DNA of 64,000 nucleotides from NCBI GenBank assembly GCA_963730845.1, contig CAVSTM010000003.1, positions 30,713-94,712 on the forward strand. Reading direction: 5' to 3'. Shown here piece after piece: positions 1 through 64,000 of the stretch. The number at the start of each line of letters is the position of its first letter. Positions within the stretch are counted from its first letter, which is position 1. The notes beneath the pieces are model-generated. The model searched no databases. It was not told the origin of the DNA and saw nothing but the letters and a program-made list of their open reading frames with translations. Made by a program: the position numbers and the translations under genes. Source of the DNA: an uncultured Acidobacteriaceae bacterium. GTDB lineage: Bacteria > Acidobacteriota > Terriglobia > Terriglobales > Acidobacteriaceae.

Positions 1-1086
1 CGTGGCGATCTTGTGGTGGTAGACCGGTCGGGACAGCTGCAAACCATATCGGCGGGATGGGAATCCTTGGAAGGGCTGGCATGGGCGCCATCGGGGAAAG
101 AAATATGGTTCTCAGCCGCGGAATCAGGTGAGCAGTGGTGCATCCATGCCGTCAGCTTGTCAGGCAAGCAGAGGACTGTTTATTGCGGCACGGCGCCGAC
201 ACGCATCCTCGATGTCGCGTCCTCGGGTCGCGCCCTGGTTTCGACCGAGGAATCCCGTGGGACGATGACAATGGTGGAGCACGGGTCTAATCAGGAGCGC
301 GACCTGAGTTGGCTCTCCTACAGTTGGGGGCCGCGGCTGTCCCGGGACGGAAGCGAAATGTTGTTCACCGATTTATCTGAAGAGTCGGGCAACGACTACT
401 CGGTGTATGTGCGGAAGAGTGATGGCTCCCCCGCGGTTCGCCTCACCGGAGGCGGATATGCCACCGACATCACTCCCGATGGAAAATGGGCTATGGTGAT
501 CCTCCCGGATGATCCGGCGGCACGCCTCCAGATTGTGCCGGTGGGACCGGGGCAGGCGCGTGTGTTGCACTGGGACGGGATACAGCCGCGATGGGCCCAG
601 TGGTTCCCGGATGGACATCGTATTCTGCTGCTCGCCAGCCAGGCGGGCCAGGCGGCAGCTGTCTACCTCACGGATGTTGACGGTTCGACACCAAAGCGGT
701 TGTCGCCGGGGGAGCCTCCGTGGGGGGCGGTTGCGCCGGACGAACAATCATTGATTGTTGTTCAGAATGGAAGCTTCGTGATCCGCTCCATGTCGGACGG
801 CAGTTCCAAGCCGATTCCCGGTATTCAGGCTGAGGAGTCTCCGATCGGGTGGGCGGCGGATTCGAAGCATGTATTTGTGCAGGCAACAATCGCTACCGGC
901 CTCATGATTTATAAGGTCGATGTAGAGTCTGGCCGGCGGGAACTGTGGCAGACGATAACGCCGAAAGACGCGACGGGTCTGAGGCCGATGAACACACCTA
1001 CCGCCATTACGCCCGATGGTCGGTGGATGGCGTTTGGTAGCCGCACACAACTGGGGCAACTTTACCGCAGCGACACGCTAAAGTAG
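1..1086 (+). CDS. TolB/PD40-like beta-propeller protein, C-terminal part (5' end outside window)
   Basis: ORF 13..1086 is open back to base 1. It has repeated ...SPDG/TPDGKW... and DGS..V blades typical of PD40/WD40-like propellers. Confidence 0.6.
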   Translation, partial: RGDLVVVDRSGQLQTISAGWESLEGLAWAPSGKEIWFSAAESGEQWCIHAVSLSGKQRTVYCGTAPTRILDVASSGRALVSTEESRGTMTMVEHGSNQERDLSWLSYSWGPRLSRDGSEMLFTDLSEESGNDYSVYVRKSDGSPAVRLTGGGYATDITPDGKWAMVILPDDPAARLQIVPVGPGQARVLHWDGIQPRWAQWFPDGHRILLLASQAGQAAAVYLTDVDGSTPKRLSPGEPPWGAVAPDEQSLIVVQNGSFVIRSMSDGSSKPIPGIQAEESPIGWAADSKHVFVQATIATGLMIYKVDVESGRRELWQTITPKDATGLRPMNTPTAITPDGRWMAFGSRTQLGQLYRSDTLK

Positions 1087-1154
1087 ATCTCAGCGTGGGG
1101 GGCGGCGTCTTTCCAGAGAGGGAGAAAAGCCAGCATCGCCGCTTTCGAGCCCGG

Positions 1155-3083
1155 TTACTGCGGCAGACCGACCTTGCGCACCAGTTCGGCAAACCGCGGA
1201 TCAGAACGCAGAGGGTCGAGCCTGAAGTTAGTGTTCAAACTAATTAGCAGCCAATCGTGTTCTTGATATGCGATGTTGAGCCAATGGAAAGCCTGCTCTT
1301 TATCTCCCAAGTCGGCGTAGAAGGTGGCAATGATCAATGCTGAGTAGTAGCCATTTTCACGTTGTGCTTGCCGGTATTCGATGACTTTGGTGAGAGCGCC
1401 TTTCCAGCCCGCGGATTGAAATCCTCGTTCCATCGCGGCAGTGGATTCGATGTCGCCTTGAAAGCCCGACAACTGGCCACAGATCCGCCATTCTTCAATC
1501 ACCTGCGGGTACATGCGTTTTCCCCAATAGGCTTGGGCCAGACAATCGTGCGCGATCGCGAAGGTCGGGTTGTCGTTCGCCAGCTTCGTGCAAATCGCAA
1601 TGGCTTCGTCGAAGTGCCGCGTCCAGACGCGAACACTTCCGGCCACCCTGGCGATGATGGGAGACTGCGGCTCAAGCTCCTGCGCACGATTCATTTCCGC
1701 AAAGGCTTCCGGTTCCCTGCCCCCAACCATGGCAATATCGTCCGCGTACCACTGGCGCGCCGTGGCATCGTCGGGGTCGAGTTCGAAAGACTTCTTGAAC
1801 TCAGCCTCTCCGCCAGCAAAATCCCAGTCGTACTGCATCTCGTTGCTGCCCAGAACAGCATGAGGATGAGCCAGGGTCGGATCCAACTCCAGCGCCTTGC
1901 GGGCGGCGCCATTCGACTTGGGAAAGTCTTCGTTTTGATTGCCACCATAATTCGGCAGCACGGAATAGACGTCGGCCAGAGCCGAATAAGCCAAAGCGTA
2001 GCCCGGATCTTTCGCGAGGGCCCGACTGAAATAGGAGATTGCCTCCTCAAGTTCACTATAGGTCCGGTTATTCCAGGCGTAGCGCCCTTTCAGGTACAGA
2101 TCGTAGGCTTCAGGATTTTGCGTGCCTTGCCGGGTGACCTGCTGCTTCTCTGAGCTGCTGAGCTTGGAGCGCAACTTCCCCGCAATGTCGCCGGCGATCT
2201 GCATCTGCAACGACACAATATCCGCGCCCTTACCGCTGTAGTGATGCTCCCAGATTGCGGTGTTGTCGCGAACATCGATAAGCTCGGCGCTCACGTCGAT
2301 GTTGTCGCCCCGCGACGTTACCCGTCCGCTCACCAGCGCCGACACCCCCAGGTCGTTGCCGGCCTTTTGTGCGTCCACATCCTTCCCCTTGTAGCGGAAG
2401 ACGGAGCTGCGGGATTTCACCTTGAGCTGGGGCACATGTGCGAGGTTGCCGATCAACGATTCGGTGATGCCATCGCTGAGATAGTCGTTATTCGCATCTC
2501 CACCGCCATTGGTGAAGGGCAGCACGGCGATGGAATCGGCGCCGGGGTGGCGGTAAAGCAGCGCCAGGCTCAAGACTCCCAAGGCGAAGGCGGCTGCCGC
2601 CGCCAGCCCGGTGATCTTCCAATTCCAATCCCAATTCCGAATCCAATTCCAACGCTTGCAAGAACGGGAGGCTGCAGCGGCGGCGGCTGGATCCTCATCT
2701 TCCAGCTCGACAGCGACGTCTGCTTCCGGTATCGGTTCGCTGTGCGTCGGCGCAATCCAGCGGTAGCCCCGACGGTCGATGGTCTCAATGAAGATCGGAT
2801 TCTCGGCCGAATCTCCGAGCGCGTCGCGCAGGCGCTTAATCGCGCTGCGGATTCCGAGATCAAAATCGACGAACACGTCGCCGGGCCACAGCGTCTGACG
2901 AAATTCCTCGCGCGTAATGACCTGATTCGGGCGGCTCAGTAAAAGCTTCAGGGCGCGAAAGGGCAGGTCCTGGATCTTGACTTTGACTCCGCTCTTGCGC
3001 AACTCATCCGAGCGCAAATCGGCCTCGAACACCCCGAACAGAACAACTGTATTGGGGACGCGACTCAGCGAGTTGATAGGCAT
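1155..3083 (-). CDS. CadC/OmpR-type winged-helix transcriptional regulator with TM helix and C-terminal TPR domain
   Basis: N-terminus has a trans_reg_C-like motif (LSRPNQVITREEF...IFIETIDRRGYRWIAP). One hydrophobic helix (ITGLAAAAAFALGVLSLALLY). The C-terminal half is TPR-like (AYDLYLKGRYAW..., ALELDP...). Confidence 0.75.
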   Translation of the reverse strand: MPINSLSRVPNTVVLFGVFEADLRSDELRKSGVKVKIQDLPFRALKLLLSRPNQVITREEFRQTLWPGDVFVDFDLGIRSAIKRLRDALGDSAENPIFIETIDRRGYRWIAPTHSEPIPEADVAVELEDEDPAAAAAASRSCKRWNWIRNWDWNWKITGLAAAAAFALGVLSLALLYRHPGADSIAVLPFTNGGGDANNDYLSDGITESLIGNLAHVPQLKVKSRSSVFRYKGKDVDAQKAGNDLGVSALVSGRVTSRGDNIDVSAELIDVRDNTAIWEHHYSGKGADIVSLQMQIAGDIAGKLRSKLSSSEKQQVTRQGTQNPEAYDLYLKGRYAWNNRTYSELEEAISYFSRALAKDPGYALAYSALADVYSVLPNYGGNQNEDFPKSNGAARKALELDPTLAHPHAVLGSNEMQYDWDFAGGEAEFKKSFELDPDDATARQWYADDIAMVGGREPEAFAEMNRAQELEPQSPIIARVAGSVRVWTRHFDEAIAICTKLANDNPTFAIAHDCLAQAYWGKRMYPQVIEEWRICGQLSGFQGDIESTAAMERGFQSAGWKGALTKVIEYRQAQRENGYYSALIIATFYADLGDKEQAFHWLNIAYQEHDWLLISLNTNFRLDPLRSDPRFAELVRKVGLPQ

Positions 3084-3445
3084 AGAAAAGGGAGTCGATC
3101 CAGGGGAGGCCGCAAGTCTACCATCGAAACAATTGACGGCTCAAGCAGACTTTGTCTCACTTCGCGTAAGTTTCGAGGCTGCCTTGTGCCTCACTTCCCA
3201 AGTAACAACTTCGCGCATTGTACTGCAAACAAATCCTTTAGCGCGTCACACGCACTGCACGAACGTATCACGGCCGGAACATTGACCACGGCCCGCATTT
3301 AGGGCACATTCGGCGCCGTGTTTGGGTCGCAATTTGGAACCACTAAGGCCGCGCGCCGAGCTCACTGAAGGCGGGCAGCTTAGGGATGGCTTTCGAGATT
3401 GGTTCCCGGAAACACCGGAAAGACTTGCAGTTCTAGGAGGATTTA

Positions 3446-6388
3446 ATGAGTTATGTTCGGCACGCAATTAAGTCGCTTCGCACTGCCAGGGCACTTGTTC
3501 TCGCCCCGTTCTTCCTGGCTGTGGCCGGGACGGCGATCCCCGCCCATGCCCAGACTCCGCCCCCGGCAACCTTCGTGAACCCCACGCTGTTTAACGGAGG
3601 TTCTGTTATTTCCAATTACAGCCCGATTGCAGTACAAGTAGTTGCCCTTGGCGACTTCACCAATAACGGAATCCAAGACCTCCTCACGCTCGATGACAAC
3701 GGCAACACCGCCGGGGTGGGCATTCTGTTGGGCAACGGCGATGGCACCTTCGGGCCCGTCTCCTCTATTACCACGTTTGCGTGCACTTTAGAGGGCGGCA
3801 TCGTCACGGGTGACTTCAATAATGACGGTAAACTCGATTTCGCCGTCGTATCGGGTACGCCCGGGGGGGATTGCAACTTCAATCCGGGTACGCTCTGGAT
3901 TTATCTGGGCAACGGCGCGGGCGGCTTCACCCTCAAGGCCTCGTATTCAATGCTTGGGGTCCCTGCTAACAACGAGAAGGCTGGTGGATTGATCGCCGGC
4001 GATCTTCGGGGCAACGGGCATCTCGACCTGCTCGCGATCGATCCCACTAATGGCGTCGACGTTTTTCTTGGCAACGGCGATGGAACCTTCCAGGCTCCAG
4101 CGGCGGTCGCAATAACTTCTCCGGGTTATACGGGGGCAATCACGGCCAGGGACGTCAATAACGACGGAAAGCCCGATCTGATAGTCGCGAATCAATACGA
4201 AGGTGACGGTATTTTTGTGCTGCTCGGCAACGGCGACGGTACCTTCAAGTCTCCCGTGTTTTACCAGCAGGGTTCGAATTCGGGTGCCATGGCGCTAGCC
4301 ATCGGGCAGTTGATCGCGGACGACCACGGCGACGTGGTAATGGGCACGGGAAACGGAGCGTACGTCTACATCAACAATGGCGATGGCACGTTCAAGACCC
4401 CGGTTCTGTATGGTCCGTCGTGGATCAATTCCATTGTGATCACCGATATCAATGGCGATAAGAAGCAAGATCTTGTGGTTAGTTCTTATTCATCCTCCGC
4501 AGTATGGACTATGCTCGGCAACGGGAAAGGCGGTTTCACCGCGGGAGAGTCATTCGCCACGTCTGGCTATCCGAACAACGTCGTGGTCGCCGACTTCAAC
4601 GGCGACAAGAAACTCGACTTCGCTACGTCCAACAACGCCGGGCAGTGGATAACCGTGGGTCTCGGCAATGGCGACGGCACGTTCCGCAGCGGCCAGAGTT
4701 ACGGCTACAGCTGGAATGCTCCCATCAACGCCATCGCCACCGCCGACCTCAACGGCGACGGCAATCTGGACATCGTGGAAGGTGGAGGAGGTACGGGCGT
4801 TGGCATTACGGTGATGCTGGGGAGTTCGCACGGCGTGTTCGGGCCGGCCACTTCGATTGCGGTCGGCTGCGGCGAAGCGAATCGCAGCGGCGTCAACTCT
4901 ATCGCCTTGGGCGACGTCAATGGGGATCACAAGATCGACGTGGTGGCGACCAGCCTCGACGATCCCTACAACTGCTATGAAAACGTGATTGCGGTGCTGG
5001 AGGGCCTCGGCAATGGGAAATTCAAAACGCCTGTCTACTATTCCACCGGGACTACGCAGCAGTCCTACAGCGCTACGTTGGCCGATTTACGCGGCAAGGG
5101 GCTGCTGGACATTGTCGTCTCAAACGGCGATGGCAGCATCAGCGTGCTGCTCAACAACGGCAAAGGCGTCTACGGTACAGCCAACGTGATCACGGGTGCC
5201 AGCGGGTCGGCGGCCGCAGGCATCGTGATCGGCGACTTCAACAACGATGGCAAACTGGACATCACCCTCGACAACTACGGCGCGAATACAATTTACGTCC
5301 TGCTGGGAAACGGCGACGGCACGTTCCAGGCCCCGATCGTAACGCCCCTGGCGTCGATCTATCCGGCCGGGATGGCAGCCGGCGATTTTAACCACGACGG
5401 TAAGCTGGATCTGGCGGTCACCGGTGCGGGCTATTCAGGATCGCTTGTGATTTTGACCGGGAACGGCGACGGCACCTTCACAGTTGGCACGCCCTACGAG
5501 TTCAACATGTGGGAGCAATGCTATCCAAGCGGCGGATCCAATCCGTTTTGGATCGGAGCGGGCGATCTCAACCAGGATGGCAAGTTGGATCTAGCGATTG
5601 CTGTTACATACTCCGCCTGCGGCACAGAATATAGCGGACAAAACAATTGGGGAGCGGCGCTGGTCTACACCGGGAACGGCGACGGCACCTTCAATCAGGA
5701 CGACGGACCATGGCTCGGCGGCGTGGACAACTCCGGCATTGTGCTCGGAGACTTCAACCGCGATGGCATGCTCGACATGGCGGTAGCCGGCAATGCAGCG
5801 TGGACGACCCAGGAGTGGACAACCATCATGCTGAACAACACCCAGCCGGTGAGCGTCTCACCCCTCTCCATGACATACAAGTCACAGGCAGTGGAAACCA
5901 AGAGCGCCGCTCAAACTGTGCTTTTTACTAATGATGAAACGACATCGCTCGCGGTCAGCAAAGTGGCGCTTGGAGGAAAGGATCCAGGAGACTTCGGCTT
6001 CAAGTCCGCATGCCCGAGCCGCTTGCTGGCCGGCGCTTACTGCACCGTGACCGTTACCTTCGAACCCACAACCGCGGGCACGCGGACAGCGACGTTGTCC
6101 ATCACCGATGGCGAAGGCACGCAAAACGTCTCGTTGACGGGTACCGGCGAGGAGACCGTTACGAGCTTCACTCCGACGAGCGGGCCGGTTGGAACTCCGG
6201 TGACGATCACAGGAACCGCCTTTACGGGGACGACCAAGGTGACGTTCGATGGCACGGCTTCCAGCTTCACCGTAAACTCCGCCACCGAGATCACGGCGAC
6301 CGTGCCGACGGGAGCGAAGACCGGCAAGATCGGAGTCACCACTGACGGAGTGACCGTCGACAGCAAAACCAGCTTCACCGTGAACTAA
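3446..6388 (+). CDS. secreted FG-GAP/VCBS repeat protein with C-terminal Ig-like (ASH/choice-of-anchor-D-like and IPT/TIG) domains
   Basis: SD GGAGGA lies upstream. Signal peptide (LVLAPFFLAVAGTAIPAHA). More than 10 repeats of GDFNNDGKLD...LLGNGDGTF. C-terminus reads VTSFTPTSGPVGTPVTITGTAFTG (IPT/TIG-like). Confidence 0.8.
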   Translation: MSYVRHAIKSLRTARALVLAPFFLAVAGTAIPAHAQTPPPATFVNPTLFNGGSVISNYSPIAVQVVALGDFTNNGIQDLLTLDDNGNTAGVGILLGNGDGTFGPVSSITTFACTLEGGIVTGDFNNDGKLDFAVVSGTPGGDCNFNPGTLWIYLGNGAGGFTLKASYSMLGVPANNEKAGGLIAGDLRGNGHLDLLAIDPTNGVDVFLGNGDGTFQAPAAVAITSPGYTGAITARDVNNDGKPDLIVANQYEGDGIFVLLGNGDGTFKSPVFYQQGSNSGAMALAIGQLIADDHGDVVMGTGNGAYVYINNGDGTFKTPVLYGPSWINSIVITDINGDKKQDLVVSSYSSSAVWTMLGNGKGGFTAGESFATSGYPNNVVVADFNGDKKLDFATSNNAGQWITVGLGNGDGTFRSGQSYGYSWNAPINAIATADLNGDGNLDIVEGGGGTGVGITVMLGSSHGVFGPATSIAVGCGEANRSGVNSIALGDVNGDHKIDVVATSLDDPYNCYENVIAVLEGLGNGKFKTPVYYSTGTTQQSYSATLADLRGKGLLDIVVSNGDGSISVLLNNGKGVYGTANVITGASGSAAAGIVIGDFNNDGKLDITLDNYGANTIYVLLGNGDGTFQAPIVTPLASIYPAGMAAGDFNHDGKLDLAVTGAGYSGSLVILTGNGDGTFTVGTPYEFNMWEQCYPSGGSNPFWIGAGDLNQDGKLDLAIAVTYSACGTEYSGQNNWGAALVYTGNGDGTFNQDDGPWLGGVDNSGIVLGDFNRDGMLDMAVAGNAAWTTQEWTTIMLNNTQPVSVSPLSMTYKSQAVETKSAAQTVLFTNDETTSLAVSKVALGGKDPGDFGFKSACPSRLLAGAYCTVTVTFEPTTAGTRTATLSITDGEGTQNVSLTGTGEETVTSFTPTSGPVGTPVTITGTAFTGTTKVTFDGTASSFTVNSATEITATVPTGAKTGKIGVTTDGVTVDSKTSFTVN

Positions 6389-6766
6389 CTGAAAAAAACG
6401 GATGGGCCGGGGGCAACCGCTCCCGGCTCCGCCGGCTTATAGCACAGATGCTCGTATCGCGCAGCGACGCTCTGTTCAGATTTCGGTCCCGTCCTTAATT
6501 GCTTGCCGATTGCAGAAGTCCCGGCTCCGCCAGTTCTCGCCGCAGCATTCTCCGAATTCACCGAGGCCGGTCGCAGCGTGCTGGCTGACGGTGCGCCGCC
6601 CTCGCCTGCCTAAAGCAAGCGGGTCGAACTGCCGATGTACAACCCGTCAGTCAGAAATTACGGCCCGGTGCCGTGCTTAGTTTCGTTGCTCAATTTTCGC
6701 GGCCTGACCTTCGTGGCTTAACCGTGGGTTGCCGCAGAGCGGTGGGAACCTGGGTGGTGGGAACCT

Positions 6767-7321
6767 ATGGATAAGATCCGGGCGCTCATTATGGATGATT
6801 CCTCGGTGATGCGCAAAATCGTCGAGCGTTCGCTGCGTCGGGCGGCCATCGAGCTGGAAAGGGTTATAGAAGCGTCGAATGGAGCCGAAGCGCTGGCCGC
6901 TTTGCAGAGCAACGTGGCCGAGCTCGTCCTCTGCGACATCAACATGCCGGACTCGCAATGGACCTCTGCCTGGGGCATCAACAATTCCGGAGAGGTGACT
7001 GTGCAATGGGGCGACCAGAATGGATTCTTCTGGGCGTCCCTTTACAACGGGTCGACCTTCACGTCGCTCACCGCTCCCGGCGGTTATAACACGGGCGTTC
7101 ATTCCATCAACACGGCGGGGGACATCATGTTCGTGTGGGGAGATCCCTACGGAAACAATCACGCCGCGCTTCTGAACGCGGGCTCGTACTTCGTCTTCGA
7201 TATGCCGGCGAGCCTGGGCTCGGGCACCGACGCTGATGGCCTGAACGACTCAGGTGCGATCGTCGGCCACTTCACTCCCACCGGAACCTCGGTCTTCGGG
7301 GCGTACGAGGGAAAGCTCTAG
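6767..7321 (+). CDS. chimeric ORF: first ~61 aa of a CheY-like receiver domain fused to HAF-type (INNSG/INTAG/LNDSG) repeats
   Basis: MDKIRALIMDDSSVMRKIVE...LVLCDINMPD matches beta1 to beta3 of a receiver domain and then stops abruptly. The rest carries GINNSGEVTV, SINTAGDIMFV and LNDSGAIVGH repeats. Confidence 0.5.
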   Translation: MDKIRALIMDDSSVMRKIVERSLRRAAIELERVIEASNGAEALAALQSNVAELVLCDINMPDSQWTSAWGINNSGEVTVQWGDQNGFFWASLYNGSTFTSLTAPGGYNTGVHSINTAGDIMFVWGDPYGNNHAALLNAGSYFVFDMPASLGSGTDADGLNDSGAIVGHFTPTGTSVFGAYEGKL

Positions 7322-7502
7322 CTGATCAAATCCAGGGGAAACGGCCCCGCTTACGGCGATGTTTACCGCGAGCGGGTCCGAATCCCCTCTGCATTCTGGG
7401 CGGACAATGGAACACCAGCGTGTCAGCTGGGATCTTTGTGACGTAAACACTTCTAAATAGCACCGCCGAATCTTAGCCCCCGCCATGGTCGGGAAGTGTG
7501 GC

Positions 7503-7784
7503 CTACTCAGCCCCGCCGGCGATTGAAGGCACCAGCAGCACCTCATCGCCGTCCAGGAACGAATATGAAGCGCCCCCCAGGAAGCGAATATCCTCCTCAT
7601 TCACATAAACATTGAGAAATCGCCGCGTCTCGCCCGCTTCATCCCGCAAATGGGGCTTCAAGTCGGGGAACTGCTGGTCGAGCTCCGAGAACAGCTCACT
7701 GAGATTAGCCGCCGAGCAAACAACGCGCGGCGTCCCGGAAGTAAGTCGCCGCAAAGCTGAGGGAATTTGAACGGTAATACTCAT
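7503..7784 (-). CDS. MoaD/ThiS-family sulfur-carrier protein (MetO/CysO-like), C-terminus ...AGGAE
   Basis: Start moved to MSITVQIP (ATG 7784) behind an AGGAGG SD. 93 aa, beta-grasp-like sequence, with a diglycine 2 residues before the stop. Confidence 0.75.
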   Translation of the reverse strand: MSITVQIPSALRRLTSGTPRVVCSAANLSELFSELDQQFPDLKPHLRDEAGETRRFLNVYVNEEDIRFLGGASYSFLDGDEVLLVPSIAGGAE

Positions 7785-7820
7785 TAAGAACCTCCTAGCA
7801 AAAAACGGTGACGACGTGCT

Positions 7821-7846
7821 GTAGAGACGGGGCTTGCCCCGTCTCC
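7821..7846. repeat. family A hairpin repeat (single arm) GTAGAGACGGGGCTTGCCCCGTCTCC
   Basis: Self-complementary GAGACGGGGC/GCCCCGTCTC. The same motif occurs at 18456, 23482, 34130, 39415 and 55827. Confidence 0.85.
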
Positions 7847-7858
7847 ACACGAAAGCAA

Positions 7859-9139
7859 CTAGCGACCAACGACTGCTGTCTCGGCAACCGCCGCTGGCAG
7901 GTTTGCCGCCGTCGAAGCCAAATACGCCTCGAACTCGGCAAGCTTCGGAGCGATCGGAGTTTCCACTTGATACTTATCTGCCAGCACGTCGGTCGTCTTG
8001 AGTCCGTTGCCCGTAATGCAGAGCACGGTCGTTTCATCTGGCAGAATACGATCCTGTTGAATCAGCTTGCGCGCTGTCCCAACCGTCACGCCGCCCGCGG
8101 TCTCGGTGAAGATGCCTTCGCTCTCCGCCAGCAACTGGATGCCACCGACAACTTCGTGATCGGAAATGTCTTCCGCCCATCCTCCGCTTTTGGTGATGGC
8201 CTTCAACGCGTAATGTCCGTCGGCCGGATTGCCGATGGCCAGCGACCGCGCAATCGTCTTCGGACGCTGCGGCTCAATCTCGCTGCTGTACTGCTTGATC
8301 GCGGTCGAAATCGGCGAGCAGCCAGTCGCTTGCGCGCCAAAGAATTTCACTGGCTTCGGATCAACCAGTCCTAGCAGGATCAGCTCATCAAACGCCTTTT
8401 TGATCTTGGTAATCAAAGACCCGCCCGCCATTGGTACCACAACGTTGTCGGGCAAGCGCCAGCCCAGTTGCTCGGCGACTTCATAGCCCACCGTCTTCGA
8501 GCCTTCAGCGTAATAGGGACGAAGATTCACGTTCACGAATCCCCAACGGTGTTCATCGGCGATCTGCGAGCACAGGCGATTGACGTGATCGTAACTGCCG
8601 TTGATGCGCACCAGCTCCGCGCCAAACACTTGCGTGCCCAGAATCTTCGCGGGCTCAAGATCCGAAGGAATGAAAATCCACGCCTTCAAACCTTCGCGAG
8701 CCGCTTGCGCCGCGACCGAATTCGCGAGATTCCCCGTCGAAGAGCAAGCCACCGTGTCGAACCCAAAGCTGCGCGCATTCGCCAGGGCGACGGCGACCAC
8801 GCGGTCTTTGAAGCTCAAGGTGGGCAGGCACACCGCATCATTCTTGACGAAGAGCCGCCGCGATCCAATCTCGTTTCCGAGTCTTGGGGCGCCCACCAGC
8901 GGAGTGAATCCTACCGGTAGGGACGGCTGAAATCCCGCCGGCAGCGGCAGGAGTTCGCGATAGCGCCACATGTTGGGCGCGCGCGAGGCAAACAGTTCGC
9001 GCGAAAGGCGCGAGCGAAGCGAATCGTAGTCGTAGGTGATTTCGAGCGGCGAGAAACAGTCTTCGCAGATACTGCGTGGCTGGTTGCCCCAGGTCTTGCC
9101 GCATTCGCGGCAACGGAGCTGGTACGTGCTCGTCTCCAT
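7859..9139 (-). CDS. threonine synthase-family PLP enzyme with N-terminal zinc ribbon (MetM-like candidate)
   Basis: Start moved to METSTYQLRCRECGKTW (ATG 9139). Carries the PLP-lysine motif region (PTLSFKDR) and a ThrC/TrpB fold-type II pattern throughout. Confidence 0.85.
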   Translation of the reverse strand: METSTYQLRCRECGKTWGNQPRSICEDCFSPLEITYDYDSLRSRLSRELFASRAPNMWRYRELLPLPAGFQPSLPVGFTPLVGAPRLGNEIGSRRLFVKNDAVCLPTLSFKDRVVAVALANARSFGFDTVACSSTGNLANSVAAQAAREGLKAWIFIPSDLEPAKILGTQVFGAELVRINGSYDHVNRLCSQIADEHRWGFVNVNLRPYYAEGSKTVGYEVAEQLGWRLPDNVVVPMAGGSLITKIKKAFDELILLGLVDPKPVKFFGAQATGCSPISTAIKQYSSEIEPQRPKTIARSLAIGNPADGHYALKAITKSGGWAEDISDHEVVGGIQLLAESEGIFTETAGGVTVGTARKLIQQDRILPDETTVLCITGNGLKTTDVLADKYQVETPIAPKLAEFEAYLASTAANLPAAVAETAVVGR

Positions 9140-9258
9140 TTTGCAACTTCTTTCCGTGACTGCGGGACGAGCCGGGTAAAAACCCCAGTTAACACAAAAC
9201 CCCTTTTCCGAATGGGAAAAGAGGCTCGGGATACGCGAAAAAATCGCTATCACCCGAA

Positions 9259-9369
9259 TCTCATGGTCCCCGTTACCGGGCGAGAGTTGGCACCTGCGAT
9301 TGAGATAGATGATCTCTATCCGGTTGCCGTGGCGTCCTAGGGCTCGTCCCTCAGCCACTCTGCATGAAA
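9259..9369 (-). promoter_or_regulatory. SAM-I (S-box) riboswitch aptamer
   Basis: Minus strand reads UUUCAUG CAGAG UGGCUGAGGGAC GAGCCC UAGGA CGCCAC GGCAACC ... GGUGCCAACUCUCGCCCGGUAACGGGG ACCAUGAGA. P1 pairing, the GAGGGA strand, the GCAACC and GGUGCCAA junctions and a GUAA-capped P4 are all present. Confidence 0.8.
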
Positions 9370-9504
9370 TTCCGATTTGCTCAAAAAAGAGCAAACTTGG
9401 GATCAAATACTACAACCGACCGAGCGGTCTGTCAAGGCAGAATTTCAGGCAGCCGGCGTCGGACAGCGAATGTGCGCCTGTTGCGAATGAGCAGGTAAAT
9501 TGCA

Positions 9505-10656
9505 TCACTTCATCCCCAGCGCCCGCAGCACTCCTTCATCCGCCACTGTCTTCCCATCTTTCTTCGTGACCACGCCAAACGATCCCGAGTAGTCCCACAT
9601 CGCCCACCCGATCCCGTCGTGCTCGAGCGCCGTTCGCACATCATGTAGCCACAGCGCACGGTCCTCGGGGTCGGCATACTCCCGATACACGCCAAACTCG
9701 TTGCACACGAGCGGAACTCCGCGACGCCGCGCCCACTCCGCCGCCTGCTTCATTTCGGATTCGATGCGAGCAGCGTCCCAGTGATCGCGTCCATAACGGA
9801 TTACCTGCAACCGGTTCACTTCATCCGGCACTAGCTGCGCTACGCGTTCCGCCGACTCCGGACTGGACGGATATTTCAAGCCGCGCAGCCAGTGCCAGTA
9901 ATATGCGCTCCAAGTCGCGCCCTGATGGGTAAAGATGTGCGGCTCATAAAAATGAAAGTCGTATATGACATTCGGATCGTGCAGCGGTTCCTGAAAAACA
10001 AGGTCGCCGTCATCCGACCAGCGCGCGCCCGCCGCTATGATGGTGTGCCGCGGCGCGCCCTCACGGATCGCCGCCGCCAGCTTCACTTGCACGCCGAGCC
10101 ATCGATAGCGGTCGGCGAACTCCGGCTCATTCAGAATTTCCAGAAACACGCGGTCGGCATCCCACGTCGAGTAATGCGCGGCCAGCGCCCGCCAGAAATC
10201 GGCAAACCGCTCGACAAACTCGTCCTCCTTAGTCAGCCGCGCCTTGAAGTCGCTCTCCGGATGCAGGTCGATCACCACGGCCAGCCCGTGATCGAGAATC
10301 ATCTTGACCGCCGCATCCAGATAACCCAGATATTCCGCAGGAATCTTGTTGGGCTCGCGCTCGTTAAACATCGGCTGCGGATTTACGCTCAAGCGGACAT
10401 GATCGAAGCCCATCGACTTGATCAGGGCGATGTCTTCGGCCGTCGTCCACGCCTGGAAATGTTCCAGAGTATAGCCACGCTTGTCATAGACCTGCGCGAA
10501 CCACTCGCTGGCATTGATTCCGCGTTTCAATTTGTCCGCCCGCGCAAAGACCAGGGAGCCTTTTGCGGTCGCGACTCCGCCAGTCTGCGCCATCACACAA
10601 CCTGCCAGCAGCCCTGACAACAATAGAAAGGCGACGCGCAAGCTCACTCGGTCCAT
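9505..10656 (-). CDS. glycoside hydrolase family 5 (endoglucanase-like), secreted
   Basis: Start at MDRVSLRVAFLLLSGLLAGC (signal/lipobox-like). GH5 pattern with FDHVRL and the catalytic LEILNEPEF. Confidence 0.8.
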   Translation of the reverse strand: MDRVSLRVAFLLLSGLLAGCVMAQTGGVATAKGSLVFARADKLKRGINASEWFAQVYDKRGYTLEHFQAWTTAEDIALIKSMGFDHVRLSVNPQPMFNEREPNKIPAEYLGYLDAAVKMILDHGLAVVIDLHPESDFKARLTKEDEFVERFADFWRALAAHYSTWDADRVFLEILNEPEFADRYRWLGVQVKLAAAIREGAPRHTIIAAGARWSDDGDLVFQEPLHDPNVIYDFHFYEPHIFTHQGATWSAYYWHWLRGLKYPSSPESAERVAQLVPDEVNRLQVIRYGRDHWDAARIESEMKQAAEWARRRGVPLVCNEFGVYREYADPEDRALWLHDVRTALEHDGIGWAMWDYSGSFGVVTKKDGKTVADEGVLRALGMK

Positions 10657-10747
10657 CTTCAGTCGCCTCAAGTTCACTCCACCCATCGCGGCACTCCCCT
10701 ATCGATTGATACACTGATGGCCAAGTCCCAAGTCCAAAGACTAGCCC

Positions 10748-11908
10748 ATGCTTCCATGCCAGCGCCATCTTTTCGACATTCCCGACGACGTCGCCTACCT
10801 GAACTGTGCCTATATGTCTCCGCTGATGAAGCCGGCGCTGGAGGCTGGAACCGCGGGGCTCGCCCGCAAAGCGCATCCGTGGCAGATTACCGCCGATCAG
10901 TTCTTCACGGGCTCGGAAGAGTTTCGTACGGTCGCAGCTCGCCTTCTCGACGGTTCAGCCGCCTGCATCGCCATTGTTCCCTCGGCCAGTTACGGCATCG
11001 CAACCGCCGCGCGCAATGTGCCGATCAAGAAAGGCGAGAGCATTCTCGTGCTCGAAGAGCAGTTCCCGTCCAACTACTATCCGTGGCAACGTCGGCCGAC
11101 GGAAACGGCGCATCTCTGAAGATCGTTCCGTGGCCTGGTGATGAGGATAACGACTGGACGGCTGCTGTTCTGAACGCCCTTACCGCCGACGTGGCTATTG
11201 CCGCGCTCCCGCACGTGCAGTGGACCAGCGGCGGAAGACTGGACCTCGTCCGCATCGGCGAAGCTTGCCGCAAGCTCGGCACCGCGCTCGTTCTCGATCT
11301 CACGCAGTCGCTCGGCGCGCTGCCCTTCAGCGTGCGCGACGTGCAGCCGGATTTCGCCGTCGCTGCCAGCTACAAGTGGCTGCTCGGTCCTTATTCCGTC
11401 GGGCTTCTCTATGTCGCGCCAAAATGGCAGGGCGGAATACCGCTGGAAGAGAATTGGATTCAGCGCGCCAACGCTCGCGATTTCGTCGAATCTCCTGCTG
11501 TATACCGAAAATTACGACGCCGGCGCGCGGCGCTTCGATATGGGCGAGCGCTCGAACTTCGCTCTGTTGCCCGCCGCCGTGCGCGCCATGAAGCAGTTGC
11601 TGGAGTGGAAAGTCGCGCAGGTCTCGGAAACGGTGGGCGCGCTCAATCGTCAACTGGCGAACGCCGCAGCGAGCTTGGGATTCTTCGCTCCCGCCGAGCC
11701 GCTGCGCGCGCCTCATTACCTGGCGCTACGGAGAAAAGAGGCGATTCCGAAGGAACTTCCCGAAATGCTGGCGCGAGAGAAAGTGTTCATCAGCGTCCGC
11801 GGAAGTTCAATTCGAGTGACGCCGCACGTTTACAACACGGCTGAGGATGGAGAGCGGCTTATCGCTGCCTGCGCCGCGTCGCTGCACTGCGAGGACACTT
11901 TGCCCTGA
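10748..11908 (+). pseudogene. class V-fold PLP-dependent aminotransferase/desulfurase-like gene with two apparent frameshifts
   Basis: One protein continues across three frames: ...SNYYPWQR | ADGNGASLKIVPWPG...ASYKWLLGPYSVGLLYV...WIQRANARDF | NLLLYTENYDAGARRFDMGE...RVTPHVYN. Breaks lie near 11093 and 11487. Confidence 0.7.
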
Positions 11909-12655
11909 CGGCCGGGCGGGGAACTTACTCGCTTGAGGGCGGCTGGCTCGCTTCTGCGCCAGCGACGCCGCTTCGGTGGCCGGATTTTCTTTTTCCACCT
12001 CGTCGTAGAGTTTCTTGGCTTCGTCTGGCTTCTGGCGCGACTCGTAGAACCCGGCGAGTTCAATTTGCGCCGTCGCTTTGCTGACGACGATCGTAGGCTT
12101 ATCGATCAACTGTTTATAAAGATCGACCGCCTGCGTGTCTTTATTCTCCGCGCGATAAACGGAAGCCAACGCGAATTTGCCGAGTGCCGCAAGGTCGGCG
12201 TTCGAGGAAGCGGCCGCCTCTTGCAGGTTGCGCTCCGCGGCTGCATTGTCGTTCAGTTGTGCCGAGGCCAATCCCACAAAATAGCGCGCCATGTCGGCAG
12301 TGTGCGTGTGCGGATACTTATCGACGATGTCCTGGAACTGCTTGCGCGCCGCCGTGGCGCGCTCCTGCGAGGACGCGAAGCTGTCGAACCCCGGTTGCGC
12401 GGGCACGCCTGCTGGACGCACCTGCGTTTCAAAGGTGCGAACCGCCGTCGAAAGCTCGGCGCTCGCTTTTTCGTCCTGCGTATTGACGTAGTACCAGCCG
12501 CCAAATCCAATTGCTGCCAGCACGACAACCGCAATTACGATGACGATGAGCTTCGCCTTATGCTCCTCGCTCCAGTGGGCGGCGTTCTCCGCCGCCTCGA
12601 TCGTGACCTTGCTGAAGCGATCTTGTTTCAGTTGATGCCGGGTTTCTGCGCGCAC
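11807..12655 (-). CDS. membrane-anchored TPR-like protein (YfgM-like)
   Basis: An N-terminal cytoplasmic stretch precedes one TM helix (LIVIVIAVVVLAAIGFGGWYY), followed by a TPR-like periplasmic domain. The 3' end overlaps the convergent gene by ~100 nt, so the true stop is uncertain. Confidence 0.6.
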   Translation of the reverse strand: MRAETRHQLKQDRFSKVTIEAAENAAHWSEEHKAKLIVIVIAVVVLAAIGFGGWYYVNTQDEKASAELSTAVRTFETQVRPAGVPAQPGFDSFASSQERATAARKQFQDIVDKYPHTHTADMARYFVGLASAQLNDNAAAERNLQEAAASSNADLAALGKFALASVYRAENKDTQAVDLYKQLIDKPTIVVSKATAQIELAGFYESRQKPDEAKKLYDEVEKENPATEAASLAQKRASRPQASKFPARPSGQSVLAVQRRGAGSDKPLSILSRVVNVRRHSN

Positions 12656-12913
12656 GGGCTTCCTTCTTCGCTTAACGGTAGGATGACAATTGTTCAGTCT
12701 AACAGGCCGATTTCCGGAGCGTCAAAGTGGTCGCAGCAACCGAGGGAGTGGCTGGGTTTGAAAAATAAGGATGCGAGCCAAGCGTCCAGTTGCTGCCCGC
12801 AAAAAGCAGGTCCTTCGCTCCGCTCAGGATGACAACTCTTATTGACGACGGCGCGGTATCTCCCAGGCGACGTGGTCTGGAGAAATTGCTCTGGCAGAAA
12901 GGTGAGTTCGCAG

Positions 12914-14068
12914 CTATCTTCTCGCCGCCGTCACCTTCCCCGCTTCCGCCGCTGTCGGCATGGTCGTAACCCGTCCCTGCGTACCGGCAGCTTGCGCTGG
13001 AACTACTGACGGAGCTGGAGCTGCCGCTGCCGCCGGGATCATTCCCAGCGCTTTGCGCACTTCGGCATCGAGCTTCGCCATCGTGTCTTTATTCTCTTTG
13101 AGGAACGCACGGGCGTTCTCGCGTCCCTGGCCGATGCGTTCGCCTTTGTAGCTGAACCACGAGCCCGACTTCTCCAGGATATTGCTGTTCACGGCCAGAT
13201 CGAGCAGATCGCCTTCGCGCGAGATGCCCTCGCCGTAAAGAATGTCGAATTCGGCTTCGCGGAACGGCGCCGCCACTTTGTTCTTCACAACTTTGACGCG
13301 GGTGCGCGAGCCGGTGACCACGTCTCCTTCTTTGATGGCCGCAATGCGGCGAATGTCAATGCGCACCGACGAATAGAACTTCAGCGCGCGTCCGCCGGTT
13401 GTGGTTTCCGGATTGCCAAACATCACGCCAATCTTTTCGCGGATCTGGTTGATGAAAATCAGACAGGTGCGTGACTTGGCAACCGTCCCGGTCAGTTTGC
13501 GCAGTGCCTGCGACATCAGACGAGCCTGCAAGCCCATATGGCTGTCGCCCATTTCGCCATCGAGTTCGGCCTTCGGGACGAGCGCCGCTACCGAGTCCAC
13601 CACCAGCACGTCGATAGCATTCGAGCGCACCAGCGCTTCCGTAATTTCGAGCGCCTGCTCGCCATAGTCGGGTTGCGAGACCAGCAGGTTGTCGACGTCC
13701 ACGCCCAACTTCTTGGCATAGCCCGGATCGAGCGCATGTTCGGCATCGACGAACGCCGCCATGCCTCCAGCCTTTTGCGCCTCGGCAATCACCTGCAGCG
13801 CAATCGTCGTTTTGCCGGATGACTCCGGGCCGAAGATTTCGATCACACGTCCGCGTGGCACGCCGCCCACGCCGAGCGCGGCATCGAACGAAATTGCGCC
13901 GGTCGAAATCACCGCGATGGGGACGATGGCTTCCTTCGACCCCAACCGCATGATGGAACCTTTGCCAAACTGCTTTTCAATCTGCGCGAATGCGAGATCG
14001 ATGGCTTTGACACGCTCGTTGTTGCGCTCTTCTAGCCTGCTTCGGTCGGTGTTGCGCTCTTCGGCCAT
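12914..14068 (-). CDS. recA: recombinase RecA
   Basis: [10 protein letters not shown], Walker [10 protein letters not shown], and RecA core motifs throughout. The C-terminal tail is long and Ala-rich. Confidence 0.97.
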
Positions 14069-14311
14069 AATGGCTGCTCCTGTTTACGAATCTGGAATCT
14101 GAGCCTACACCCGCGGGCTGGAGCGTGAAGTGTTGGCTATCACATCAGTTTTGGTCAGTTTAGCACGAAGCGAATGAAAGGCGAAGCTATTAGTTGATGG
14201 ACGTGGTTCTGGCAAGCTTTCCTCTGTGTTCCTCGGAGCCCTTTGTGTTTGAGCCTTTCGGGTAGTGCCGGCCACGGGCACGGCTTCGCAGCTTCTTGCT
14301 AGACTCTCCAC

Positions 14312-15310
14312 ATGCAAGGATCGCGTAACGGCGAGAGCGCCGACCAGAACAAGATCGGAGGCCCCTCGCTCTACCTCGTAGCCACGCCCATCGGCAATCT
14401 CGAAGACATCACTCTGCGGGCCCTGCGCGTGCTCAAGGAAGTCGACCTGATCGCCTGCGAGGACACGCGCCAGACGCTGAAACTGCTCAACCATTACGGC
14501 ATCCAGACGCGACTGGTCAGCTATCACGAGCACAACGAGATGACCAAGGCCTCCGAATTGGTCGTTGACCTCGAAGGCGGCGCCAAGATTGCGCTGGTCA
14601 CCGACGCGGGCATGCCCGGCATATCCGACCCCGGATTCCGCCTGATCGCGCTCGCCATCCGGCATCATGTGCCGGTGGTGCCGATTCCCGGAGCGTCGGC
14701 GTTTCTGGCGGCTCTGGTGGCGAGCGGCCTGCCCACCGATTCCTTCCGCTTCAGCGGATTTCTCCCGGCCAAGGCAGGACAGCGCCGCAAGTTGCTGGAG
14801 AGCGTCAAAGACTCTCCGCGAACGCAGGTGTTCTACGAAGCGCCGCATCGGCTGCTGGAGACGCTTGCGGATGTTTCCGAGGTTCTGGGGAATGATCGTC
14901 ACGTAGTGGTCGCCCGCGAGGTGACGAAGATGCACGAAGAATTTCTGCGCGGTCGCGCGGGAGAAATTCTCGAACAGCTCAAAGCCCGAGGAGACGTCAA
15001 AGGGGAGATCACGCTGCTGATTGCGAAGGCCGAAGAGGGAGCAGTTCCGGCCGCATCCGAGGCGGTGAGCGTCGCACAGCGTGTGCGCGAAATCATGTCC
15101 GCCGAAAAGGCAGACGAAAAAGCCGCGCTGAAGAAAGTGGCCAAAGAGCGCGGGATCGGAAAGAGCGAAGCGTATCGCGAGTGGCAGCGGGAAACAAATA
15201 ACGAATCACGTAGGCCCGGCCGCATTCGTCCGGGACATGCGGGCGGGGAAACCAGTGGCGCGCAGGCAGAAGCTACTCGACCGTCAAAGTGGACAGTAAC
15301 GCCCATTTAG
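14312..15310 (+). CDS. rsmI: 16S rRNA (cytidine1402-2'-O)-methyltransferase RsmI, with repeat-encoded C-terminal extension
   Basis: LYLVATPIGNLEDITLRALRVLKEVDLIACEDTR matches the RsmI N-terminus. The last ~35 codons run into repeat element 15208..15373. Confidence 0.9.
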   Translation: MQGSRNGESADQNKIGGPSLYLVATPIGNLEDITLRALRVLKEVDLIACEDTRQTLKLLNHYGIQTRLVSYHEHNEMTKASELVVDLEGGAKIALVTDAGMPGISDPGFRLIALAIRHHVPVVPIPGASAFLAALVASGLPTDSFRFSGFLPAKAGQRRKLLESVKDSPRTQVFYEAPHRLLETLADVSEVLGNDRHVVVAREVTKMHEEFLRGRAGEILEQLKARGDVKGEITLLIAKAEEGAVPAASEAVSVAQRVREIMSAEKADEKAALKKVAKERGIGKSEAYREWQRETNNESRRPGRIRPGHAGGETSGAQAEATRPSKWTVTPI

Positions 15311-15373
15311 CCCCTCCAGATAATCTGTCGAGCTGCGCTCGGGGCGCGGACGAATGCGTCCGCCCCTACGTGG
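15208..15373. repeat. family B MITE-like element (termini CACGTAGG.../...CCTACGTGG, each arm a GGCGGACGxxxCGTCCGCC hairpin)
   Basis: Arms 15208..15240 and 15341..15373 are near-perfect inverted copies. Related copies are at 24603, 27201 and 46834. Confidence 0.75.
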
Positions 15374-15386
15374 TTCTTGCTGATTC

Positions 15387-15848
15387 CTACTTCCCCACCA
15401 ATTCCTTCTTAACCGCCTCGCTGACCACTTTGCCATCCACCCGCATCCCGGCGGCGGCGAAGCGGGCCATGGCGGCCTTCATCACCGTTCCCATGTCTTT
15501 CATGGCAGGAGCGGGCGTCATCTCGGCAATCGCCGCGCGGACTCCGGCTACGATTTCTTCTTCGCCGGCGGCCTTGGGTAGGTAGGTTTCGATCAGCTTG
15601 ATTTCGGCGGCTTCTTTGTCGGCCATCTCCTGACGTCCGCCCTTGGTGAACTGCTCGACCGAGTCTTTGCGCTGCTTGATCAGGGTGGAGAGCACTTGCT
15701 GCGATTCCTTGTCGTCGAGCGGCGCCATCTTGTCGATCTCTTTGTTCTTGAGCGCGGTCTTGACCATGCGCAGGGTGGAGAGGCGATGCTCTTCGCGGGC
15801 TTTCATGGCCGCGACGATGTCTTTTTGGATCTGGTCGATTAGGGGCAT
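15387..15848 (-). CDS. GatB/YqeY domain-containing protein
   Basis: Start moved to MPLIDQIQKDIVAAMKAREE (ATG 15848). Typical YqeY sequence (LSTLRMVKTALKNKEID...). Confidence 0.85.
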   Translation of the reverse strand: MPLIDQIQKDIVAAMKAREEHRLSTLRMVKTALKNKEIDKMAPLDDKESQQVLSTLIKQRKDSVEQFTKGGRQEMADKEAAEIKLIETYLPKAAGEEEIVAGVRAAIAEMTPAPAMKDMGTVMKAAMARFAAAGMRVDGKVVSEAVKKELVGK

Positions 15849-15860
15849 GGGAGAATTATA

Positions 15861-15944
15861 GAGGTCAGAGGTTCGATTGCAGAGGTGAAAACCATATGCA
15901 GCGAATGCTCTAACTTCTGCAATCTGACCTCTAACCTCTGACCT
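15861..15944. repeat. family C heptad-periodic inverted repeat (GAGGTCA GAGGTTC GATTGCA GAGGTGA ... mirror)
   Basis: Left arm GAGGTCAGAGGTTCGATTGCAGAGGT pairs with right arm ACTTCTGCAATCTGACCTCTAACCTCTGACC. Confidence 0.85.
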
Positions 15945-15986
15945 TCTGTTTCCCTCACCACACGCTTTCGAATATTCTGGTATCTC

Positions 15987-17185
15987 ATGCTCAAGAAGAA
16001 CAGGCTCTTCACTCCCGGACCAACGCCGCTGCTGCCGCAAGCCCAGATGGCGATGGCTTCCTATGGCGCGCACCATCGCACGGCCGAGTTCCGCTCGCTG
16101 TTCACGCGTGTTCTGGCCGACGTCAAGGAGTTCATCGGCACCAACAATGACGTGCTCGTGCTGACCTCGTCAGGCACGGGCTTCATGGAAGCCTCGGTCT
16201 CGAACCTGACTTCTCCGGGCGACCGAGTGCTGGTGTTGACCGCCGGCAAGTTCGGCGAGCGCTGGACCGCGCTGGCCAAGGCGTTTGGTTGCGCCGTGGA
16301 GACGGTAACCGCTCCCTATGGCGAAACGTTTTCGATTGAGGAAGTGCGCCGCAAACTGACGCCCGAGATTCGCTGCGTTTATGTGCAGGCGACCGAGAGT
16401 TCCACGGGCGCGCGGCATGACGTTGAGGCGATCGCAAAACTGGTGCGAACTTCGTATATCCGGACACCTTATTGATCGTCGACGCGATCACTGGGCTGGG
16501 CACGACCCATCTCGACGTGGACGGTTGGGGAATCGACATCATCATTGGTGGCTCGCAGAAGGCGCTGATGATCCCGCCCGGACTGGCCTATGGCGCCATC
16601 AGCGAGCGGGCGTGGCAGCGCATGGAGACGACGAAGTCTCCGCGGTATTACTTCGATCTGCGGAAGGAACGAAAAGCGGCGGCCAAGGCGGAGACGACAA
16701 GCACGCCCGCGACCTCTCTGTTTGCCGGAATGGCCGCAGCGCTCGATTATGTGCGTCAAATGGGAGACGGGAACCTCGCGGAGGGGCGAGACGCGCTGAT
16801 CGCGAACGCGGAGTTGTGCGCGGCCATGACACGCGCCGGCGTCGAAGCGCTGAGGCTGAAGTTGTTCGCGTCGAGTTCTCCGGCGGCCGCTCTGACGGCC
16901 GTCGCTGCGCCGGCCGGCATCGATTCCACGACCATTTGCAAACGCTTCCGCGAGCAGTTTGGCGCGGTCGTGGCCAACGGAAATGCGGAGTTGAAAGGAC
17001 AGCTTTTCCGCATCGCTCACATCGGCTACTACGATTATCTGGACACGGTGGGAGTGCTGGCCGCACTCGAACATGTGATCGCCGAAACCACGGGGAATGC
17101 GGTCGAGTACGGATGCGCGGTGAGGGCGGCGCAGGAAGTTTATGCGAAGGCGAAGACTGCAGATCCCTCGCTGCGCTCGGGATGA
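15987..17185 (+). pseudogene. class V aminotransferase (serine-pyruvate/alanine-glyoxylate type) with one apparent frameshift
   Basis: ORF 15987..16475 (LFTPGPTP..., ...EAIAKLVRTS) continues in ORF 16472..17185 as ...YPDTLLIVDAITGLG...GGSQKAL. The break is at ~16455..16462 in a TATAT run. Confidence 0.8.
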
Positions 17186-17211
17186 CAAGCCTTCAAGAAG
17201 TGGAAAGATTT

Positions 17212-18363
17212 CTAGGAGTCGAGCGCTTCCCGTCGCAATTTGCGGCTTTCGGCCAAGAGCGACATGGAGTGCATAAGGTTCTGCAGGGTGACGATTCCGA
17301 CCAGTTGCTGTTCGTCGACAACCGGAATGATGCTGAGATTCCGCGCGGAGAGCTTGCGGAAAGCGGAGGCGAGCGACTCCTGTTTGGCGGCAACGTCAAA
17401 AATGCGGTTCATCACCGCCTGCACATAGCCGTTGCCTTCGGCGCGCAGTGCTTCGAGAATCTTTTGCCTGGAGACGACGCCAACCATGTCGCTGCCCCGT
17501 ACCACTGGAAAATCGTCCTGCAGCGTATGCACGGCCTTCTCGAGCGCGTCTTCCAGAGTGTCGGCGGGCGAGAGCGTGGCGAAATCGGTGAGCATGACTT
17601 CTTCCAGGCGGACGCTTTGCAGGACGGATTGAAATACCGCCGAGCGCTCCTCGAGTTGTGCGCCGGCAAAAAGAAAAAAGCCGATCATCATCAGCCAATA
17701 GCCGTCCCATCGCGCCTCAGGGCGACTGCTGAGCAGCATTCCAACCATGATCATCAGGATGGAAAAGACATTGCCGATGCGGACGGCGCGCTGAGTGGCT
17801 TGAATCATGTCGACGCGGCGCGAAAAAAAAGCGCGCAAAACGCGGCCGCCATCCATGGGATACGCTGGCAGCAGGTTGAACAAGCCGAGGTAGAGATTTG
17901 CCCAGACAATGCTCCGCAGCAGGCCGCTCGGGTGGAAGAGCGGCTTGGCGGCAAGCGAAAAGCCTGGAATGGCAGCCAGCAGGACAAGCGCGGACAAACC
18001 GGCGATGAAAAGGTTCACCAGCGGTCCGGCAACCGCGACTCGGATATCACGTTTCCAGGCGTTGATCGGATCCGGGATGGCCTGTGCCTCGTCGACTATG
18101 GTGATCCCGCCGATCGGCAACAGGATGATGCCCTTCGCCGGAATGCCCGAACCCCGGGCTACCAGAGCATGCCCCAATTCGTGCAGGACCACGCTGCCGA
18201 AAAGGATGCCGACCAGGCCGAGAACGCGAAGAGCGGCGGTCGCATCCTGAGTAGCGGCTTCGGTGCTAAACAAGAAGACCAGCAGAAACAGAAAGGTCAG
18301 ATGAATGCGAATTTCGATTCCAAAGAGACGTCCGACCGGGATGGACCAACTGCGCATCGACAT
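17212..18363 (-). CDS. site-2 protease family (M50) zinc metalloprotease with CBS pair
   Basis: HELGHALVA zinc motif, multiple TM helices, and a C-terminal CBS pair (VMLTDFATLSP..., IIPVVDEQQLVGIVT). Confidence 0.85.
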   Translation of the reverse strand: MSMRSWSIPVGRLFGIEIRIHLTFLFLLVFLFSTEAATQDATAALRVLGLVGILFGSVVLHELGHALVARGSGIPAKGIILLPIGGITIVDEAQAIPDPINAWKRDIRVAVAGPLVNLFIAGLSALVLLAAIPGFSLAAKPLFHPSGLLRSIVWANLYLGLFNLLPAYPMDGGRVLRAFFSRRVDMIQATQRAVRIGNVFSILMIMVGMLLSSRPEARWDGYWLMMIGFFLFAGAQLEERSAVFQSVLQSVRLEEVMLTDFATLSPADTLEDALEKAVHTLQDDFPVVRGSDMVGVVSRQKILEALRAEGNGYVQAVMNRIFDVAAKQESLASAFRKLSARNLSIIPVVDEQQLVGIVTLQNLMHSMSLLAESRKLRREALDS

Positions 18364-18455
18364 ACCTACCAGTATTCTATCTACTTAGACACCGATTGAT
18401 GCCGAGGAGATGCGAAAAGGCGAAACGGAAGGACTGGGCCGGAAGATAAAGTTTC

Positions 18456-18540
18456 TGTAGAGACGCGGCTTGTTGCGTCTCCGACGGACGGCCGAAACGG
18501 GAACGATGCGAGCCGAGACGGGGCAAGCCCCGTCTCTACT
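18456..18540. repeat. family A double-hairpin element
   Basis: TGTAGAGACGCGGCTTGTTGCGTCTCC ... GAGACGGGGCAAGCCCCGTCTCTAC. The two hairpin arms are in inverted orientation. Confidence 0.85.
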
Positions 18541-18548
18541 GGAGAATC

Positions 18549-19118
18549 ATGAGAGTCATCGCTGGACAGTACCGGCGCCGGACGTTACGGTCGTTGCCAG
18601 GACTCGAAATTCGTCCAACGGCGGACCGATTGCGTGAGACGCTGTTTAACGTGCTGTGCTCGGGCGATCCGGCCGCACTGGCGGAGTCGACGTGGATCGA
18701 TCTGTATGCGGGGACGGGTGCGGTGGGCATTGAGGCGATGAGCCGTGGCGCGCGTATGGTGTATTTCGTTGAGTCGTCCAAAGCAGCGGCTGATTTGATT
18801 GGGCAGAATTTGAAGTCGTTGGGGATTGCACACGACTTCCAGGTCGTGAAGACCGATGCTGGGAAAGCCTTACGGCAACTGGAGGAGACGGGGAGCGTTG
18901 CCGATTTCGTGTTTCTGGATCCGCCATACTCCATGCAGGACGAGTACGCAAAGACGCTGGCGGTGCTGGAGCAATCGAAATTGCTCCACGAGCGGAGCCT
19001 GGTGATCGCGGAGCATGAGAAGCGGTTTGATCCGGGAGAGGCGTTTTTGGAATTGCGGCGATATCGGAGGCTGGTGCAGGGAGACGCTGCGCTTAGTTTT
19101 TACCGGCGACAGACTTAG
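18549..19118 (+). CDS. rsmD: 16S rRNA (guanine966-N2)-methyltransferase RsmD
   Basis: MRVIAGQYRRRTL...RPTADRLRETLFN...DLYAGTGAVGIEAMSRGA...FLDPPY. Confidence 0.85.
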   Translation: MRVIAGQYRRRTLRSLPGLEIRPTADRLRETLFNVLCSGDPAALAESTWIDLYAGTGAVGIEAMSRGARMVYFVESSKAAADLIGQNLKSLGIAHDFQVVKTDAGKALRQLEETGSVADFVFLDPPYSMQDEYAKTLAVLEQSKLLHERSLVIAEHEKRFDPGEAFLELRRYRRLVQGDAALSFYRRQT

Positions 19119-19135
19119 AGATTTGCGCCTTCCAA

Positions 19136-19282
19136 GCCTTTGTCAGCCTGAGCGAAGCGAACGGCCTATGCATTTGCTTGCGGCGCCGGAATAGCCCTTT
19201 ACCACAGAGGCCACAGAGATACACAGGGGGAACCTGAATAAATTGCTTCCCTGTGTTCCTCGGTGTCGGTGGCAAGGACTTT
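19136..19282. repeat. composite of family E (GTCAGCCTGAGCGAAGCGAA) and family D (CCACAGAGGCCACAGAGATACACAGGGG ... CCCTGTGTTCCTCGGTGTCGGTGG) repeats
   Basis: The family D inverted repeat is visible directly. Related family D copies: 14218..14256, 51983..52016, 56400..56516. Family E copies: 12812..12835, 17165..17190, 36950..36973. Confidence 0.7.
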
Positions 19283-19344
19283 TATCGCGGTCTCGCCTGT
19301 CGCATGGGCTGGGCAGACGCAACGGGTCGTTATAATCGAAACGC

Positions 19345-20646
19345 ATGGCTAACTTTCCACCGGTTGACGAACAACTGGCGTACATCAAAAAGGGCGCGGC
19401 GGAGATCGTCAAGGAATCCGAGTTGCGTGCCAAACTCGAACGCTCGCTTGCGTCGGGCAAACCGCTGCGGGTGAAGGCGGGCTTCGATCCGACCGCGCCC
19501 GACTTGCACCTGGGGCACACGGTCCTGCTGCGCAAGTTGAAGCATTTTCAGGATCTCGGGCACACGGTCATCTTCCTCATCGGAGATTTCACCGGGATGA
19601 TCGGCGATCCGACGGGGCGCTCGGCGACGCGACCTCCGTTGTCGCGGGAGCAGATTGCGGAAAACGCCGAGACCTACAAGGCGCAGGTTTTCAGGATTCT
19701 CAGCCCGGAAAAGACGGTGGTGGACTTCAACAGCCGTTGGTTCTCGAAGTTTTCGGCCGAGGATTTCATACGTTTGACGGCGAAGTCCACGGTCTCGCAG
19801 ATACTGGAGCGCGAGGACTTCCACAAGCGCTTCCATGACGAGAAGCCGATTGCCATGCATGAACTGCTGTATCCGCTGGCGCAGGGATACGACTCGGTCG
19901 CGCTCGAAGCCGACGTGGAACTGGGCGGCACCGACCAGAAGTTCAATCTGCTGGTGGGGCGGGAGTTGCAGCGAGCTTATGGGCAGGAGTCGCAGGTGGT
20001 GCTGACGACGCCGATCCTCGAAGGACTCGACAGCGTGAACAAGATGTCGAAATCGCTGGGGAACGCGATTGGAATTCATGAGCCTCCGCTGGAGATGTAC
20101 GGCAAGGTGATGTCGATTTCGGACGAGATGATGTGGCGGTATTACGAGCTGCTGACGGATGTGCGGACAGAGCTGATCGCGCAGATGAAAGCGGACGCTG
20201 CGAGCGGGAAGGCGCATCCGATGGCGCTGAAGAAAGAGCTGGCGCGCGGGATTGTGGCGGACTTTCACTCGACGGGGGCGGCGGCGAAAGCTGCGGAGGA
20301 TTGGGCGAAACAGTTTCAGAAAGGCGGAACGCCCGAGAATTTGGAGTGTGTTGATATTGATTTAGCTGATGTCGTCTATGAAGGCCGAGGTGGCGGCGCA
20401 TCTCGGAGGATCGGCAATGAGCCTACGCATATGGTGCGGCTCGACAAACTTGTCCGTGAAGCTGGACTCGCTAGCTCGAACAGGGAAGCGGCCACAAAAA
20501 TCAAGGGCGGGGCGGTTGGGATCGACGGCGAAAACGTCGGCGAGGAAGAACTGTTTGTGCGAATGCCAGTCAACCTGTACACAGTCCTTCGTTTGGGTCG
20601 GCACATGAAAAAAGTACGGCTCGTTGTTTCGGAGTCGTCGCAATAG
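19345..20646 (+). CDS. tyrS: tyrosine--tRNA ligase
   Basis: HLGH motif (DLHLGHTV), KMSKS motif (NKMSKSLGN), and a C-terminal S4-like domain. Confidence 0.95.
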
Positions 20647-20682
20647 GCGCGTTGAAGAATCGCTGCATCACGATGACATCTC

Positions 20683-22077
20683 TTAGAAGTTTTCCAGCGA
20701 TGGCCTCTTCTTGTGCCACTCCGTCGCTTGCTCATAGGCTTGTGCCGCCTGCAGCAAAACGATCCCCCGCCAGGGAGCGGCAGCCAGCTGCAGGCCGATC
20801 GGCAGGCCATCTTTTGTGAATCCGCAGGGAACCGAAACCGTCGGAATTCCCCACACGTTGAAGGGGCGCGTGTTCCTGAGCATGAGCAACTCTTGCGAAC
20901 GCAGGTCTTCGGGATGCTCGCGAAGGTCGGCGATCAGCGGCGGCGGGATCGGAACCGTGGGTGTTAAGAGCACATCCACATCATGAAATACTTCCTGGAT
21001 GGCATGACGGCTGGCCTGGAGGTCGCGGCTGGCACGAAGAGCATCGGCCGCGGAGATTTTGGCTCCGGATTGGATGCGCGCCAGCGTTGCCGGCTGGTAA
21101 AGCTCTGGTGAGCGACCGACAAATTCCTTGTGATACGCATAGGCTTCAGCGCTCGCCAGGGTCCGGTCAGTTGGGACTTCGAGTTTGATGTCGCGAATCT
21201 CGTGGTGGAGGCTGGGGAAGATCTGCATCGCTTTTTCGATTGCGGCGGCGATTTCGGGATGAAGATCGTCGAAGAAAAATGAGCGTGGCACACCGATGCG
21301 CAGGGCCGGTGGAGGGTCGTCGAACGCGGAGACGAGACTCGGCGTCAGTTTATGAGAGCGCGGATCTGGTGAGTCGTAGTCCGACAGCACTTGCAGCATT
21401 AAGGCCGCGTCATTAACTGAGTTCACGATCGGGCCGACGTGATCGTAGGACGATGACAAAGGCACGACTCCGCGAGTGCTGACGCGACCATAGGTCGGCT
21501 TGACTCCTACGACGCCGCAGTAGGCAGCGGGCAGGCGGATGGAACCGGCGGTGTCGGTGCCGACGGCGGCGAATCCCAGGCCAGCGGCGACGCTAGCGGC
21601 GGAGCCTCCTGAAGATCCACCTGCGATACGCTTCGGGTCCCATGGATTGTGGACCTCTCCGAAAAAACTGATCATCGAACTGCCGCCATAGGCGAATTCG
21701 TGCAAATTCTGCTTGCCCAGGATGACGGCGCCTCCGGCGCGAAGACGACGGACGACTCGGGCGTCTTCGGTGGGAACGCGATCTTTTTGCGGAGCACTGA
21801 ACAGCGCGCTGGCGGCGGTGGTGCGGACTCCTGTGACGTCGATGATGTCTTTGAGTCCGATGGGGATGCCGTGCAGAGGCCCGAGATGGGTTCCGTGATA
21901 GATTTCCCACTCGGCATGACGGGCGCGGTCGAGCGCGGATTCGGCGGTGACCGAGATGAACGCGTTCAGCGTTGGGTTGAGCTTTTCGATGCGATCCAGG
22001 CAATCGTGAGTGAGTTCGACGGGAGAGATGGAGCGGTTGAAAATTTTCGCGCTCAGTTCGCTGATGGTGAAGGGCAT
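20683..22077 (-). CDS. amidase signature (GatA-like) family amidase
   Basis: GGSSGGSAASVAAG amidase signature and a conserved Ser-cisSer-Lys context. Confidence 0.85.
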   Translation of the reverse strand: MPFTISELSAKIFNRSISPVELTHDCLDRIEKLNPTLNAFISVTAESALDRARHAEWEIYHGTHLGPLHGIPIGLKDIIDVTGVRTTAASALFSAPQKDRVPTEDARVVRRLRAGGAVILGKQNLHEFAYGGSSMISFFGEVHNPWDPKRIAGGSSGGSAASVAAGLGFAAVGTDTAGSIRLPAAYCGVVGVKPTYGRVSTRGVVPLSSSYDHVGPIVNSVNDAALMLQVLSDYDSPDPRSHKLTPSLVSAFDDPPPALRIGVPRSFFFDDLHPEIAAAIEKAMQIFPSLHHEIRDIKLEVPTDRTLASAEAYAYHKEFVGRSPELYQPATLARIQSGAKISAADALRASRDLQASRHAIQEVFHDVDVLLTPTVPIPPPLIADLREHPEDLRSQELLMLRNTRPFNVWGIPTVSVPCGFTKDGLPIGLQLAAAPWRGIVLLQAAQAYEQATEWHKKRPSLENF

Positions 22078-22093
22078 ATGACGTTCATTAAAT

Positions 22094-23434
22094 CTACTCT
22101 GCTTTGGCCGCCTTCTGCGCGGCGCGTTTGGAGAACCATTTCACCACAAAATAAACGACTGGACCGGCGGCCAGGGCGCACGGGCCCCAGCGCTTTGCGA
22201 TCGGAGGGCTGTTACCCAAGGCGACGCAGGTCATCGCCAATGGCAGGGCGATCACATAGATCAGCCCGAGGTTTCCGCCGGGGATGCGGAAAGCTCGCGG
22301 CAAATCGGGCTGTCTGCGGCGGAGTCCCCAGGCGGAGAGCACGGTCATCATGGTGGTGGCGCCCCGCAGCCAGCCATAGATGCTGATCAATTCGCCGACC
22401 GAGTGGAGTGCCAGTGAAGCGTAGATGACGGCGGAGATCAGGATGGCGATCCAGGGCGTGCCGTAGCGCGGATGCCGGCGAGTAAGGAAGGGCGGCAGAT
22501 ATCCGTCCTCGGCGAGGGTGAAGGGCATGGGGGTGGCGGTGAGCATGGTGCTGTTGAGCAACGCGACGGTGGCGACCATGGCGGCGATCGTCATCAGATG
22601 GCCGAGCCAGGGGCCGCCGATGAGCAGAGCGGCGGTGGGGAAGTATCCGTCGTTCCATTGTGACCAGTTTCCGAGCGCGGCCAACCCGGCGAGCATCGGC
22701 AGAAAGTAGGTTGCGATGGAAAGCGGAATGACCACGGCGAGCGCTCGTGGATAAGTGCGCTGCGGGTTCTCGACATCCCCGGCCACGCTCGAGACTTGCT
22801 CGTATCCGGCGTAGCCCCAGATGGCCAGGGCGAGGCCCACTCCGAAGGCTTTGGAAAAAGGCTGATTCGGCGGGACTAGCGGAAGAAACGGGTTGCGATG
22901 CCATTTGGCGAGGCCGAGCACCACCATGGCGATCACGGGAATAAACATAAATAATTCGAAAATCGTGGCCGCTTTGCCGACCATCTGGATGCCAAGAATG
23001 TTGACCCATGTGATGAACGCGATCAGCACGAAAGAAACGAGCCAATGCTTCCAGCCGGTGATCCCGGGAAAATAAAAAGTCAGATAGTCGGTGAAGAGCA
23101 CGGCGTAGGAACTGCCCAGAAGAAAAGAGGCGGACCAGTTCCACCATCCGGCGAGGAATCCCGAGAAATCTCCGAACGCGGCGCGACTCCAGCGATAGAA
23201 GCCACCTTCGACAGGCATGGCGGTGGTGAGTTCGGCGGTCACCAGGGAGACCGGGATGCACAGGAAAAACGGAATGACCAGGAGAAAGATCAGGCTCATG
23301 CCCGGACCACTGGAGCTGATCATGCCCTCGAGTCCGAAGGGGCCTCCGGTGGTGTAGGAAAACATCACGAAGACGAAATAGAAAAGGCTGGCCTTGCGGA
23401 CGGTGGAAGTCGTGGATGAGCCGGGAGTATTCAC
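22094..23434 (-). CDS. APC-family amino acid permease
   Basis: About 12 hydrophobic segments and an APC-like N-terminus (FYFVFVMFSYTTGGPFGLE). Start set to GTG 23434, because the longer ORF runs through repeat 23482..23559. Start uncertain. Confidence 0.75.
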   Translation of the reverse strand: MNTPGSSTTSTVRKASLFYFVFVMFSYTTGGPFGLEGMISSSGPGMSLIFLLVIPFFLCIPVSLVTAELTTAMPVEGGFYRWSRAAFGDFSGFLAGWWNWSASFLLGSSYAVLFTDYLTFYFPGITGWKHWLVSFVLIAFITWVNILGIQMVGKAATIFELFMFIPVIAMVVLGLAKWHRNPFLPLVPPNQPFSKAFGVGLALAIWGYAGYEQVSSVAGDVENPQRTYPRALAVVIPLSIATYFLPMLAGLAALGNWSQWNDGYFPTAALLIGGPWLGHLMTIAAMVATVALLNSTMLTATPMPFTLAEDGYLPPFLTRRHPRYGTPWIAILISAVIYASLALHSVGELISIYGWLRGATTMMTVLSAWGLRRRQPDLPRAFRIPGGNLGLIYVIALPLAMTCVALGNSPPIAKRWGPCALAAGPVVYFVVKWFSKRAAQKAAKAE

Positions 23435-23481
23435 TATGAAGATGGCGGCTAGTGTACAGCAAATACGCTGACCGTCGCCCG

Positions 23482-23559
23482 GTAGAGACGGGGCTTGCCT
23501 CGTCTCTCTGGACACGACGAGGAGTACACGGCGGGAGACGCGGCAAGCCGCGTCTCTAC
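23482..23559. repeat. family A double-hairpin element
   Basis: GTAGAGACGGGGCTTGCCTCGTCTC ... GAGACGCGGCAAGCCGCGTCTCTAC. Confidence 0.85.
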
Positions 23560-24008
23560 CCGGGAGCAGGCGAGGCGCGCTGCTGGCAGAGGGCGGCCAT
23601 GCTGTCGAGCGCGTCCTTGATGATGAAAGCGACCGCGTCCTGAAAGGCGCTCTCGGATAGCTCGGACGATTTGCCAACGAGATCCATGGTCATGCGTACG
23701 CGCGTGCCGCCTTTGAGATCGGGACCAAATGAGACGTTCTGTTCGGCGGTAACGCCGAGGCCGTGATTGATCAGGCTAATCGCGCGGGGTGGACTGATGG
23801 AGGTCACGACGGCGGAAATAGTGGTGCGGATGGGCTGAACGACTACGATAACGCAGACGGCTACCTACGTGCCAAGGCTCTGCCCTGCACCCACGAAGCT
23901 TCATCGTAAATTCCGCGATGCAGGAGGCGTTCGAGATGTCTGAAAGGCCTGGAACGCCGCGTCAACCGGAACCGGGACCGTAACGGAGTACTCGATGCGC
24001 GGCAGCAT
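23556..24008 (-). pseudogene. SRPBCC-superfamily protein gene with three apparent frameshifts
   Basis: ATG 24008 behind GGGAGG. MLPRIEYSVTVPVPVDAAFQAFQ | HLERLLHRGIYDEASWVQG | EPWHVGSRLRY | VVVQPIRTTISAVVTSISPP...GGTRVRMTMD. Breaks lie near 23939, 23881 and 23847, and each can be explained by one extra base. Confidence 0.55.
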
Positions 24009-24035
24009 GGGAGCCTCCCCCACACGTGGCGGCGA

Positions 24036-24552
24036 TTATGCCCCGATTCCCAGAGGAAGACAAGGATGAAGACTGGCCTGCTCCAGGTCGAGCAACTTGC
24101 GCTTGATGTCGAGACCGCCGCCGTAACCGCATAGCGAACCGCTCGATGCGATCACGCGGTGGCAGGGGACGACGATGGCGACGGGATTCCGGTTGTTCGA
24201 CATGCCGACGGCACGGTAGGCATGCGGGTGGCCGATGGCTTCGGCGATGTCGCGGTAGCTGCGGGTCTCGCCGTATGGAATTTCGAGCAGCGCATGCCAG
24301 CACGCGAGTTGGAAGTCGGTTCCGCGAAGATCGAGCGGAAGCGAGAACTCGCGACGCTCACCCGCGAAAGTATTCGTTGAGTTCGCGGAGATAGGGCGCG
24401 AGGGCTGATTTGGACTCATGCAGCTGAGTCGAATCGGGATTCAGCTTCTGCATGCGGGCTTCGAATTCGAGTCGCACCAGGCCCTTTGTGGAGGCGGCGA
24501 GGAAGAGTGGGCCGACTGGCGAAGACGTGCGGACGTAGAACAGAGTTTCCAT
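24036..24552 (-). pseudogene. ogt: methylated-DNA--protein-cysteine methyltransferase with one apparent frameshift
   Basis: METLFYVRTSSPVGPL...LNEYF | GERREFSLPLDLRGTDFQ...AVGMSNNRNPVAIVVPCHRVI (PCHRV active site). The break is at ~24361..24370. Confidence 0.8.
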
Positions 24553-24602
24553 GACGGGTGGAGGATAACACGATGTTTGTCGTTTAGAGAGTGTGTGGTG
24601 AC

Positions 24603-24664
24603 GGGGCTTCGGCTCGGCTTGGGGCGGGCGAATGCGTCCGCCCCGCTTGGCGGGGCGAAGCCCT
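24603..24664. repeat. family B-related nested hairpin (GGGGCGGGCGAATGCGTCCGCCCC core)
   Basis: Outer stem GGGGCTTCG/CGAAGCCC encloses the GGCGGACG-type hairpin. Confidence 0.7.
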
Positions 24665-24745
24665 GTCACCACACAAGCTCACCACCACGCAAGCAAAAAA
24701 GCCTCCCGTTTTCACGGGAGGCCTTCTCGGGGAAGGGTACTGCTA

Positions 24746-25630
24746 CTACTTCTGCTGCGGTTGATTCTGCGTCGTGCTGGTCGAAGCAAGCTGCTCCAGA
24801 TTGTTCTTCAGGAGGCTGACTTCAACGCGACCGCCGGTGATGCGCTTGGGCTTGGCTTCACCTGCGCGGCCGAAGCCGGAGCCGGTGCGTTGCCCATGCC
24901 GACGAGGTAAATCCGGTAGATCGGAATGTCGTGGTTCAGCGCCAGATAGCGAACGACCGACTCGGCCATCTTCTGCGAAGTCGAGATCGCTACCTGTCCG
25001 TGACCGGAGGAGAAGCCCTGGACTTCGACGACGTAGCCACGCTGATTCTTCAGCGGGGTGGCCATTTCATCGAGAGCGGTCTTGGCGTTCTGGCTCAGCA
25101 CGGTCTGTCCGGACTTGAAAAGGATTTCGGTTTGGGTCGTGGGCTGATACTGATCGATGTTGGTGACCACCTGCTCGACCGTGTTCAGACGGGTGTGCGC
25201 CTGCTGCGCGGTCTGCTGCGCGGCCTGCGCTTTGTTGCCGGCGTCGATGGCATGCTGATCGGCTTCGTTGGCCTTGGCCGACGCGAGCTGGATTCCCGCC
25301 TGCGCGCGCGCATCGGTATCCTTGATCGCCTTGGTGTTGGCGGCAGTCAGCTCATCGAGTTCGTTGATGCGGTCGCGGATCGGCTGGGTCTGGCGCGCAA
25401 CGTATTTCTTACGCGCGAACGGATTCAGGCGGCCCCAGAAACCTTCACGGGTCTCCGGTTGCAGGGGCGCTTTGCCGGTGGCGGTGTCGGCTGCTGGTGG
25501 CCGTCTGGGCTGCGGGCTGAGACTTGAGTCGAGCCGCAGGCTGGGTCGGGGTCGTCGAAGTCTGCTGCGCGAAAACTGGCACAGCCAGGATCACGGCAAG
25601 CAGCAGAGCGAAGATAGTGCGGTTTTTCAT
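24746..25630 (-). pseudogene. OmpA-family protein with N-terminal signal peptide and coiled coil, two apparent frameshifts
   Basis: GGAGGAAGTTTAAA-ATG 25630. MKNRTIFALLLAVILAVPVFAQ... | ...PPAADTATGKAPLQ...coiled coil...RYLALNHDIPIYRIYLVGMG | QRTGSGFGRAGEAKPKRITGGRVEVSLLKN. Breaks at ~25498..25506 and ~24884..24895. Confidence 0.7.
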
Positions 25631-26054
25631 TTTAAACTTCCTCCAAGTGGGAGTGGGGAGCCACTCCAGGTGCCTTCCGGCGCGATTTGATTGCGTCGTT
25701 TCTATTGCGTCGTTTTCTAATTCTCGTTTTCTAATTCTAATGACAGAACCCATCTACTTCGGAAGGCAAGCGCCAACGCCACGAATGCCTCAAAAAGCTT
25801 GCCTCAAGAAGCTGGCCCGTATCGCGGGCCTGCATTTCTATAAACAGTTTGCGTGCCAAATGCCACGGTACTGGGCCTGGAATTGCAAGTGCTTTATTTT
25901 CATATACATTGTACCCTGTCGTATCCCTGCGGCACACCCTGCCTGACGGTAATTTTGGCGGGAACTGATATAAAAACTGCGTGCAGTGGCTTTCCTCCGG
26001 GAAGAATCATCGAAAAAAGTGAACAAATTTTGCGGTGGAATCATCCCACCCTTT

Positions 26055-27194
26055 ATGCGACGAGCCTTGATTCCACTGCTTCCCATTCTGCTGGCATTGA
26101 TCGCTTACACCGACTCTGCTCACGCTGAGAAAACTCGCTTCGATCTGGCGCAACTGAAGGCGCCACCGGGATTCCACATCGCGGTTTTTTCCGAAGCACT
26201 CGACAACCCGCGCATGATGATCTTCACGCCGGGCGGCGTGCTGCTGGTCAGCGAATCGGACGAGGGCAAGGTGGTCGCGCTTCCCGATCCGAAAAACGCG
26301 GGCAAGGCGGCGCGGACGGTAACGGTTCTCGATGGGCTGAACGAGCCGCACGGGCTCGCGTTTTACGAAGGCAAGTTGTACGTCGCCGAGAACGACAAGG
26401 TCCGCCGCTATGACTGGGACGAGGCTAGCTTGCGGGCGACCAATCCCGTTAAGCTCACCGATCTGCCGAGCGGCGGCGGGCACTCGACGCGCAGCCTCTT
26501 GTTTCACGGCGGCAAAATGTATGTCTCGGCCGGATCGAGTTGCAACGTCTGCTTTGAAAAAGATCCGCGGCGAGCGGCGGTGATGGAATTCAATCCTGAT
26601 GGCAGCGGTCAGAGAATTTTTGCGAAAGGACTGCGTAATGCGGTGGGGCTGGCGGTGAATCCGAAGACCGATACGGTCTGGGTAACGGTGAACGGGCGCG
26701 ACTGGCTGGGCGACGATCTGCCGCCGGAGACGGTCTATGATCTGGGCAGGGATGGAGGCGTTGACGGCGGCTGGCCCTATTGCTATGGCGACCGCGTGCC
26801 CGATTCCAATTTCACGAAGGCGGGCGACGATCGCTGTCAGAATGTCATCGAGCCCAAGGTCCAGATGCAGGCACACTCGGCTCCGCTAGGACTCGCGTTT
26901 TATGAGGGCCCGAGCTTTCCCGCCGAGTACCGGAACAATCTCTTCGTCGCATTCCATGGATCGTGGAATCGCAGCGTTCCGACGGGATACAAAGTGGTGC
27001 GCGTGAAACTCGACGATAAGGGGCAGCCGGTGGGCGGCGCGGAGGATTTCATTACTGGATGGCTGGCGCCCGGCGAAACGAAGAAGGGGCGGTGGATGGG
27101 GCGTCCGGTGGGGATTGTCTTCGGCAGCGATGGGGCGATGTATTTGAGCGACGACGCGGGAGGCGTGATTTACCGGATTACGTGCGCGAAGTAG
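26055..27194 (+). CDS. PQQ-dependent sugar (glucose/sorbosone) dehydrogenase-like beta-propeller
   Basis: Start at MRRALIPLLPILLALIAYTDSAHA (signal peptide). Sequence ...NEPHGLAF...GLRNAVGLAVNP...AHSAPLGLAFY... is typical of the family. Confidence 0.8.
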   Translation: MRRALIPLLPILLALIAYTDSAHAEKTRFDLAQLKAPPGFHIAVFSEALDNPRMMIFTPGGVLLVSESDEGKVVALPDPKNAGKAARTVTVLDGLNEPHGLAFYEGKLYVAENDKVRRYDWDEASLRATNPVKLTDLPSGGGHSTRSLLFHGGKMYVSAGSSCNVCFEKDPRRAAVMEFNPDGSGQRIFAKGLRNAVGLAVNPKTDTVWVTVNGRDWLGDDLPPETVYDLGRDGGVDGGWPYCYGDRVPDSNFTKAGDDRCQNVIEPKVQMQAHSAPLGLAFYEGPSFPAEYRNNLFVAFHGSWNRSVPTGYKVVRVKLDDKGQPVGGAEDFITGWLAPGETKKGRWMGRPVGIVFGSDGAMYLSDDAGGVIYRITCAK

Positions 27195-27200
27195 TACGAA

Positions 27201-27337
27201 CCACGTAGGAACAGCCGCCCCGGCTGTCCAGGCGAGCACAGCTCGCCCACGGTTTCGTTTGCAACATGTTCCGCATTGTAAAGAGCGTCGCGGGGCTTTG
27301 CCCCGCTGGGACAGCCGAGGGCGGCTGTCCCTACGTG
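27201..27337. repeat. family B-type MITE-like element (CCACGTAGGAACAGCCGCCCCGGCTGTCC ... GGGACAGCCGAGGGCGGCTGTCCCTACGTGG)
   Basis: Terminal inverted repeats of ~29 nt are visible, with additional hairpins inside. Confidence 0.8.
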
Positions 27338-28446
27338 GAACAATACTTCTCGTACTGCTGATAGATGAACGGGTCGGTCATGCCGGCGATGTAATCGCAG
27401 ATGACGCGGGGCAACGGCTCCTGGGCGGCTTTTTCGCGGTAGTTGCGCGGGAGGTCGTCGGGCTCTTCCATCCAGTGGGCAAAGAGCTCTCCGGTGATAC
27501 GCTCGGCATCTTCTTTCTCTCCCGCCAATGCTACGCTGTAGTAAAGATTTTCGTAGAGAAAGTCTTTCAGCCGGCGGCGCTGCTCTTCGACAGGCGGACT
27601 GAACGCGGCTAGCCGCTCGGTGTGTTGGCGAACATCTCGAAGAGAATGCAAGCCTGCCGTTTCGGTGCGCTGTGCCGTGCTCGTAATCAGGTCTCCGACA
27701 AATCCGTCAAGAATACTTTTCAACGCCTCGTTAAAGACCAGCTTCTCGGCAACATTCGGGTAGCGGCTTTTTGCCTCGTCGTAATGGCGCTTGAACAGAT
27801 CTACGCTGTCTGCGATCTGCTCGACCGTGAGCAGGCGGGCTTCGTAGCCATCGTCCAGGTCAGCGGTGTTGTAGGCAATCTCGTCGGTAAGATCGATGAG
27901 CTGCGCTTCGAGCGGCGGACGCTGATCGAGCACGTACTCGGCGAGTTCGGGATGATCTTCAATGTCGTAATCGTGCGAGTGTTTGATGATGCCCTCGCGG
28001 ACTTCGAAGGTCAGATTCAGCCCGCGGAATGACGCGTAGCGAAGTTCGAAGTCTTCGACAATGCGGAGCGCGTGCAGGTTGTGATCGAACGAAAGCCCGT
28101 GTTGACGCATGGCAGTGTCGAGCGCTTTTTCGCCGGAGTGGCCGAACGGAGGATGGCCGAGATCGTGCACCAGGGCGAGCGCCTCCACCAGATCGGTGTT
28201 CAGGCCAAGTTGCGCGGCGATGGTGCGCGAAATCTGCGCTACTTCGATGGTGTGCGTCAACCGGTTGCGGAAGTGGTCGGAGTAACGGCGGGTAAAGACC
28301 TGGGTCTTCGCTTCCAGTCGGCGAAAGGCGCGGGCGTGGACGACACGGTCGCGATCGCGTTGAAAGTCGTTGCGGTAGGGATGAGGCGGCTCGGGATGGC
28401 GGCGTCCGCGGGAATTTTCTACGCGCACCGCATGGTCGGCGAGCAT
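27331..28446 (-). CDS. dGTP triphosphohydrolase-like HD-domain protein
   Basis: RRHPEP...FQRDRDRVVHARAFRRLEAKTQVF...LTHTIEVAQI...VHDLGHPPFGH. Confidence 0.9.
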   Translation of the reverse strand: MLADHAVRVENSRGRRHPEPPHPYRNDFQRDRDRVVHARAFRRLEAKTQVFTRRYSDHFRNRLTHTIEVAQISRTIAAQLGLNTDLVEALALVHDLGHPPFGHSGEKALDTAMRQHGLSFDHNLHALRIVEDFELRYASFRGLNLTFEVREGIIKHSHDYDIEDHPELAEYVLDQRPPLEAQLIDLTDEIAYNTADLDDGYEARLLTVEQIADSVDLFKRHYDEAKSRYPNVAEKLVFNEALKSILDGFVGDLITSTAQRTETAGLHSLRDVRQHTERLAAFSPPVEEQRRRLKDFLYENLYYSVALAGEKEDAERITGELFAHWMEEPDDLPRNYREKAAQEPLPRVICDYIAGMTDPFIYQQYEKYCST

Positions 28447-28580
28447 GGACAGAGTTTAGCAGCGTTTAGCGCCTAGTCACCGCCGAGACGCCGAGAAAAG
28501 CCTTCCTATGGCTTTACAGTGCCATGGGATGGAATCGAGAACAGCATCCCCTCGGCGTGTTCGGTGTCTCGGCGGTGAAA

Positions 28581-30727
28581 ATTCCGTCTACTACTTCGCG
28601 TCTTCTTCCTTGGCCAGCTTCATCTTGGCGGAATCGAGTTTCTTCTGCACTCGTACCGGATCTGTCGGGTCGACTTCGGCGGCAATGTTCGCGGTTCCAC
28701 TCGGTGAGCGCGCGCTCCCAGTTGGTGGCGGCCAGCTTCAGGCGTCCGGTTTTCTGGTACAGATCACCCAGGTGGTCGTGGACGGTAGGATCGGTATTGA
28801 TTTTCTGCGAAGCCTTCAGCAGGTTCTCTTCCGCCAATTCAAATTTTCCCAAGCGAAAGTAAGCCCAGCCGAGGGAATCAAGATAGGCGCCGTTGGTGGG
28901 ATCGAGATCCACGGCGCGCTTGATGTATCCGAGATGCTTCTTCGAGCTTCATGTTCTGGTCGGCCAGCATATAGCCCAGATAATTCAGCGCCGATGCATG
29001 TTCCGGGTCGCTGGCCAGCACCTTCTTGAACTGTTCTTCCGCTTCGGCGTAGCGCTTGTCGCGCTCAAAGTTCGAGCCGCGCAGAAACCAGACGTACTCC
29101 TTGTCTTCCGTCTTGGTCGATAGTTGCTCGGCCTTGTCGAGCGCCTGCTCGGCATCGCTGAACCGGCGCAGCCGCGTGTTCATTTGCGCTAGGGTGAGGT
29201 AAACTTCGCGGTCGTCGTTGCGGAGCTGGCGTCGCCCTTCAGCATCCCACGGACGTCTTTGAGCGCCTTGTCGGCCTCGCCCATGTCGGCCTCTTGCAGA
29301 GCCAGCACCATCTTGAGTTGGGGGCTGGGCAGCTTCTGCACCGCTTCTTTCGCGACGTCGAGAGCCTTCTGCCAGTCCTTGGCTTCCCGCCAGGTGTCGA
29401 TGATCTGCTGATAGCCGCGCTCGATGTTGTCATCGCCGCCCAGAGCGACGATCTCGCGGAAGGTCTCGTTGGCGGAGGCATTGTTTCCCTGGTCGCGGTA
29501 GATTGTGCCCAGCCGCTCGAGAAACACCGCCCGATTGCTCTTCTCACCGTTCGAGTATTTGCCGTCGGGCTTCTCCGATTTCTTCAGCAGGTCGCGCATG
29601 ATCGGAATGGCTTCGTCGTAACGACCCTGTGCCTGGTAGATGGCGGCAATGTTGTAGGGAACTTCGACCGAGTCCTGCACCATGGTCTCGGCTTTTTTCA
29701 GATTGTCGAGCGCGAGATCGAATTTGCCCTGTTTCCGGTAGATTTCCGCGATGCGAACATAGGTTTGCGCATCTTCCGGATTTGCGTCCGCGATCACTTT
29801 GTATTGTTCGAGAGCGGCATCCGCCTGACCATCGTTCAGCAGGTTCTGCGCGAGACCACGAATGGCGTCCAGGTTGTCGCGGTCCAGTTCGATGGCGTGC
29901 CGATAGGCTTCGACGGCTTCTTTGTATTGCTTTTGCTGCTCGTAGGTGTAACCGAGCGCCGAGTAGAGCTTGGCCGAGCGCTGCGCATTCGGCACCGAAC
30001 TGAGCACCAGGGTGGCGCGAGCGGTGTCGCCGAGTTCGTTATAGAGATAGGCCAGGGTGGTCACGGCCTCTTCGGAATCCGGTTGGAGCTTCACGGCGGT
30101 CTTGAATTCGTTCTCCGCTTTTTGTAGATCGTTGTTCAAGCGATAGAGGCGCCCGAGAAGCAGGTGATCATCCATGCTGTCGGGTTGCAGGCGGACGATC
30201 TGCTCATACTGCTCGATCGCCAGTTTCAGCACACTCTCTGAGCCGCTGCCGGCCTGCATGTCTCCGAGCGAGCGCAGATAGATCCTGCCGAGCAGACGGC
30301 GGGCTTCGAGATTATTGGGATTGCGCTTGATGATGTCCTGCGCCTCGACGACGGCGTCGCGAATACGGCCGGTCTTGGCATAGAGTTCGGCGAGGCCGGA
30401 GGTCAGGTACGCGGAAGTCGGGTCGGCGTCGATGGCGGCGCGATATTCCTCGATGGCCTTGTTGGCCAATTCGCTGCGGCCGTACGACGCCACTTGTTCC
30501 TCGTACATGTGCGCGAGGGCGAAGTGGTAGTAGGCGGCGGCGCGATCGGGTGTCTTGCCCTTAGCGGCGGATTGGGCGACAGCGGCGGCTGGGGAATCCG
30601 GGACGGCGGGAGCGGGCTGGTCTTTAGCCGGCAAGCCCTGAGCCAGTGAGCCTTGGGCCAGTAAATTCCCGGCCGACAAAAAAGAACCCGAGAGAATGAC
30701 ACAGACAATCCACAACTGTTTTTTCAT
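28581..30727 (-). pseudogene. large secreted TPR-repeat protein with three apparent frameshifts
   Basis: MKKQLWIVCVILSG signal, with TPR repeats throughout. Joins: ...MLKGDAS | RNDDREVYLTLAQMNTRLRRF (~29220), ...NMKLEEASR | YIKRAVDLDPTNGAYLDSLGW (~28928), ...LTEWNR | NIAAEVDPTDPVRVQKKLDSAKMKLAKEEDAK* (~28690). Confidence 0.7.
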
Positions 30728-30903
30728 GAAAAATCCTGCAACCTGCAAATTCCAGCCCACATGCTAGTTGGATGCTGATCCGCGGCAATCCGGATTTCCT
30801 TATTCTACCCTTGACCGGCCTTTTGGCGGGAAGAAAGCGCAGTATGGGACTGAAGCCGGAAGTACAGCGGCTTTGGAAGGCCAGTGTCAACAAAAATTAG
30901 GGA

Positions 30904-32455
30904 CTAATGCCGGAAATGCCGCACCCCGGTAAAGATCATGGCCAATCCGAGACGGTCGGCGGCTTCGATCACCTCCTGGTCGCGCACCGAGCCCCCGGGC
31001 TGAATGATGGCGGTGGCACCTGTTTTGGCGATTTCCTCGACGCCATCCGGGAAGGGGAAGAAGGCGTCCGAGGCGGCCACCGTGCCTTTCAGCGGCAACT
31101 GTGCCTTCATGGCGCCCAGCCTGCAGGAATCGACGCGGCTCATTTGCCCGGCACCGACCCCCACCGTTTGGCCGTCGCGGGCGTAGAGAATGGCGTTCGA
31201 CTTTACGTGCTTGCATACCTTCCACGCGAAGAGCAGCGCCCGTTTTTCTTCCGGCGTCGGCGGGCGCTTGGTCACAACCTTCAGATCGGCTTCGGTCAGC
31301 TGGTGGAGATCGGAATCCTGTACGAGCATGCCTCCAGAAATATTTTTCAGGACCCAGTTCTGCTGCCCCGCAGGAACCTCGACCAGCCGCAGATTCTTCT
31401 TTGCGGCAAACGCCGCTTTCGCGCCTTCGTCGAATGCGGGAGCGGCGATGACTTCGAGGAAGAGCTTGGCCATTTCGCTCGCGGCCGCGGCATCGACTGC
31501 GCGGTTCACTCCGATCACTCCACCAAATGCCGACACGGCATCGCATTCGAGCGCCCGCATATAAGCCTCGGCGAGCGTCTTCGCCGGTTGCGGTTCCGCA
31601 GGGATTTGTGTGTTTGATAATGGCGCAGACCGGCTCGTTAAATTCCTGCGCCAGATCCCAGGCGGCTTGCAGGTCGACAATGTTGTTATAGGAAAGCTCT
31701 TTGCCTTGTACCTGGCGCGCGTTCGCGACGCCCACGCCTGTGGCGTCCGCGTACATGGCGGCCTTCTGGTGAGGATTCTCTCCATAGCGCAGGTCGGCTA
31801 CCTTTTGAAACGCCAGTCGCAGATTTTTGGGAAAGCCTTGAGCGGAATGCATCTCGAAGTCGGAGCCCACTCGCTCCAGCGTCGAGGCGATGGCCGAGTC
31901 GTACGCTGCGGTCGTAGCAAACGCCTTCTGCGCCAGCCGCCACTTCGTCTCGCGAGACAACGCGCCGCCCGAGTAGCCCATCTCTTCGGCGATCGCGTCG
32001 TAATCGGCAGGCGAAGTCACGACTGCGACATCCTGAAAATTCTTCGCTGCTGAACGAATCATTGAAGGGCCGCCGATGTCGATGTTTTCAACCAGTTCGT
32101 TGAAATGCGCGCCCGGCTTGGCAGCCGTTTTTTCAAAGGCATACAGGTTGACGACCACCATGTCGATGGCCGCAATGCCATGCTCGGCGACCGCCGCGCG
32201 ATGGCTGCTATCTTCACGGCGATAGAGAATGCCTCCGTGAACCTTGGGATGTAGCGTCTTGACGCGCCCGTCCAGCATTTCAGGGAACCCGGTCAGTTCC
32301 GAAATGTCTTTGACGGGGATGCCGGACTCCCGCAACTGCTTGGCCGTGCCTCCGGTCGAAACCAGCTCCACGCCGAAAGCGACGAGTTTGTGGGCGAAAT
32401 CTACCAGTCCGGATTTGTCGGTAACGCTGAGAATGGCGCGCTGGATTTTAGACAT
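30904..32455 (-). pseudogene. purH: bifunctional AICAR transformylase/IMP cyclohydrolase PurH with one apparent frameshift
   Basis: MSKIQRAILSVTDKSGLVDFA...[11 protein letters not shown] | (K/E)[25 protein letters not shown]...FTGVRHFRH*. The break is at ~31580..31586. The Arg-rich tail of the 522-aa ORF is out-of-frame read-through. Confidence 0.85.
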
Positions 32456-32603
32456 GAGACCTCGGGAGCGGATGAGAATTAGAGAAGAGAGATTCTAGCA
32501 GGCGCGGACAACCGCCAGTGTCCAACCGCTAACAGCCCGTTTGCGCTATACACATAATTATGAGATTATTACACATCATATTAAACGTCGGAGATCTGAA
32601 AGA

Positions 32604-32807
32604 ATGCGGACGAATATCGATATTGACGACGGCTTGATGCGCGAAGCCCTACGGCACAGCGGCGTCCGCACCAAGAAGGCGGCGGTGGAAGCCGGTCTGC
32701 GCTTGCTGGTCGAAACATACGCTCAACAATCGATCCGGCGGCTCAAAGGCAAGGTGCGGTGGGAAGGCGATCTCAACGCGTCCCGCCGTGGACGGACGGC
32801 CGAGTAA
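32604..32807 (+). CDS. vapB: type II antitoxin VapB (DUF2191/Arc-like)
   Basis: Start at MRTNIDIDDGLMREAL behind GGAG. Short protein lying 19 nt upstream of a PIN gene. Confidence 0.8.
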   Translation: MRTNIDIDDGLMREALRHSGVRTKKAAVEAGLRLLVETYAQQSIRRLKGKVRWEGDLNASRRGRTAE

Positions 32808-32826
32808 CCGTATCGAGTAACTTCAA

Positions 32827-33228
32827 ATGGTCATCGTCGATACGACCGTGTGGATCGACTACCTGAGAGGCGCCTCCAACCAAGAAACGGCGTGGCTCGA
32901 CCGGGAGATGAAACGGCGCCGCCTGGGATTGACCGACGTGATCTTGTGCGAAGTGTTGCGGGGGGTGCGCGATCCACGCACGTTCCTCCAAGTTCACGAC
33001 GAGCTTTTGCGGTTCCACGTGTTCCCAACTGGAGGCGTTGAACTGGCAACCGAAGCCGCCGGGAACTATCGAGTGCTGCGTGCGGAGGGTCATACCGTCC
33101 GCAAAACAATCGATTGTTGGATTGCTACGTTCTGCCTGATGTCGGGTCACGAACTTCTACATCGCGACCGCGATTTCGACCCGTTCGAGAAGCGACTGGG
33201 ATTGAGGGTAGTACATGCCAAGGGCTGA
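32827..33228 (+). CDS. vapC: type II toxin VapC (PIN-domain ribonuclease)
   Basis: MVIVDTTVWIDYL... and ...LLHRDRDFD carry the PIN acidic residues (D5, E42-like, D). Confidence 0.85.
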   Translation: MVIVDTTVWIDYLRGASNQETAWLDREMKRRRLGLTDVILCEVLRGVRDPRTFLQVHDELLRFHVFPTGGVELATEAAGNYRVLRAEGHTVRKTIDCWIATFCLMSGHELLHRDRDFDPFEKRLGLRVVHAKG

Positions 33229-33378
33229 GCTCAGCTGCCGGCGGCCACAACAACCCTGGATTCGCTTTGGCTGACCCCGAGTCGTCACTTTTGGGCGATG
33301 CGCGGAACCGTCGATTCGATCTGCGGAATGCGTCGCACTAGCCTCACAATTGCGCTCCCCGGTACTGGCAACTAGGTA

Positions 33379-34026
33379 CTAGGTCTTCGCCTTGGCCTTG
33401 AGCTTCACTTGTCCACCCTGCGTCTCGACCGAGTAGACCACCGTATCGCAGCCGTGCTGCTTGCGAAGCTCGCTAGTTTTTTTCTGGACGAACGCCGCGA
33501 AAGAGTCGAGGTTGCCGGAAACTTTTTCTCCCGACTTTTGCTTGGCCTCGGTCAGTGCCTTGTAGAGGGATTCGACTTGCTGGCGCTCGGTAGCCGCGCC
33601 GGAGCACTGTATCGAAAAAGGCTGATCACTCCTTGGATCACCGCCCAGCGTCCCGGCGCCCGCGTTTTGTGCGTGGTGACTGAGGCCATAGGCCTGATGA
33701 TGTTTGGTTTCGCGTTCTTCGCTGACGCGCACGCCCTGCACCGAGAGCAGTGCATCCTGCGGCCGGCGGTAACCCTCTTCGCGAATCCGCATCTTCTTGC
33801 GCCACAGGTCGCTTTGAACCGCGTAGCGCTGTGCCATCTCGTTGTACCTATAGCGCTGCGTAAAACTCATCCGCGGGTTGTCGCTGAACTTGCGAATTAA
33901 CGAGAGAACCTTCCATTCCACGTCGGCGGGAGGCCGTTTGGCCGGATTATTGAAGAAAATCTCGTACTCGATCTTCAGCCGACGGAGTTGCTGATCGAGG
34001 AGATTCAATTCTTCATCAATGGTCAC
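33379..34026 (-). CDS. conserved hypothetical protein (N-terminal coiled coil; no confident family call)
   Basis: Clean 215-aa ORF with protein-like composition (MTIDEELNLLDQQLRRLKIEYEIFF...). Confidence 0.55.
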   Translation of the reverse strand: MTIDEELNLLDQQLRRLKIEYEIFFNNPAKRPPADVEWKVLSLIRKFSDNPRMSFTQRYRYNEMAQRYAVQSDLWRKKMRIREEGYRRPQDALLSVQGVRVSEERETKHHQAYGLSHHAQNAGAGTLGGDPRSDQPFSIQCSGAATERQQVESLYKALTEAKQKSGEKVSGNLDSFAAFVQKKTSELRKQHGCDTVVYSVETQGGQVKLKAKAKT

Positions 34027-34129
34027 AAGGATCCCCAGTCAACAGCTTAGCGTTCCAGGCTGGGGGTTGGCGAGGTTCCCGCCGGACACGATGGAGATGG
34101 TACCAAAGTACCCAGATAAGGATCCTCCT

Positions 34130-34207
34130 GTAGAGACCGGGCTTGCCCCGTCTCCTTGGACCCCACGAGAAGCTCGCGGCAGGAGACGCGGCAAGGCGCG
34201 CCTCCAC
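34130..34207. repeat. family A double-hairpin element
   Basis: GTAGAGACCGGGCTTGCCCCGTCTCC ... GGAGACGCGGCAAGGCGCGCCTCCAC. Confidence 0.8.
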
Positions 34208-34220
34208 GGGAAATTGAGCA

Positions 34221-34565
34221 TTATTTCGAGCTGCTTGCCATCTTCTTCACCATGGCCAGCACCAGCTTCCGGTCGCTGTCGTTCAGATTGGCCGAATAGC
34301 GGCGCATCTGGCTCAGGAAGCGGACTTCATCGTCGGAGAGCTGCGGCAAACCCTTATGGCCGTTGCTGCTGCCTTCGGCAAAGAATTGCGACAAGGCCAA
34401 ATCCATCGCCCCAGCGATCTTGGCGAGCGTGTCCAGCGAAGGGATGGTGTGGCCGTTTTCGACGCGCGACAGGTAGCAGCGCAACAGGCCAGTGCGCTTT
34501 TCGATGTCGCCCTGTGACATGCTTCGCTGGAGCCGGAAATTGCGGATGGTCTCGCCGATGTTCAT
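34221..34565 (-). CDS. XRE-family helix-turn-helix transcriptional regulator
   Basis: IRNFRLQRSMSQGDIEKRTGLLRCYLSRVENGHTIPSLDTLAKIAGAMD is a canonical Cro/C1 HTH. Confidence 0.85.
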   Translation of the reverse strand: MNIGETIRNFRLQRSMSQGDIEKRTGLLRCYLSRVENGHTIPSLDTLAKIAGAMDLALSQFFAEGSSNGHKGLPQLSDDEVRFLSQMRRYSANLNDSDRKLVLAMVKKMASSSK

Positions 34566-34927
34566 AGATACGCGACTAACTCAATCCCAGGAATCAATAC
34601 GAAGATGAAGATAAAGATGCGTGCATAGTAACCAGAGTAGTACCTTCTGGCAAGTGGAAATTCCTAGTGTCCTCGCGGCAACTGTTCCGAGCGAAGTTCG
34701 TGGGAACGGCGCGGTAACGCTTTCGGCGGGGGCACGGCTTTCAGAGCCTGATCTGAGCGTAGCCGAAGGGTGCCACTAAAAGCTGCAAAATGAGGGCTTC
34801 TGGCACTAAGTGCAACACTCTCATGATCGCACAAACGATAGTCGCACAGATATTTGTGCCCGGCATCAGGAAATCCACCAAACCGAGACCTGAGAGCTTA
34901 CACCTTGTAAGACCTGAAACCTGCTTT

Positions 34928-36346
34928 TTATGGCGTCCCTTCAAACAGCGGCCAGAGACCGTCGGCGGTGACACGGTAGATGGAGTAGGCGCTGCCATCA
35001 TCAAAAGTGCGCCGGAACAGCAATTCGCCGCGGCCATCGCCGTCGGCATCGACCGCATCAATCAGTTCCATGCGCGGAGCTACGTCGAGATGTCGCGAAT
35101 CGGTCTGCGAGAAAAACAGCTTTTGCAACTCGCCTTCGAGATTGGTGCGGGCGATCAGCGTGATCTCTTTTGGTTCTTCGACGCTTCCCGTCGCGCTCGC
35201 TGTCGGCGGTTGCGTTTTCGCCGAGAGCACCAGCACCGGCTCGTTTGAATTGGAGAGGTCAAAAATGCGCAAGTTCACGTCGTCGAATGCAGGTTTCGGC
35301 AACTTGGCCGCGGATTTTCCAGCTGATTTGCTCGCGGTTGCTGTCTTGCTCGGGGGTGCCCCGGCTTTTGCCGCCGCACCGGCTGGAACGCCGAGCTGAG
35401 TCGCGGCCAGATCAAGCATTTTGTCGCGATAGACGTCTCCTTCCTTGGGTTTCAGATCGTAGGTGTAGGGACGCGGATCGGGGCCGCCAGCATCGGAAAT
35501 TGCCGGGATTGTGACGATCTGCGGCGAAGGCGCGGCCGAATCTTTTGCCGTCTTCGCATCGGACTTCCCGGCTCCTGCCGAAGCCGCGGGCGGTAACGCG
35601 TCGAACGTCGCGAACGCTTCGCTGTGGGCGGTTGGGTCCGGCTTTCCGCGCCGCAGACGAGGTCGATTCGGATCGCCGGGTGGCTCGTCATCCTGCTGCG
35701 CAGAAGCAGACGCCGGAGATTTCGCGGTCTCCGCTGGCACCGGTGCATGGGTAGCGGGTGGCTTGTCAGTGACAGACGGCGTCGGCGTACTGGCGGGCGG
35801 ACTAGCGGTAGGCGACGACGGGGCGGCGGCGGGCTTTTGCTGGCCTTTGTCCTTGCTGTCGGACCCGGTATCGGCATCGGACTTTTCGCTGCGGCGGTGG
35901 AGTACGGGTGGCCCGTTCTTGTCGTCGTCTACGATCACGGGTGTCGAATATTTCTTGCGCTTATTCGGGTCAATCGCTCCTGCAGGAAGCCACTTGCCTT
36001 CGGCGATCCAGACGTGGTTCAGTTGCCCAGGTTGCGTAATGGTGAAGACTCCTTGGGAGACGCCGCTACGAAAGCCTTCGTAGATAATTCCGAAATCGAG
36101 AGCCATGGGAACAGGCGCCGCCTTATAGGAGCCTGCGTCGTAAAACTTTCCGTCGATCATGATGGCAATGGGAATGAAGCGGGCTTTGCCTTTTGGTGAA
36201 AGCTGGACGAGCCCCAGCGCACGCGGTCCCTTGTTGGCCGCCGGTTTGTGTCCGTACTGCGTCGTCAGGCCCTGAGCTGCGGCCCGTGAACTAGTGACCC
36301 CGGAACTGGCGAGCCAGGTCGAAGCGGCCAAGATGACGGCGAACAT
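34928..36346 (-). CDS. secreted hypothetical protein with long Pro/Ala/Ser-rich linker
   Basis: Start chosen at MFAVILAASTWLASSG (signal-like), because the longer ORF would overlap bcp. The central stretch is low-complexity; the C-terminus has DADGDGRGELLF. Confidence 0.55.
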   Translation of the reverse strand: MFAVILAASTWLASSGVTSSRAAAQGLTTQYGHKPAANKGPRALGLVQLSPKGKARFIPIAIMIDGKFYDAGSYKAAPVPMALDFGIIYEGFRSGVSQGVFTITQPGQLNHVWIAEGKWLPAGAIDPNKRKKYSTPVIVDDDKNGPPVLHRRSEKSDADTGSDSKDKGQQKPAAAPSSPTASPPASTPTPSVTDKPPATHAPVPAETAKSPASASAQQDDEPPGDPNRPRLRRGKPDPTAHSEAFATFDALPPAASAGAGKSDAKTAKDSAAPSPQIVTIPAISDAGGPDPRPYTYDLKPKEGDVYRDKMLDLAATQLGVPAGAAAKAGAPPSKTATASKSAGKSAAKLPKPAFDDVNLRIFDLSNSNEPVLVLSAKTQPPTASATGSVEEPKEITLIARTNLEGELQKLFFSQTDSRHLDVAPRMELIDAVDADGDGRGELLFRRTFDDGSAYSIYRVTADGLWPLFEGTP

Positions 36347-36401
36347 CACGTTGCGATATAACTTGCGATGTAACCACGACCGGCGAGGAGGAGAAAATCC
36401 C

Positions 36402-36863
36402 ATGGAAGTTAATGATAAATCCCCAGACTTCAGTACGACGGACGAAAACGGCAAGGAGGTTGCCTTAAACGACTTTCGCGGCAAGACCGTGGTGCTTTAT
36501 TTCTATCCCAAGGCCGACACGCCTGGGTGCACCAAGGAGGCGTGCGGATTCCGCGATTCCTACTCGGAAATCAAGAAGACAGGCGTGGTGCTGCTCGGGA
36601 TTTCGGCGGACACGGCGGCGGCGCAGAAAAAGTTTCAGGGCAAGTTCAGTCTGCCTTTTCCGTTGCTGGCCGATGCGGAGAAGAGGATTGCGAACCTGTT
36701 CGGCGTGGTTAAAGAGAAGAACATGTACGGCAAGAAAGTGAAGGGTATCGCGCGCACAACTTTCGTGATTGGCCCCGACGGCAAGATCAAACACGTCTTC
36801 AATAACGTGAAGGCCGAAGGGCACGCGGATGAAGTGCTGGCGTATTTGAAGGGTGCGGCGTGA
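36402..36863 (+). CDS. bcp: thioredoxin-dependent peroxiredoxin Bcp
   Basis: GGAGGAG SD. ...GKTVVLYFYPKADTPGCTKEACGFRD (peroxidatic Cys motif). Confidence 0.9.
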   Translation: MEVNDKSPDFSTTDENGKEVALNDFRGKTVVLYFYPKADTPGCTKEACGFRDSYSEIKKTGVVLLGISADTAAAQKKFQGKFSLPFPLLADAEKRIANLFGVVKEKNMYGKKVKGIARTTFVIGPDGKIKHVFNNVKAEGHADEVLAYLKGAA

Positions 36864-36982
36864 GAGAGTGGTGGGAATAGAGCGCCCTGCGGCAGTGTGA
36901 ATCGTGTAGGGATCTTTCGACTTCCAGGCTGCTGCGCTTCGCACAGCTGCCACTCCGCTCAGGATGACAGGGGTTTCAGTTT

Positions 36983-37690
36983 GTGGCTTTACTGAAGGCA
37001 GAGTTCTTCAATCGCGACCCGCGTCGGGTGGCGCGGGCATTGCTAGGGAAATTGTTGGTCCGGAAAACGCCTCGCGGAATTCTGGCGGGACGAATTGTCG
37101 AAACCGAAGCCTATCTTGGCCAAGGCGATGCGGCGGCGCACGCGGCGGCGGGCCGGACGGCGCGAAATTTCGTTCTGTTTGGACCTCCCGGTCACGCCTA
37201 CGTGTACTTCATCTATGGCAATCACTACTGCCTGAATGTTTCCTGTTTGCCCGACGGAATGCCCGGAGGCGTGCTGTTTCGCGCCCTGGAGCCGGTGGCT
37301 GGCATCGAGTCGATGGCGAAGGCGCGAGGCGTCGACGTAGCGAAGAAAATTGATCTCAAGAACATTTCGTGGCTGAGGAAGATTTCGTCCGGCCCGGGTC
37401 GCATGTCCGAAGCTCTGGGAATCACCCGCGAGCGGGATAACGGCAAAAACATGGTAAGCGTGCGCTCTGATCTACGGATTGCCGATGACGGCTATCGCGT
37501 CCGAGGAGTAATGGTCACGCCGCGAATTGGGATCGTGAAGTCAGCCGAGCAACCGTTGCGCTTTCTTATCGCGGGAAATCCATTCGTCTCCGGGCGGAGG
37601 TCTGTAGCAGCTTCGATGTCGGGCCAGCAACAAAGAGAAACTACAACCGCAACGGGGCCCGAGATGCGGCGGTTGATTTGCGATGAATGA
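36983..37690 (+). CDS. mpg: DNA-3-methyladenine glycosylase (Mpg/AAG family)
   Basis: GTG start. FFNRDPRRVARALLGKLLV...GRIVETEAYLG..DAAAHA...GHAYVYFIYGNHYCLNV. Confidence 0.85.
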   Translation: MALLKAEFFNRDPRRVARALLGKLLVRKTPRGILAGRIVETEAYLGQGDAAAHAAAGRTARNFVLFGPPGHAYVYFIYGNHYCLNVSCLPDGMPGGVLFRALEPVAGIESMAKARGVDVAKKIDLKNISWLRKISSGPGRMSEALGITRERDNGKNMVSVRSDLRIADDGYRVRGVMVTPRIGIVKSAEQPLRFLIAGNPFVSGRRSVAASMSGQQQRETTTATGPEMRRLICDE

Positions 37691-38366
37691 TCGTAAGCCA
37701 AACTCGACGAAGGTTCTCTTGTCGTGGAGCAGCGGTAAAGACAGCGCCTGGACGCTGCACCTCCTGCGGCAGCGGCCGGATATCGAGGTCGTTGCGCTGC
37801 TCACCACCTTTAACTCTGTAGCGGACCGCGTGGCGATGCATGCCGTCCGGCGTGCGCTGGTGGAAGCGCAGGCCGAGCGAACCGGGATCCCGCTGTGGGC
37901 AGCGGAACTACCCTACCCCTGCTCGAACCTGGAATACGAAGAGCGGATTCGCGTCGTGTGCCAGCGTGCGACGGCTGAGGGAATCGCCGCGATCGCTTTC
38001 GGAGACCTGTTTCTGCAGGAGATCCGTGACTATCGAGTGCGGCAATTGCAGGGGAGCGGCCTCGAACCGCTGTTTCCGGTCTGGCAAATTCCGACCGGAC
38101 AACTGGGTAGGGATATGATCGCCGCGGGCGTGAAAGCAAGGATTACCTGCGTGGACCCCTCGAAGCTCGCAAAGTCGTTTGCCGGCCACGAGTACGATCT
38201 GCGCTTGCTGCGGGCTCTGCCTCCTGGAAGCGACCCGTGCGGCGAGAACGGGGAATTTCACACGTTCGTGTATGAGTCGCCGGTGTTCTCTCGCCCCATC
38301 GGAGTGCGGACAGGAGAAGTTGTCGAGCGCGATGGATTTGTGTTTGCCGACTTGCTTCCGGAATGA
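37683..38366 (+). CDS. Dph6/MJ0570-related ATP pyrophosphatase (adenine nucleotide alpha-hydrolase) domain protein
   Basis: LLSWSSGKDSAW PP-loop-like motif, ...GEFHTFVY. Overlaps mpg by 8 nt (ATGAATGA). Confidence 0.65.
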   Translation: MNDRKPNSTKVLLSWSSGKDSAWTLHLLRQRPDIEVVALLTTFNSVADRVAMHAVRRALVEAQAERTGIPLWAAELPYPCSNLEYEERIRVVCQRATAEGIAAIAFGDLFLQEIRDYRVRQLQGSGLEPLFPVWQIPTGQLGRDMIAAGVKARITCVDPSKLAKSFAGHEYDLRLLRALPPGSDPCGENGEFHTFVYESPVFSRPIGVRTGEVVERDGFVFADLLPE

Positions 38367-38542
38367 CTTCCCTCCGCCTCCTTAGAAACTTGATGGAGGG
38401 AAAGGGGTTAGAGTCACAGCGGAGCGCAAGCGCTTAGCCTTCACCTTAGACACTTGCCGCCAGTCTCTCCCCCGAGCGACGACCCGGACAGGGGCGTCAG
38501 GCGCTAGGAAGCAACTACGGTTGTAAGCGGGCGTTGCGCCAA

Positions 38543-39409
38543 CTATTTCGTTTCAGGCTCCAGCACCAGATTGTCGATCAGCCGCGTATTTCCTATGTAG
38601 GCGGCGACGGCGACCAGCGTCTTTTGCGAGATCTGCTCGGGCGGATCGAGCGTGTCCGGATCGACGATCTCGAAATAATCCAAACGTACTTCCGGCTCGC
38701 GGGCCAAGACTTCTTTGGCAGCAGAGATCAGCTTGGCTGGGCTTCTTTCTCCGGCTTGAAATTGCTCCCGAGCTTTCTGTAACGACCGTTGCAGCACGAG
38801 CGCGCGGACGCGCTCTTCTCGATTCAGGTATGCGTTGCGCGAACTCATGGCCAGACCATCTGGGTCGCGCACGATCGGGCAGGCCACAATTTCCACGGGA
38901 AAGTTCAGGTCCTGCACCATGCGACGGATCACGGCCAGCTGCGCGGCATCTTTCTGTCCAAGGAATGCGGCATCGGGCTCGAGGATGTGAAACAGTTTGG
39001 AGACGATGGTGGTAACGCCGCGGAAATGCCCCGGGCGGGAACGTCCGTCGAGCTTTTCGCTCAGGCCTTCGACCACGACCCAAGTAACTTGGGCGTCGGC
39101 ATTGGGCTTGGGATAGATCTCTTCGACTGGCGGTGCAAAGAGGATCTCGGCCCCTTCTTTTTCCAGCAGCTGACAGTCGTGGTCGAACTGGCGAGGATAT
39201 TTCGACAAATCTTCGGTCGGGCCGAATTGGGTGGGGTTTACGAAGATGGAAACGGCAGCCGCATCGCACTGCGCTTTTGCCGCGCGGACCAGCGAGAGGT
39301 GGCCTTCATGCAGAGCACCCATGGTTGGCACCAGGCCAAGGTGTTTGCGATTCGTCCGTGCTTCGCGACAAGCAGCCCGAGCCTCCGGAATGGTGGAACA
39401 TATTTTCAT
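38543..39409 (-). CDS. panC: pantoate--beta-alanine ligase
   Basis: Start at MKICSTIPEA (ATG 39409). GLVPTMGALHEGHLSLV, ...FVNPTQFGP. Confidence 0.93.
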   Translation of the reverse strand: MKICSTIPEARAACREARTNRKHLGLVPTMGALHEGHLSLVRAAKAQCDAAAVSIFVNPTQFGPTEDLSKYPRQFDHDCQLLEKEGAEILFAPPVEEIYPKPNADAQVTWVVVEGLSEKLDGRSRPGHFRGVTTIVSKLFHILEPDAAFLGQKDAAQLAVIRRMVQDLNFPVEIVACPIVRDPDGLAMSSRNAYLNREERVRALVLQRSLQKAREQFQAGERSPAKLISAAKEVLAREPEVRLDYFEIVDPDTLDPPEQISQKTLVAVAAYIGNTRLIDNLVLEPETK

Positions 39410-39414
39410 TCTGT

Positions 39415-39484
39415 GTAGAGACGCGACTTGCCGCTCCGCGTGCAGCATCTCGCGTCCGGGAGACGGGGCGAACCCCATCTTTAC
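39415..39484. repeat. family A element, degenerate copy
   Basis: GTAGAGACGCGACTTGCCGCTCCGCG ... GGAGACGGGGCGAACCCCATCTTTAC. Confidence 0.6.
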
Positions 39485-39499
39485 AGGCGGTCCGGACGC

Positions 39500-39997
39500 T
39501 CAGGGCGCCTCGCGGTACTGAACGTCCAATTCCTTGAGGGTTCCGAGGAGCAAGGCGCGGTTCTTGCGCAATTCCGCCTTCGTCTGATCATTGGCATCCT
39601 TAGGAACGGCTTGCGCAACCAGCACCACACGGCCGTAAGGCCAGGCGCTCGATGGAAGCGAGACCAACTCGGCCGGGATTTCTTCCGGCTTCAGTATGTG
39701 GATCTCGCGATTGGAAAGATCGAGAAAGCCGATCCCCTCCTCGCGAACGATCAAATACGGATTCTTCCAACCGCTCATTTTGTTGAACGGTGGATATTTT
39801 GCGGGATCTGCTACGGGGATGGACTCGAGGCCGGTCGGCTGCCGCGTTTTCGTAGCCTGGGTTTCCGCGGGTGAGGTCTGCGGGGATTTGGAGCAGGCCA
39901 CAAGAGCCCCCAGCAGAATCAAAAGAGCGACGGTTTGCCCAGCAGTTCGCACAATACCTCGCATCGTAGTTCGCACAACGTTTTCTCCGTCCGCCAT
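39500..39997 (-). CDS. hypothetical lipoprotein
   Basis: LILLGALVAC lipobox. Start ATG overlaps the panB stop (TAATG). Confidence 0.6.
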   Translation of the reverse strand: MADGENVVRTTMRGIVRTAGQTVALLILLGALVACSKSPQTSPAETQATKTRQPTGLESIPVADPAKYPPFNKMSGWKNPYLIVREEGIGFLDLSNREIHILKPEEIPAELVSLPSSAWPYGRVVLVAQAVPKDANDQTKAELRKNRALLLGTLKELDVQYREAP

Positions 39998-40887
39998 TAT
40001 CGCCGCACGGCGTGCTTGCGGAGGAGTACCGTTTCAAGTGCGGCCTGCGTTTCTTTCGGCAGGTGGTAGGACTCAGCGTCGTTCGGGAACTGGTGCGAAA
40101 CCACGTCGGCCTTGAAGGCCAGCACAGATTGTGTGATCAGCGCAGCGGCGTCACCATAGCGGCGGACGAATTTTGCCGGATATCCGAACGTCAGGTTGAC
40201 GAGATCGTGGAAGACAAGCACTTGGCCATCGCAATCGGGACCGGCGCCGATGCCGATGGTGGGCGTTTCGACCTCGGCGGTAATCATGGCCGCGACCTCA
40301 CGCGGAATGCCTTCGAGGTAGATACAGGCCACACCAACGCGGTCGAGCGCAACCGCATCGCGCATGAGCTGCTCGATGGCGTTCAGCGTCCTGCCCTGAA
40401 CTTTGTAACCACCCATTACGTTGACCGATTGCGGCGTGAGACCGATATGCCCGGCGACCGGAATCTCGGCATCGATCACGCGGCGGATCACGTCCACGCG
40501 CCGCTCGCCGCCTTCCATCTTGACGGCCTCGGCGCCGCCTTCTTTCACGAAGCGTGCGGCATTGTGAATGGCTTCGTTGGGGTCAGCCTGATAAGAACCG
40601 TAAGGCATGTCGGCGATGAGGAGCGCATCTTTCACTCCGCGGCGCACGGCTTTGACGTGGTGAAGCATTTCGTCGACCGTGACCGAGAGAGTGTTGTCGT
40701 AGCCAAGCATGGTCATGGCGAGCGAGTCGCCGACCAGGGCAATGTCGATGCCGGCCTCGTCCACCAGGCGCGCGGTAGCGTAGTCGTAGGCGGTCAGGCA
40801 GGTGATGGGTTCGTGGTGAAGCTTCTTTTCGCGGATGGTCGCAGTGGTGATTTTGCGGCGAGGTTCGCCGATGGGCGTGAGACTCAC
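39997..40887 (-). CDS. panB: 3-methyl-2-oxobutanoate hydroxymethyltransferase
   Basis: Start set to GTG 40887 behind GGAGGA. ...ITCLTAYDYATARLVDEAGIDIALVGDSLAMTMLGY... Confidence 0.9.
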   Translation of the reverse strand: MSLTPIGEPRRKITTATIREKKLHHEPITCLTAYDYATARLVDEAGIDIALVGDSLAMTMLGYDNTLSVTVDEMLHHVKAVRRGVKDALLIADMPYGSYQADPNEAIHNAARFVKEGGAEAVKMEGGERRVDVIRRVIDAEIPVAGHIGLTPQSVNVMGGYKVQGRTLNAIEQLMRDAVALDRVGVACIYLEGIPREVAAMITAEVETPTIGIGAGPDCDGQVLVFHDLVNLTFGYPAKFVRRYGDAAALITQSVLAFKADVVSHQFPNDAESYHLPKETQAALETVLLRKHAVRR

Positions 40888-41103
40888 GATGTCCTCCAGT
40901 GCCCCTCCGCAACCCGGCGGATAGAGCCTGTACGCGTCGTCCTTCTCCACTTCTGACGACGCTGCGGGGATTATAGCTTCAAAACCGTCATTGGTCGATA
41001 GCGTTGGTCGGGGCTGAGCCGGGAATTGAAAGCCCTTTATTTGCTTAAGATAGCGAAGGTTGACCACTCGAAATCGGCGTGAGAAACTTAAGCGGGTGGT
41101 TTG

Positions 41104-43032
41104 ATGAGTCGCAGAAACATAGTCTGGGTAGCAGGTCCCTGTTTTATTGGAACCGTATTCCTCTTTCATCTGGCGGGGCTTGCGTCGGCACAGGCGCTTC
41201 CCGCGACCACGCAAAGGATAGAGCAGGAGACAAAGACAACGTACCAAGCCCGCGACGGCGAGGCGTTAGTGCTGCTTTCCGTGTTCGCGGAGAATGGCAA
41301 GACTCACCTTGAGCGGCAGGCGGTCATAAAGATCACGAACCAGATCAATAACACCGTCGTCTGGCAGACCACTGACGAAAAATCGGAAGCGGCACTCGGT
41401 CTACTTTTCGGCAAGTACGAACTCGAAATAAGCGCGGTCGGGTATTTGACCGAGCGCAAAGAAGTTCAAGCCAGTAACGTGCTCGTTACGACTCGGATAG
41501 AAGTCTCACTGCATCGTGATCCCCAGGCTGTCGACCTCAACGTATCCGATGAGGCGGTTCCTGCAAAAGCGCGCGGAGCCCTCAAGCATGGCGTTTCCGC
41601 GCTCAAATCCGCGAATCTCAAGGAAGCACGAAAGAGCCTGGATGCGGCGTACAAGCTGGCGCCGTCGAATCCGGATATCAACTATCTCCTGGGCTATGTA
41701 GCCTATGAGGAAAAAAACCTCGCCCAGGCCAAGAGCTATCTCGCAACCTCTGCCAATCTCAGTACCCACAACGTGCGGGCGCTGATCCTCCTCGGCCAAG
41801 TAGAGCTTGTACAAGAAGACTATTCCGGGGCTGCGGCGACGCTGGAAAAAGCGGTGGAGGCCAATTCCGACAATTGGACGGCGCACAGCCTGCTTGCCAA
41901 TGCGTACCTGAAACTGAAGAAATATGATGAGGCTCGGCAGCAAGCTGAATTGGCCATCGCCAAAGGGAAAGGCGCGGCTAACGCAGCAAATCTGGCTCTG
42001 GGACAGGCCCTGGTGAATCTGGGGAAGAAGGAAGCAGGTATCCAGGCGCTCGAGAGTTTCGTCCGGAATTCACCCAGCGACCCCACCGTCCCGCAAGTGC
42101 GCGACCTGATCGCCAAGCTCGAGCGACCCGACGCTGCTCCTGGCCCGGGTACCGCGATCGTGCGGACCTCTGCGCCCGTCATCGACCCAATATTCGCCAC
42201 TCCTGAACTCCCGGTCTCCGTCAATCCGTGGCGACCCGCTGGAATCGATGAAGAAAAACCGTCTGTTGCCGATGGGGTCAGTTGCCCCCTCGACAGCGTA
42301 ATCGAGATGTCGGGTGAGCGGGTGAAGCAGTTGGTAGACGATGTCTCGCGGATTTCCGCAATCGAACGCCTGGTGCACGAGCAGGTGGATGAAATGGGGA
42401 ACGCCCTTACCAAGGAAACCCGAAGCTACGATTATGTCGCGTCCATCTCGGAGGAAAAACCGGGGTACCTTGCGGTGGACGAAAACCGGTTAGAGCGCAT
42501 GGCGCGTGCCGACTTTCCCGACCGGATCGCCAGCGGCGGGTTTGCCACGTTGGCCCTGGTATTTCATCCCGACATGCGGGAAAACTTCGAGATGACGTGC
42601 GAAGGACTGGGAAAATGGCATGGGCAAGCAGCGTGGTTGGTTCACTTCAAGCAGCGAGCAGACCGGCCTGCCCTTATCAGCGAGTACAACATAGGTGGCG
42701 AAACGTATTCATTGCGACTGAAGGGCCGCGCCTGGATTGCGGCGGACAAATTTGAAATCGTGCGAATTGAGTCAGAACTGATAGATCCGATGCCGCAGAT
42801 CCAGTTGCGTTGTGAGCAACAGGTGGTGGAGTACGGCCCGGTCCAGTTCAAGAAAAATGTGGGATTGTGGCTTCCAACGAAGGCGGAAATCTACCTCGAC
42901 TATCGCAAGCACCGCTATTACCGCAGCCACAGCTACGATCATTACATGCTGTTTTCGGTGGATATGGTGGACAAGCCGAACGAGCCCAAGGTGCCACCGA
43001 CCGAGCCCACCACGAAGCCGATAGCCAACTAA
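41104..43032 (+). CDS. secreted CarboxypepD_reg-like + TPR + unknown C-terminal domain protein (paralog 1)
   Basis: Signal peptide (FLFHLAGLASAQA), then an N-terminal beta-sandwich-like segment (GKYELEISAVGYL), TPR repeats, and a ~270-aa C-terminal domain conserved with the next gene. Confidence 0.7.
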   Translation: MSRRNIVWVAGPCFIGTVFLFHLAGLASAQALPATTQRIEQETKTTYQARDGEALVLLSVFAENGKTHLERQAVIKITNQINNTVVWQTTDEKSEAALGLLFGKYELEISAVGYLTERKEVQASNVLVTTRIEVSLHRDPQAVDLNVSDEAVPAKARGALKHGVSALKSANLKEARKSLDAAYKLAPSNPDINYLLGYVAYEEKNLAQAKSYLATSANLSTHNVRALILLGQVELVQEDYSGAAATLEKAVEANSDNWTAHSLLANAYLKLKKYDEARQQAELAIAKGKGAANAANLALGQALVNLGKKEAGIQALESFVRNSPSDPTVPQVRDLIAKLERPDAAPGPGTAIVRTSAPVIDPIFATPELPVSVNPWRPAGIDEEKPSVADGVSCPLDSVIEMSGERVKQLVDDVSRISAIERLVHEQVDEMGNALTKETRSYDYVASISEEKPGYLAVDENRLERMARADFPDRIASGGFATLALVFHPDMRENFEMTCEGLGKWHGQAAWLVHFKQRADRPALISEYNIGGETYSLRLKGRAWIAADKFEIVRIESELIDPMPQIQLRCEQQVVEYGPVQFKKNVGLWLPTKAEIYLDYRKHRYYRSHSYDHYMLFSVDMVDKPNEPKVPPTEPTTKPIAN

Positions 43033-43182
43033 CCGCTATAGTCGATGCGGTATCGGTCTTCGGATTTGCTTGGCAGCCGCTTTCACATAGCCAGGCATGC
43101 TAAGAAACGCCGGCCGCAGCGGCGAAGTCCTCAGGTAGTTGACCGCCAATGGCCAGGGTGAGATGCTCAACCCGGCTGTTTT

Positions 43183-45162
43183 ATGACCGTCAGAAGTTCA
43201 CTCCGGATAACAATTACTCGCTTCATTGGAGCGGTGTTCCTCCTCCATCTTGCTGCGGTGCTTGTATCCGCGCAAACGCCGCCGGTTCCCAGTGGCCCGT
43301 TCCCCCCGTTCGATCCCTTCAGCGACGTTACCAAAACTATGACTACCATGCGGGGCCCCGACAACAGCGCGGGGACCATCGTGTTGCTTTCCGTCTACGC
43401 GGAGGACGGCAAGACTCGCCTCGACCGACAGTCGATTGTGAAGGTCACGAACCAGGTTGCAGGCACCGTCAGCTGGCTGACCACGAACCCGAAATCGGAA
43501 GCCGCGCTCGACCTTCCTTACGGTAAGTACGACTTCGAGATAAGCGCTGTCGGATATTTGAGCGAGCATAAAGAACTGCAGGCCGCTGCCGCTGCTGCGC
43601 AAACCACGATTCCGATAGACGTTATCCTGCATCGTGATCCTACCGCGGCTGACCTAAACATATCCGAGGCCGCGATGCCCGCCAAAGCGCTCAAAGAAGT
43701 CAAGGGCGCCGTTTCCGCTCTCAAGTCCGGCAGACTCAAGGATGCGAGAAGGCGATTGGATGCGGCTTACAAGCTCGCGCCGTCGAATCCCGATCTGAAC
43801 TATTTGATGGGCTACCTTTTCTACCAACAAAAAGACTTCGGGCGGGCGCGGAATTATCTGGGGACCGCTTGCAATCTCGATTCGCACAACGTGCAGGCGT
43901 TGACGTTACTCGGCCGCATAGAGCTTTTTCAACCAGACTATCTCGCGGCGGCGGCGACGCTGGAAAGCGCGGTTCGAGCCGATCCCAACTATTGGGTGGC
44001 TCACAACCTGCTTGCGGACGCCTACCTGAAACAAAAGAAGTATGAACAGGCTCGGCAACAGGCAGAGTTGGCCATCGAAAAGGGCAAACAATCGGCCAGT
44101 GCGGCGAATCTGGTCTTGGGGCTGGCCTTGCTCAATCTCGGGAAAACGGAAGACGGTGTCCAAGTACTCCGGGCTTTCATGCAGAATTCCGTGAATAGCC
44201 CGGTCGTTCCCCAAGTGCGCGACCTGATCGCCGCAATCGCTCGACGCGAACCTGCCCGTCAGGATGACACTGATACCGCGCCGCACAACGCCACGCCTCT
44301 GTCCGGCGTCGATCCACTACTCGCATCTTCCGAGCCTCTCGTATCCGTCAAACCGTGGCAACCCCCGGGAATCGATGAAGTCAAGCCAACGGTTGCGGCG
44401 GGAGTTAGCTGTCCGTATGCGCAAGTAATTGAGATGTCGGGCGAGCGCGTCAAAGAACTCGTCGACGACGTCTCGCGGATTGCGGCCCTCGAACACCTGG
44501 TGCACGAGCGGGTCGATGAAATGGGAAATCCTGCCACCAGGGAAACCCGTGACTACAACTATGTGGCCTCGATTTCGGAAGAGACCCCAGGGTTTCTTGG
44601 GGTGGACGAGTACCGCTCTGAGCGCCTGACGCGCGCCGAAGATGTCGACGGGATCGCCACCAGCGGATTCGCCGCGTTAGCCCTGATATTTCACCCCGTC
44701 ATGCGGGATAACTTCGAAATGACGTGCGAAGGGCTGGGACGCTGGCACGAACAGGCGGCGTGGCTGGTTCACTTCAAGCAGCGCCAAGACCGGCCTGCCC
44801 GCTTCCAGGATTATAAGGTGGGCCGCGCAATCTTTTCGATGCAGCTCAAAGGCCGCGCTTGGATCACGGCGGACAAGTTCCAGATCGTGCGCATCGAGGC
44901 GGACCTATTGAGTCCGCTATCGAATATCCAGTTGCGCAGCGAGCGGCAAGTCGTAGAGTACAGCCCCGTCCCGTTCCATCAAAAGAATGTGGAATTGTGG
45001 CTCCCGAAGACTGCCGAAATCTACCTCGACTTTCGCAAGCGCCGTTACTTCCGCACCCAAACCTTCGATCATTACATGCTGTTTTCGGTGGATTCGGCGG
45101 AAAAGCGAAACGAACCCAAAGTGCCGCCGGTCGAGCCCGCTCAAAAGCCGCTGCCCAACTGA
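43183..45162 (+). CDS. secreted CarboxypepD_reg-like + TPR + unknown C-terminal domain protein (paralog 2)
   Basis: Collinear with 41104..43032 over the whole length, e.g. GKYDFEISAVGYL, LDAAYKLAPSNPD, VSCP...VIEMSGERVK, FEMTCEGLG, AAWLVHFKQR, LKGRAWI, DHYMLFSVD. Confidence 0.7.
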   Translation: MTVRSSLRITITRFIGAVFLLHLAAVLVSAQTPPVPSGPFPPFDPFSDVTKTMTTMRGPDNSAGTIVLLSVYAEDGKTRLDRQSIVKVTNQVAGTVSWLTTNPKSEAALDLPYGKYDFEISAVGYLSEHKELQAAAAAAQTTIPIDVILHRDPTAADLNISEAAMPAKALKEVKGAVSALKSGRLKDARRRLDAAYKLAPSNPDLNYLMGYLFYQQKDFGRARNYLGTACNLDSHNVQALTLLGRIELFQPDYLAAAATLESAVRADPNYWVAHNLLADAYLKQKKYEQARQQAELAIEKGKQSASAANLVLGLALLNLGKTEDGVQVLRAFMQNSVNSPVVPQVRDLIAAIARREPARQDDTDTAPHNATPLSGVDPLLASSEPLVSVKPWQPPGIDEVKPTVAAGVSCPYAQVIEMSGERVKELVDDVSRIAALEHLVHERVDEMGNPATRETRDYNYVASISEETPGFLGVDEYRSERLTRAEDVDGIATSGFAALALIFHPVMRDNFEMTCEGLGRWHEQAAWLVHFKQRQDRPARFQDYKVGRAIFSMQLKGRAWITADKFQIVRIEADLLSPLSNIQLRSERQVVEYSPVPFHQKNVELWLPKTAEIYLDFRKRRYFRTQTFDHYMLFSVDSAEKRNEPKVPPVEPAQKPLPN

Positions 45163-45224
45163 AATACGGCGGCCGGAGAGCGGAGTCTTATCGTTCGGCA
45201 ATACGATAAGCCCAGCGACCCGTC

Positions 45225-45890
45225 CTACGCGCTGGCCGCTTCCGTGCTCCCCAGCGGCAGGAAGTATTGCGTGCCCTTGATGGGGGCGGAGACCTTCTTC
45301 AGCAACTCCTGCAGGTCTTCGTTGCGGTCGACGAAGTCGATTTCTGAGGTGTTCACGATCAGCAGATCGGACTGCGTGTAGTGAAAGAAAAAGTGTTCGT
45401 AGGCCTTCACCACTTCCATCAGGTAATCCTCGCTGATGGCCTTCTCGCCGGCCGCGTTCTTTTTCTTCAGACGCTTCTTCAGCACTTCCGGCGTGGCCTG
45501 CAGATAGATGACGAGGTCGGGCGTGGGGAGCTGCTCGCGAAAATAATTGAAGTAGCGATTATAGGTATCGAGTTCCTGATCGTTGAGGTTGAGGCAGGCG
45601 AAGAGCTTGTCCTTTTCAAAAATGTAATCGGAAACCACTGTCTTATTTGACCGCGGGCCGAGATCGAGCGCGTGCAACTGCTCGAAGCGGCGAATCAGGA
45701 ATGCGAACTGCGTCTGGAATGCCGCGCCCGGTTCGCCTTCATAGAACGCCTTCAGAAACGGATTGTCTTCCGGTTCGATAACCCGCTGGGCCGCCAGGCG
45801 CTCTCCGAGAACCCTTGCCAGAGTGCTTTTCCCAACGCGTATGGGGCCTTCGACCGCAATGTAACGGGGAAGCTCGAAAAGCTTGGCCAT
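45225..45890 (-). CDS. deoxynucleoside kinase
   Basis: Start at MAKLFELPRYIAVEGPIRVGKSTLA (P-loop). ...SDYIFEKDKLFA... (dNK family pattern). Confidence 0.85.
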   Translation of the reverse strand: MAKLFELPRYIAVEGPIRVGKSTLARVLGERLAAQRVIEPEDNPFLKAFYEGEPGAAFQTQFAFLIRRFEQLHALDLGPRSNKTVVSDYIFEKDKLFACLNLNDQELDTYNRYFNYFREQLPTPDLVIYLQATPEVLKKRLKKKNAAGEKAISEDYLMEVVKAYEHFFFHYTQSDLLIVNTSEIDFVDRNEDLQELLKKVSAPIKGTQYFLPLGSTEAASA

Positions 45891-45967
45891 GGGTTGTCGA
45901 CTGTCGATTGTCGTGGAACTGTTGAGCAGAATATATGGCTTCGCGTCGCGATGCAATTGTGAAGAAA

Positions 45968-46055
45968 AAGTCAAAAGTCAGAAGTCAAATTGAAGAAGTT
46001 GTTCTCAGTTTCCGGTTCGGTTCACTTCTGCAATCTGACTTCTGACTTTTGACTT
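45968..46055. repeat. family C heptad-periodic inverted repeat (AAAGTCA AAAGTCA GAAGTCA AATTGAA GAAGT ... mirror)
   Basis: Right arm ACTTCTGCAATCTGACTTCTGACTTTTGACTT is the complement of the left arm. Confidence 0.85.
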
Positions 46056-46072
46056 CCCTATACAATCTCCTC

Positions 46073-46807
46073 ATGCTCCCCGCTCTCATTGGACTCACGG
46101 CCGCCGTGGCTGCTTCGGCGGCAGGGTATCAATCCATGGCGCCGACGGGGCAGTGGTATGGGCGAACGTTTATAGGCGGGATCCGCGGGAGCAAGCAAAT
46201 CGCGCTGACCTATGACGATGGGCCGAATGATCCGCATACACTGAAGTTGCTTGACGTGCTGGCGAAGCACAGGGTGCGGGCGACGTTTTTCATGATCGGC
46301 CGCTTTGTGCGGCAATGGCCCGATATTGCGCGCACGGTGGCGCAGGCGGGACACGTCATCGGCAATCATACGTTCACACATCCGTTGCTCATCTTTGAAT
46401 CGGAAGCGCAGACGCGCATACAGCTTGTCGACTGCCATCAGGCTTTGCAGGACGCAATTGGCGAGCATTCAACTTTGTTTCGTCCACCGTTTGGGGGAAG
46501 GCGGCCGGCAACGATCAGGGTCGCGCGTGAACTCGAAATGCAGACGGTGATGTGGAACGTGACCGGCTATGACTGGAATGCTCCGCCGGCTGCGGTGATC
46601 GAGAAGAAAATCGAGCGGCAGATGCGCGGCGGCGACGTGATCCTGCTGCACGACGGCGGATATCGCGCCCTGGGCGCGGACCGCTGGCAGACCGTGATTG
46701 CGACGGAGAATCTGATCCGGCGTTACGCCGATCAGGGCTACCAGTTTGTCACCGTGCCGGAGATGACCAAGGCTCTCAGCCATCAGAAGTCGGCTGTCAA
46801 CTTATAA
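46073..46807 (+). CDS. polysaccharide deacetylase (NodB homology domain)
   Basis: ALTYDDGPND...RATFFMIG...GHVIGNHTFTHP. Confidence 0.85.
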   Translation: MLPALIGLTAAVAASAAGYQSMAPTGQWYGRTFIGGIRGSKQIALTYDDGPNDPHTLKLLDVLAKHRVRATFFMIGRFVRQWPDIARTVAQAGHVIGNHTFTHPLLIFESEAQTRIQLVDCHQALQDAIGEHSTLFRPPFGGRRPATIRVARELEMQTVMWNVTGYDWNAPPAAVIEKKIERQMRGGDVILLHDGGYRALGADRWQTVIATENLIRRYADQGYQFVTVPEMTKALSHQKSAVNL

Positions 46808-46833
46808 TCCGCGTGATTCCCGCCAGTTCCGCT

Positions 46834-46866
46834 GGGCGGACGAATGCGTCCGCCCCTACGTGAGGA
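46834..46866. repeat. family B solo arm (GGGCGGACGAATGCGTCCGCCCCTACGTGAGG)
   Basis: Identical core to the 15341..15373 arm. Confidence 0.75.
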
Positions 46867-46889
46867 TTGCGGATAGTTGACCGATTTTC

Positions 46890-48188
46890 CTACGCCGCCG
46901 CCATCTCGAACGCCTGCTTCGCCGCCGTAATGGTCTGCTGTACATCGCGTTCGGTGTGGGCCGCGCCCAGGAATGCCGCTTCGAACTGCGACGGCGGGAG
47001 GTAGATTCCGTTCTCCAGCATTGCGCCGAAGAAACGTCCGAAGGCTTCGGTGTCGCACTTGGCGGCGGACCTCCAATCGGTGACGGGGCCCTTCGCGAAG
47101 AACCAGGTAAACATCGAGCCGACGCGGTTGTGGCACATGGTCACGCTGGCGTCTTTGGCTGCGGCTGCGACTCCGGCAACCACTTCGGCGGCGAGCTTGT
47201 CGAGTTTGGCGTAAACATCTTTATGCTCGCGCAAGTAACTCAGCGTGGCATAACCCGCGGCCATCGCCAGCGGATTCCCCGAAAGCGTTCCAGCCTGGTA
47301 TACCGGCCCGAGCGGTGCGATCAGACCCATGATTTCGCTCGGTCCTCCGTAAGCGCCCACCGGCAAACCTCCGCCGATGATTTTGCCCATGGTGGTGAGA
47401 TCGGGCTTGATCCCATAGAGCTCCTGCGCCCCACCATAGGCCAGGCGGAAGCCGGTCATGACCTCGTCGAAAATCAGCAAAGACTTATCGCGCGCGGTAA
47501 TGCTGCGTAGAGCTTCAAGATATCCGCGAGCCGGAGGCACGCATCCCATGTTGCCGACGACCGGCTCCACGATGACACAGGCGATCTGGTGCTTGAATTT
47601 CTCGAAAGCTTGCTCGATCGCAGTCGTGTCGTTGAATGGAAGCGCGAGCGTGAACTGCGTGAATTCTTCCGGAACGCCCGCCGAACCCGGAATGCCGAGC
47701 GTGGCGACGCCCGATCCGGCCTTCACCAAGAGCGCGTCGGAGTGTCCGTGATAGCAGCCCTCAAATTTCACAATATATTTACGGCTCGTATAACCCCGGG
47801 CCAGGCGGATGGCCGACATGGTCGCTTCGGTGCCCGAACTTACGAAGCGAACTTTTTGCATGTGCGGAAAAGCGGAAATTACCAGCTCGGCGAGATCGGC
47901 TTCGGCGGGAGTGGAAGCTCCGAAGCTCGTGCCATTGCGCGCCGCCGCGATCACGGTCTCGATGACGGCGGGCGCTGCATGCCCGAGGATGAGCGGCCCC
48001 CAGGAACCGATGTAATCCACATACTCGTTGCCGTCGGCGTCCCAAATGTGCGAACCCTGGCCGCGGACGATGTATAGGGGATCGCATCCCACGCTGCGGA
48101 AAGCGCGCACCGGGGAGTTCACGCCTCCGGGAATCAATTGTTCGGCGCGTTTCTGCAGTTTGCGGGATTGCTCTGTCTTGCGGGACAT
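46890..48188 (-). CDS. hemL: glutamate-1-semialdehyde 2,1-aminomutase
   Basis: [13 protein letters not shown]..., ...FDEVMTGFR..., ...[16 protein letters not shown]. Confidence 0.95.
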
Positions 48189-48233
48189 GAGTCCTCCACC
48201 GTTTCGATCAATATTACAGCGGCGGGCGTGTGT

Positions 48234-48336
48234 GAGGTCAGAGGTGAGAGGTCAGATTGCAGAGGTAAGAGCTTCGCAGTGCCGGCAGCGTTCGCCGTTG
48301 GTCTTCAGCTCTGCAATCTGACCTTTAACCTCTGCC
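48234..48336. repeat. family C heptad-periodic inverted repeat
   Basis: GAGGTCAGAGGTGAGAGGTCAGATTGCAGAGGTAAGAGC ... CAGCTCTGCAATCTGACCTTTAACCTCTGCCC. Confidence 0.85.
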
Positions 48337-48348
48337 CTTTCTGTCGCC

Positions 48349-49194
48349 TCACCAAATGTGGTAATAACCGTCGCGGCGCCCCAGCTCGACTTTAAGGCCG
48401 AATAGTTTGCTCAGGCTCTCGGCTTGCAGGACTTCTTCCTTGCGTCCGTCGGCCACGATCCGGCCGTTCGACATGAGCACTACTCGTTCGATCTCGGGAA
48501 CGATGTCGGGGAGTTCATGAGTGACGAGAATGATTCCAATCCCCGACTTGGCAAGGGAGCGCATCGTTTCTCGCAGGCTGCGCTGCGCCAGAATGTCCAA
48601 AGAATTGCAGGGTTCGTCGAACAGCAGAGCGCGGGGCTTGTGCACCAGCGCCCGGGCGATCAAGACACGCTTGGCTTCGCCCGATGACATTTCCTCGACG
48701 GCACGCTCCGCCAGATGCGAGACCCCGAGCTGGGCCAACGCGGCCTCGGCCAGTTCTCTCTGTTTGGGATCGACGGTGTGATTCGGGAAGATGCGGGTGC
48801 TACTGAAAAAGCCCGACAGCACTACGTCGAGGCCGCTGGCGCCACCAGTGCATGAAGACATCAGGTCGTTGGACACGATGCCGAGCAGCGAGCGCAGCTC
48901 AAAAATGTTCCAGCTCTTCTGGCCGAGAATGGTCATGCTCGACCGTTTGCGGACCATCGGATAACACTCGCGGGTGATGGTCTTGATCAGGGTGGACTTG
49001 CCGCAGCCGTTCGGCCCGAGCACGGCCACATGTTCGTCCACCCGGACGCGAAGGTTGAGGTCGTCGAGGACGATCTTGGGTCCGCTACCCAGGGTTCCGG
49101 TAGCCACGTCTCCGGCAGCCACGTCTCCGCGCATCACGCGGACGTTTCGCAGATCGAGCAATGGAGCCTGGGGGTGACGCGGATTCGAATTCAT
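48349..49194 (-). CDS. stand-alone ABC-type ATPase (YlmA/ModF-like)
   Basis: Walker A GPNGCGKST, signature SSGEAKR, Walker B LLFDEP. There is no permease gene adjacent. Start chosen at MNSNPRHP. Confidence 0.8.
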   Translation of the reverse strand: MNSNPRHPQAPLLDLRNVRVMRGDVAAGDVATGTLGSGPKIVLDDLNLRVRVDEHVAVLGPNGCGKSTLIKTITRECYPMVRKRSSMTILGQKSWNIFELRSLLGIVSNDLMSSCTGGASGLDVVLSGFFSSTRIFPNHTVDPKQRELAEAALAQLGVSHLAERAVEEMSSGEAKRVLIARALVHKPRALLFDEPCNSLDILAQRSLRETMRSLAKSGIGIILVTHELPDIVPEIERVVLMSNGRIVADGRKEEVLQAESLSKLFGLKVELGRRDGYYHIW

Positions 49195-49363
49195 CGGACT
49201 TTCACAAAATTGCAATATTCCTGCAATGTCTCGCGGATATCTTTATACCAGTTGCCCTTCTAACCGGGAGGGTTTATCAGGACGGCCTTGGGGGGCTCCG
49301 GGCTGTCCTTTTTAGTTTCTTGGACGGCCCTTTGGCGCTACTCCATTCGCGGCGCACAGAAGA

Positions 49364-49636
49364 TCACTTCAGGTACGAACGCACAATCTCAATGAGTTCG
49401 TCGGTCGCGAGAGCCTGCTCGGAATTCAGCTGCTTAGGGTTGACGACGTGAAAGCGGATGTGGCCTTCGAGCAATTCGGCCATCAATCCGTTCATGGCGC
49501 CACGCGCGGCCGTGATGAGCTGCAACACGTCGGAGCAATCCTCGTCCGCTTCCAGGGCGCGCTCGATGGCGGCAATTTGGCCTTTGATGCGTTTGATCCG
49601 GAGGATGAGCTTGGGTTTTTCTTCGACAGTATGCAT
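49364..49636 (-). CDS. CsoR/RcnR/FrmR-family (DUF156) metal- or aldehyde-sensing repressor, RcnR-like H-C-H-H fingerprint
   Basis: Start at MHTVEEKPKL. ...RIKGQIAAIERAL...DCSDVLQLITAARGAMNGLMAELLEGHIRFH, with His2, Cys34, His59 and His63. Confidence 0.85.
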   Translation of the reverse strand: MHTVEEKPKLILRIKRIKGQIAAIERALEADEDCSDVLQLITAARGAMNGLMAELLEGHIRFHVVNPKQLNSEQALATDELIEIVRSYLK

Positions 49637-49651
49637 TTTTTTCTTGACCGT

Positions 49652-49680
49652 AGTATACCCCCCTATGGTATACAAAACAA
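49652..49680 (-). promoter_or_regulatory. candidate sigma70-type promoter (TTGTTT-17-TATACT) with embedded G6 operator (ACCATA-GGGGGG-TATACT)
   Basis: Minus strand reads cTTGTTTtgtataccataGGGGGGTATACTacggtcaagaaaaaaATG. A G/C tract flanked by AT-rich inverted repeats is the type-1 CsoR/RcnR-family operator layout. Confidence 0.55.
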
Positions 49681-50049
49681 GATAAGCACGGAAGCCCCAA
49701 TTTGCTCCGTGACAATTTAGACGAGGTATATGAGAAACACAATCAACGAGCCTGCGAGTCGGCGGCCCGCTGGATGGAAGCGGTAGACGTGAGACGATAG
49801 CTGTTGGCACTTTCCCTGTCGGTTCACCTCTGCTTCTTCTATCCCCGAAAAACTGAGACCAGAACGCGGCCACGCCGGCTCACTCACGAGCCGGCGATCG
49901 CGCAACATTAACTATGGTTAATGTTGTGTGATATGCTGGCGTTAATCATCGGCGCGACGTATGGGTCGCGCTTAAAAGATCTGTTCGCTTGCAATGCGGC
50001 GCGAGGTCAAATTTGCGAGGCTGAATTTTGCGGAAAGGAGGAAAAGGAA

Positions 50050-50253
50050 ATGAGCTGCATGACTGCGTTCGCGGAAGCGATGGCGATGCCGACGATGCAG
50101 CTCACGCGTGCGATCCAATACGAAGACGCCGGTTTCCGACAATTGGAAGGCATCGTAGAACGCAAATCTCCGCGTATGAGCTGGGTCGTGGTCACCGGCA
50201 ACGACGGCGGGCGGCAACTCCGAATTCAATGGAAAGCAGGAGTGGAGGACTGA
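50050..50253 (+). CDS. small hypothetical protein (67 aa)
   Basis: Strong SD (GGAAAGGAGGAAAAGGAA-ATG). No recognisable family. Confidence 0.4.
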   Translation: MSCMTAFAEAMAMPTMQLTRAIQYEDAGFRQLEGIVERKSPRMSWVVVTGNDGGRQLRIQWKAGVED

Positions 50254-50442
50254 CGCTCGACTCAGACCGCAACTGTAACGTTCTTTTAACCGACTAAGCG
50301 CATACTGCTGAAAAGTACGCGCCAGCGCGATTGTAATCACAACCAGGGGTGACTGGAAGCGCTGCCGGAAGCGACAGCCGGTCGATAGTTTGATCTCATG
50401 ATATTGAAATTGAAATTCATTTTCATTATGGACTGTTTCATT

Positions 50443-51930
50443 ATGAACCGCCGGGCCGGCCGGTGGCGCGGCGCCGAGCTGGCCCTGACGCTCGCTTTCG
50501 TGTTGGTCGCCGCTGCTGCTGGCGCCTGGGCGCAGTCGCAAGGCGCCTCGGCTTCCACTCCAACCGCGACTCCAACCGCCGCTCCCGCCTCTCTGGACGC
50601 GGGAGATCCGTCCGAGCCCGCCCAGCGATGCCGATGCCGATCCCGAATCGATGTTCCCGCATTTCAAGAGCACGCGCTTCTGGCTCTACGGGACAGACGA
50701 ACTTCATCTTTCAGACTCATCCCGACTTTCACGCCGACTACAGCGGGCCCCACAGCCTCAGTCCGGACTATGACAAAGCCACCTCGCGAGTGATGACGCT
50801 CTACACCGGCGCTCGGCTCAACAATTCCACCGAGTTTCTGGTGGACATCGAAGAGGCGGGCGGCGCGGCGCTTAGCACCGGGCTTAGGCCTTGCCGGGAA
50901 TACGGATCTGGACATCGTGCGCAACCCGCTGTTGAGCAAGGCGCCGTATTTGGCGCAGGGCATGATCCACAAGGTTTTCGCGTTGAGCAAGGACAAGATT
51001 GAAAATCAGCGCAGTTTTCTATCACTTTTCGACGAATTGCCGCGGCGGCGCTTGGAAATTCGGTTTGGCAAGTTCACCCTGCCGGACTTCTTTGACGTGA
51101 ATTCGGTAGGCTCCGATACGCATCTTCAATTCTGCAACTGGTCGGTGGACCAAAACGGCGCGTGGGACTATGCCGCCGATACGCGCGGCTACACCGTGGG
51201 CGTGGTGGCGGACTACGAGGACCGCAACTGGGGTTTCCGCTTCGCCGAAGCGCTCATGCCGCTGGTCGCGAATGGAATTGACCTGGTGTGGCGGCCGTGG
51301 CAGGTCCATGCGGAGAATTGGGAATACGAGCTGCGTCGTGGCGTCATTCCGAAAAAAGCTGGCGTCGTGCGGCTGCTGGCGTACACGAACTACGCCAACA
51401 TGGGCATCTACCGGATTGCGAATCAGCAGTTTCTAGATCATTCGTCCCTGGTGCCGGAGACGGTCCCGGAAATCACCAACCACCCGTGGCACGTCACGCG
51501 CAAGTATGGCTTCGGCGTCAACCTGGAGCAGAATCTCGCGCGCTACGTCACGGCCTATGCCCGCTGGGGATGGGACAACGGAAAAACCGAGTCCTTTGCC
51601 TACACCGAGATTGATTCGACGTTCAACCAGGGAGTCGGGGTAAATGGCGCCCTGTGGCATCGCAAGCAAGACCGGGCCGGCATTGCCTTCGTGTCGAACG
51701 GGATCAAGAAAGATCATCAGGTATACCTCGCCGATGGTGGGTTGGGATTCCTTCTGGGCGATGGAGGACTGAACTACGGGCGGGAGAACATCGTCGAATC
51801 TTATTACACGGCACACGTTTGGCGTGGAATTTATATCGCCCCGGGAGTGCAGCATATCAATAATCCGGGCTACAACCGCGACCGCGGACCGGTCGTGGTG
51901 CCGACGTTCCGCGCGCATGTGGAATTCTAA
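50443..51930 (+). pseudogene. OprB-family carbohydrate-selective porin with three apparent frameshifts
   Basis: MNRRAGRW...AAGAWAQ signal...DPSEPA | SDADADPESMFPHFKSTRFWLYG | QTNFIFQTHPDFHADYSGPHSL...AALSTGL | GLAGNTDLDIVRNPLLSKAPYLAQ...FRAHVEF*. Breaks at ~50628, ~50692 and ~50886. Confidence 0.7.
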
Positions 51931-52056
51931 GGCGCGATTCTTCGTTCCTGGATCTAGTTCCCAGTCAAATGCAAAACCTTCTCCACAGCGGGCACTGAGG
52001 AACACAGGGGAGAACGGGGGCGCTCTTGATGGCTCGAATCTTTAGATTTAGATGGG

Positions 52057-53004
52057 TTAGCTGTTGCGCGTGATCCCGGCCTCTTGTTTTTGGGGCATGT
52101 GCAGCGCCCAGGCCATGCGCGGGGTGTTGTGGGCGATTCCGAAACGGCCCTGGACATCGAGCAGAATGATTCCACCGTGGCCGTTGACGCGCTGCTTTAA
52201 GTAGTTCATCGCTTCCTTCGCGACCCACTCGGGCAAACTGCCGGATTCGACACGATCCGCTGCCCACTTCGCGAGCACCAGCTTCATGATCGGTTCGCCC
52301 CATCCGGTGGTGGAAGCGGCGGCGCTAAGATTATCGGCATAGCAGCCGCAGCCGATGAGCGACGAGTCACCGAGGCGTCCGGGAGCTTTGTTGAGCGTGC
52401 CACCGGTAGAGGTCGAAGCGGCGATATTGCCATCGCGGTCGAGCGCCACGGCTCCCACCGTGTCGTGAGAAAGTATGTCGTCCGAAATTTCGGACCCGAA
52501 CAGATCGTTGCCGTGGGTTGACTCCTGCGCCTGGTACTCGCGCAAGCGCTCGACCTCCCGGGGAATGACGAGATCTTCGTTGCGGCAGAGGGGGATGCCG
52601 TGCTCGGCGGCAAAGCGCTCGGCGCCCTCGGCGACGAAATAGACGTGCGGGCTGTCGCTAAGAATTTTGCGAGCGGCGCGCACAGGATTTCGCAGACGCT
52701 CGACGCAGCCGACGCCGCCGCCGCGCAAGGTCGTGCCGTCCATGATGAAAGCGTCGAGTTGCACCTTGCCGTCGCGGTTCAGGAAACTGCCGCGGCCGGC
52801 GTCGAAGGTTTCGTCGTCTTCGAGAACGACGACGGTTTCTTCGACCGCGTCGAGAGCCGAGCCGCCGCGTTCAAGCACGCGCCAGCCCGCGGCGCAAGCG
52901 TTGCGCACACCGTTGAGGTGCGCTTCGACCATGTCGTCGGGAATGGCCCAGGCGCCGCCGTGTACAACCAGAACGGGATTTGAAGGCACTTGCAGACCCC
53001 TCAC
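52057..53004 (-). CDS. isoaspartyl peptidase/L-asparaginase (Ntn hydrolase)
   Basis: VVHGGAW..., DAGRGS..., autoprocessing site HDTVGAVALD, ...GDSSLIGCGCYAD. Confidence 0.88.
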   Translation of the reverse strand: MRGLQVPSNPVLVVHGGAWAIPDDMVEAHLNGVRNACAAGWRVLERGGSALDAVEETVVVLEDDETFDAGRGSFLNRDGKVQLDAFIMDGTTLRGGGVGCVERLRNPVRAARKILSDSPHVYFVAEGAERFAAEHGIPLCRNEDLVIPREVERLREYQAQESTHGNDLFGSEISDDILSHDTVGAVALDRDGNIAASTSTGGTLNKAPGRLGDSSLIGCGCYADNLSAAASTTGWGEPIMKLVLAKWAADRVESGSLPEWVAKEAMNYLKQRVNGHGGIILLDVQGRFGIAHNTPRMAWALHMPQKQEAGITRNS

Positions 53005-53197
53005 AGGATTTTGGGCGGTTTCCAGTCTAGCACCCGAAGTTCGACCGATGCCTTAGTAGGATGCTTCGTTGCGCATCCGCTGGCGGATATGCATGTGAGA
53101 GATTTCTGATCTATTCTGGCCGTGAACCGCGTAGCCTGAAATTTGCGGAGAGTTCCACCGAAGACTTCTTACCTGCGTCCCGCGTAACATTTCTGGA

Positions 53198-53575
53198 CTA
53201 CGGAACGTCAACCTCCAAAACCACCTTCGCGCCCAACTCCTTGTATTCCGTGCTTACCACGGAGACGGTAATGGTGTGCTTCCCAGTCGTTAGACCGCGA
53301 AACATGACCCGCGTGTCGGCAGTCGCCAAAACCAGAGCCTGATCCACCTGGTACTCCAAAATCCCCATATCGCTTCCTCCGTAGGAGGAAGCGTCCAAGC
53401 TCACCAAGGCAATATTTCGGGTATCAACTTCCACCACGGCAGCGTGTTTTTGTGCGTTCTTGTCCTTGTCTCTGAAAGTGGCGCGCAGCGTCGGATGATC
53501 TTGTTCCCCTTGCCAAACTCGCTCCTGAGCCGCCATCGCACCCGTCAGAACAACGCACAGTGTCAGAGCAAACAC
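53198..53575 (-). CDS. small secreted hypothetical protein
   Basis: Hydrophobic N-terminus (FALTLCVVLTGAMAAQ). Start uncertain: the GTG has no nearby SD. Confidence 0.45.
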   Translation of the reverse strand: MFALTLCVVLTGAMAAQERVWQGEQDHPTLRATFRDKDKNAQKHAAVVEVDTRNIALVSLDASSYGGSDMGILEYQVDQALVLATADTRVMFRGLTTGKHTITVSVVSTEYKELGAKVVLEVDVP

Positions 53576-53812
53576 AGATTGTTTCCACCAACCTACGTAA
53601 ATAGCGGACCTCCTGTGTCGCAGACTACTTCGGGCATCGGCTTCATTATATCGTAATACGATATATTAGATGCAAGGGCAGGCCATGACTGTTGCCGCGC
53701 ACGCTCGGTCGAACTCCGCAAACTACCTCAACCGCTCGCAGTCATGCCTGAAAGGCACGAGGCTGGAGTGGACGACGGCTGCAGATCGTAGCTCATTGCT
53801 GTGTGACAGGCT

Positions 53813-54454
53813 TTATGCGGCGCGCGCGGGAGCATCCATTTCGGTGGTCCGCTGCCAGGTATAGAGGACGCGGTGGATGACGGTGACGGTCGAAAGCACG
53901 GCGATAACCCAGAGCACCGGGGCCATCACATTGAACAGAGCGCCGATGATCAGCAGCACCAGACGTTCAGGGCGTTCCATGAAGCCGACGCGGCAGGTGC
54001 CAATGAGCGACTCGGCGCGGGCGCGCGCATAGCTCACCATGATGGCGCTGATCATGGCCAGCGCGGCCAGCACGACGTAGAAGAATCGATTGCCGCGGCC
54101 GTAAAAAACCAGCAATCCCAGGAAAAGCGACGCATCGCTATATCGGTCGACGATGGAATCGAAGAAGCCTCCGAAGCGGGTCACTTGGTTCGAGAGGCGA
54201 GCGACGCGGCCATCCACCAAGTCGAAGAACCCCGATCCGATGATGACGAGGCCAGCGTAGAAAAACATGCGGCGCTGGTTGTCGCCGTTGGCATATCCGA
54301 ACAAGAACGCGGCGTAGCTGTTGACCACGAGTCCCATTAGGGTCAGGACGTTGGGATTGATGCGCGAGAGAGCGAGAAGGTGCACGATGGCGTCGAGCAT
54401 AACCCCGCAGGCGCGTCCGAATCCGCTGGTCCAACTCATGTAGCGTCCCGTCAT
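53813..54454 (-). CDS. CDP-alcohol phosphatidyltransferase family protein
   Basis: DLVDGRVARLSNQVTRFGGFFDSIVDRYSD matches D(x)2DG(x)2AR...G(x)3D(x)3D. Confidence 0.85.
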   Translation of the reverse strand: MTGRYMSWTSGFGRACGVMLDAIVHLLALSRINPNVLTLMGLVVNSYAAFLFGYANGDNQRRMFFYAGLVIIGSGFFDLVDGRVARLSNQVTRFGGFFDSIVDRYSDASLFLGLLVFYGRGNRFFYVVLAALAMISAIMVSYARARAESLIGTCRVGFMERPERLVLLIIGALFNVMAPVLWVIAVLSTVTVIHRVLYTWQRTTEMDAPARAA

Positions 54455-54494
54455 GTGGCGCTCCTGACCGTAGTGCCGCTCACGAGGTTGCAGC

Positions 54495-55016
54495 TCATTC
54501 CGTTTCCGGTTCCGGTAGCGCGGCCAGTTCCGCTTCCAGCTTGGCTTCGGCGAGATCGTGCATGGTCGAGAGCTTCAGGATTTCCATTTCGCGGCTTCCG
54601 CCCGGCGTAACGACCGTTGCGGTGTCCCCAACTTTCTTATTCAGCAGGGCACGCCCGATCGGCGAAGTAGTCGAGATTTTGCCGGCGGTGACGTCCGACT
54701 CTTCGCTGGTCACCAGTTGGTATTCCATTTCTTCATTCTTGGTGCCGTCGAAGATGGTCACGGTCGAGCCCAGGCCAACTTTATCCCTGGGGATATTGTT
54801 CATGTTGATCAGCGACAGGTCGGCCAGACGTTTGCCCAGTTGGCGAACACGCGCCTTCAGGTATTCCTGCCGCTGCTTGGCCATGTGATACTCAGCGTTC
54901 TCGCTGAGGTCGCCCATGGCGACGGCCTTCTTGAGCTCTCTGGGGATATCGTGGGCCAGCTCATACTCGAGCGTGTTCAGTTCGTCCCGCAGCTTCTTTT
55001 TGATCTGTTCTGTCAT
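54495..55016 (-). CDS. greA: transcription elongation factor GreA
   Basis: ...AVAMGDLSENAEYHMAKQRQ... and ...ISTTSPIGRALLNKKVGD... Confidence 0.92.
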   Translation of the reverse strand: MTEQIKKKLRDELNTLEYELAHDIPRELKKAVAMGDLSENAEYHMAKQRQEYLKARVRQLGKRLADLSLINMNNIPRDKVGLGSTVTIFDGTKNEEMEYQLVTSEESDVTAGKISTTSPIGRALLNKKVGDTATVVTPGGSREMEILKLSTMHDLAEAKLEAELAALPEPETE

Positions 55017-55268
55017 TGCCTAGGGCATTATAACTCTCGGCCGCGGGTACTGGCACAGTGGCTCGAATTCGCTCGCCAACCAGGCGATCCAACCCACTCA
55101 GGCCCAACCCTATCAACCGAAATGACTTAAGCTGGGGCTGGCTGAGATCGTGAGGGTCAATGTCCGCTTCGACCGCCGGCGTCGCCGCGTCGCCGGTTCT
55201 TCATTGCCTTCGGAGCAGCGCTCGGCTAGACTAAAGACAGTTCTCTTCCCTCGGGCGAGGGCCCCTCC

Positions 55269-55802
55269 ATGAACGGTAACGGCGTTTTCCACATAGGCGA
55301 TAAGGTCGTTTACCCCAACCACGGCGTCGGAATTATTGAACAAATCAGCAGCCGGACCATGGGTGCAACGGTCGAGAAGTTCTATCTGTTGAAAATCGCA
55401 GCCAGCAGTTTAAAGGTGATGGTGCCATTCGCCAACGTGGACAGCGTGGGGATGCGTCCGGTGGTGCGCAACGGTGAGGTGCAGAAGATCGTCGATTACC
55501 TCTCCTCGGGCGAGTGCATTAACGCGGCGGACTGGAAAGACAGGTTCAAGGAGAATTCCGATCGCATGCGCACCGGGTCACTCACGGAAGTGGCCGCGGT
55601 GCTGAAAAGCCTGCTGATCCTCGCACAGGATAAATCGCTTTCCTTCCGTGAAAAAAAGATGCTGGAGCGTGCCCGGTATTTACTGGTCAGCGAAATAGCC
55701 ATCTCAAGAAACTGCGACGAAAGTCTGATTGAGCAGGCGCTCACCAAGGCTCTGACGAAGTGCAATCTCCGCTTCCCGGAAATTTCCGAACTAGCCTCTT
55801 AA
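55269..55802 (+). CDS. carD: CarD/CdnL-family RNA polymerase-binding regulator
   Basis: FHIGDKVVYPNHGVGIIEQI...EKFYLLKI...MVPFANV... Confidence 0.88.
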   Translation: MNGNGVFHIGDKVVYPNHGVGIIEQISSRTMGATVEKFYLLKIAASSLKVMVPFANVDSVGMRPVVRNGEVQKIVDYLSSGECINAADWKDRFKENSDRMRTGSLTEVAAVLKSLLILAQDKSLSFREKKMLERARYLLVSEIAISRNCDESLIEQALTKALTKCNLRFPEISELAS

Positions 55803-55826
55803 ACGCTCGGCGTGCCCCTGATTCCC

Positions 55827-55899
55827 GTAGAGACGCGGCTTTCCGCGTCTCCCACCGCGTCCACAATCCATAAAAGACGGGGCAAGCCCCGTTGCTACA
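55827..55899. repeat. family A double-hairpin element
   Basis: GTAGAGACGCGGCTTTCCGCGTCTCC ... AGACGGGGCAAGCCCCGTTGCTAC. Confidence 0.8.
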
Positions 55900-55909
55900 G
55901 GAAAGTCAG

Positions 55910-56353
55910 TCAACGGGCGGAGCGGGCTTCCATCCAGGATTGAAGAATTAGCATAGCGGCCATCCGGTCGACCGCCTGGCCCCTCTTCTTGATCGAAAGA
56001 TCGGTTTCGCGGAGAAGGCGGTTGGCTTCGGTCGAGGTCCAACGCTCGTCCCATAAATGGACGGTCAAGCCGAAGTGAGCGCGCAGGTCGTCGGCGAAAC
56101 GGCGCATCTTTTCCGATTGCGTTCCTTCCGCCCCGCTTAAACGCAGGGGCAGCCCGACCACAATTTCCCGGACTTCGTATTTCGCCAGCACCTGTCCCAG
56201 GGCCTCCAGATCACGGCGCTTGTTCTGTCGCTGGATCGTATCCAAACCCTGAGCGGTGATGCCGAGCGGGTCAGAGACAGCGACTCCGATCCTTTTCGAG
56301 CCGACATCGAGGGCCATGATGCGGCTATGGCCAGGGGTCCCAGGTGCGTCCAT
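55910..56353 (-). CDS. ruvX: Holliday junction resolvase-like RuvX (YqgF)
   Basis: IMALDVGSKRIGVAVSD...VVGLPL...DERWTS. The start could instead be the internal ATG at 56317. Confidence 0.88.
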   Translation of the reverse strand: MDAPGTPGHSRIMALDVGSKRIGVAVSDPLGITAQGLDTIQRQNKRRDLEALGQVLAKYEVREIVVGLPLRLSGAEGTQSEKMRRFADDLRAHFGLTVHLWDERWTSTEANRLLRETDLSIKKRGQAVDRMAAMLILQSWMEARSAR

Positions 56354-56399
56354 CCGCTAATTGTAGATGGCAATGGTTCCAGAATCACTTTGGCTGATC

Positions 56400-56516
56400 C
56401 ATGGTTCGCCTGTGAACTTCAGTGGTTCCCCTGTGAACCTCAGTGTCCACTGTGGTTTTCGGCTTTTTCTCAATCAACCACAGGGAACACAGGGCCTCAC
56501 GGGGAAAATCAGCGGA
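56400..56516. repeat. family D repeat cluster (CCTGTGAACYTCAGTG x2, CCACTGTGGTT...AACCACAGGGAACACAGGG)
   Basis: Direct and inverted copies are visible. Related to 19196..19282. Confidence 0.7.
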
Positions 56517-56613
56517 AAACCTCTCCAGTCTGTAATTCCAGTCGTGCAATTCTCGCGGCGGTGAGGCAGAATTGTGGGCCAGTCGCGATGCGGAGGTTAG
56601 CAACCGCACAGTT

Positions 56614-57657
56614 ATGGAGACTACCGAAACGCGAAACGGGTATCACTGGTCGCTGACGCTGCTGGGCATGGCCCTTATTGTTATGTTCGCGTACTACGGC
56701 GAATCGGTGCTAGCGGTGTTGTTCTTTGCCATTCTGCTGAGCTTTATGCTCTCTCCTGTGGTGCAGGCGCTTGAGTATTTGCACCTTCCCAGAGCCACGG
56801 CGGCGCTGATCAGCATGGTCGTGCTGCTGGCGCTGCTCTATGGCGTCACCGTCGCGTCGTACAACCAAGCCATCATTTTCGCCGACAGCGTTCCGAAGTA
56901 TTCGCAGAAGATCCGCTCCGTGCTGGAGCCCTTCCAGCAGGACGCGGAACGCATCGAGAAGACAGGCGAGGTGGTTGGCGAGCCTGAGCCCTCGAATGTA
57001 GTGCCGGTGCGGCAGGTGACGAGTTGGTCCGAGGTGCTCACGCATGGAGCCGGCACTTTGACCGACATCCTGCTGGCGGCGTCGTTCGTCCCGTTTCTGG
57101 CCTATTTTCTGCTGACCTGGCAAAGCCACGCGCGTTCAGCCACGGTGATGCTGTTTCCTTTGCATCACAGGAACACGGCGTTCGTGACGCTGGGGCTGAT
57201 TGGAAAAATGCTGCAGAGCTTTATTGTGGGAAACCTGCTGATCGGGCTGCTGATTTCAGCTGTGAGCGTGGCGATCTTCGGGTTGCTGCACGTTCCGTTT
57301 TTCTACTTCGTCGGCTTTCTCAGCGGCTTTCTGAGTCTGGTTCCGTACCTCGGAATTGTGCTGGCGATGGTGCCCCCGATCCTGGTCGGCCTGGGACAAC
57401 TGGAGGCCGGGAGCCTGGTGGTGGTGGCGTTTTGCGTGATCGGGCTGCATCTTTTCGCTCTGAATGTTCTCTATCCGAAGCTGCTGGGGAGTCGGCTGAG
57501 GATCAATCCGCTGGCGGTCACCATCGCGCTGCTGTTCTGGGGAGCGGTCTGGGGCGCGGTCGGGTTGGTGCTCGCCATCCCGATCACGGGCGCGATCAAG
57601 ATTGTCTTTGACCACGTTGAATCAATGAAGCCCTATGCGGATTGGCTGGGGGAATAG
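56614..57657 (+). CDS. AI-2E family transporter (PerM/YhhT-like)
   Basis: Start at METTETRNG. About 8 TM helices and a family-typical C-terminus (...LAIPITGAIKIVFDH). Confidence 0.8.
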   Translation: METTETRNGYHWSLTLLGMALIVMFAYYGESVLAVLFFAILLSFMLSPVVQALEYLHLPRATAALISMVVLLALLYGVTVASYNQAIIFADSVPKYSQKIRSVLEPFQQDAERIEKTGEVVGEPEPSNVVPVRQVTSWSEVLTHGAGTLTDILLAASFVPFLAYFLLTWQSHARSATVMLFPLHHRNTAFVTLGLIGKMLQSFIVGNLLIGLLISAVSVAIFGLLHVPFFYFVGFLSGFLSLVPYLGIVLAMVPPILVGLGQLEAGSLVVVAFCVIGLHLFALNVLYPKLLGSRLRINPLAVTIALLFWGAVWGAVGLVLAIPITGAIKIVFDHVESMKPYADWLGE

Positions 57658-57677
57658 GAAAACGCGGTGAGAAATCG

Positions 57678-57719
57678 AAAGCCCGGCCAGATCAGCCGGG
57701 CTTCCGGTTTTCGTTGTTT
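57678..57719 (+). terminator. intrinsic terminator (possibly bidirectional)
   Basis: AAAGCCCGGC-cagatca-GCCGGGCTT followed by CCGGTTTTCGTTGTTT. It lies between convergent genes. Confidence 0.7.
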
Positions 57720-57733
57720 GGGGCTCGCCCACG

Positions 57734-57973
57734 TTAGGCGGCCGCGGATCTCTTGGTGCGTCCCTCCGAGGTCACAGGCTGCGCTACCTTGCGCACCAGG
57801 AAGGGCTGAAGATTCGGCTCACTGCCAGCCCACTCGATGCTGCTGATTGAGTGTCCGGGTTGGCAGGTAACGAAATAGCGTTCTCCAGTCGGGCTGGTTA
57901 CTTCAAACTTGCCTTGCTCGCCCTGTAGAGCCTCGGCAACGTCATAGGTCGTGATGCTATCGTTCAACTTCAT
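57734..57973 (-). CDS. small hypothetical protein (79 aa)
   Basis: Strong SD (GAAGGAGGTCCCC-ATG). No recognisable family. Confidence 0.55.
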   Translation of the reverse strand: MKLNDSITTYDVAEALQGEQGKFEVTSPTGERYFVTCQPGHSISSIEWAGSEPNLQPFLVRKVAQPVTSEGRTKRSAAA

Positions 57974-58219
57974 GGGGACCTCCTTCAGTCTCCAACACAG
58001 CCTTACTGGTTAAGGTTGTCCCCCTAGGGGAAGGTATTGTCTTAATTCTAGAACGTCGAGCCGAGGCGGGAATGCATTTTTTTTTGAAAAATTTCATTGT
58101 CGTCTACAGTGTTTACTGTATGGTTGCAGATTCCTTTCGCGTGTGGCGAAGCTGCGTTTCCATCCGGCCCTGTACTCCAGCCATTTTGTTTCAATCTGAA
58201 AGCCCTCTACACTGAAACC

Positions 58220-59200
58220 TTGCGCACGCTGATCATTCTTTTTTTGGTTGTCGCGCTCGCCGCTAGCGGCTGGGTGGCTTGGCAGCTCCACGCTCCGATT
58301 ACCCCTCCAGGCAATACTTCTTTGCTGCTGCGTTCCGGGTATTCGACGCGCCGGATCGCGGCGGAATTGAAGAAGGCAGGCGTGATCCGCAGCGAACTCG
58401 TTTTTCGGGCCTGGCACTGGTTGCACCCCAAGCCATCTTTGAAGGCGGGCGAGTATCGTTTCGAGCGGGAGGCGACGCTTCCCCAGGTGTACGAGCGGAT
58501 CGCGCGCGGCGATATCTACTTCCACGTGGTCACCATTCCGGAAGGCTACACGATGTTCGACATCGCTCTGGCGATGGAGAATGCGGGGCTCGGATCGGCG
58601 GCCGATTTTCTGCACATTGCCGAAACCCAGACCCAGCTGATCTCGGACCTGGCTCCTGAGGCAAAGTCGCTCGAGGGCTATCTGTTCCCCAACACTTACC
58701 AGTTCACGCGCACGCAGAGCCTGGAGGAAATGGTGGCGACGATGGTCCACCAGTTCCGGCAGACGGCGCAACAGATCGGGCTGAACTCGGACATCCCCAG
58801 GATCGTGACCATGGCATCGATCGTGGAGAAGGAGACAGCCGCGCCGGAAGAGCGACCGCGCGTGGCCAGCGTGTATTACAACCGCCTGGCGCAAAAGATG
58901 GCGCTCGACGCCGATCCGAGCGTGATCTACGCGGAGTTGCTGACGGGCACCTACTCGGGAAGCCTCCATCACGCTGACTTGGCGGTGAATTCGCCCTACA
59001 ACACTTATCGTTTTCCAGGGTTGCCACCGGGGCCAATCGCCAATCCGGGAAGAGGTGCGCTGGAGGCGGCTTTGCACCCCGACAGTACGAAATTCTTTTA
59101 TTTTGTTAGCGATGCCAATGGGCACCACCGCTTCGCCAGCAGCCTCGAGGAACACAATCGGAACGTGATGGCCTATCGTCGTTCGCTCGGCTTGCGCTAA
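58220..59200 (+). CDS. mltG: endolytic murein transglycosylase MltG (YceG-like)
   Basis: ...SLEGYLFPNTYQF...ASIVEKET...SVYYNRL...SPYNTY...GLPPGPIANPG. The ORF has no ATG before the TM helix, so a TTG at 58220 was chosen (MRTLIILFLVV). Start uncertain. Confidence 0.85.
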   Translation: MRTLIILFLVVALAASGWVAWQLHAPITPPGNTSLLLRSGYSTRRIAAELKKAGVIRSELVFRAWHWLHPKPSLKAGEYRFEREATLPQVYERIARGDIYFHVVTIPEGYTMFDIALAMENAGLGSAADFLHIAETQTQLISDLAPEAKSLEGYLFPNTYQFTRTQSLEEMVATMVHQFRQTAQQIGLNSDIPRIVTMASIVEKETAAPEERPRVASVYYNRLAQKMALDADPSVIYAELLTGTYSGSLHHADLAVNSPYNTYRFPGLPPGPIANPGRGALEAALHPDSTKFFYFVSDANGHHRFASSLEEHNRNVMAYRRSLGLR

Positions 59201-59275
59201 GCACTGAACCCTCCGCTGCCTTATACTAATCTCATACGCATTGTGGCAAAGGCTCTCCCGGATAGTGGCATAGGA

Positions 59276-60205
59276 ATGTATCGTTCTCATCTGCGCCTTT
59301 TGTTTCTTTTACTTCTGTCGGCGGCTACGTTTCCGCTGGGCGGATGTCTGTTCCGTACGCGCACTGTCGACCGTCAGTTCTCGGACCGTCCACTGAAGAC
59401 CGCGACCCAGCAGGAACTAATCGATTACATCAACACGCAGGCCGCCAGGATTCAGTCGATGCAGGCGACCGTGGATATTGACGCTTCGGCTGTAGACCTG
59501 AAAAGCCACACCGCCACCGACTACAAGGAGATTCGCGGCTACGTGCTGGTGCGCAAGCCGGCCATGCTTCGCATGAAAGGCTTGCTCCCTCTGGTGCGCA
59601 ACACGGCATTTGACATGGTGAGCGACGGGCAGGAATTCAAGTTATGGATCCCTCCGCAGAATAAGTTCGTCCTGGGCTCGAACAACGCCGAAAATTACCG
59701 GCCGGACAAGCGCTTGGAGAACATGCGTCCACAGTACATTTACGACGCGCTGCTACTGCCGGAAATCGGCCACGACGATGCCGTGCTGGAAAACGAATAT
59801 GAAACCGTCCTGGACTCGAAGCGGCATCGCGTTGAACAGCCGAATTACAGCGTGCTGGTTATCCGCAGAGGTCCTCAGGGCGCGTACCTGTCCCGCAAAA
59901 TCGATTTCAGCCGAGTCGACCTGCTGCCGTACCGGCAAAGAATCTATGACCAAGGGGGAAACGTCGCGACCGACGTGCACTACCTGGATTACAAGGACTT
60001 CAGCGGGACTACCTTCCCGAACACGATAAAGATCGAACGGCCACGGGAGAATTACGACATCACGCTGAGCATTGTCAAACTGGAAATCAATAAAACGCTG
60101 ACTGACGACCAGTTCGTGCTGGAGCAACCGCCCGGGGCTGATCTGGTGCGCCTCGATCAGTCCAACACCAGCGAAGCAAGAACCGCAGCTAGCCCAAGCA
60201 AGTAA
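59276..60205 (+). CDS. LolA-like / outer-membrane lipoprotein-sorting-like lipoprotein
   Basis: MYRSHLRLLFLLLLSAATFPLGGC lipobox. The half-barrel-like repeat pattern is an assignment by eye only. Confidence 0.5.
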   Translation: MYRSHLRLLFLLLLSAATFPLGGCLFRTRTVDRQFSDRPLKTATQQELIDYINTQAARIQSMQATVDIDASAVDLKSHTATDYKEIRGYVLVRKPAMLRMKGLLPLVRNTAFDMVSDGQEFKLWIPPQNKFVLGSNNAENYRPDKRLENMRPQYIYDALLLPEIGHDDAVLENEYETVLDSKRHRVEQPNYSVLVIRRGPQGAYLSRKIDFSRVDLLPYRQRIYDQGGNVATDVHYLDYKDFSGTTFPNTIKIERPRENYDITLSIVKLEINKTLTDDQFVLEQPPGADLVRLDQSNTSEARTAASPSK

Positions 60206-60226
60206 GTCTCTGGAAAAACAAGAAAT

Positions 60227-61333
60227 ATGATGAACCGCATGATCGTCGGGAATCTGGTGCATCGGCCGGTGCGCTCGCTTATCAGCGTGGTGGCGATAGC
60301 GCTCGAAGTCACGATGATCCTGCTGATCGTGGGGCTCTGCCTGGGGATGCTGCAGGATAATCGCACCCGAACGGCCGGCATTGGGGCCGACGTGCTGGTG
60401 CGTCCGCCGGGTTCATCGTTCATCGCTGGATTTTCGGGTGCACCCATTTCAGTCAAGGTCGGAGAAGTGCTGGCTAAACTGCCCCATGTAAAGAGCGTGG
60501 CCCCGGTGATTCAGCAAATCACCTCGGCGGGCTCGCTCGAAATCATCACGGGCATCGACTTGCCCAGCTATGAAAGTATGTCGTCTGGCTTCCGCTATTT
60601 GGAGGGCGGTCCATTTCAGGGGCCGTACGATGTGCTGGCCGACGATCTTTTTGCCCAGTCACAGCACGCCAAGGTGGGCGACACGATCGAAATTCTGAAC
60701 AACAAATTTCGCATCTCCGGGATCGTGGGACGAGGCAAGGGCGGTCGCAAGTTCGTTCCGTTGAACACCCTGCAGGACTTGGTGGGCGCCAAGGGTATGG
60801 CCACCATTTTCTATCTCAAGCTCGACGATCCGGGGAACGCGGACGCGGTTGTCGATGAAATCAAGCATGTTCCCGGCATGGAGCATTACATGGCGACCTC
60901 GATGGCGTCCTACCTGGCCATGGTGACCACCAGCAATTATCCGGGGCTTTCGACCTTTATCGATGTCGTCGTCGGTATCTCTGTAGTCATCGGATTCATC
61001 GTAATCTTCCAGGCCATGTACACGGCGGTGATGGAGCGGACGCGGGAAATAGGCATTTTGAAGTCCATGGGAGCGTCGAAACTGTACATCGTGAATGTGG
61101 TGCTGCGGGAGACCGTGCTGCTGGCGCTGGGTGGCATCGTCCTGGGGATCGTGGTGAGTCTGGCGGCCCGAACGGCACTGGCCCACAAATTCCCCCTGCT
61201 GCAGGTGGTGGTTGACGGTGGTTGGATCGTGCGCTCAACCCTGATTGCCGTTGCCGGTGCGGTTGCCGGCGCGCTCTATCCGGCGTATAAGGCGGCACAG
61301 AAGGATCCCATCGACGCATTGGCGTACGAATAG
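60227..61333 (+). CDS. ABC transporter permease, FtsX/MacB-type
   Basis: N-terminal TM helix, large periplasmic domain, then 3 TM helices with ...REIGILKSMGAS... (FtsX-domain hallmark). Confidence 0.85.
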   Translation: MMNRMIVGNLVHRPVRSLISVVAIALEVTMILLIVGLCLGMLQDNRTRTAGIGADVLVRPPGSSFIAGFSGAPISVKVGEVLAKLPHVKSVAPVIQQITSAGSLEIITGIDLPSYESMSSGFRYLEGGPFQGPYDVLADDLFAQSQHAKVGDTIEILNNKFRISGIVGRGKGGRKFVPLNTLQDLVGAKGMATIFYLKLDDPGNADAVVDEIKHVPGMEHYMATSMASYLAMVTTSNYPGLSTFIDVVVGISVVIGFIVIFQAMYTAVMERTREIGILKSMGASKLYIVNVVLRETVLLALGGIVLGIVVSLAARTALAHKFPLLQVVVDGGWIVRSTLIAVAGAVAGALYPAYKAAQKDPIDALAYE

Positions 61334-61454
61334 CCATACGCCATTCCACGGCTTCGCTTTTGATTCGCCCGGCACTTGCCGGCGCTGTTCTGCTTAATAA
61401 TTTTCCTCGCAAATCGCAACAGAATGCACGATACTGCCGGTGAAAACTGCGCCG

Positions 61455-61463
61455 TGCTATAAT
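61455..61463 (+). promoter_or_regulatory. candidate extended -10 promoter element (TGcTATAAT)
   Basis: Perfect TGnTATAAT ~105 nt upstream of the 61569 ATG. Confidence 0.4.
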
Positions 61464-61568
61464 CACGCGCCGTTACGCAAAGCAACGCAGTTCTGTAGCC
61501 AGTTGTCCTAATTCCTTGGACCTGTGCGCGGAATGCGCGCCGGTGACCACAAATAAGCAGGAGGAGAT

Positions 61569-62003
61569 ATGCGCTTCGATGATCCGACTCTCTACGGTCG
61601 GGACGATGAGACGGACGAGTACAGCGACAGCGGCGCTTATGGCGAATCGCTGGAAGAAGATTTGGACGAGGAAGAAGAAGAGGAAGAGGAGCCTACCCTC
61701 TTAGAGGAGGGCGACGAGCTTCCCGTGCCTCTAGCGGAACCCGTGCGAGCACCTGCGCCCGTAACTCCATCGGGTGGCGGCGGGAGCCAGGGCGGACCTC
61801 CGAAGAAGAAGGCCCCGGCCAAGAAAGCCCCGGCCAAGAAGGCGCCTGCCAAGAAAAAAGCGGCAAAGAAAAAGAAAGCGGCGAAGAAGCCGAAGAAAGC
61901 CGCCAAGAAACCCGCCCGGAAAAAAGCAGCCGCGAAGAAGAAAGCGCCGAAAAAGCCGGCACGAAAAAAAGCGGCGCGCAAGAGGGGCGGTCGCCGCCGT
62001 TAG
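61569..62003 (+). CDS. bipolar low-complexity protein: acidic N-terminal half, histone H1-like AKKAP/KKAA C-terminal half
   Basis: AGGAGGAGAT-ATG. DEEEEEEEEP run followed by KKKAPAKKAPAKKAPAKKKAAKKKKAAKKPKKAAKKPARKK... Confidence 0.7.
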   Translation: MRFDDPTLYGRDDETDEYSDSGAYGESLEEDLDEEEEEEEEPTLLEEGDELPVPLAEPVRAPAPVTPSGGGGSQGGPPKKKAPAKKAPAKKAPAKKKAAKKKKAAKKPKKAAKKPARKKAAAKKKAPKKPARKKAARKRGGRRR

Positions 62004-62067
62004 CGTTCCGCGCGTCCCAATTGAGGATGGCGGAGGTCCGGCTCTCGTCCGGCTTCCGCCATCACAC

Positions 62068-62463
62068 TTACTTTCCATCGGGCACGATTGCTTCCGCTTC
62101 GATCTCCACCAGCATCTCCGGAGAAACCAGGGCGGTGATCGCCATCATGCTGCTCGCCGGACGAATGTCGCGGAAAAATTCTCCGTGAGCCTTTCCTGCT
62201 TTTTCCCAATCCGCAATGTTGGTAAGAAACACGCGCGTACGAACTACGTCTTTCAGTGATGCTCCGGCCCGCCCCAGCGCGCGTTCAATGTTCTTGAGGG
62301 TTTGAACCGCCTGCGCATAGGCATCACCCGCGCCCACGATTTTGCCGTCGGCTCCAGTCGCGGTTGTGCCCGCAACGTGGACATACGCGCCTACACGAAC
62401 CGCACGAGAGTAACCGACAACCGGCTCCCACGGTGTTCCGCTTGAAATGTTGGTACGCTCCAC
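62068..62463 (-). CDS. RidA/YjgF-family reactive intermediate deaminase
   Basis: Start set to GTG 62463 behind AAGGAGGG. ...[18 protein letters not shown]..., ...VEIEAEAI. Confidence 0.85.
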
Positions 62464-62759
62464 TCCGCCCTCCTTTTTGTGCCTCACGATGTTAATAGAC
62501 TCGGTTACCCTAGATAGGTCTAGTCAATCATGTAATTAGATTCAGTGAATCATGTATTTCGATTCCATGATGCAGAATTAGCAGTTACCCCCCTTGGCTG
62601 CCAATAAATCCTTTCAAACCCCGCGACCGGCGCGGGCTTCTAACTACAGTAGTGGCTCATTGGTCACTTGCGTTGGAGCAGGATTCGCGGTATCTAATCC
62701 ACACAACGCTTTGTTCCGATAGGAGCAAAGAGGGGAACGGTGGGGAGGGAAGTGGGGCT

Positions 62760-63314
62760 ATGGAGATTCCGGAGACGCATCCGCTGCAGCAACTGTTTGT
62801 TGAACTCGTCGGCCGTCATTATGCCGAGGAGATTGGAATTCGCGATCCGCAAGTCGTGAGCTACGTCGCGCATCTGCTCTCCGAGTTTTGCGATGCTGAG
62901 CAGCTTTTGAGGATCCGCAACGCAGCGGGGAAGCCGTTGAACGATGTCGGCGAGATGCTGATCGAATCGGACCCGATCTACGGCCCGGCACCCTCGTTCG
63001 ATCGCGAGCGCCAGGTTCGTAAGCACATTGGCGACTTCACGCTGTTTTACGCCGGCATGTTCCCGGAGAGCATCAATCACTATCGCCTGCGCCGCCAGCG
63101 CGTCGAGAACTTCGTGGATTGGGTGAAAGCCGGAAAAGAAAGCTATTACATCGTGTCGAAGTTCGAGCACTTCGAATACGCCAAGGTGGCGCCGCTGTTC
63201 GCGCAACTCTCGCAAAGGTTTGAACAGTGCGTTTATGGACTAAACCTGGTGAAGAACGAACTTGAAGTGATGCAGCACCCGATCGCGAGGATGAGCAACG
63301 AACTGATAATGTAG
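62760..63314 (+). CDS. conserved hypothetical protein
   Basis: Start at MEIPETHPLQQ. 184 aa, helical, protein-like composition. No family recognised. Confidence 0.55.
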   Translation: MEIPETHPLQQLFVELVGRHYAEEIGIRDPQVVSYVAHLLSEFCDAEQLLRIRNAAGKPLNDVGEMLIESDPIYGPAPSFDRERQVRKHIGDFTLFYAGMFPESINHYRLRRQRVENFVDWVKAGKESYYIVSKFEHFEYAKVAPLFAQLSQRFEQCVYGLNLVKNELEVMQHPIARMSNELIM

Positions 63315-63568
63315 GAGAAGTCAGAGGTCAGAAAGTAAATTGAAGAAGTAAAACCCTTTGCCTCTCGGACGGACGCGACAAAGCTCGCAACGAGTTCTTT
63401 GGCTTCCTGAACTGTCGCGCGCCACTTTTCCTCGGGGAAGATTCCAGCATCCTGCATCCACTCCAGCCAGAAGGCGGTTTCGCCGGCTTCTTCCAGCACA
63501 ATACCGAGTTTGGCGACGAGTAGCGCAAACCTTCGTGTCCACTCCTGCAGTTTCTCAAACTGTTCCAC
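63233..63568 (-). pseudogene. four-helix-bundle protein (23S rRNA intervening-sequence protein family), C-terminal half only
   Basis: ...VAKLGIVLEEAGETAFWLEWMQDAGIFPEEKWRATVQEAKELVASFVASVREAK resembles the helix 3-4 consensus of that family. Only ~60 nt remain between the ORF start and the right arm, so the N-terminal half is missing. The 3' part of the ORF (63233..63352) is read-through into the repeat and the neighbouring gene. Confidence 0.55.
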
Positions 63569-63672
63569 TCCTGAAACCTACCGCCTGCCTGCTCAATTGG
63601 CAGTGACTCTTCTCACACTCAGATTGGTCGGTTTTACTTCTTCAATTTAACTTCCGACTTCTGAGTTTTCAC
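63316..63672. mobile_element. family C inverted-repeat cassette carrying a truncated four-helix-bundle (23S rRNA IVS-type) gene
   Basis: Left arm GAGAAGTCAGAGGTCAGAAAGTAAATTGAAGAAGTAAAACC (63316..63352) is the complement of right arm GGTTTTACTTCTTCAATTTAACTTCCGACTTCTGAG (63630..63668). Confidence 0.5.
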
Positions 63673-64000
63673 CATCCGCCTGCCGCTGATCTCGAATTTT
63701 CCTTCCAGCGCAATTCTGATCGCTTCGGAGTATGCGATGTGTTCCTGCTCGAGAATGCGCGCGGCGAGCGTGTGCTCGTCATCAGAGTCCAGCACCGGTA
63801 CAGTTTTTTGCACGATGATCGCGCCATGATCGAGCTCCTCATCCACGAAGTGCACCGTGCACCCGGACACCTTTACGCCGTAGGCAAACGCTTGGTGCTG
63901 CGCTTCGAGTCCCGGAAAGGACGGTAGCAGCGATGGATGAATGTTGAGAATTTTCGCCGGAAACTGTTGCACGAACCAGGGCGAGAGCAGGCGCATGTAG
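63634..64000 (-). CDS. purN: phosphoribosylglycinamide formyltransferase PurN, C-terminal part (5' end outside window)
   Basis: ILNIHPSLLPSFPGL...GVKVSGCTVHFVDEELDHGAII. The last residues (KTQKSEVKLKK) are encoded by the family C repeat arm. Confidence 0.88.
   Translation of the reverse strand, partial: YMRLLSPWFVQQFPAKILNIHPSLLPSFPGLEAQHQAFAYGVKVSGCTVHFVDEELDHGAIIVQKTVPVLDSDDEHTLAARILEQEHIAYSEAIRIALEGKFEISGRRMVKTQKSEVKLKK

Follow-up and report, generated by a model that had tools for sequence, protein, structure and literature searches.

Protein-thiocarboxylate routes to cysteine and homocysteine are represented by the CysO/CysM system (with Mec and MoeZ in M. tuberculosis) and by the HcyS/MetY system of Wolinella. 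The described system closest to the locus studied here is the MetM/MetO pair of Streptomyces albulus (Hasebe et al. 2024, Appl Environ Microbiol 90:e01247-24, PMC11497804). According to papers citing that work, the pair turns O-phosphohomoserine into homocysteine via a carrier thiocarboxylate, depends on MoeZ and Mec, has a SAM riboswitch upstream of metM and has homologues outside its own phylum. All four proteins, MetM, MetO, MoeZ and Mec, are already covered by GapMind 2026 models. A protein of the same clade, the 'ThrC' of Microcystis, is 51.6% identical to MetM and has a metO-like neighbour; in vitro it reportedly acted both as a threonine synthase and as a threonine deaminase, and in vivo it did not raise methionine, so that the clade may not consist purely of homocysteine synthases. 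The pathway itself was established in Streptomyces in 2024, and the present locus leaves that picture unchanged. A preliminary description of this DNA, which took such an operon to be uncharacterised in this type of genome, overrated its novelty in the light of the S. albulus riboswitch, the homologues already noted in other phyla, and the existing GapMind models.

The DNA analysed here is a 64-kb stretch (hereafter the window), in which region 7503–9435 of the minus strand very probably represents a two-gene metM–metO operon that makes homocysteine, the precursor for methionine and SAM synthesis, and is repressed by SAM. The locus is most likely the known MetM/MetO thiocarboxylate route, starting from O-phosphohomoserine, read in another phylum (Acidobacteriota here, Actinomycetota in the case of S. 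albulus). Both systems have a ThrC-homologous PLP enzyme annotated as a threonine synthase, an adjacent gene for a ThiS/MoaD carrier and an upstream SAM riboswitch. The predicted homocysteine-synthase function is supported by homology and gene context. The host is a soil acidobacterium of the class Terriglobia.

Upstream of the two genes, an Rfam cmscan search identified a SAM-I (S-box) riboswitch aptamer with helices P1–P4 at 9258..9370 on the minus strand (RF00162; score 70.2 bits, gathering threshold 44.4, E=2.4e-14). The match was full length, covering model positions 1–108 of 108, and was the single one above threshold in the whole window. The aptamer had previously been placed at 9369..9259 from the sequence alone, one base off at each end, with a spacer of approximately 120 nt to the 426-residue gene, which we measured as 118 nt to the ATG; the score lay above, not below, the gathering threshold. 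At 47 related loci, a homologous aptamer is found in the corresponding position, with compensatory changes in P2 and P3: among 48 aligned aptamers with the same gene context, six of the 14 predicted P2 and P3 pairs were changed on both sides with pairing kept. A candidate sigma-70-like promoter (TTGACA, 17-nt spacer, TAGTAT; 9407..9435, minus strand) lies 37 nt upstream of the aptamer. It matches the consensus at 10 of 12 positions and was the sole such site in a consensus scan of 7300–9600, but is weak evidence because 0.8 such sites would be expected there by chance.

The metM-like gene (7859..9139, minus strand, with the ATG at 9139 and the stop at 7859–7861) encodes a 426-residue PLP enzyme of the ThrC family, which we predict to be an O-phosphohomoserine-dependent homocysteine synthase. 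The protein matched Pfam PALP at 1.1e-63 and the thrC equivalog model TIGR00260 with 268.3 bits (cut-off 167.1). TIGR00260 is passed by other members of the clade too, and thus the model does not discriminate MetM from ThrC. An exact-sequence look-up of the 426-residue enzyme returned no record. The PLP lysine is Lys111 (8807–8809, minus strand), within an SFKDR motif shared with canonical ThrC. The AlphaFold model (pLDDT 90.3) had ThrC structures as its best PDB matches, with target-normalised TM-scores of 0.84–0.86, so the fold is shared with canonical ThrC (TIGR00260; 1UIM, 2ZSJ, 6CGQ and 2D1F). The best curated-model matches were likewise all ThrC; the cysteine synthase A model gave only 35.6 bits (cut-off 387), and the enzyme is not a CysK/CysM-type O-phosphoserine sulfhydrylase. 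The N-terminal four-cysteine ribbon noted at the outset in a threonine-synthase-family protein was found as C10-x2-C13...C25-x2-C28 (codons 9056–9112), with Cys10, Cys25 and Cys28 invariant in the family and Cys13 conserved in at least 90%. We considered the ribbon as a hallmark of MetM and rejected it; it is not diagnostic, because ThrC2, the canonical ThrC of the Terriglobia relative L015, also carries one.

Comparison with canonical ThrC showed that the enzyme belongs to a separate clade. Its members are at least 48.7% identical to one another and only 28–41% identical to threonine synthases that are proven or defined by their operon, the canonical set comprising ThrC of B. subtilis, T. thermophilus and A. 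aeolicus together with operon-defined ThrC of Terriglobia and Nitrospirota. The window enzyme is 34.5% identical to B. subtilis ThrC, similar to the 33% that a preprint gives for S. albulus MetM. UPGMA resampling recovered the MetO-linked clade as monophyletic in 200 of 200 replicates, so the phylogenetic check proposed earlier places the enzyme apart from canonical ThrC. When 79 clade members were compared with 12 canonical sequences, 25 positions were fixed differently in the two groups. These include Thr88 of T. thermophilus (Leu138 in the window enzyme), Ser155 (Asn205), Asn157 (Arg) and Arg160 (Tyr210), and residues fixed in ThrC, among them Thermus Thr88, Ser155 and Arg160, are not conserved in the window enzyme. 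We take these three residues and Asn157 to belong to the ThrC phosphate site. The substrate is probably the same as that of canonical ThrC. The gene linkage differs: a sulfur-carrier gene and a SAM riboswitch accompany the gene in place of hom, thrB or ask.

The metO-like gene (7503..7784, minus strand) starts 74 nt downstream of the enzyme stop and encodes a 93-residue sulfur carrier of the ThiS/MoaD fold (Pfam ThiS, 1.7e-11). Its own Shine–Dalgarno sequence, AGGAGG, can be read at 7791..7796 on the minus strand, 6 nt before the ATG, in agreement with the preliminary description, and a GC-rich hairpin, GGAGACGGGG-CAAG-CCCCGUCUCU, can be read between the two genes (7823..7846, minus strand). 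The best solved relative of the carrier is M. tuberculosis CysO (3dwg_C, 1.7e-17), followed by an Amycolatopsis CysO (9.5e-16). The carrier type is therefore like that of the CysO and HcyS systems, and their helper set of a ThiF–rhodanese E1 and a JAMM protease is seen at related loci; the partner enzyme, however, is of the ThrC family here, and neither a CysK/CysM-type sulfhydrylase nor a MetY-type fold-I enzyme. The protein ends in ...SIAGG-AE, so that Gly90-Gly91 (7512–7517, minus strand) is followed by a two-residue Ala-Glu tail (7506–7511, minus strand) and could be exposed after removal of the tail. The sequence after the Gly-Gly varies among the carriers of close relatives, and the carrier of the actinobacterium Nonomuraea gerenzanensis, in contrast, ends with Gly-Gly itself. 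The tail is a new, although minor, feature.

The linkage of enzyme, carrier and riboswitch was examined in a comparative set of 80 GTDB species genomes, which together represent more than ten phyla; the metM-like family itself was found in at least 599 species genomes. In 70 of the 80, the gene immediately following the metM homologue encodes a CysO-like carrier. A SAM-I aptamer was found on the same strand, within ~370 nt upstream, in 45 of the 80 and nowhere else in 1.5 Mb, with Rfam used for spot checks; it was missing at the remaining 35 loci, and none of the other SAM riboswitch classes was detected at nine acidobacterial loci that had no SAM-I match. A gene for a ThiF or ThiF–rhodanese E1 adjoins the carrier gene at nine of the 80 loci and a Prok-JAB (JAMM) protease gene at three, both kinds being seen in other phyla, and other loci have aspartokinase, homoserine kinase or canonical thrC nearby. 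A tblastn search of the window, with four ThiF-type E1s, three JAMM proteins, one aspartokinase and one canonical ThrC from Terriglobia as queries, recovered the enzyme itself but no other match better than E=0.01, and Pfam scans of 33 other ORFs or ORF fragments revealed no ThiF or JAB domain. The window thus encodes no E1 or JAMM protein, as had been noted, and the ThrC query found no canonical thrC in its 64 kb. The flanks of the pair are wholly different between close relatives, indicating that metM–metO behaves as a self-contained module.

Canonical ThrC is found as a separate protein in several relatives. L015 has a separate canonical thrC within 10 kb, and its locus also has adjoining sulfite reductase genes; separate canonical thrC is present at Nitrospirota loci, and both families are represented in the genus Ca. 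Angelobacter, although perhaps in different assemblies. In relatives, the canonical ThrC sits in a thrB–ask–thrC operon or next to metO. N. gerenzanensis has the same trio as the window, namely a riboswitch, a ribbon-bearing ThrC-like gene (protein 52.7% identical to the window enzyme) and a carrier, and a separate canonical ThrC elsewhere on the chromosome that is 60.5% identical to Thermus ThrC. Searching the plasmid collection for Streptomyces MetM with the window and Nonomuraea proteins as queries gave a match above 50% in Nonomuraea alone. The putative orthology to S. albulus MetM runs via two intermediates, one actinobacterial and one cyanobacterial. Taken together, clade membership, linkage to the carrier and to SAM-I, the E1 and JAMM neighbours and the separate thrC of relatives support the original proposal of a SAM-repressed, thiocarboxylate-dependent homocysteine synthase, which we infer to be of the MetM/MetO type.

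The match to the thrC equivalog model and the ThrC fold could also indicate a real threonine synthase, or a bifunctional threonine synthase/threonine deaminase like the Microcystis clade member in vitro, with SAM control setting the balance between threonine and methionine synthesis where the two part at O-phosphohomoserine, and with an unrelated or accessory carrier. We regard this as unlikely, given that the clade stands apart from all proven ThrC, that the four positions aligned with the presumed phosphate-site residues are replaced and that relatives retain a separate canonical ThrC. Furthermore, the carrier linked to the enzyme in most of the 80 genomes, with E1 or JAMM genes at some loci, would have no role in threonine synthesis, and we know of no SAM-I riboswitch over dedicated threonine genes.

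That the closest solved relative of the carrier is CysO raises another reading, in which cysteine or another thiol amino acid would be made from O-phosphoserine and the carrier thiocarboxylate by the logic of CysO/CysM, with a ThrC-fold enzyme replacing CysM. Use of O-phosphoserine does exist in the ThrC family, in cysteate synthase, although the match of the enzyme to that model is weak (TIGR03844, 45 bits against a cut-off of 325), and the sulfite reductase genes next to the L015 pair would fit. However, cysteine synthase models scored far under their thresholds, the genes next to the pair at other loci (aspartokinase, thrB and thrC) act in the aspartate/homoserine pathway, SAM control best fits a product of the methionine branch, and O-phosphohomoserine is the reported substrate of the characterised clade member; cysteine synthesis is thus very unlikely. 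CysO-type ThiS/MoaD carriers have also been borrowed by secondary-metabolite pathways, and the second-best solved relative, 4n6e_B, presumably comes from the carrier complex of such a pathway, so the pair might instead supply sulfur for a specialised metabolite or cofactor and not for primary methionine synthesis. With no biosynthetic-cluster genes around the pair in the window or in relatives, and with the pair conserved across more than ten phyla under SAM control, such a role appears extremely improbable.

For homocysteine synthesis by the MetM/MetO route, the chemistry can be proposed from homology to S. albulus MetM/MetO. MetO would be trimmed to expose its C-terminal Gly-Gly, which here would require removal of Ala-Glu, and a MoeZ-type ThiF–rhodanese protein encoded elsewhere would adenylate it and convert it into the thiocarboxylate. 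MetM, as a diverged ThrC homologue with PLP, may then eliminate phosphate from O-phosphohomoserine and add the thiocarboxylate sulfur at C-gamma, and a JAMM/Mec-type hydrolase would help to resolve the adduct into free homocysteine and regenerated MetO.

The gene is called 'threonine synthase' in every database record examined, and a MetM-specific NCBIfam match was obtained for none of the five clade members scanned. The lack of an NCBIfam model that would tell MetM from ThrC is a further minor new point. Because of this naming, the passes of the thrC model and the lack of a MetM-specific match, metabolic models will miscount threonine synthases. The models affected would be those of Acidobacteriota, Planctomycetota, Nitrospirota, Cyanobacteria and others, in which methionine synthesis may also falsely look incomplete. 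The 25 discriminating positions, the carrier linkage and the riboswitch together provide a simple rule for telling MetM from ThrC, and the practical value of the locus lies in annotation and metabolic reconstruction.

The leader between the aptamer and the metM-like start codon contains two hairpins present in both folding states. Hairpin 1 (9226..9257, minus strand) directly follows P1 and is retained in relatives despite sequence change. Hairpin 2 (9191..9225, minus strand), composed of CCUCUUUUCC...GGAAAAGGGG and a U-rich run, has a terminator-like look, but was dropped as a regulated terminator because both states form it, folding of the leader revealed no antiterminator for it, and its U run is interrupted in relatives and therefore not conserved; a terminator scan did not flag 9191..9225.

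Further downstream, the segment GGCUCGUCCCGCAGUCAC (9156..9173, minus strand) is conserved in at least 17 acidobacterial leaders. In unconstrained minimum-energy folds, this strand pairs with the 5′ side of aptamer P2, GUGGCUGAGGGACGAGCC (9341..9358, minus strand), its predicted target without SAM, whereas it pairs with the start region once the aptamer is enforced by constrained folding. The translation initiation region (9128..9155, minus strand) comprises a weak Shine–Dalgarno-like GGAAAGAAG (9147–9155), the AUG (9137–9139) and GAGACGAGC (9128–9136), the last of which is complementary to the switch strand. In these folds, the AUG and first codons are sequestered with the aptamer formed and open when it is not enforced.

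The pairing of the switch strand with P2 was judged by duplex energies and by pair counting on the defined helix. Duplex z-scores ranged from -3.4 to -7.2 in close relatives, and in 12 distinct relatives, with the downstream segments picked by complementarity, 93% of cells paired in the helix compared with 35–45% in shifted registers. An ungapped count of complementarity between the P2 strand and the leaders, with G–U pairs allowed, did not separate real from shuffled leaders. Since the aptamer strand is invariant, the switch helix shows no two-sided covariation in the close group, and the shuffle control for pair counting is uninformative.

From these foldings, we infer a switch in which, without SAM, GGCUCGUCCCGCAGUCAC would be bound to the P2 side of the aptamer, leaving the start codon open; with SAM, the locked aptamer would release the strand to pair with AUG-GAGACGAGC, and translation initiation would be blocked. 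In classical S-box leaders of Bacillota, the switch works because the 3′ strand of P1 competes with a terminator. The aptamer architecture and the conserved core are alike in the two cases, as is the predicted off state with SAM bound; here, however, the predicted competitor pairs with P2 on its 5′ side, with an apparently translational output. This predicted translational switch, with a downstream strand pairing with the P2 side of the aptamer, would be new, if minor. It is possible, but on the whole doubtful, that two broader readings hold, namely that Terriglobia SAM-I riboswitches use a non-classical, purely translational platform with a conserved strand invading the 5′ side of P2 and not P1, and that MetM/MetO with a pro-carrier of short, variable tail is the main or only homocysteine route across many uncultured phyla of soils and aquatic habitats, masked by the name 'threonine synthase'. 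The leader may be a useful example of a P2-targeting SAM-I expression platform. It is a long one with a strand aimed at P2, whereas in Nonomuraea the start codon follows the aptamer by 13 nt.

The preliminary description placed a SAM-I riboswitch ahead of a threonine synthase-like gene with an N-terminal cysteine ribbon, followed by a gene for a ThiS/MoaD-fold sulfur carrier, and saw no E1 or JAMM gene in the window; it was correct in all particulars. RF00162 (SAM-I riboswitch), the sole Rfam family above threshold across the 64-kb window, matched over its full length at 9258–9370 on the minus strand (70.2 bits, gathering score 44.4, E=2.4e-14), and a candidate sigma-70-like promoter (TTGACA, 17-nt spacer, TAGTAT) lies at 9435–9407 on the same strand. 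The metM-like ORF of 426 aa (minus strand, ATG 9139 to 7859) starts 118 nt past the aptamer, and the metO-like ORF of 93 aa (7784–7503, minus strand), with AGGAGG ahead of it, begins 74 nt past the enzyme stop. Between the two genes is a strong, GC-rich, 10-bp hairpin (7823–7846, minus strand), which may act in mRNA processing or stability. Neither a ThiF-type E1 nor a JAB domain turned up in Pfam scans of 33 other window ORFs or ORF fragments, and tblastn of the 64-kb window with queries for E1, JAMM, aspartokinase and canonical ThrC gave no such gene.

The enzyme matched Pfam PALP and TIGR00260, the NCBI thrC equivalog (268 bits, cut-off 167), and opens with the C10-x2-C13...C25-x2-C28 motif kept within its family. 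This ribbon is also present in the canonical ThrC of a Terriglobia MAG (L015), and is thus not diagnostic of MetM. Among solved proteins, both the sequence and the predicted fold (pLDDT 90.3) matched canonical threonine synthases best, at ~31–34% identity and over the catalytic domain only, and a PDB search returned no closer structure. We aligned 79 proteins of the enzyme's family, taken from the 80 related loci described below, with 12 canonical sequences: the crystallised ThrC of B. subtilis, T. thermophilus and A. aeolicus, the Terriglobia ThrC of a thrB-ask-thrC operon plus five homologues, and three Nitrospirota ThrC. The family formed a clade clearly apart from the canonical group, with identities of at least 48.7% inside the clade compared with 28–41% between the clade and canonical ThrC. 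The clade, which includes the window enzyme, was monophyletic in 200/200 resamplings; the window enzyme itself shares 34.5% identity with B. subtilis ThrC and 53.7% with its Nonomuraea homologue. Twenty-five columns were fixed differently in the two groups, among them (T. thermophilus numbering) Thr88 to Leu, Ser155 to Asn, Asn157 to Arg, Arg160 to Tyr, Ala240 to Ser and Trp249 to Gly. In the Thermus structures, Thr88, Ser155 and Arg160 probably hold the phosphate that steers water addition in ThrC, which makes their replacement a lead rather than a finding. The window enzyme passed the thrC HMM but failed the conserved-residue test for canonical ThrC. TIGR00260 accepted all four other clade members tested as well, and the 25 discriminating residues provide a usable set for telling MetM from ThrC.

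The carrier matched Pfam ThiS, its closest solved relative being M. tuberculosis CysO (1.7e-17); a CysM-type system was ruled out for the pair by protein-model comparison. The carrier's C-terminus reads ...SIAGG-AE. In the window's lineage the residues following Gly-Gly are few and varied (AE, LR, SR, AS, RR, AW, AA, TA), as would be expected of a removed pro-peptide. Of 73 carriers compared across the family, 33 have GG as their last residues. Other C-termini were also seen. In six Acidobacteriaceae/Terriglobus MAGs (L026, L028, L029, L034, L036 and L037), the carrier encoded immediately 3′ of the enzyme gene has a cysteine-rich extension of 16–34 residues after Gly-Gly, ...CCSYCGQEEC.CG(D), kept across the six species. 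Two Desulfobacterota carriers continue into a NIL domain at the C-terminus (Pfam, 9e-14; L063 11257–11772 and L073 11270–11785), and one from an Actinomycetota MAG (L056, 11223 onward) is joined to a ThiF-like E1 domain, judged by sequence similarity to neighbouring E1s.

Gene context was compared across 80 loci from GTDB species genomes. The carrier gene lies directly 3′ of the enzyme gene in 70 of them. A covariance model built from seven aptamers, scanned over 1.5 Mb of loci, showed that 45 of the 80 have a SAM-I aptamer, as do the window, a 93%-identical metagenomic relative and Nonomuraea. Every match was on the gene's strand and at most ~370 nt upstream of the enzyme gene, and the 1.5 Mb held no match away from enzyme-gene leaders. 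Rfam spot checks were consistent with these presences and absences, finding no SAM-I aptamer in a cyanobacterial locus and nine acidobacterial loci. Neighbour-ORF clustering of the 80 loci showed nine in which a ThiF or ThiF-rhodanese E1 adjoins the carrier gene and three with a Prok-JAB protease there (one representative of each confirmed with Pfam); an aspartokinase gene was nearby in nine. The flanks of the window pair and of the 93%-identical relative are wholly different, so the riboswitch, the enzyme and the carrier move together as a single module. The same trio occurs on the complete chromosome of Nonomuraea gerenzanensis, where canonical ThrC is encoded separately (60.5% identity to the Thermus protein), ~2.5 Mb off around the circle. 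In three Nitrospirota loci, metM-metO is directly followed by a canonical thrC (L054 2025–3017, L055 11856–12845, L070 2267–3253), short, without the cysteine ribbon and 32–35% identical to the window enzyme, so that both paralogues stand in one cluster. In L015, thrB-ask-thrC is <10 kb from metM-metO; this type of canonical ThrC is widespread in Terriglobia, and the genus Ca. Angelobacter has both it and the MetM-like pair. Siroheme and sulfite-reductase genes also adjoin metM-metO in L015 (11782–20002). Elsewhere, the flanks of L030 carry a lysine riboswitch (4864–5052, minus strand) and an Acido-Lenti-1 RNA (16954–16999, plus strand), and that of L033 a group II intron (6503–6730, minus strand).

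In Streptomyces albulus, as described by Hasebe et al. (2024), the ThrC homologue MetM works with the sulfur carrier MetO; MoeZ serves to make the MetO thiocarboxylate and Mec to mature it, and O-phosphohomoserine is converted into homocysteine. All four steps (MetM, MetO, MoeZ, Mec) are in GapMind 2026, which points out that MetM frequently carries the wrong label of threonine synthase; in a further preprint, B. subtilis ThrC and MetM are put at 33% identity. A Microcystis study describes a SAM riboswitch upstream of S. albulus metM and homologues in cyanobacteria, the Microcystis one being 51.6% identical to MetM with a metO-like neighbour. The window shares with S. albulus the upstream SAM riboswitch, the ThrC-homologous enzyme and the sulfur carrier. 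The separate clade, the adjacent CysO-like carrier and the riboswitch all support the proposal, and the window locus is probably a SAM-repressed, thiocarboxylate-dependent homocysteine module of the MetM/MetO type. With these three MetM/MetO features, it would be a new Acidobacteriota member of a kind known since 2024. By homology, MetO would be trimmed to Gly-Gly; an E1 whose gene lies elsewhere would activate it and add the sulfur, and MetM would use the carrier to replace the C-gamma phosphate of O-phosphohomoserine, giving homocysteine. The same Microcystis study reported that its clade member acts in vitro as a threonine synthase and as a deaminase, and mainly for this reason the clade may not consist exclusively of homocysteine synthases.

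Beyond the homocysteine module itself, the remaining interest lies in the breadth of the family, the discriminating residues, the carrier C-terminal variants and the predicted P2-directed expression platform. In the unconstrained minimum-energy fold of the leader, GGCUCGUCCCGCAGUCAC (9156–9173) pairs with the 5′ side of aptamer P2 (9341–9358), and the weak SD and AUG are open. With the aptamer enforced, the same strand instead pairs with AUG-GAGACGAGC. The same two states were obtained in relatives with leaders of other lengths; in one subgroup the switch strand pairs with sequence immediately 5′ of the AUG. In close relatives, the duplex of P2 strand and leader was more favourable in energy than duplexes with shuffled leaders, by 3.4–7.2 standard deviations, and a subgroup with aptamer ACGGGC has GCCCGU downstream in place of GCUCGU. 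With switch segments picked by complementarity, the P2-switch helix was 93% paired in 12 distinct sequences compared with 35–45% in shifted registers. Seven of its pairs change from G-C to G-U or from U-A to U-G; two-sided covariation was absent within the close group because the aptamer strand is invariant. Folding predicts translational regulation by P2-directed alternative pairing, in which the GGCUCGUCCCGCAGUCAC strand would leave the SD and AUG open in the free state and would cover AUG-GAGACGAGC once the aptamer forms. A terminator-like hairpin (9199–9225, minus strand, U run to 9191) forms in both predicted states, and leader folding yielded no antiterminator for it; its candidate roles are those of constitutive attenuator, pause site or spacer.

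Soil metagenomes and MAGs labelled Terriglobales, Acidobacteriaceae or Acidobacteria supplied the nearest homologues of the enzyme (87–95% identity), each of them named "threonine synthase" in the databases. Automated calls for database homologues P0001–P0120 gave 435–499 aa, whereas the conserved protein begins at ATG 9139; the calls are over-long because the reading frame extends without a stop as far upstream as TTG 9406, through riboswitch and leader. Scanning one genome for each GTDB species, with the family alignment as query, gave at least 599 confirmed relatives. The 80 loci, taken from among the matches listed (54–95% identity), span Acidobacteriota, Methylomirabilota, Nitrospinota, Nitrospirota, Planctomycetota, Verrucomicrobiota, Chloroflexota, Cyanobacteria, Actinomycetota, Desulfobacterota and others, a breadth hidden under the "threonine synthase" name.

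Elsewhere in the window, one gene-like stretch (10748–11908, plus strand) runs over three reading frames: 10748–11119, a middle part with 'SYKWLLGP' in the frame of ORF 10717–11844, and 11198–11908. Pfam gave no match for the two outer fragments, and the whole resembles a class-V (PLP) aminotransferase-like gene disrupted by frameshifts. Three more broken genes lie at 15987–17185 (plus strand), 6767–7321 (plus strand) and 30904–31785 (minus strand); these are an Aminotran_5 gene split into two ORFs, a response-regulator receiver halved and fused to unrelated sequence, and an AICARFT/IMPCHase present as its C-terminal half only. Several disrupted genes within 64 kb suggest assembly indels or pseudogenes.

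Follow-up and report, generated by a model that had tools for sequence, protein, structure and literature searches.

The spacer between purN and the gene convergent with it, close to one end of the window (the whole stretch of 64,000 nucleotides of DNA from an uncultured Acidobacteriaceae bacterium that was analysed), is filled by one member of a family of inverted-repeat cassettes. Members of the family have a common layout, consisting of a heptad-repeat arm, a short leader, a gene for a 121-aa protein of the PF05635/TIGR02436 four-helix-bundle family, and a second heptad-repeat arm, inverted, into which the last six codons of the gene extend. The copy in the window is a pseudogene relic, a long-resident and decaying member of the family, and the interest of the locus lies in the class that it reveals. 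The descriptive part of this account (the anatomy, the decay series, selection on protein and arms, and recurrence across phyla) is held with high confidence. As a whole, the best explanation is a decaying cassette family that works at the RNA level in the manner of the intervening sequences (IVSs) of 23S rRNA, a reading towards which we lean modestly. The features of the window on which the account draws are as follows.

15859-15945, no strand assigned: arm-only hairpin of the AGG-type, between divergent genes (fold z = -6.8 and -6.7)
45966-46057, no strand assigned: arm-only hairpin of the AAG-type, between divergent genes, with 32-nt arms (94% complementary) around a 24-nt loop (fold z = -6.8 and -8.5)
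48233-48340, no strand assigned: arm-only hairpin of the AGG-type, with GAGGTCA heptads (fold z = -7.0 and -7.3)
62761-63314, plus strand: convergent flanking gene of about 184 aa, without a Pfam family, found beside the cassette across Terriglobales
63315-63355, minus strand: 3' arm, the inner part of which forms the codons of the conserved C-terminus GFTSSI
63338-63568, minus strand: gene remnant with a GTG start, codons 1-17, an internal deletion and then about 59 C-terminal codons ending GFTSSI
63569-63629, minus strand: conserved leader that separates the 5' arm from the start codon
63630-63670, minus strand, as is the gene: 5' arm, with heptads GAAAACTCA GAAGTCG GAAGTTA AATTGAA GAAGTAA AACC
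63634-64000, minus strand: 3' part of purN (phosphoribosylglycinamide formyltransferase; PF00551, E = 5e-36; TIGR00639 model positions 89-190)

The cassette spans 63315-63670 and its two arms, of 41 nt each, enclose 274 nt. The original prediction had placed an inverted-repeat cassette between two convergent genes here, and it was confirmed at that place and found to take up the entire spacer. The outer end of the 3' arm adjoins the TAG stop codon (63312-63314) of the hypothetical gene, while the 5' arm, which had been proposed to supply the last codons of purN, does encode its last 11 residues, KTQKSEVKLKK, together with its stop codon (63634-63636). The purN gene runs off the window end, its C-terminal tail is arm sequence, and the purN tails of orthologues vary along with the arms. 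The heptads of the cassette arms, GAGAAGTCA GAGGTCA GAAAGTA AATTGAA GAAGTAA, had been described as periodic, and the autocorrelation of the arms agrees, with peaks at lag 7 or 14 (shuffle p = 0.016 and 0.03). The further description of the arms as exact complements was too strong, as 35 of the 41 positions match (85%) and the exact match is limited to the inner 20 nt. The arms nevertheless remain complementary, and a stem of about 40 bp is possible on either strand; RNA folding pairs the arms on both, with fold z-scores of -3.7 and -4.1 for the cassette. A 19-nt core of the arm has two sites within the 64-kb window, both in the cassette arms, with none expected by chance.

An intrinsic (Rho-independent) terminator was considered for the arms and rejected, because the stems are AG/CT-rich, no T run follows them and a terminator scan gave no site at either arm. 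A sigma-70 consensus scan gave none at the arms or in the leader. Rfam searches at gathering thresholds and at E <= 1 returned chance-level snoRNA matches and no known RNA family.

Membership of the ORF in the S23p/IVS four-helix-bundle family, which had been predicted from its resemblance to the last two helices, was upheld by a score of 24.5 bits against TIGR02436 (cut-off 24; model positions 55-108 only) and by 70 homologues with identity up to 83% in a search of 5.8 billion proteins. The two family models divide on the window copy: TIGR02436 passes just above its cut-off, and PF05635, at 16.5 bits, falls below its cut-off of 33.8. Intact relatives pass clearly, with family HMM scores of 66-89 bits. 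The homologues are almost all 121-aa PF05635 proteins, and those named by taxon belong to Acidobacteriales/Terriglobales. By sequence, the closest solved structure is PDB 2RLD, which the family profile matches with E = 1.5e-25 and which was deposited with five chains. The inner 3' arm encodes the C-terminal six codons in every relative, and the C-terminus KGFTSSI is invariant.

The remnant had been taken for a 5'-truncated gene. This did not hold: the gene keeps its 5' end, from the leader through the GTG start to codon 17, and what has happened instead is an internal deletion of 132 nt and the loss of the stop codon. In an alignment with L057, the closest intact orthologue at 87% identity, the deletion is a single in-frame gap of 132 nt joined at 63520|63519; it takes out 44 codons, including the RSGTSIGANYR core. 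This is the counterpart of the core motif of the family, the GxxRxxxSxxxNxxE region (PMC3936711), and with that region deleted the window remnant lacks a complete protein of about 120 aa. The former stop codon TGA (63335-63337) is now TAC, so that the frame runs on to 63233, into the neighbouring gene, and the minus-strand ORF covers 63233-63568. With 44 codons and the stop codon lost, the window copy cannot make the normal protein. Microhomology may have had a part in the deletion, as L057 has a TCGTC repeat near both ends, but this repeat does not yield the exact junction observed.

The leader contains a palindrome, TGTGA-N6-TCACT (63602-63617), with its centre some 41.5 nt ahead of the start codon. 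Its GTGA and TCAC halves are invariant in an alignment of eight leader copies, and many metagenomic copies have the palindrome at a distance of 40.5-41.5 nt. A -10-like box, TAGGTT (63575-63580; TAGNTT across copies), stops 6 nt short of the GTG, too close for a Shine-Dalgarno sequence to fit between them. On the basis of this conservation, and with a negative promoter scan, the leader may be an internal activator-dependent promoter that gives a leaderless mRNA.

The arms are not particular to this locus. The same arms, of 35-44 nt and 90-95% complementary, surround intact genes at other loci (L001, L004, L005, L057 and L123), and on the contigs that encode intact relatives they flank the gene at three different sites. 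One of these loci, L004, is syntenic with the window through purM, purN, the cassette, the hypothetical gene (a 185-aa counterpart) and a gene of RidA type (L-PSP). Across the loci compared, flank identity beside the cassette is 80-92%. When 185,579 species genomes were searched with a degenerate arm pattern, at least 119 stretches matched, and the 80 loci among the matches listed all come from Terriglobia (Terriglobales or Acidobacteriaceae) MAGs. The outcome named as refuting the original prediction, an ORF without a family match and arms unique to this locus, was thus not obtained on either count. Those loci hold about 100 non-overlapping elements, mostly hairpins of 60-170 bp, while a few, of 480-516 bp, carry the gene. 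Scanning metagenomes for the protein added 76 gene copies with enough flanking sequence, of which 59 have arms of at least 25 nt at 80% identity or more; in 67 the top period is lag 7. Heptads of the AAG-type (GAAGTCA, AATTGAAGAAGT) accompany one protein clade, and those of the AGG-type (GAGGTCA, GATTGCAGAGGT) accompany another. Full-length copies carry a single gene, that for the 121-aa four-helix-bundle protein.

Gene-bearing copies number 92 and represent only about 15 conserved sites, with 41 copies at the junction of purN and the hypothetical gene. All 41 have the same orientation relative to their flanks, by which an inverton is excluded. The small number of conserved sites and the fixed orientation indicate that inheritance is mainly vertical, and recent mobility of the cassette is not evident from these comparisons. 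The cassette entered a Terriglobales ancestor precisely where the stop codons of purN and the convergent gene face each other, and most relatives keep it intact under purifying selection.

Selection was detected both on the protein and on the arms. Intact genes, including the purN-junction orthologues L004, L057 and L123, have dN/dS of 0.05-0.11 at dS of about 1-2; where intact, the protein is functional. Across the same divergence the arms stay heptadic and complementary. In 85 elements, covariation between the arms amounted to 277 double-change cells, compared with 152 +/- 14 in column shuffles (none of 500 shuffles reached 277), a signal that is partly sub-lineage structure (AAG-type versus AGG-type) and not only independent compensatory change. 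At polymorphic positions the two arms agree in 0.9 of elements against an expected 0.5. Variants unique to single elements are common to both of their arms, and the heptads within one arm all share the same variant.

A graded series of lengths was found at the purN junction, which is occupied in every genome sampled for the flank comparison. It measures about 485 bp in L004 and L057, and also in L065, where the gene has frameshifts, and 516 bp in L123. The window copy has 350 bp, L016 about 190-240 bp with repeated arms and no gene, and L014, L025 and L032 about 85-90 bp. The short forms retain the arms together with the opening bases of the leader and the final bases of the ORF. This indicates that the arm-only hairpins at this junction are deletion derivatives of the gene-bearing cassette, and that they need not be independently mobile miniatures. 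Arm-only miniatures had been predicted elsewhere in the window and are present at the three places listed above; these hairpins are of the same repeat family as the cassette arms. L043 and L046 have kept the hairpin of 45966-46057 at the orthologous position, and L047 has kept that of 48233-48340.

The cassette type extends beyond Acidobacteria. A tblastn search with an intact protein against 72,556 plasmids found 32 records in Cyanobacteria, Chloroflexota, Bacteroidota, Spirochaetota and Bacillota. In 14 of the 16 plasmid loci inspected, 7 is the top period of the best inverted repeat around the gene; the heptad-armed loci belong to Cyanobacteria, Chloroflexota, Spirochaetota and Bacillota, and two Bacteroidota loci among the 16 (Bernardetia and Chondrinema) gave no clear long heptad inverted repeat. 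The heptad itself is lineage-specific. Five copies of TAATTCG, over 33-35 nt and with 100% complementarity, form the arms in Nostoc flagelliforme and Dolichospermum, five copies of AAATTCA those in Aulosira and five of CAATTCG those in Nostoc ATCC 53789. The heptad is ACCAGTG in Euhalothece, GARGTCG (44 nt) in Nostoc punctiforme, GATGAAG-like on Chlorohelix plasmid 1 and GGAAAGN in Treponema, and the arms of Monoglobus are TTAG-periodic. The gene and its two neighbours share one orientation at 12 of the 16 loci, for example between helicase and methylase, DUF1156 and Swt1-HEPN, csx2 and cas1, hsdS and hsdR, or RND adaptor and permease genes, which fits co-transcription with the surrounding genes.

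ORF-bearing IVSs of 23S rRNA are known from Leptospira, Coxiella burnetii and Xanthomonas. Among these, the IVS of Coxiella is 428 nt long, with a 28-bp terminal stem cut by RNase III and a variable number of tandem GACAGAT heptamers just upstream of the S23p ORF (PMC4990558). That ORF has a poor ribosome-binding site and is decaying, with a 176-bp deletion in one strain, and the nature and role of rRNA IVSs and their S23p ORFs have been open questions since the early 1990s (PMC4990558).

The cassette is a non-rRNA variant of this ORF-bearing type. The likeness of layout, a gene between long complementary arms, had been pointed out in the original prediction and proves to go further, since the heptamers of Coxiella also lie in the stem region and also vary in copy number (PMC4990558). 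Shared features include the protein family (PF05635/TIGR02436), a size class of about 430-490 nt, terminal inverted repeats that enclose the ORF in a stem of some 28-40 bp, a Shine-Dalgarno sequence that is weak or missing, and decay of the ORF by internal deletion while the stem persists. Unlike 23S IVSs, the cassette lies between protein-coding genes; the junction in the window is a convergent one, and in other phyla the cassettes sit within operons. It differs also in that the intact gene in Terriglobales is under strong purifying selection and seems, from the leader sequence, to carry its own promoter, and in that the family leaves many arm-only hairpins across the genome. The non-rRNA context, likewise anticipated, was found throughout: Rfam at gathering thresholds detected no rRNA in the window, and 220 related loci contained no conserved 16S/23S motif. 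The sole one-mismatch match to an rRNA motif lies in the window itself, where Rfam shows no rRNA.

The cassette may act like an ORF-bearing 23S rRNA IVS relocated to spacers between protein-coding genes. In a transcript that crosses it, the arms would pair and the gene would be looped out; the long duplex (at least 35 bp) would be a substrate for RNase III, and the insert would be cut out of the host transcript. For an insert between genes such excision would need no religation, so the insertion would be harmless, the same logic that lets IVSs live in rRNA. At convergent junctions both host mRNAs would gain a large 3' stem. Excision by RNase III has been demonstrated for the 23S IVS and is proposed for the cassette by analogy, and we rate this RNA-level mechanism, arm pairing followed by RNase III excision, at slightly under an even chance. 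The stem forms equally well on either strand and in DNA, which does not single out a role at the RNA level. Within the acidobacterial lineage a promoter of the gene's own would seem to lie inside the arms, and the conserved palindrome and -10-like box there speak against the RNA mechanism, since a transcript begun at that point would lack the 5' arm and be unable to form the stem. The finding of no copy in rRNA speaks against an IVS-like mechanism as well.

The period of 7 nt might be a recognition code of the cassette's own protein, with a homopentameric ring binding about five tandem heptads, one per subunit, although we consider this improbable. TRAP, which reads repeated triplets, offers a parallel. 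Such a ring would take hold of one arm in its single-stranded form, RNA or DNA, and thereby determine whether pairing occurs; pairing would in turn control processing, translation or propagation of the cassette, and heptad sequence and protein would co-evolve lineage by lineage. Arms are commonly about 35 nt, which equals five heptads, and 2RLD, the closest solved relative, was deposited with five chains. The heptad type follows the protein clade in Terriglobales, and the sharing of one variant by the heptads of an arm also supports the idea. If it is true, 23S IVSs, four-helix-bundle genes lodged in operons (CRISPR, restriction-modification), cyanobacterial heptamers and acidobacterial hairpins would be one selfish-cassette system.

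Two rivals to the IVS-like explanation, which do not exclude one another, have some claim. According to one, the cassette is a mobile element at the DNA level, its arms being terminal inverted repeats or hairpin recombination sites for an enzyme acting in trans or for the four-helix-bundle protein itself, and the gene-less hairpins being MITE- or REP-like copies that spread alone, in parallel with the REPtron. The abundance of dispersed hairpins (four hairpin or cassette copies in 64 kb of the window, besides the stretches in other Terriglobales genomes), the presence of gene-bearing copies at about 15 different sites, and the patchy spread over phyla and plasmids, often inside defence operons (PMC3936711), are all as this predicts. 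In addition, different families of heptad hairpin occupy near-identical positions at the 3' end of the same gene in separate genomes (L091 versus L063), which suggests repeated insertion with a target preference. The likeness to known elements is only partial. REPtrons also consist of a single gene flanked by inverted copies of a dispersed repeat, but the gene flanked here is a PF05635 four-helix-bundle gene and not a Y1 (IS200/IS605-like, RAYT) transposase gene. MITEs are likewise short non-autonomous derivatives that share terminal inverted repeats with a longer gene-bearing element, but in this case the parent has no transposase, the miniatures form in place, and neither evidence of transposition nor a target-site duplication was found. 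The cassette encodes no transposase or recombinase, and no catalytic activity is known for the four-helix-bundle protein family. At five orthologous junctions with and without the element, neither a target-site duplication nor a clean empty site could be defined, the spacers being unalignable or occupied by other hairpin families. Copies are mostly vertical, at fixed sites and in fixed orientation, and at the one site with a full series the miniatures arise by in-place deletion. A mobile element of this kind is rated as unlikely.

The other rival, to which we give a similarly low probability, holds that selection acts on the hairpin, which would benefit the host in the manner of REP/BIME sequences, as a bidirectional transcription barrier, a stabiliser of 3' ends or a processing site, and that the gene is a dispensable passenger. 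Like REP/BIME and REPtron repeats, the hairpins are abundant, intergenic and imperfect and persist at conserved sites, and the arms have outlasted the gene at the purN site and at many other sites conserved across genomes. Their stems are very stable (-40 to -60 kcal/mol). By a GC3-based classifier that left many flanks unresolved, so that the counts are rough, miniatures prefer the 3' ends of genes (9 convergent, 13 tandem and 1 divergent context; 54 of 88 resolved flanks face a gene 3' end), and in gene-bearing copies a convergent gene faces the 3' end of the cassette gene at 8 of the 9 sites that could be resolved. However, two of the four copies in the window lie between divergent genes, the stems have no U-tract and the arms gave no terminator. 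Strong purifying selection on the intact gene shows that it is not a mere passenger, and a generic role leaves the 7-nt periodicity across phyla, built from unrelated heptads, without an explanation. The arms also differ from REPs, which are palindromes of roughly 20-35 nt, in being tandem heptad arrays of about 35-45 nt, and at least some of the hairpins are what deletion has left of gene-bearing copies.

A remnant of a diversity-generating retroelement (DGR), with the four-helix-bundle gene as its accessory protein Avd, is very improbable: a DGR review places Avd in the Pfam family of the cassette protein (PMC10053308), and the two share a protein superfamily, but the cassette is a self-contained single gene with inverted heptad arrays in place of a template/variable repeat pair, no reverse transcriptase stands beside the gene in 19 annotated or gene-called loci inspected, and the neighbours in the window and in its syntenic relative are purM-purN, the conserved hypothetical gene and the RidA-type gene.

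Under the preferred, IVS-like explanation, the evidence points to rRNA IVSs as one habitat of a much wider cassette type, the signature of which is a pair of inverted tandem-heptad arms. Cassettes are found also between ordinary genes and inside operons, defence operons among them, in at least six phyla (the Bacteroidota loci being without clear heptad arms). Their protein is under purifying selection, and the stable hairpin repeats left behind by their decay can contribute codons to neighbours, as in the tail of purN.

Genes annotated as 23S_rRNA_IVP have been described inside cas loci (PMC3936711) and, in a second paper, in rRNA inserts of CPR bacteria. These papers treat them as associated functions or as ORFs of rRNA inserts. 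For annotation, the present results suggest that four-helix-bundle genes in cas or restriction-modification loci may be insertions and not functional partners. The literature searched contained no description of heptad arms beyond Coxiella, of non-rRNA cassettes or of their decay into hairpin repeats, and this absence is no proof of newness.

Short tandemly repeated repetitive (STRR) sequences are cyanobacterial heptanucleotide repeats in the intergenic DNA of Nostocales. They are comparable by description only with the arrays observed here, and no paper in the literature searched links them to the four-helix-bundle gene family. On a Nostoc plasmid, tandem 7-nt arrays of this kind flank four-helix-bundle genes and also occur as inverted pairs with no gene: within one 50-kb stretch, heptad arrays surround both four-helix-bundle genes, and a gene-less inverted pair is built from the same heptad.

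Across the leader of the cassette, a four-helix-bundle protein gene remnant between inverted heptad arms, an alignment of eight copies revealed a conserved TGTGA-N6-TCACT palindrome (window 63602-63617, minus strand), with its centre approximately 41.5 nt upstream of the start codon. A -10-like box, TAGGTT, was located at 63575-63580 (minus strand), with 6 nt separating its end from the GTG. Judged from sequence, the palindrome and TAGGTT together resemble an activator site of the CRP/FNR type (class II), which would drive a leaderless mRNA.

Periodic hairpins or arrays built from different heptads were found in four of the Terriglobales loci compared with the window (L063, ~1050-1120; L014, ~6955-7040; L057, 6650-6690; and L025, 1560-1600), the heptads at these sites being AGTGGTT/AGTGATT, TTGTGAT/TCGCAAT and CTCCGTG (three times). 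They are intergenic and lie at sites that, in other Terriglobales, are occupied by the GARGTCA family of heptad-armed cassettes and arm-only hairpins. In L063, the end of the upstream gene is also encoded by the hairpin. These hairpins and arrays may be the arms of further cassette lineages.

Four-helix-bundle cassettes and heptad arrays were also present on plasmids of other phyla. A cassette with CAATTCG arms occurs at 964-1860 of L140 (Nostoc sp. ATCC 53789 plasmid pNsp_c). It is flanked on one side by a fragment of 76 aa annotated as 'DNA cytosine methyltransferase' and on the other by an ORF of 92 aa, each of which extends into the arms; a protein-coding gene may have been interrupted by this insertion. 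Nostoc flagelliforme plasmid pNFSY06 (L221) carries tandem-heptad inverted pairs with no gene between them, as well as lone arrays, at four positions:

15754-15963
30757-30950
34398-34434
42448-42479

Some of them share their heptad with the arms of nearby four-helix-bundle genes. Heptamer (STRR) repeats have been described in cyanobacteria, and the pNFSY06 pairs and arrays may be linked with them. The junction between DUF1156 and Swt1-HEPN in a defence-type operon holds a four-helix-bundle cassette in both L127 (Gloeocapsa) and L133 (Chlorohelix). This common site, spanning a cyanobacterium and a Chloroflexota plasmid, indicates either transfer of the entire operon with the insert included or repeated insertion at the site.

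Hairpins of a distinct family, REP-like in character (GTCATCC[CT]GAGCG ... CGCTCGGGATGAC), were found in the intergenic spacers listed here; at some of these sites, a heptad hairpin is present in other genomes:

window ~17150-17210
window ~36870-37000
L004 (Terriglobales locus) 2190-2300

Inverted repeats at window 15203-15376 and 27201-27338 have a common motif, CACGTAGG...GCCGCC, in the forms GAATCACGTAGGCCCGGCCGCATTCGTCCG and CCACGTAGGAACAGCCGCCC, and may be members of a third dispersed hairpin family.

Two further features were identified in the window:

9258-9370, minus strand, SAM riboswitch (RF00162, 70 bits)
61569-62003, plus strand, ORF whose N-terminal half is acidic and whose long tail is rich in Lys, Ala and Pro (KKAPAKKAPAKK...), histone H1-like or AlgP-like

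RF00162 was the sole Rfam family to reach the gathering threshold in the window. Within the ORF, AT skew is extreme across 61800-61950, reaching +1.0.
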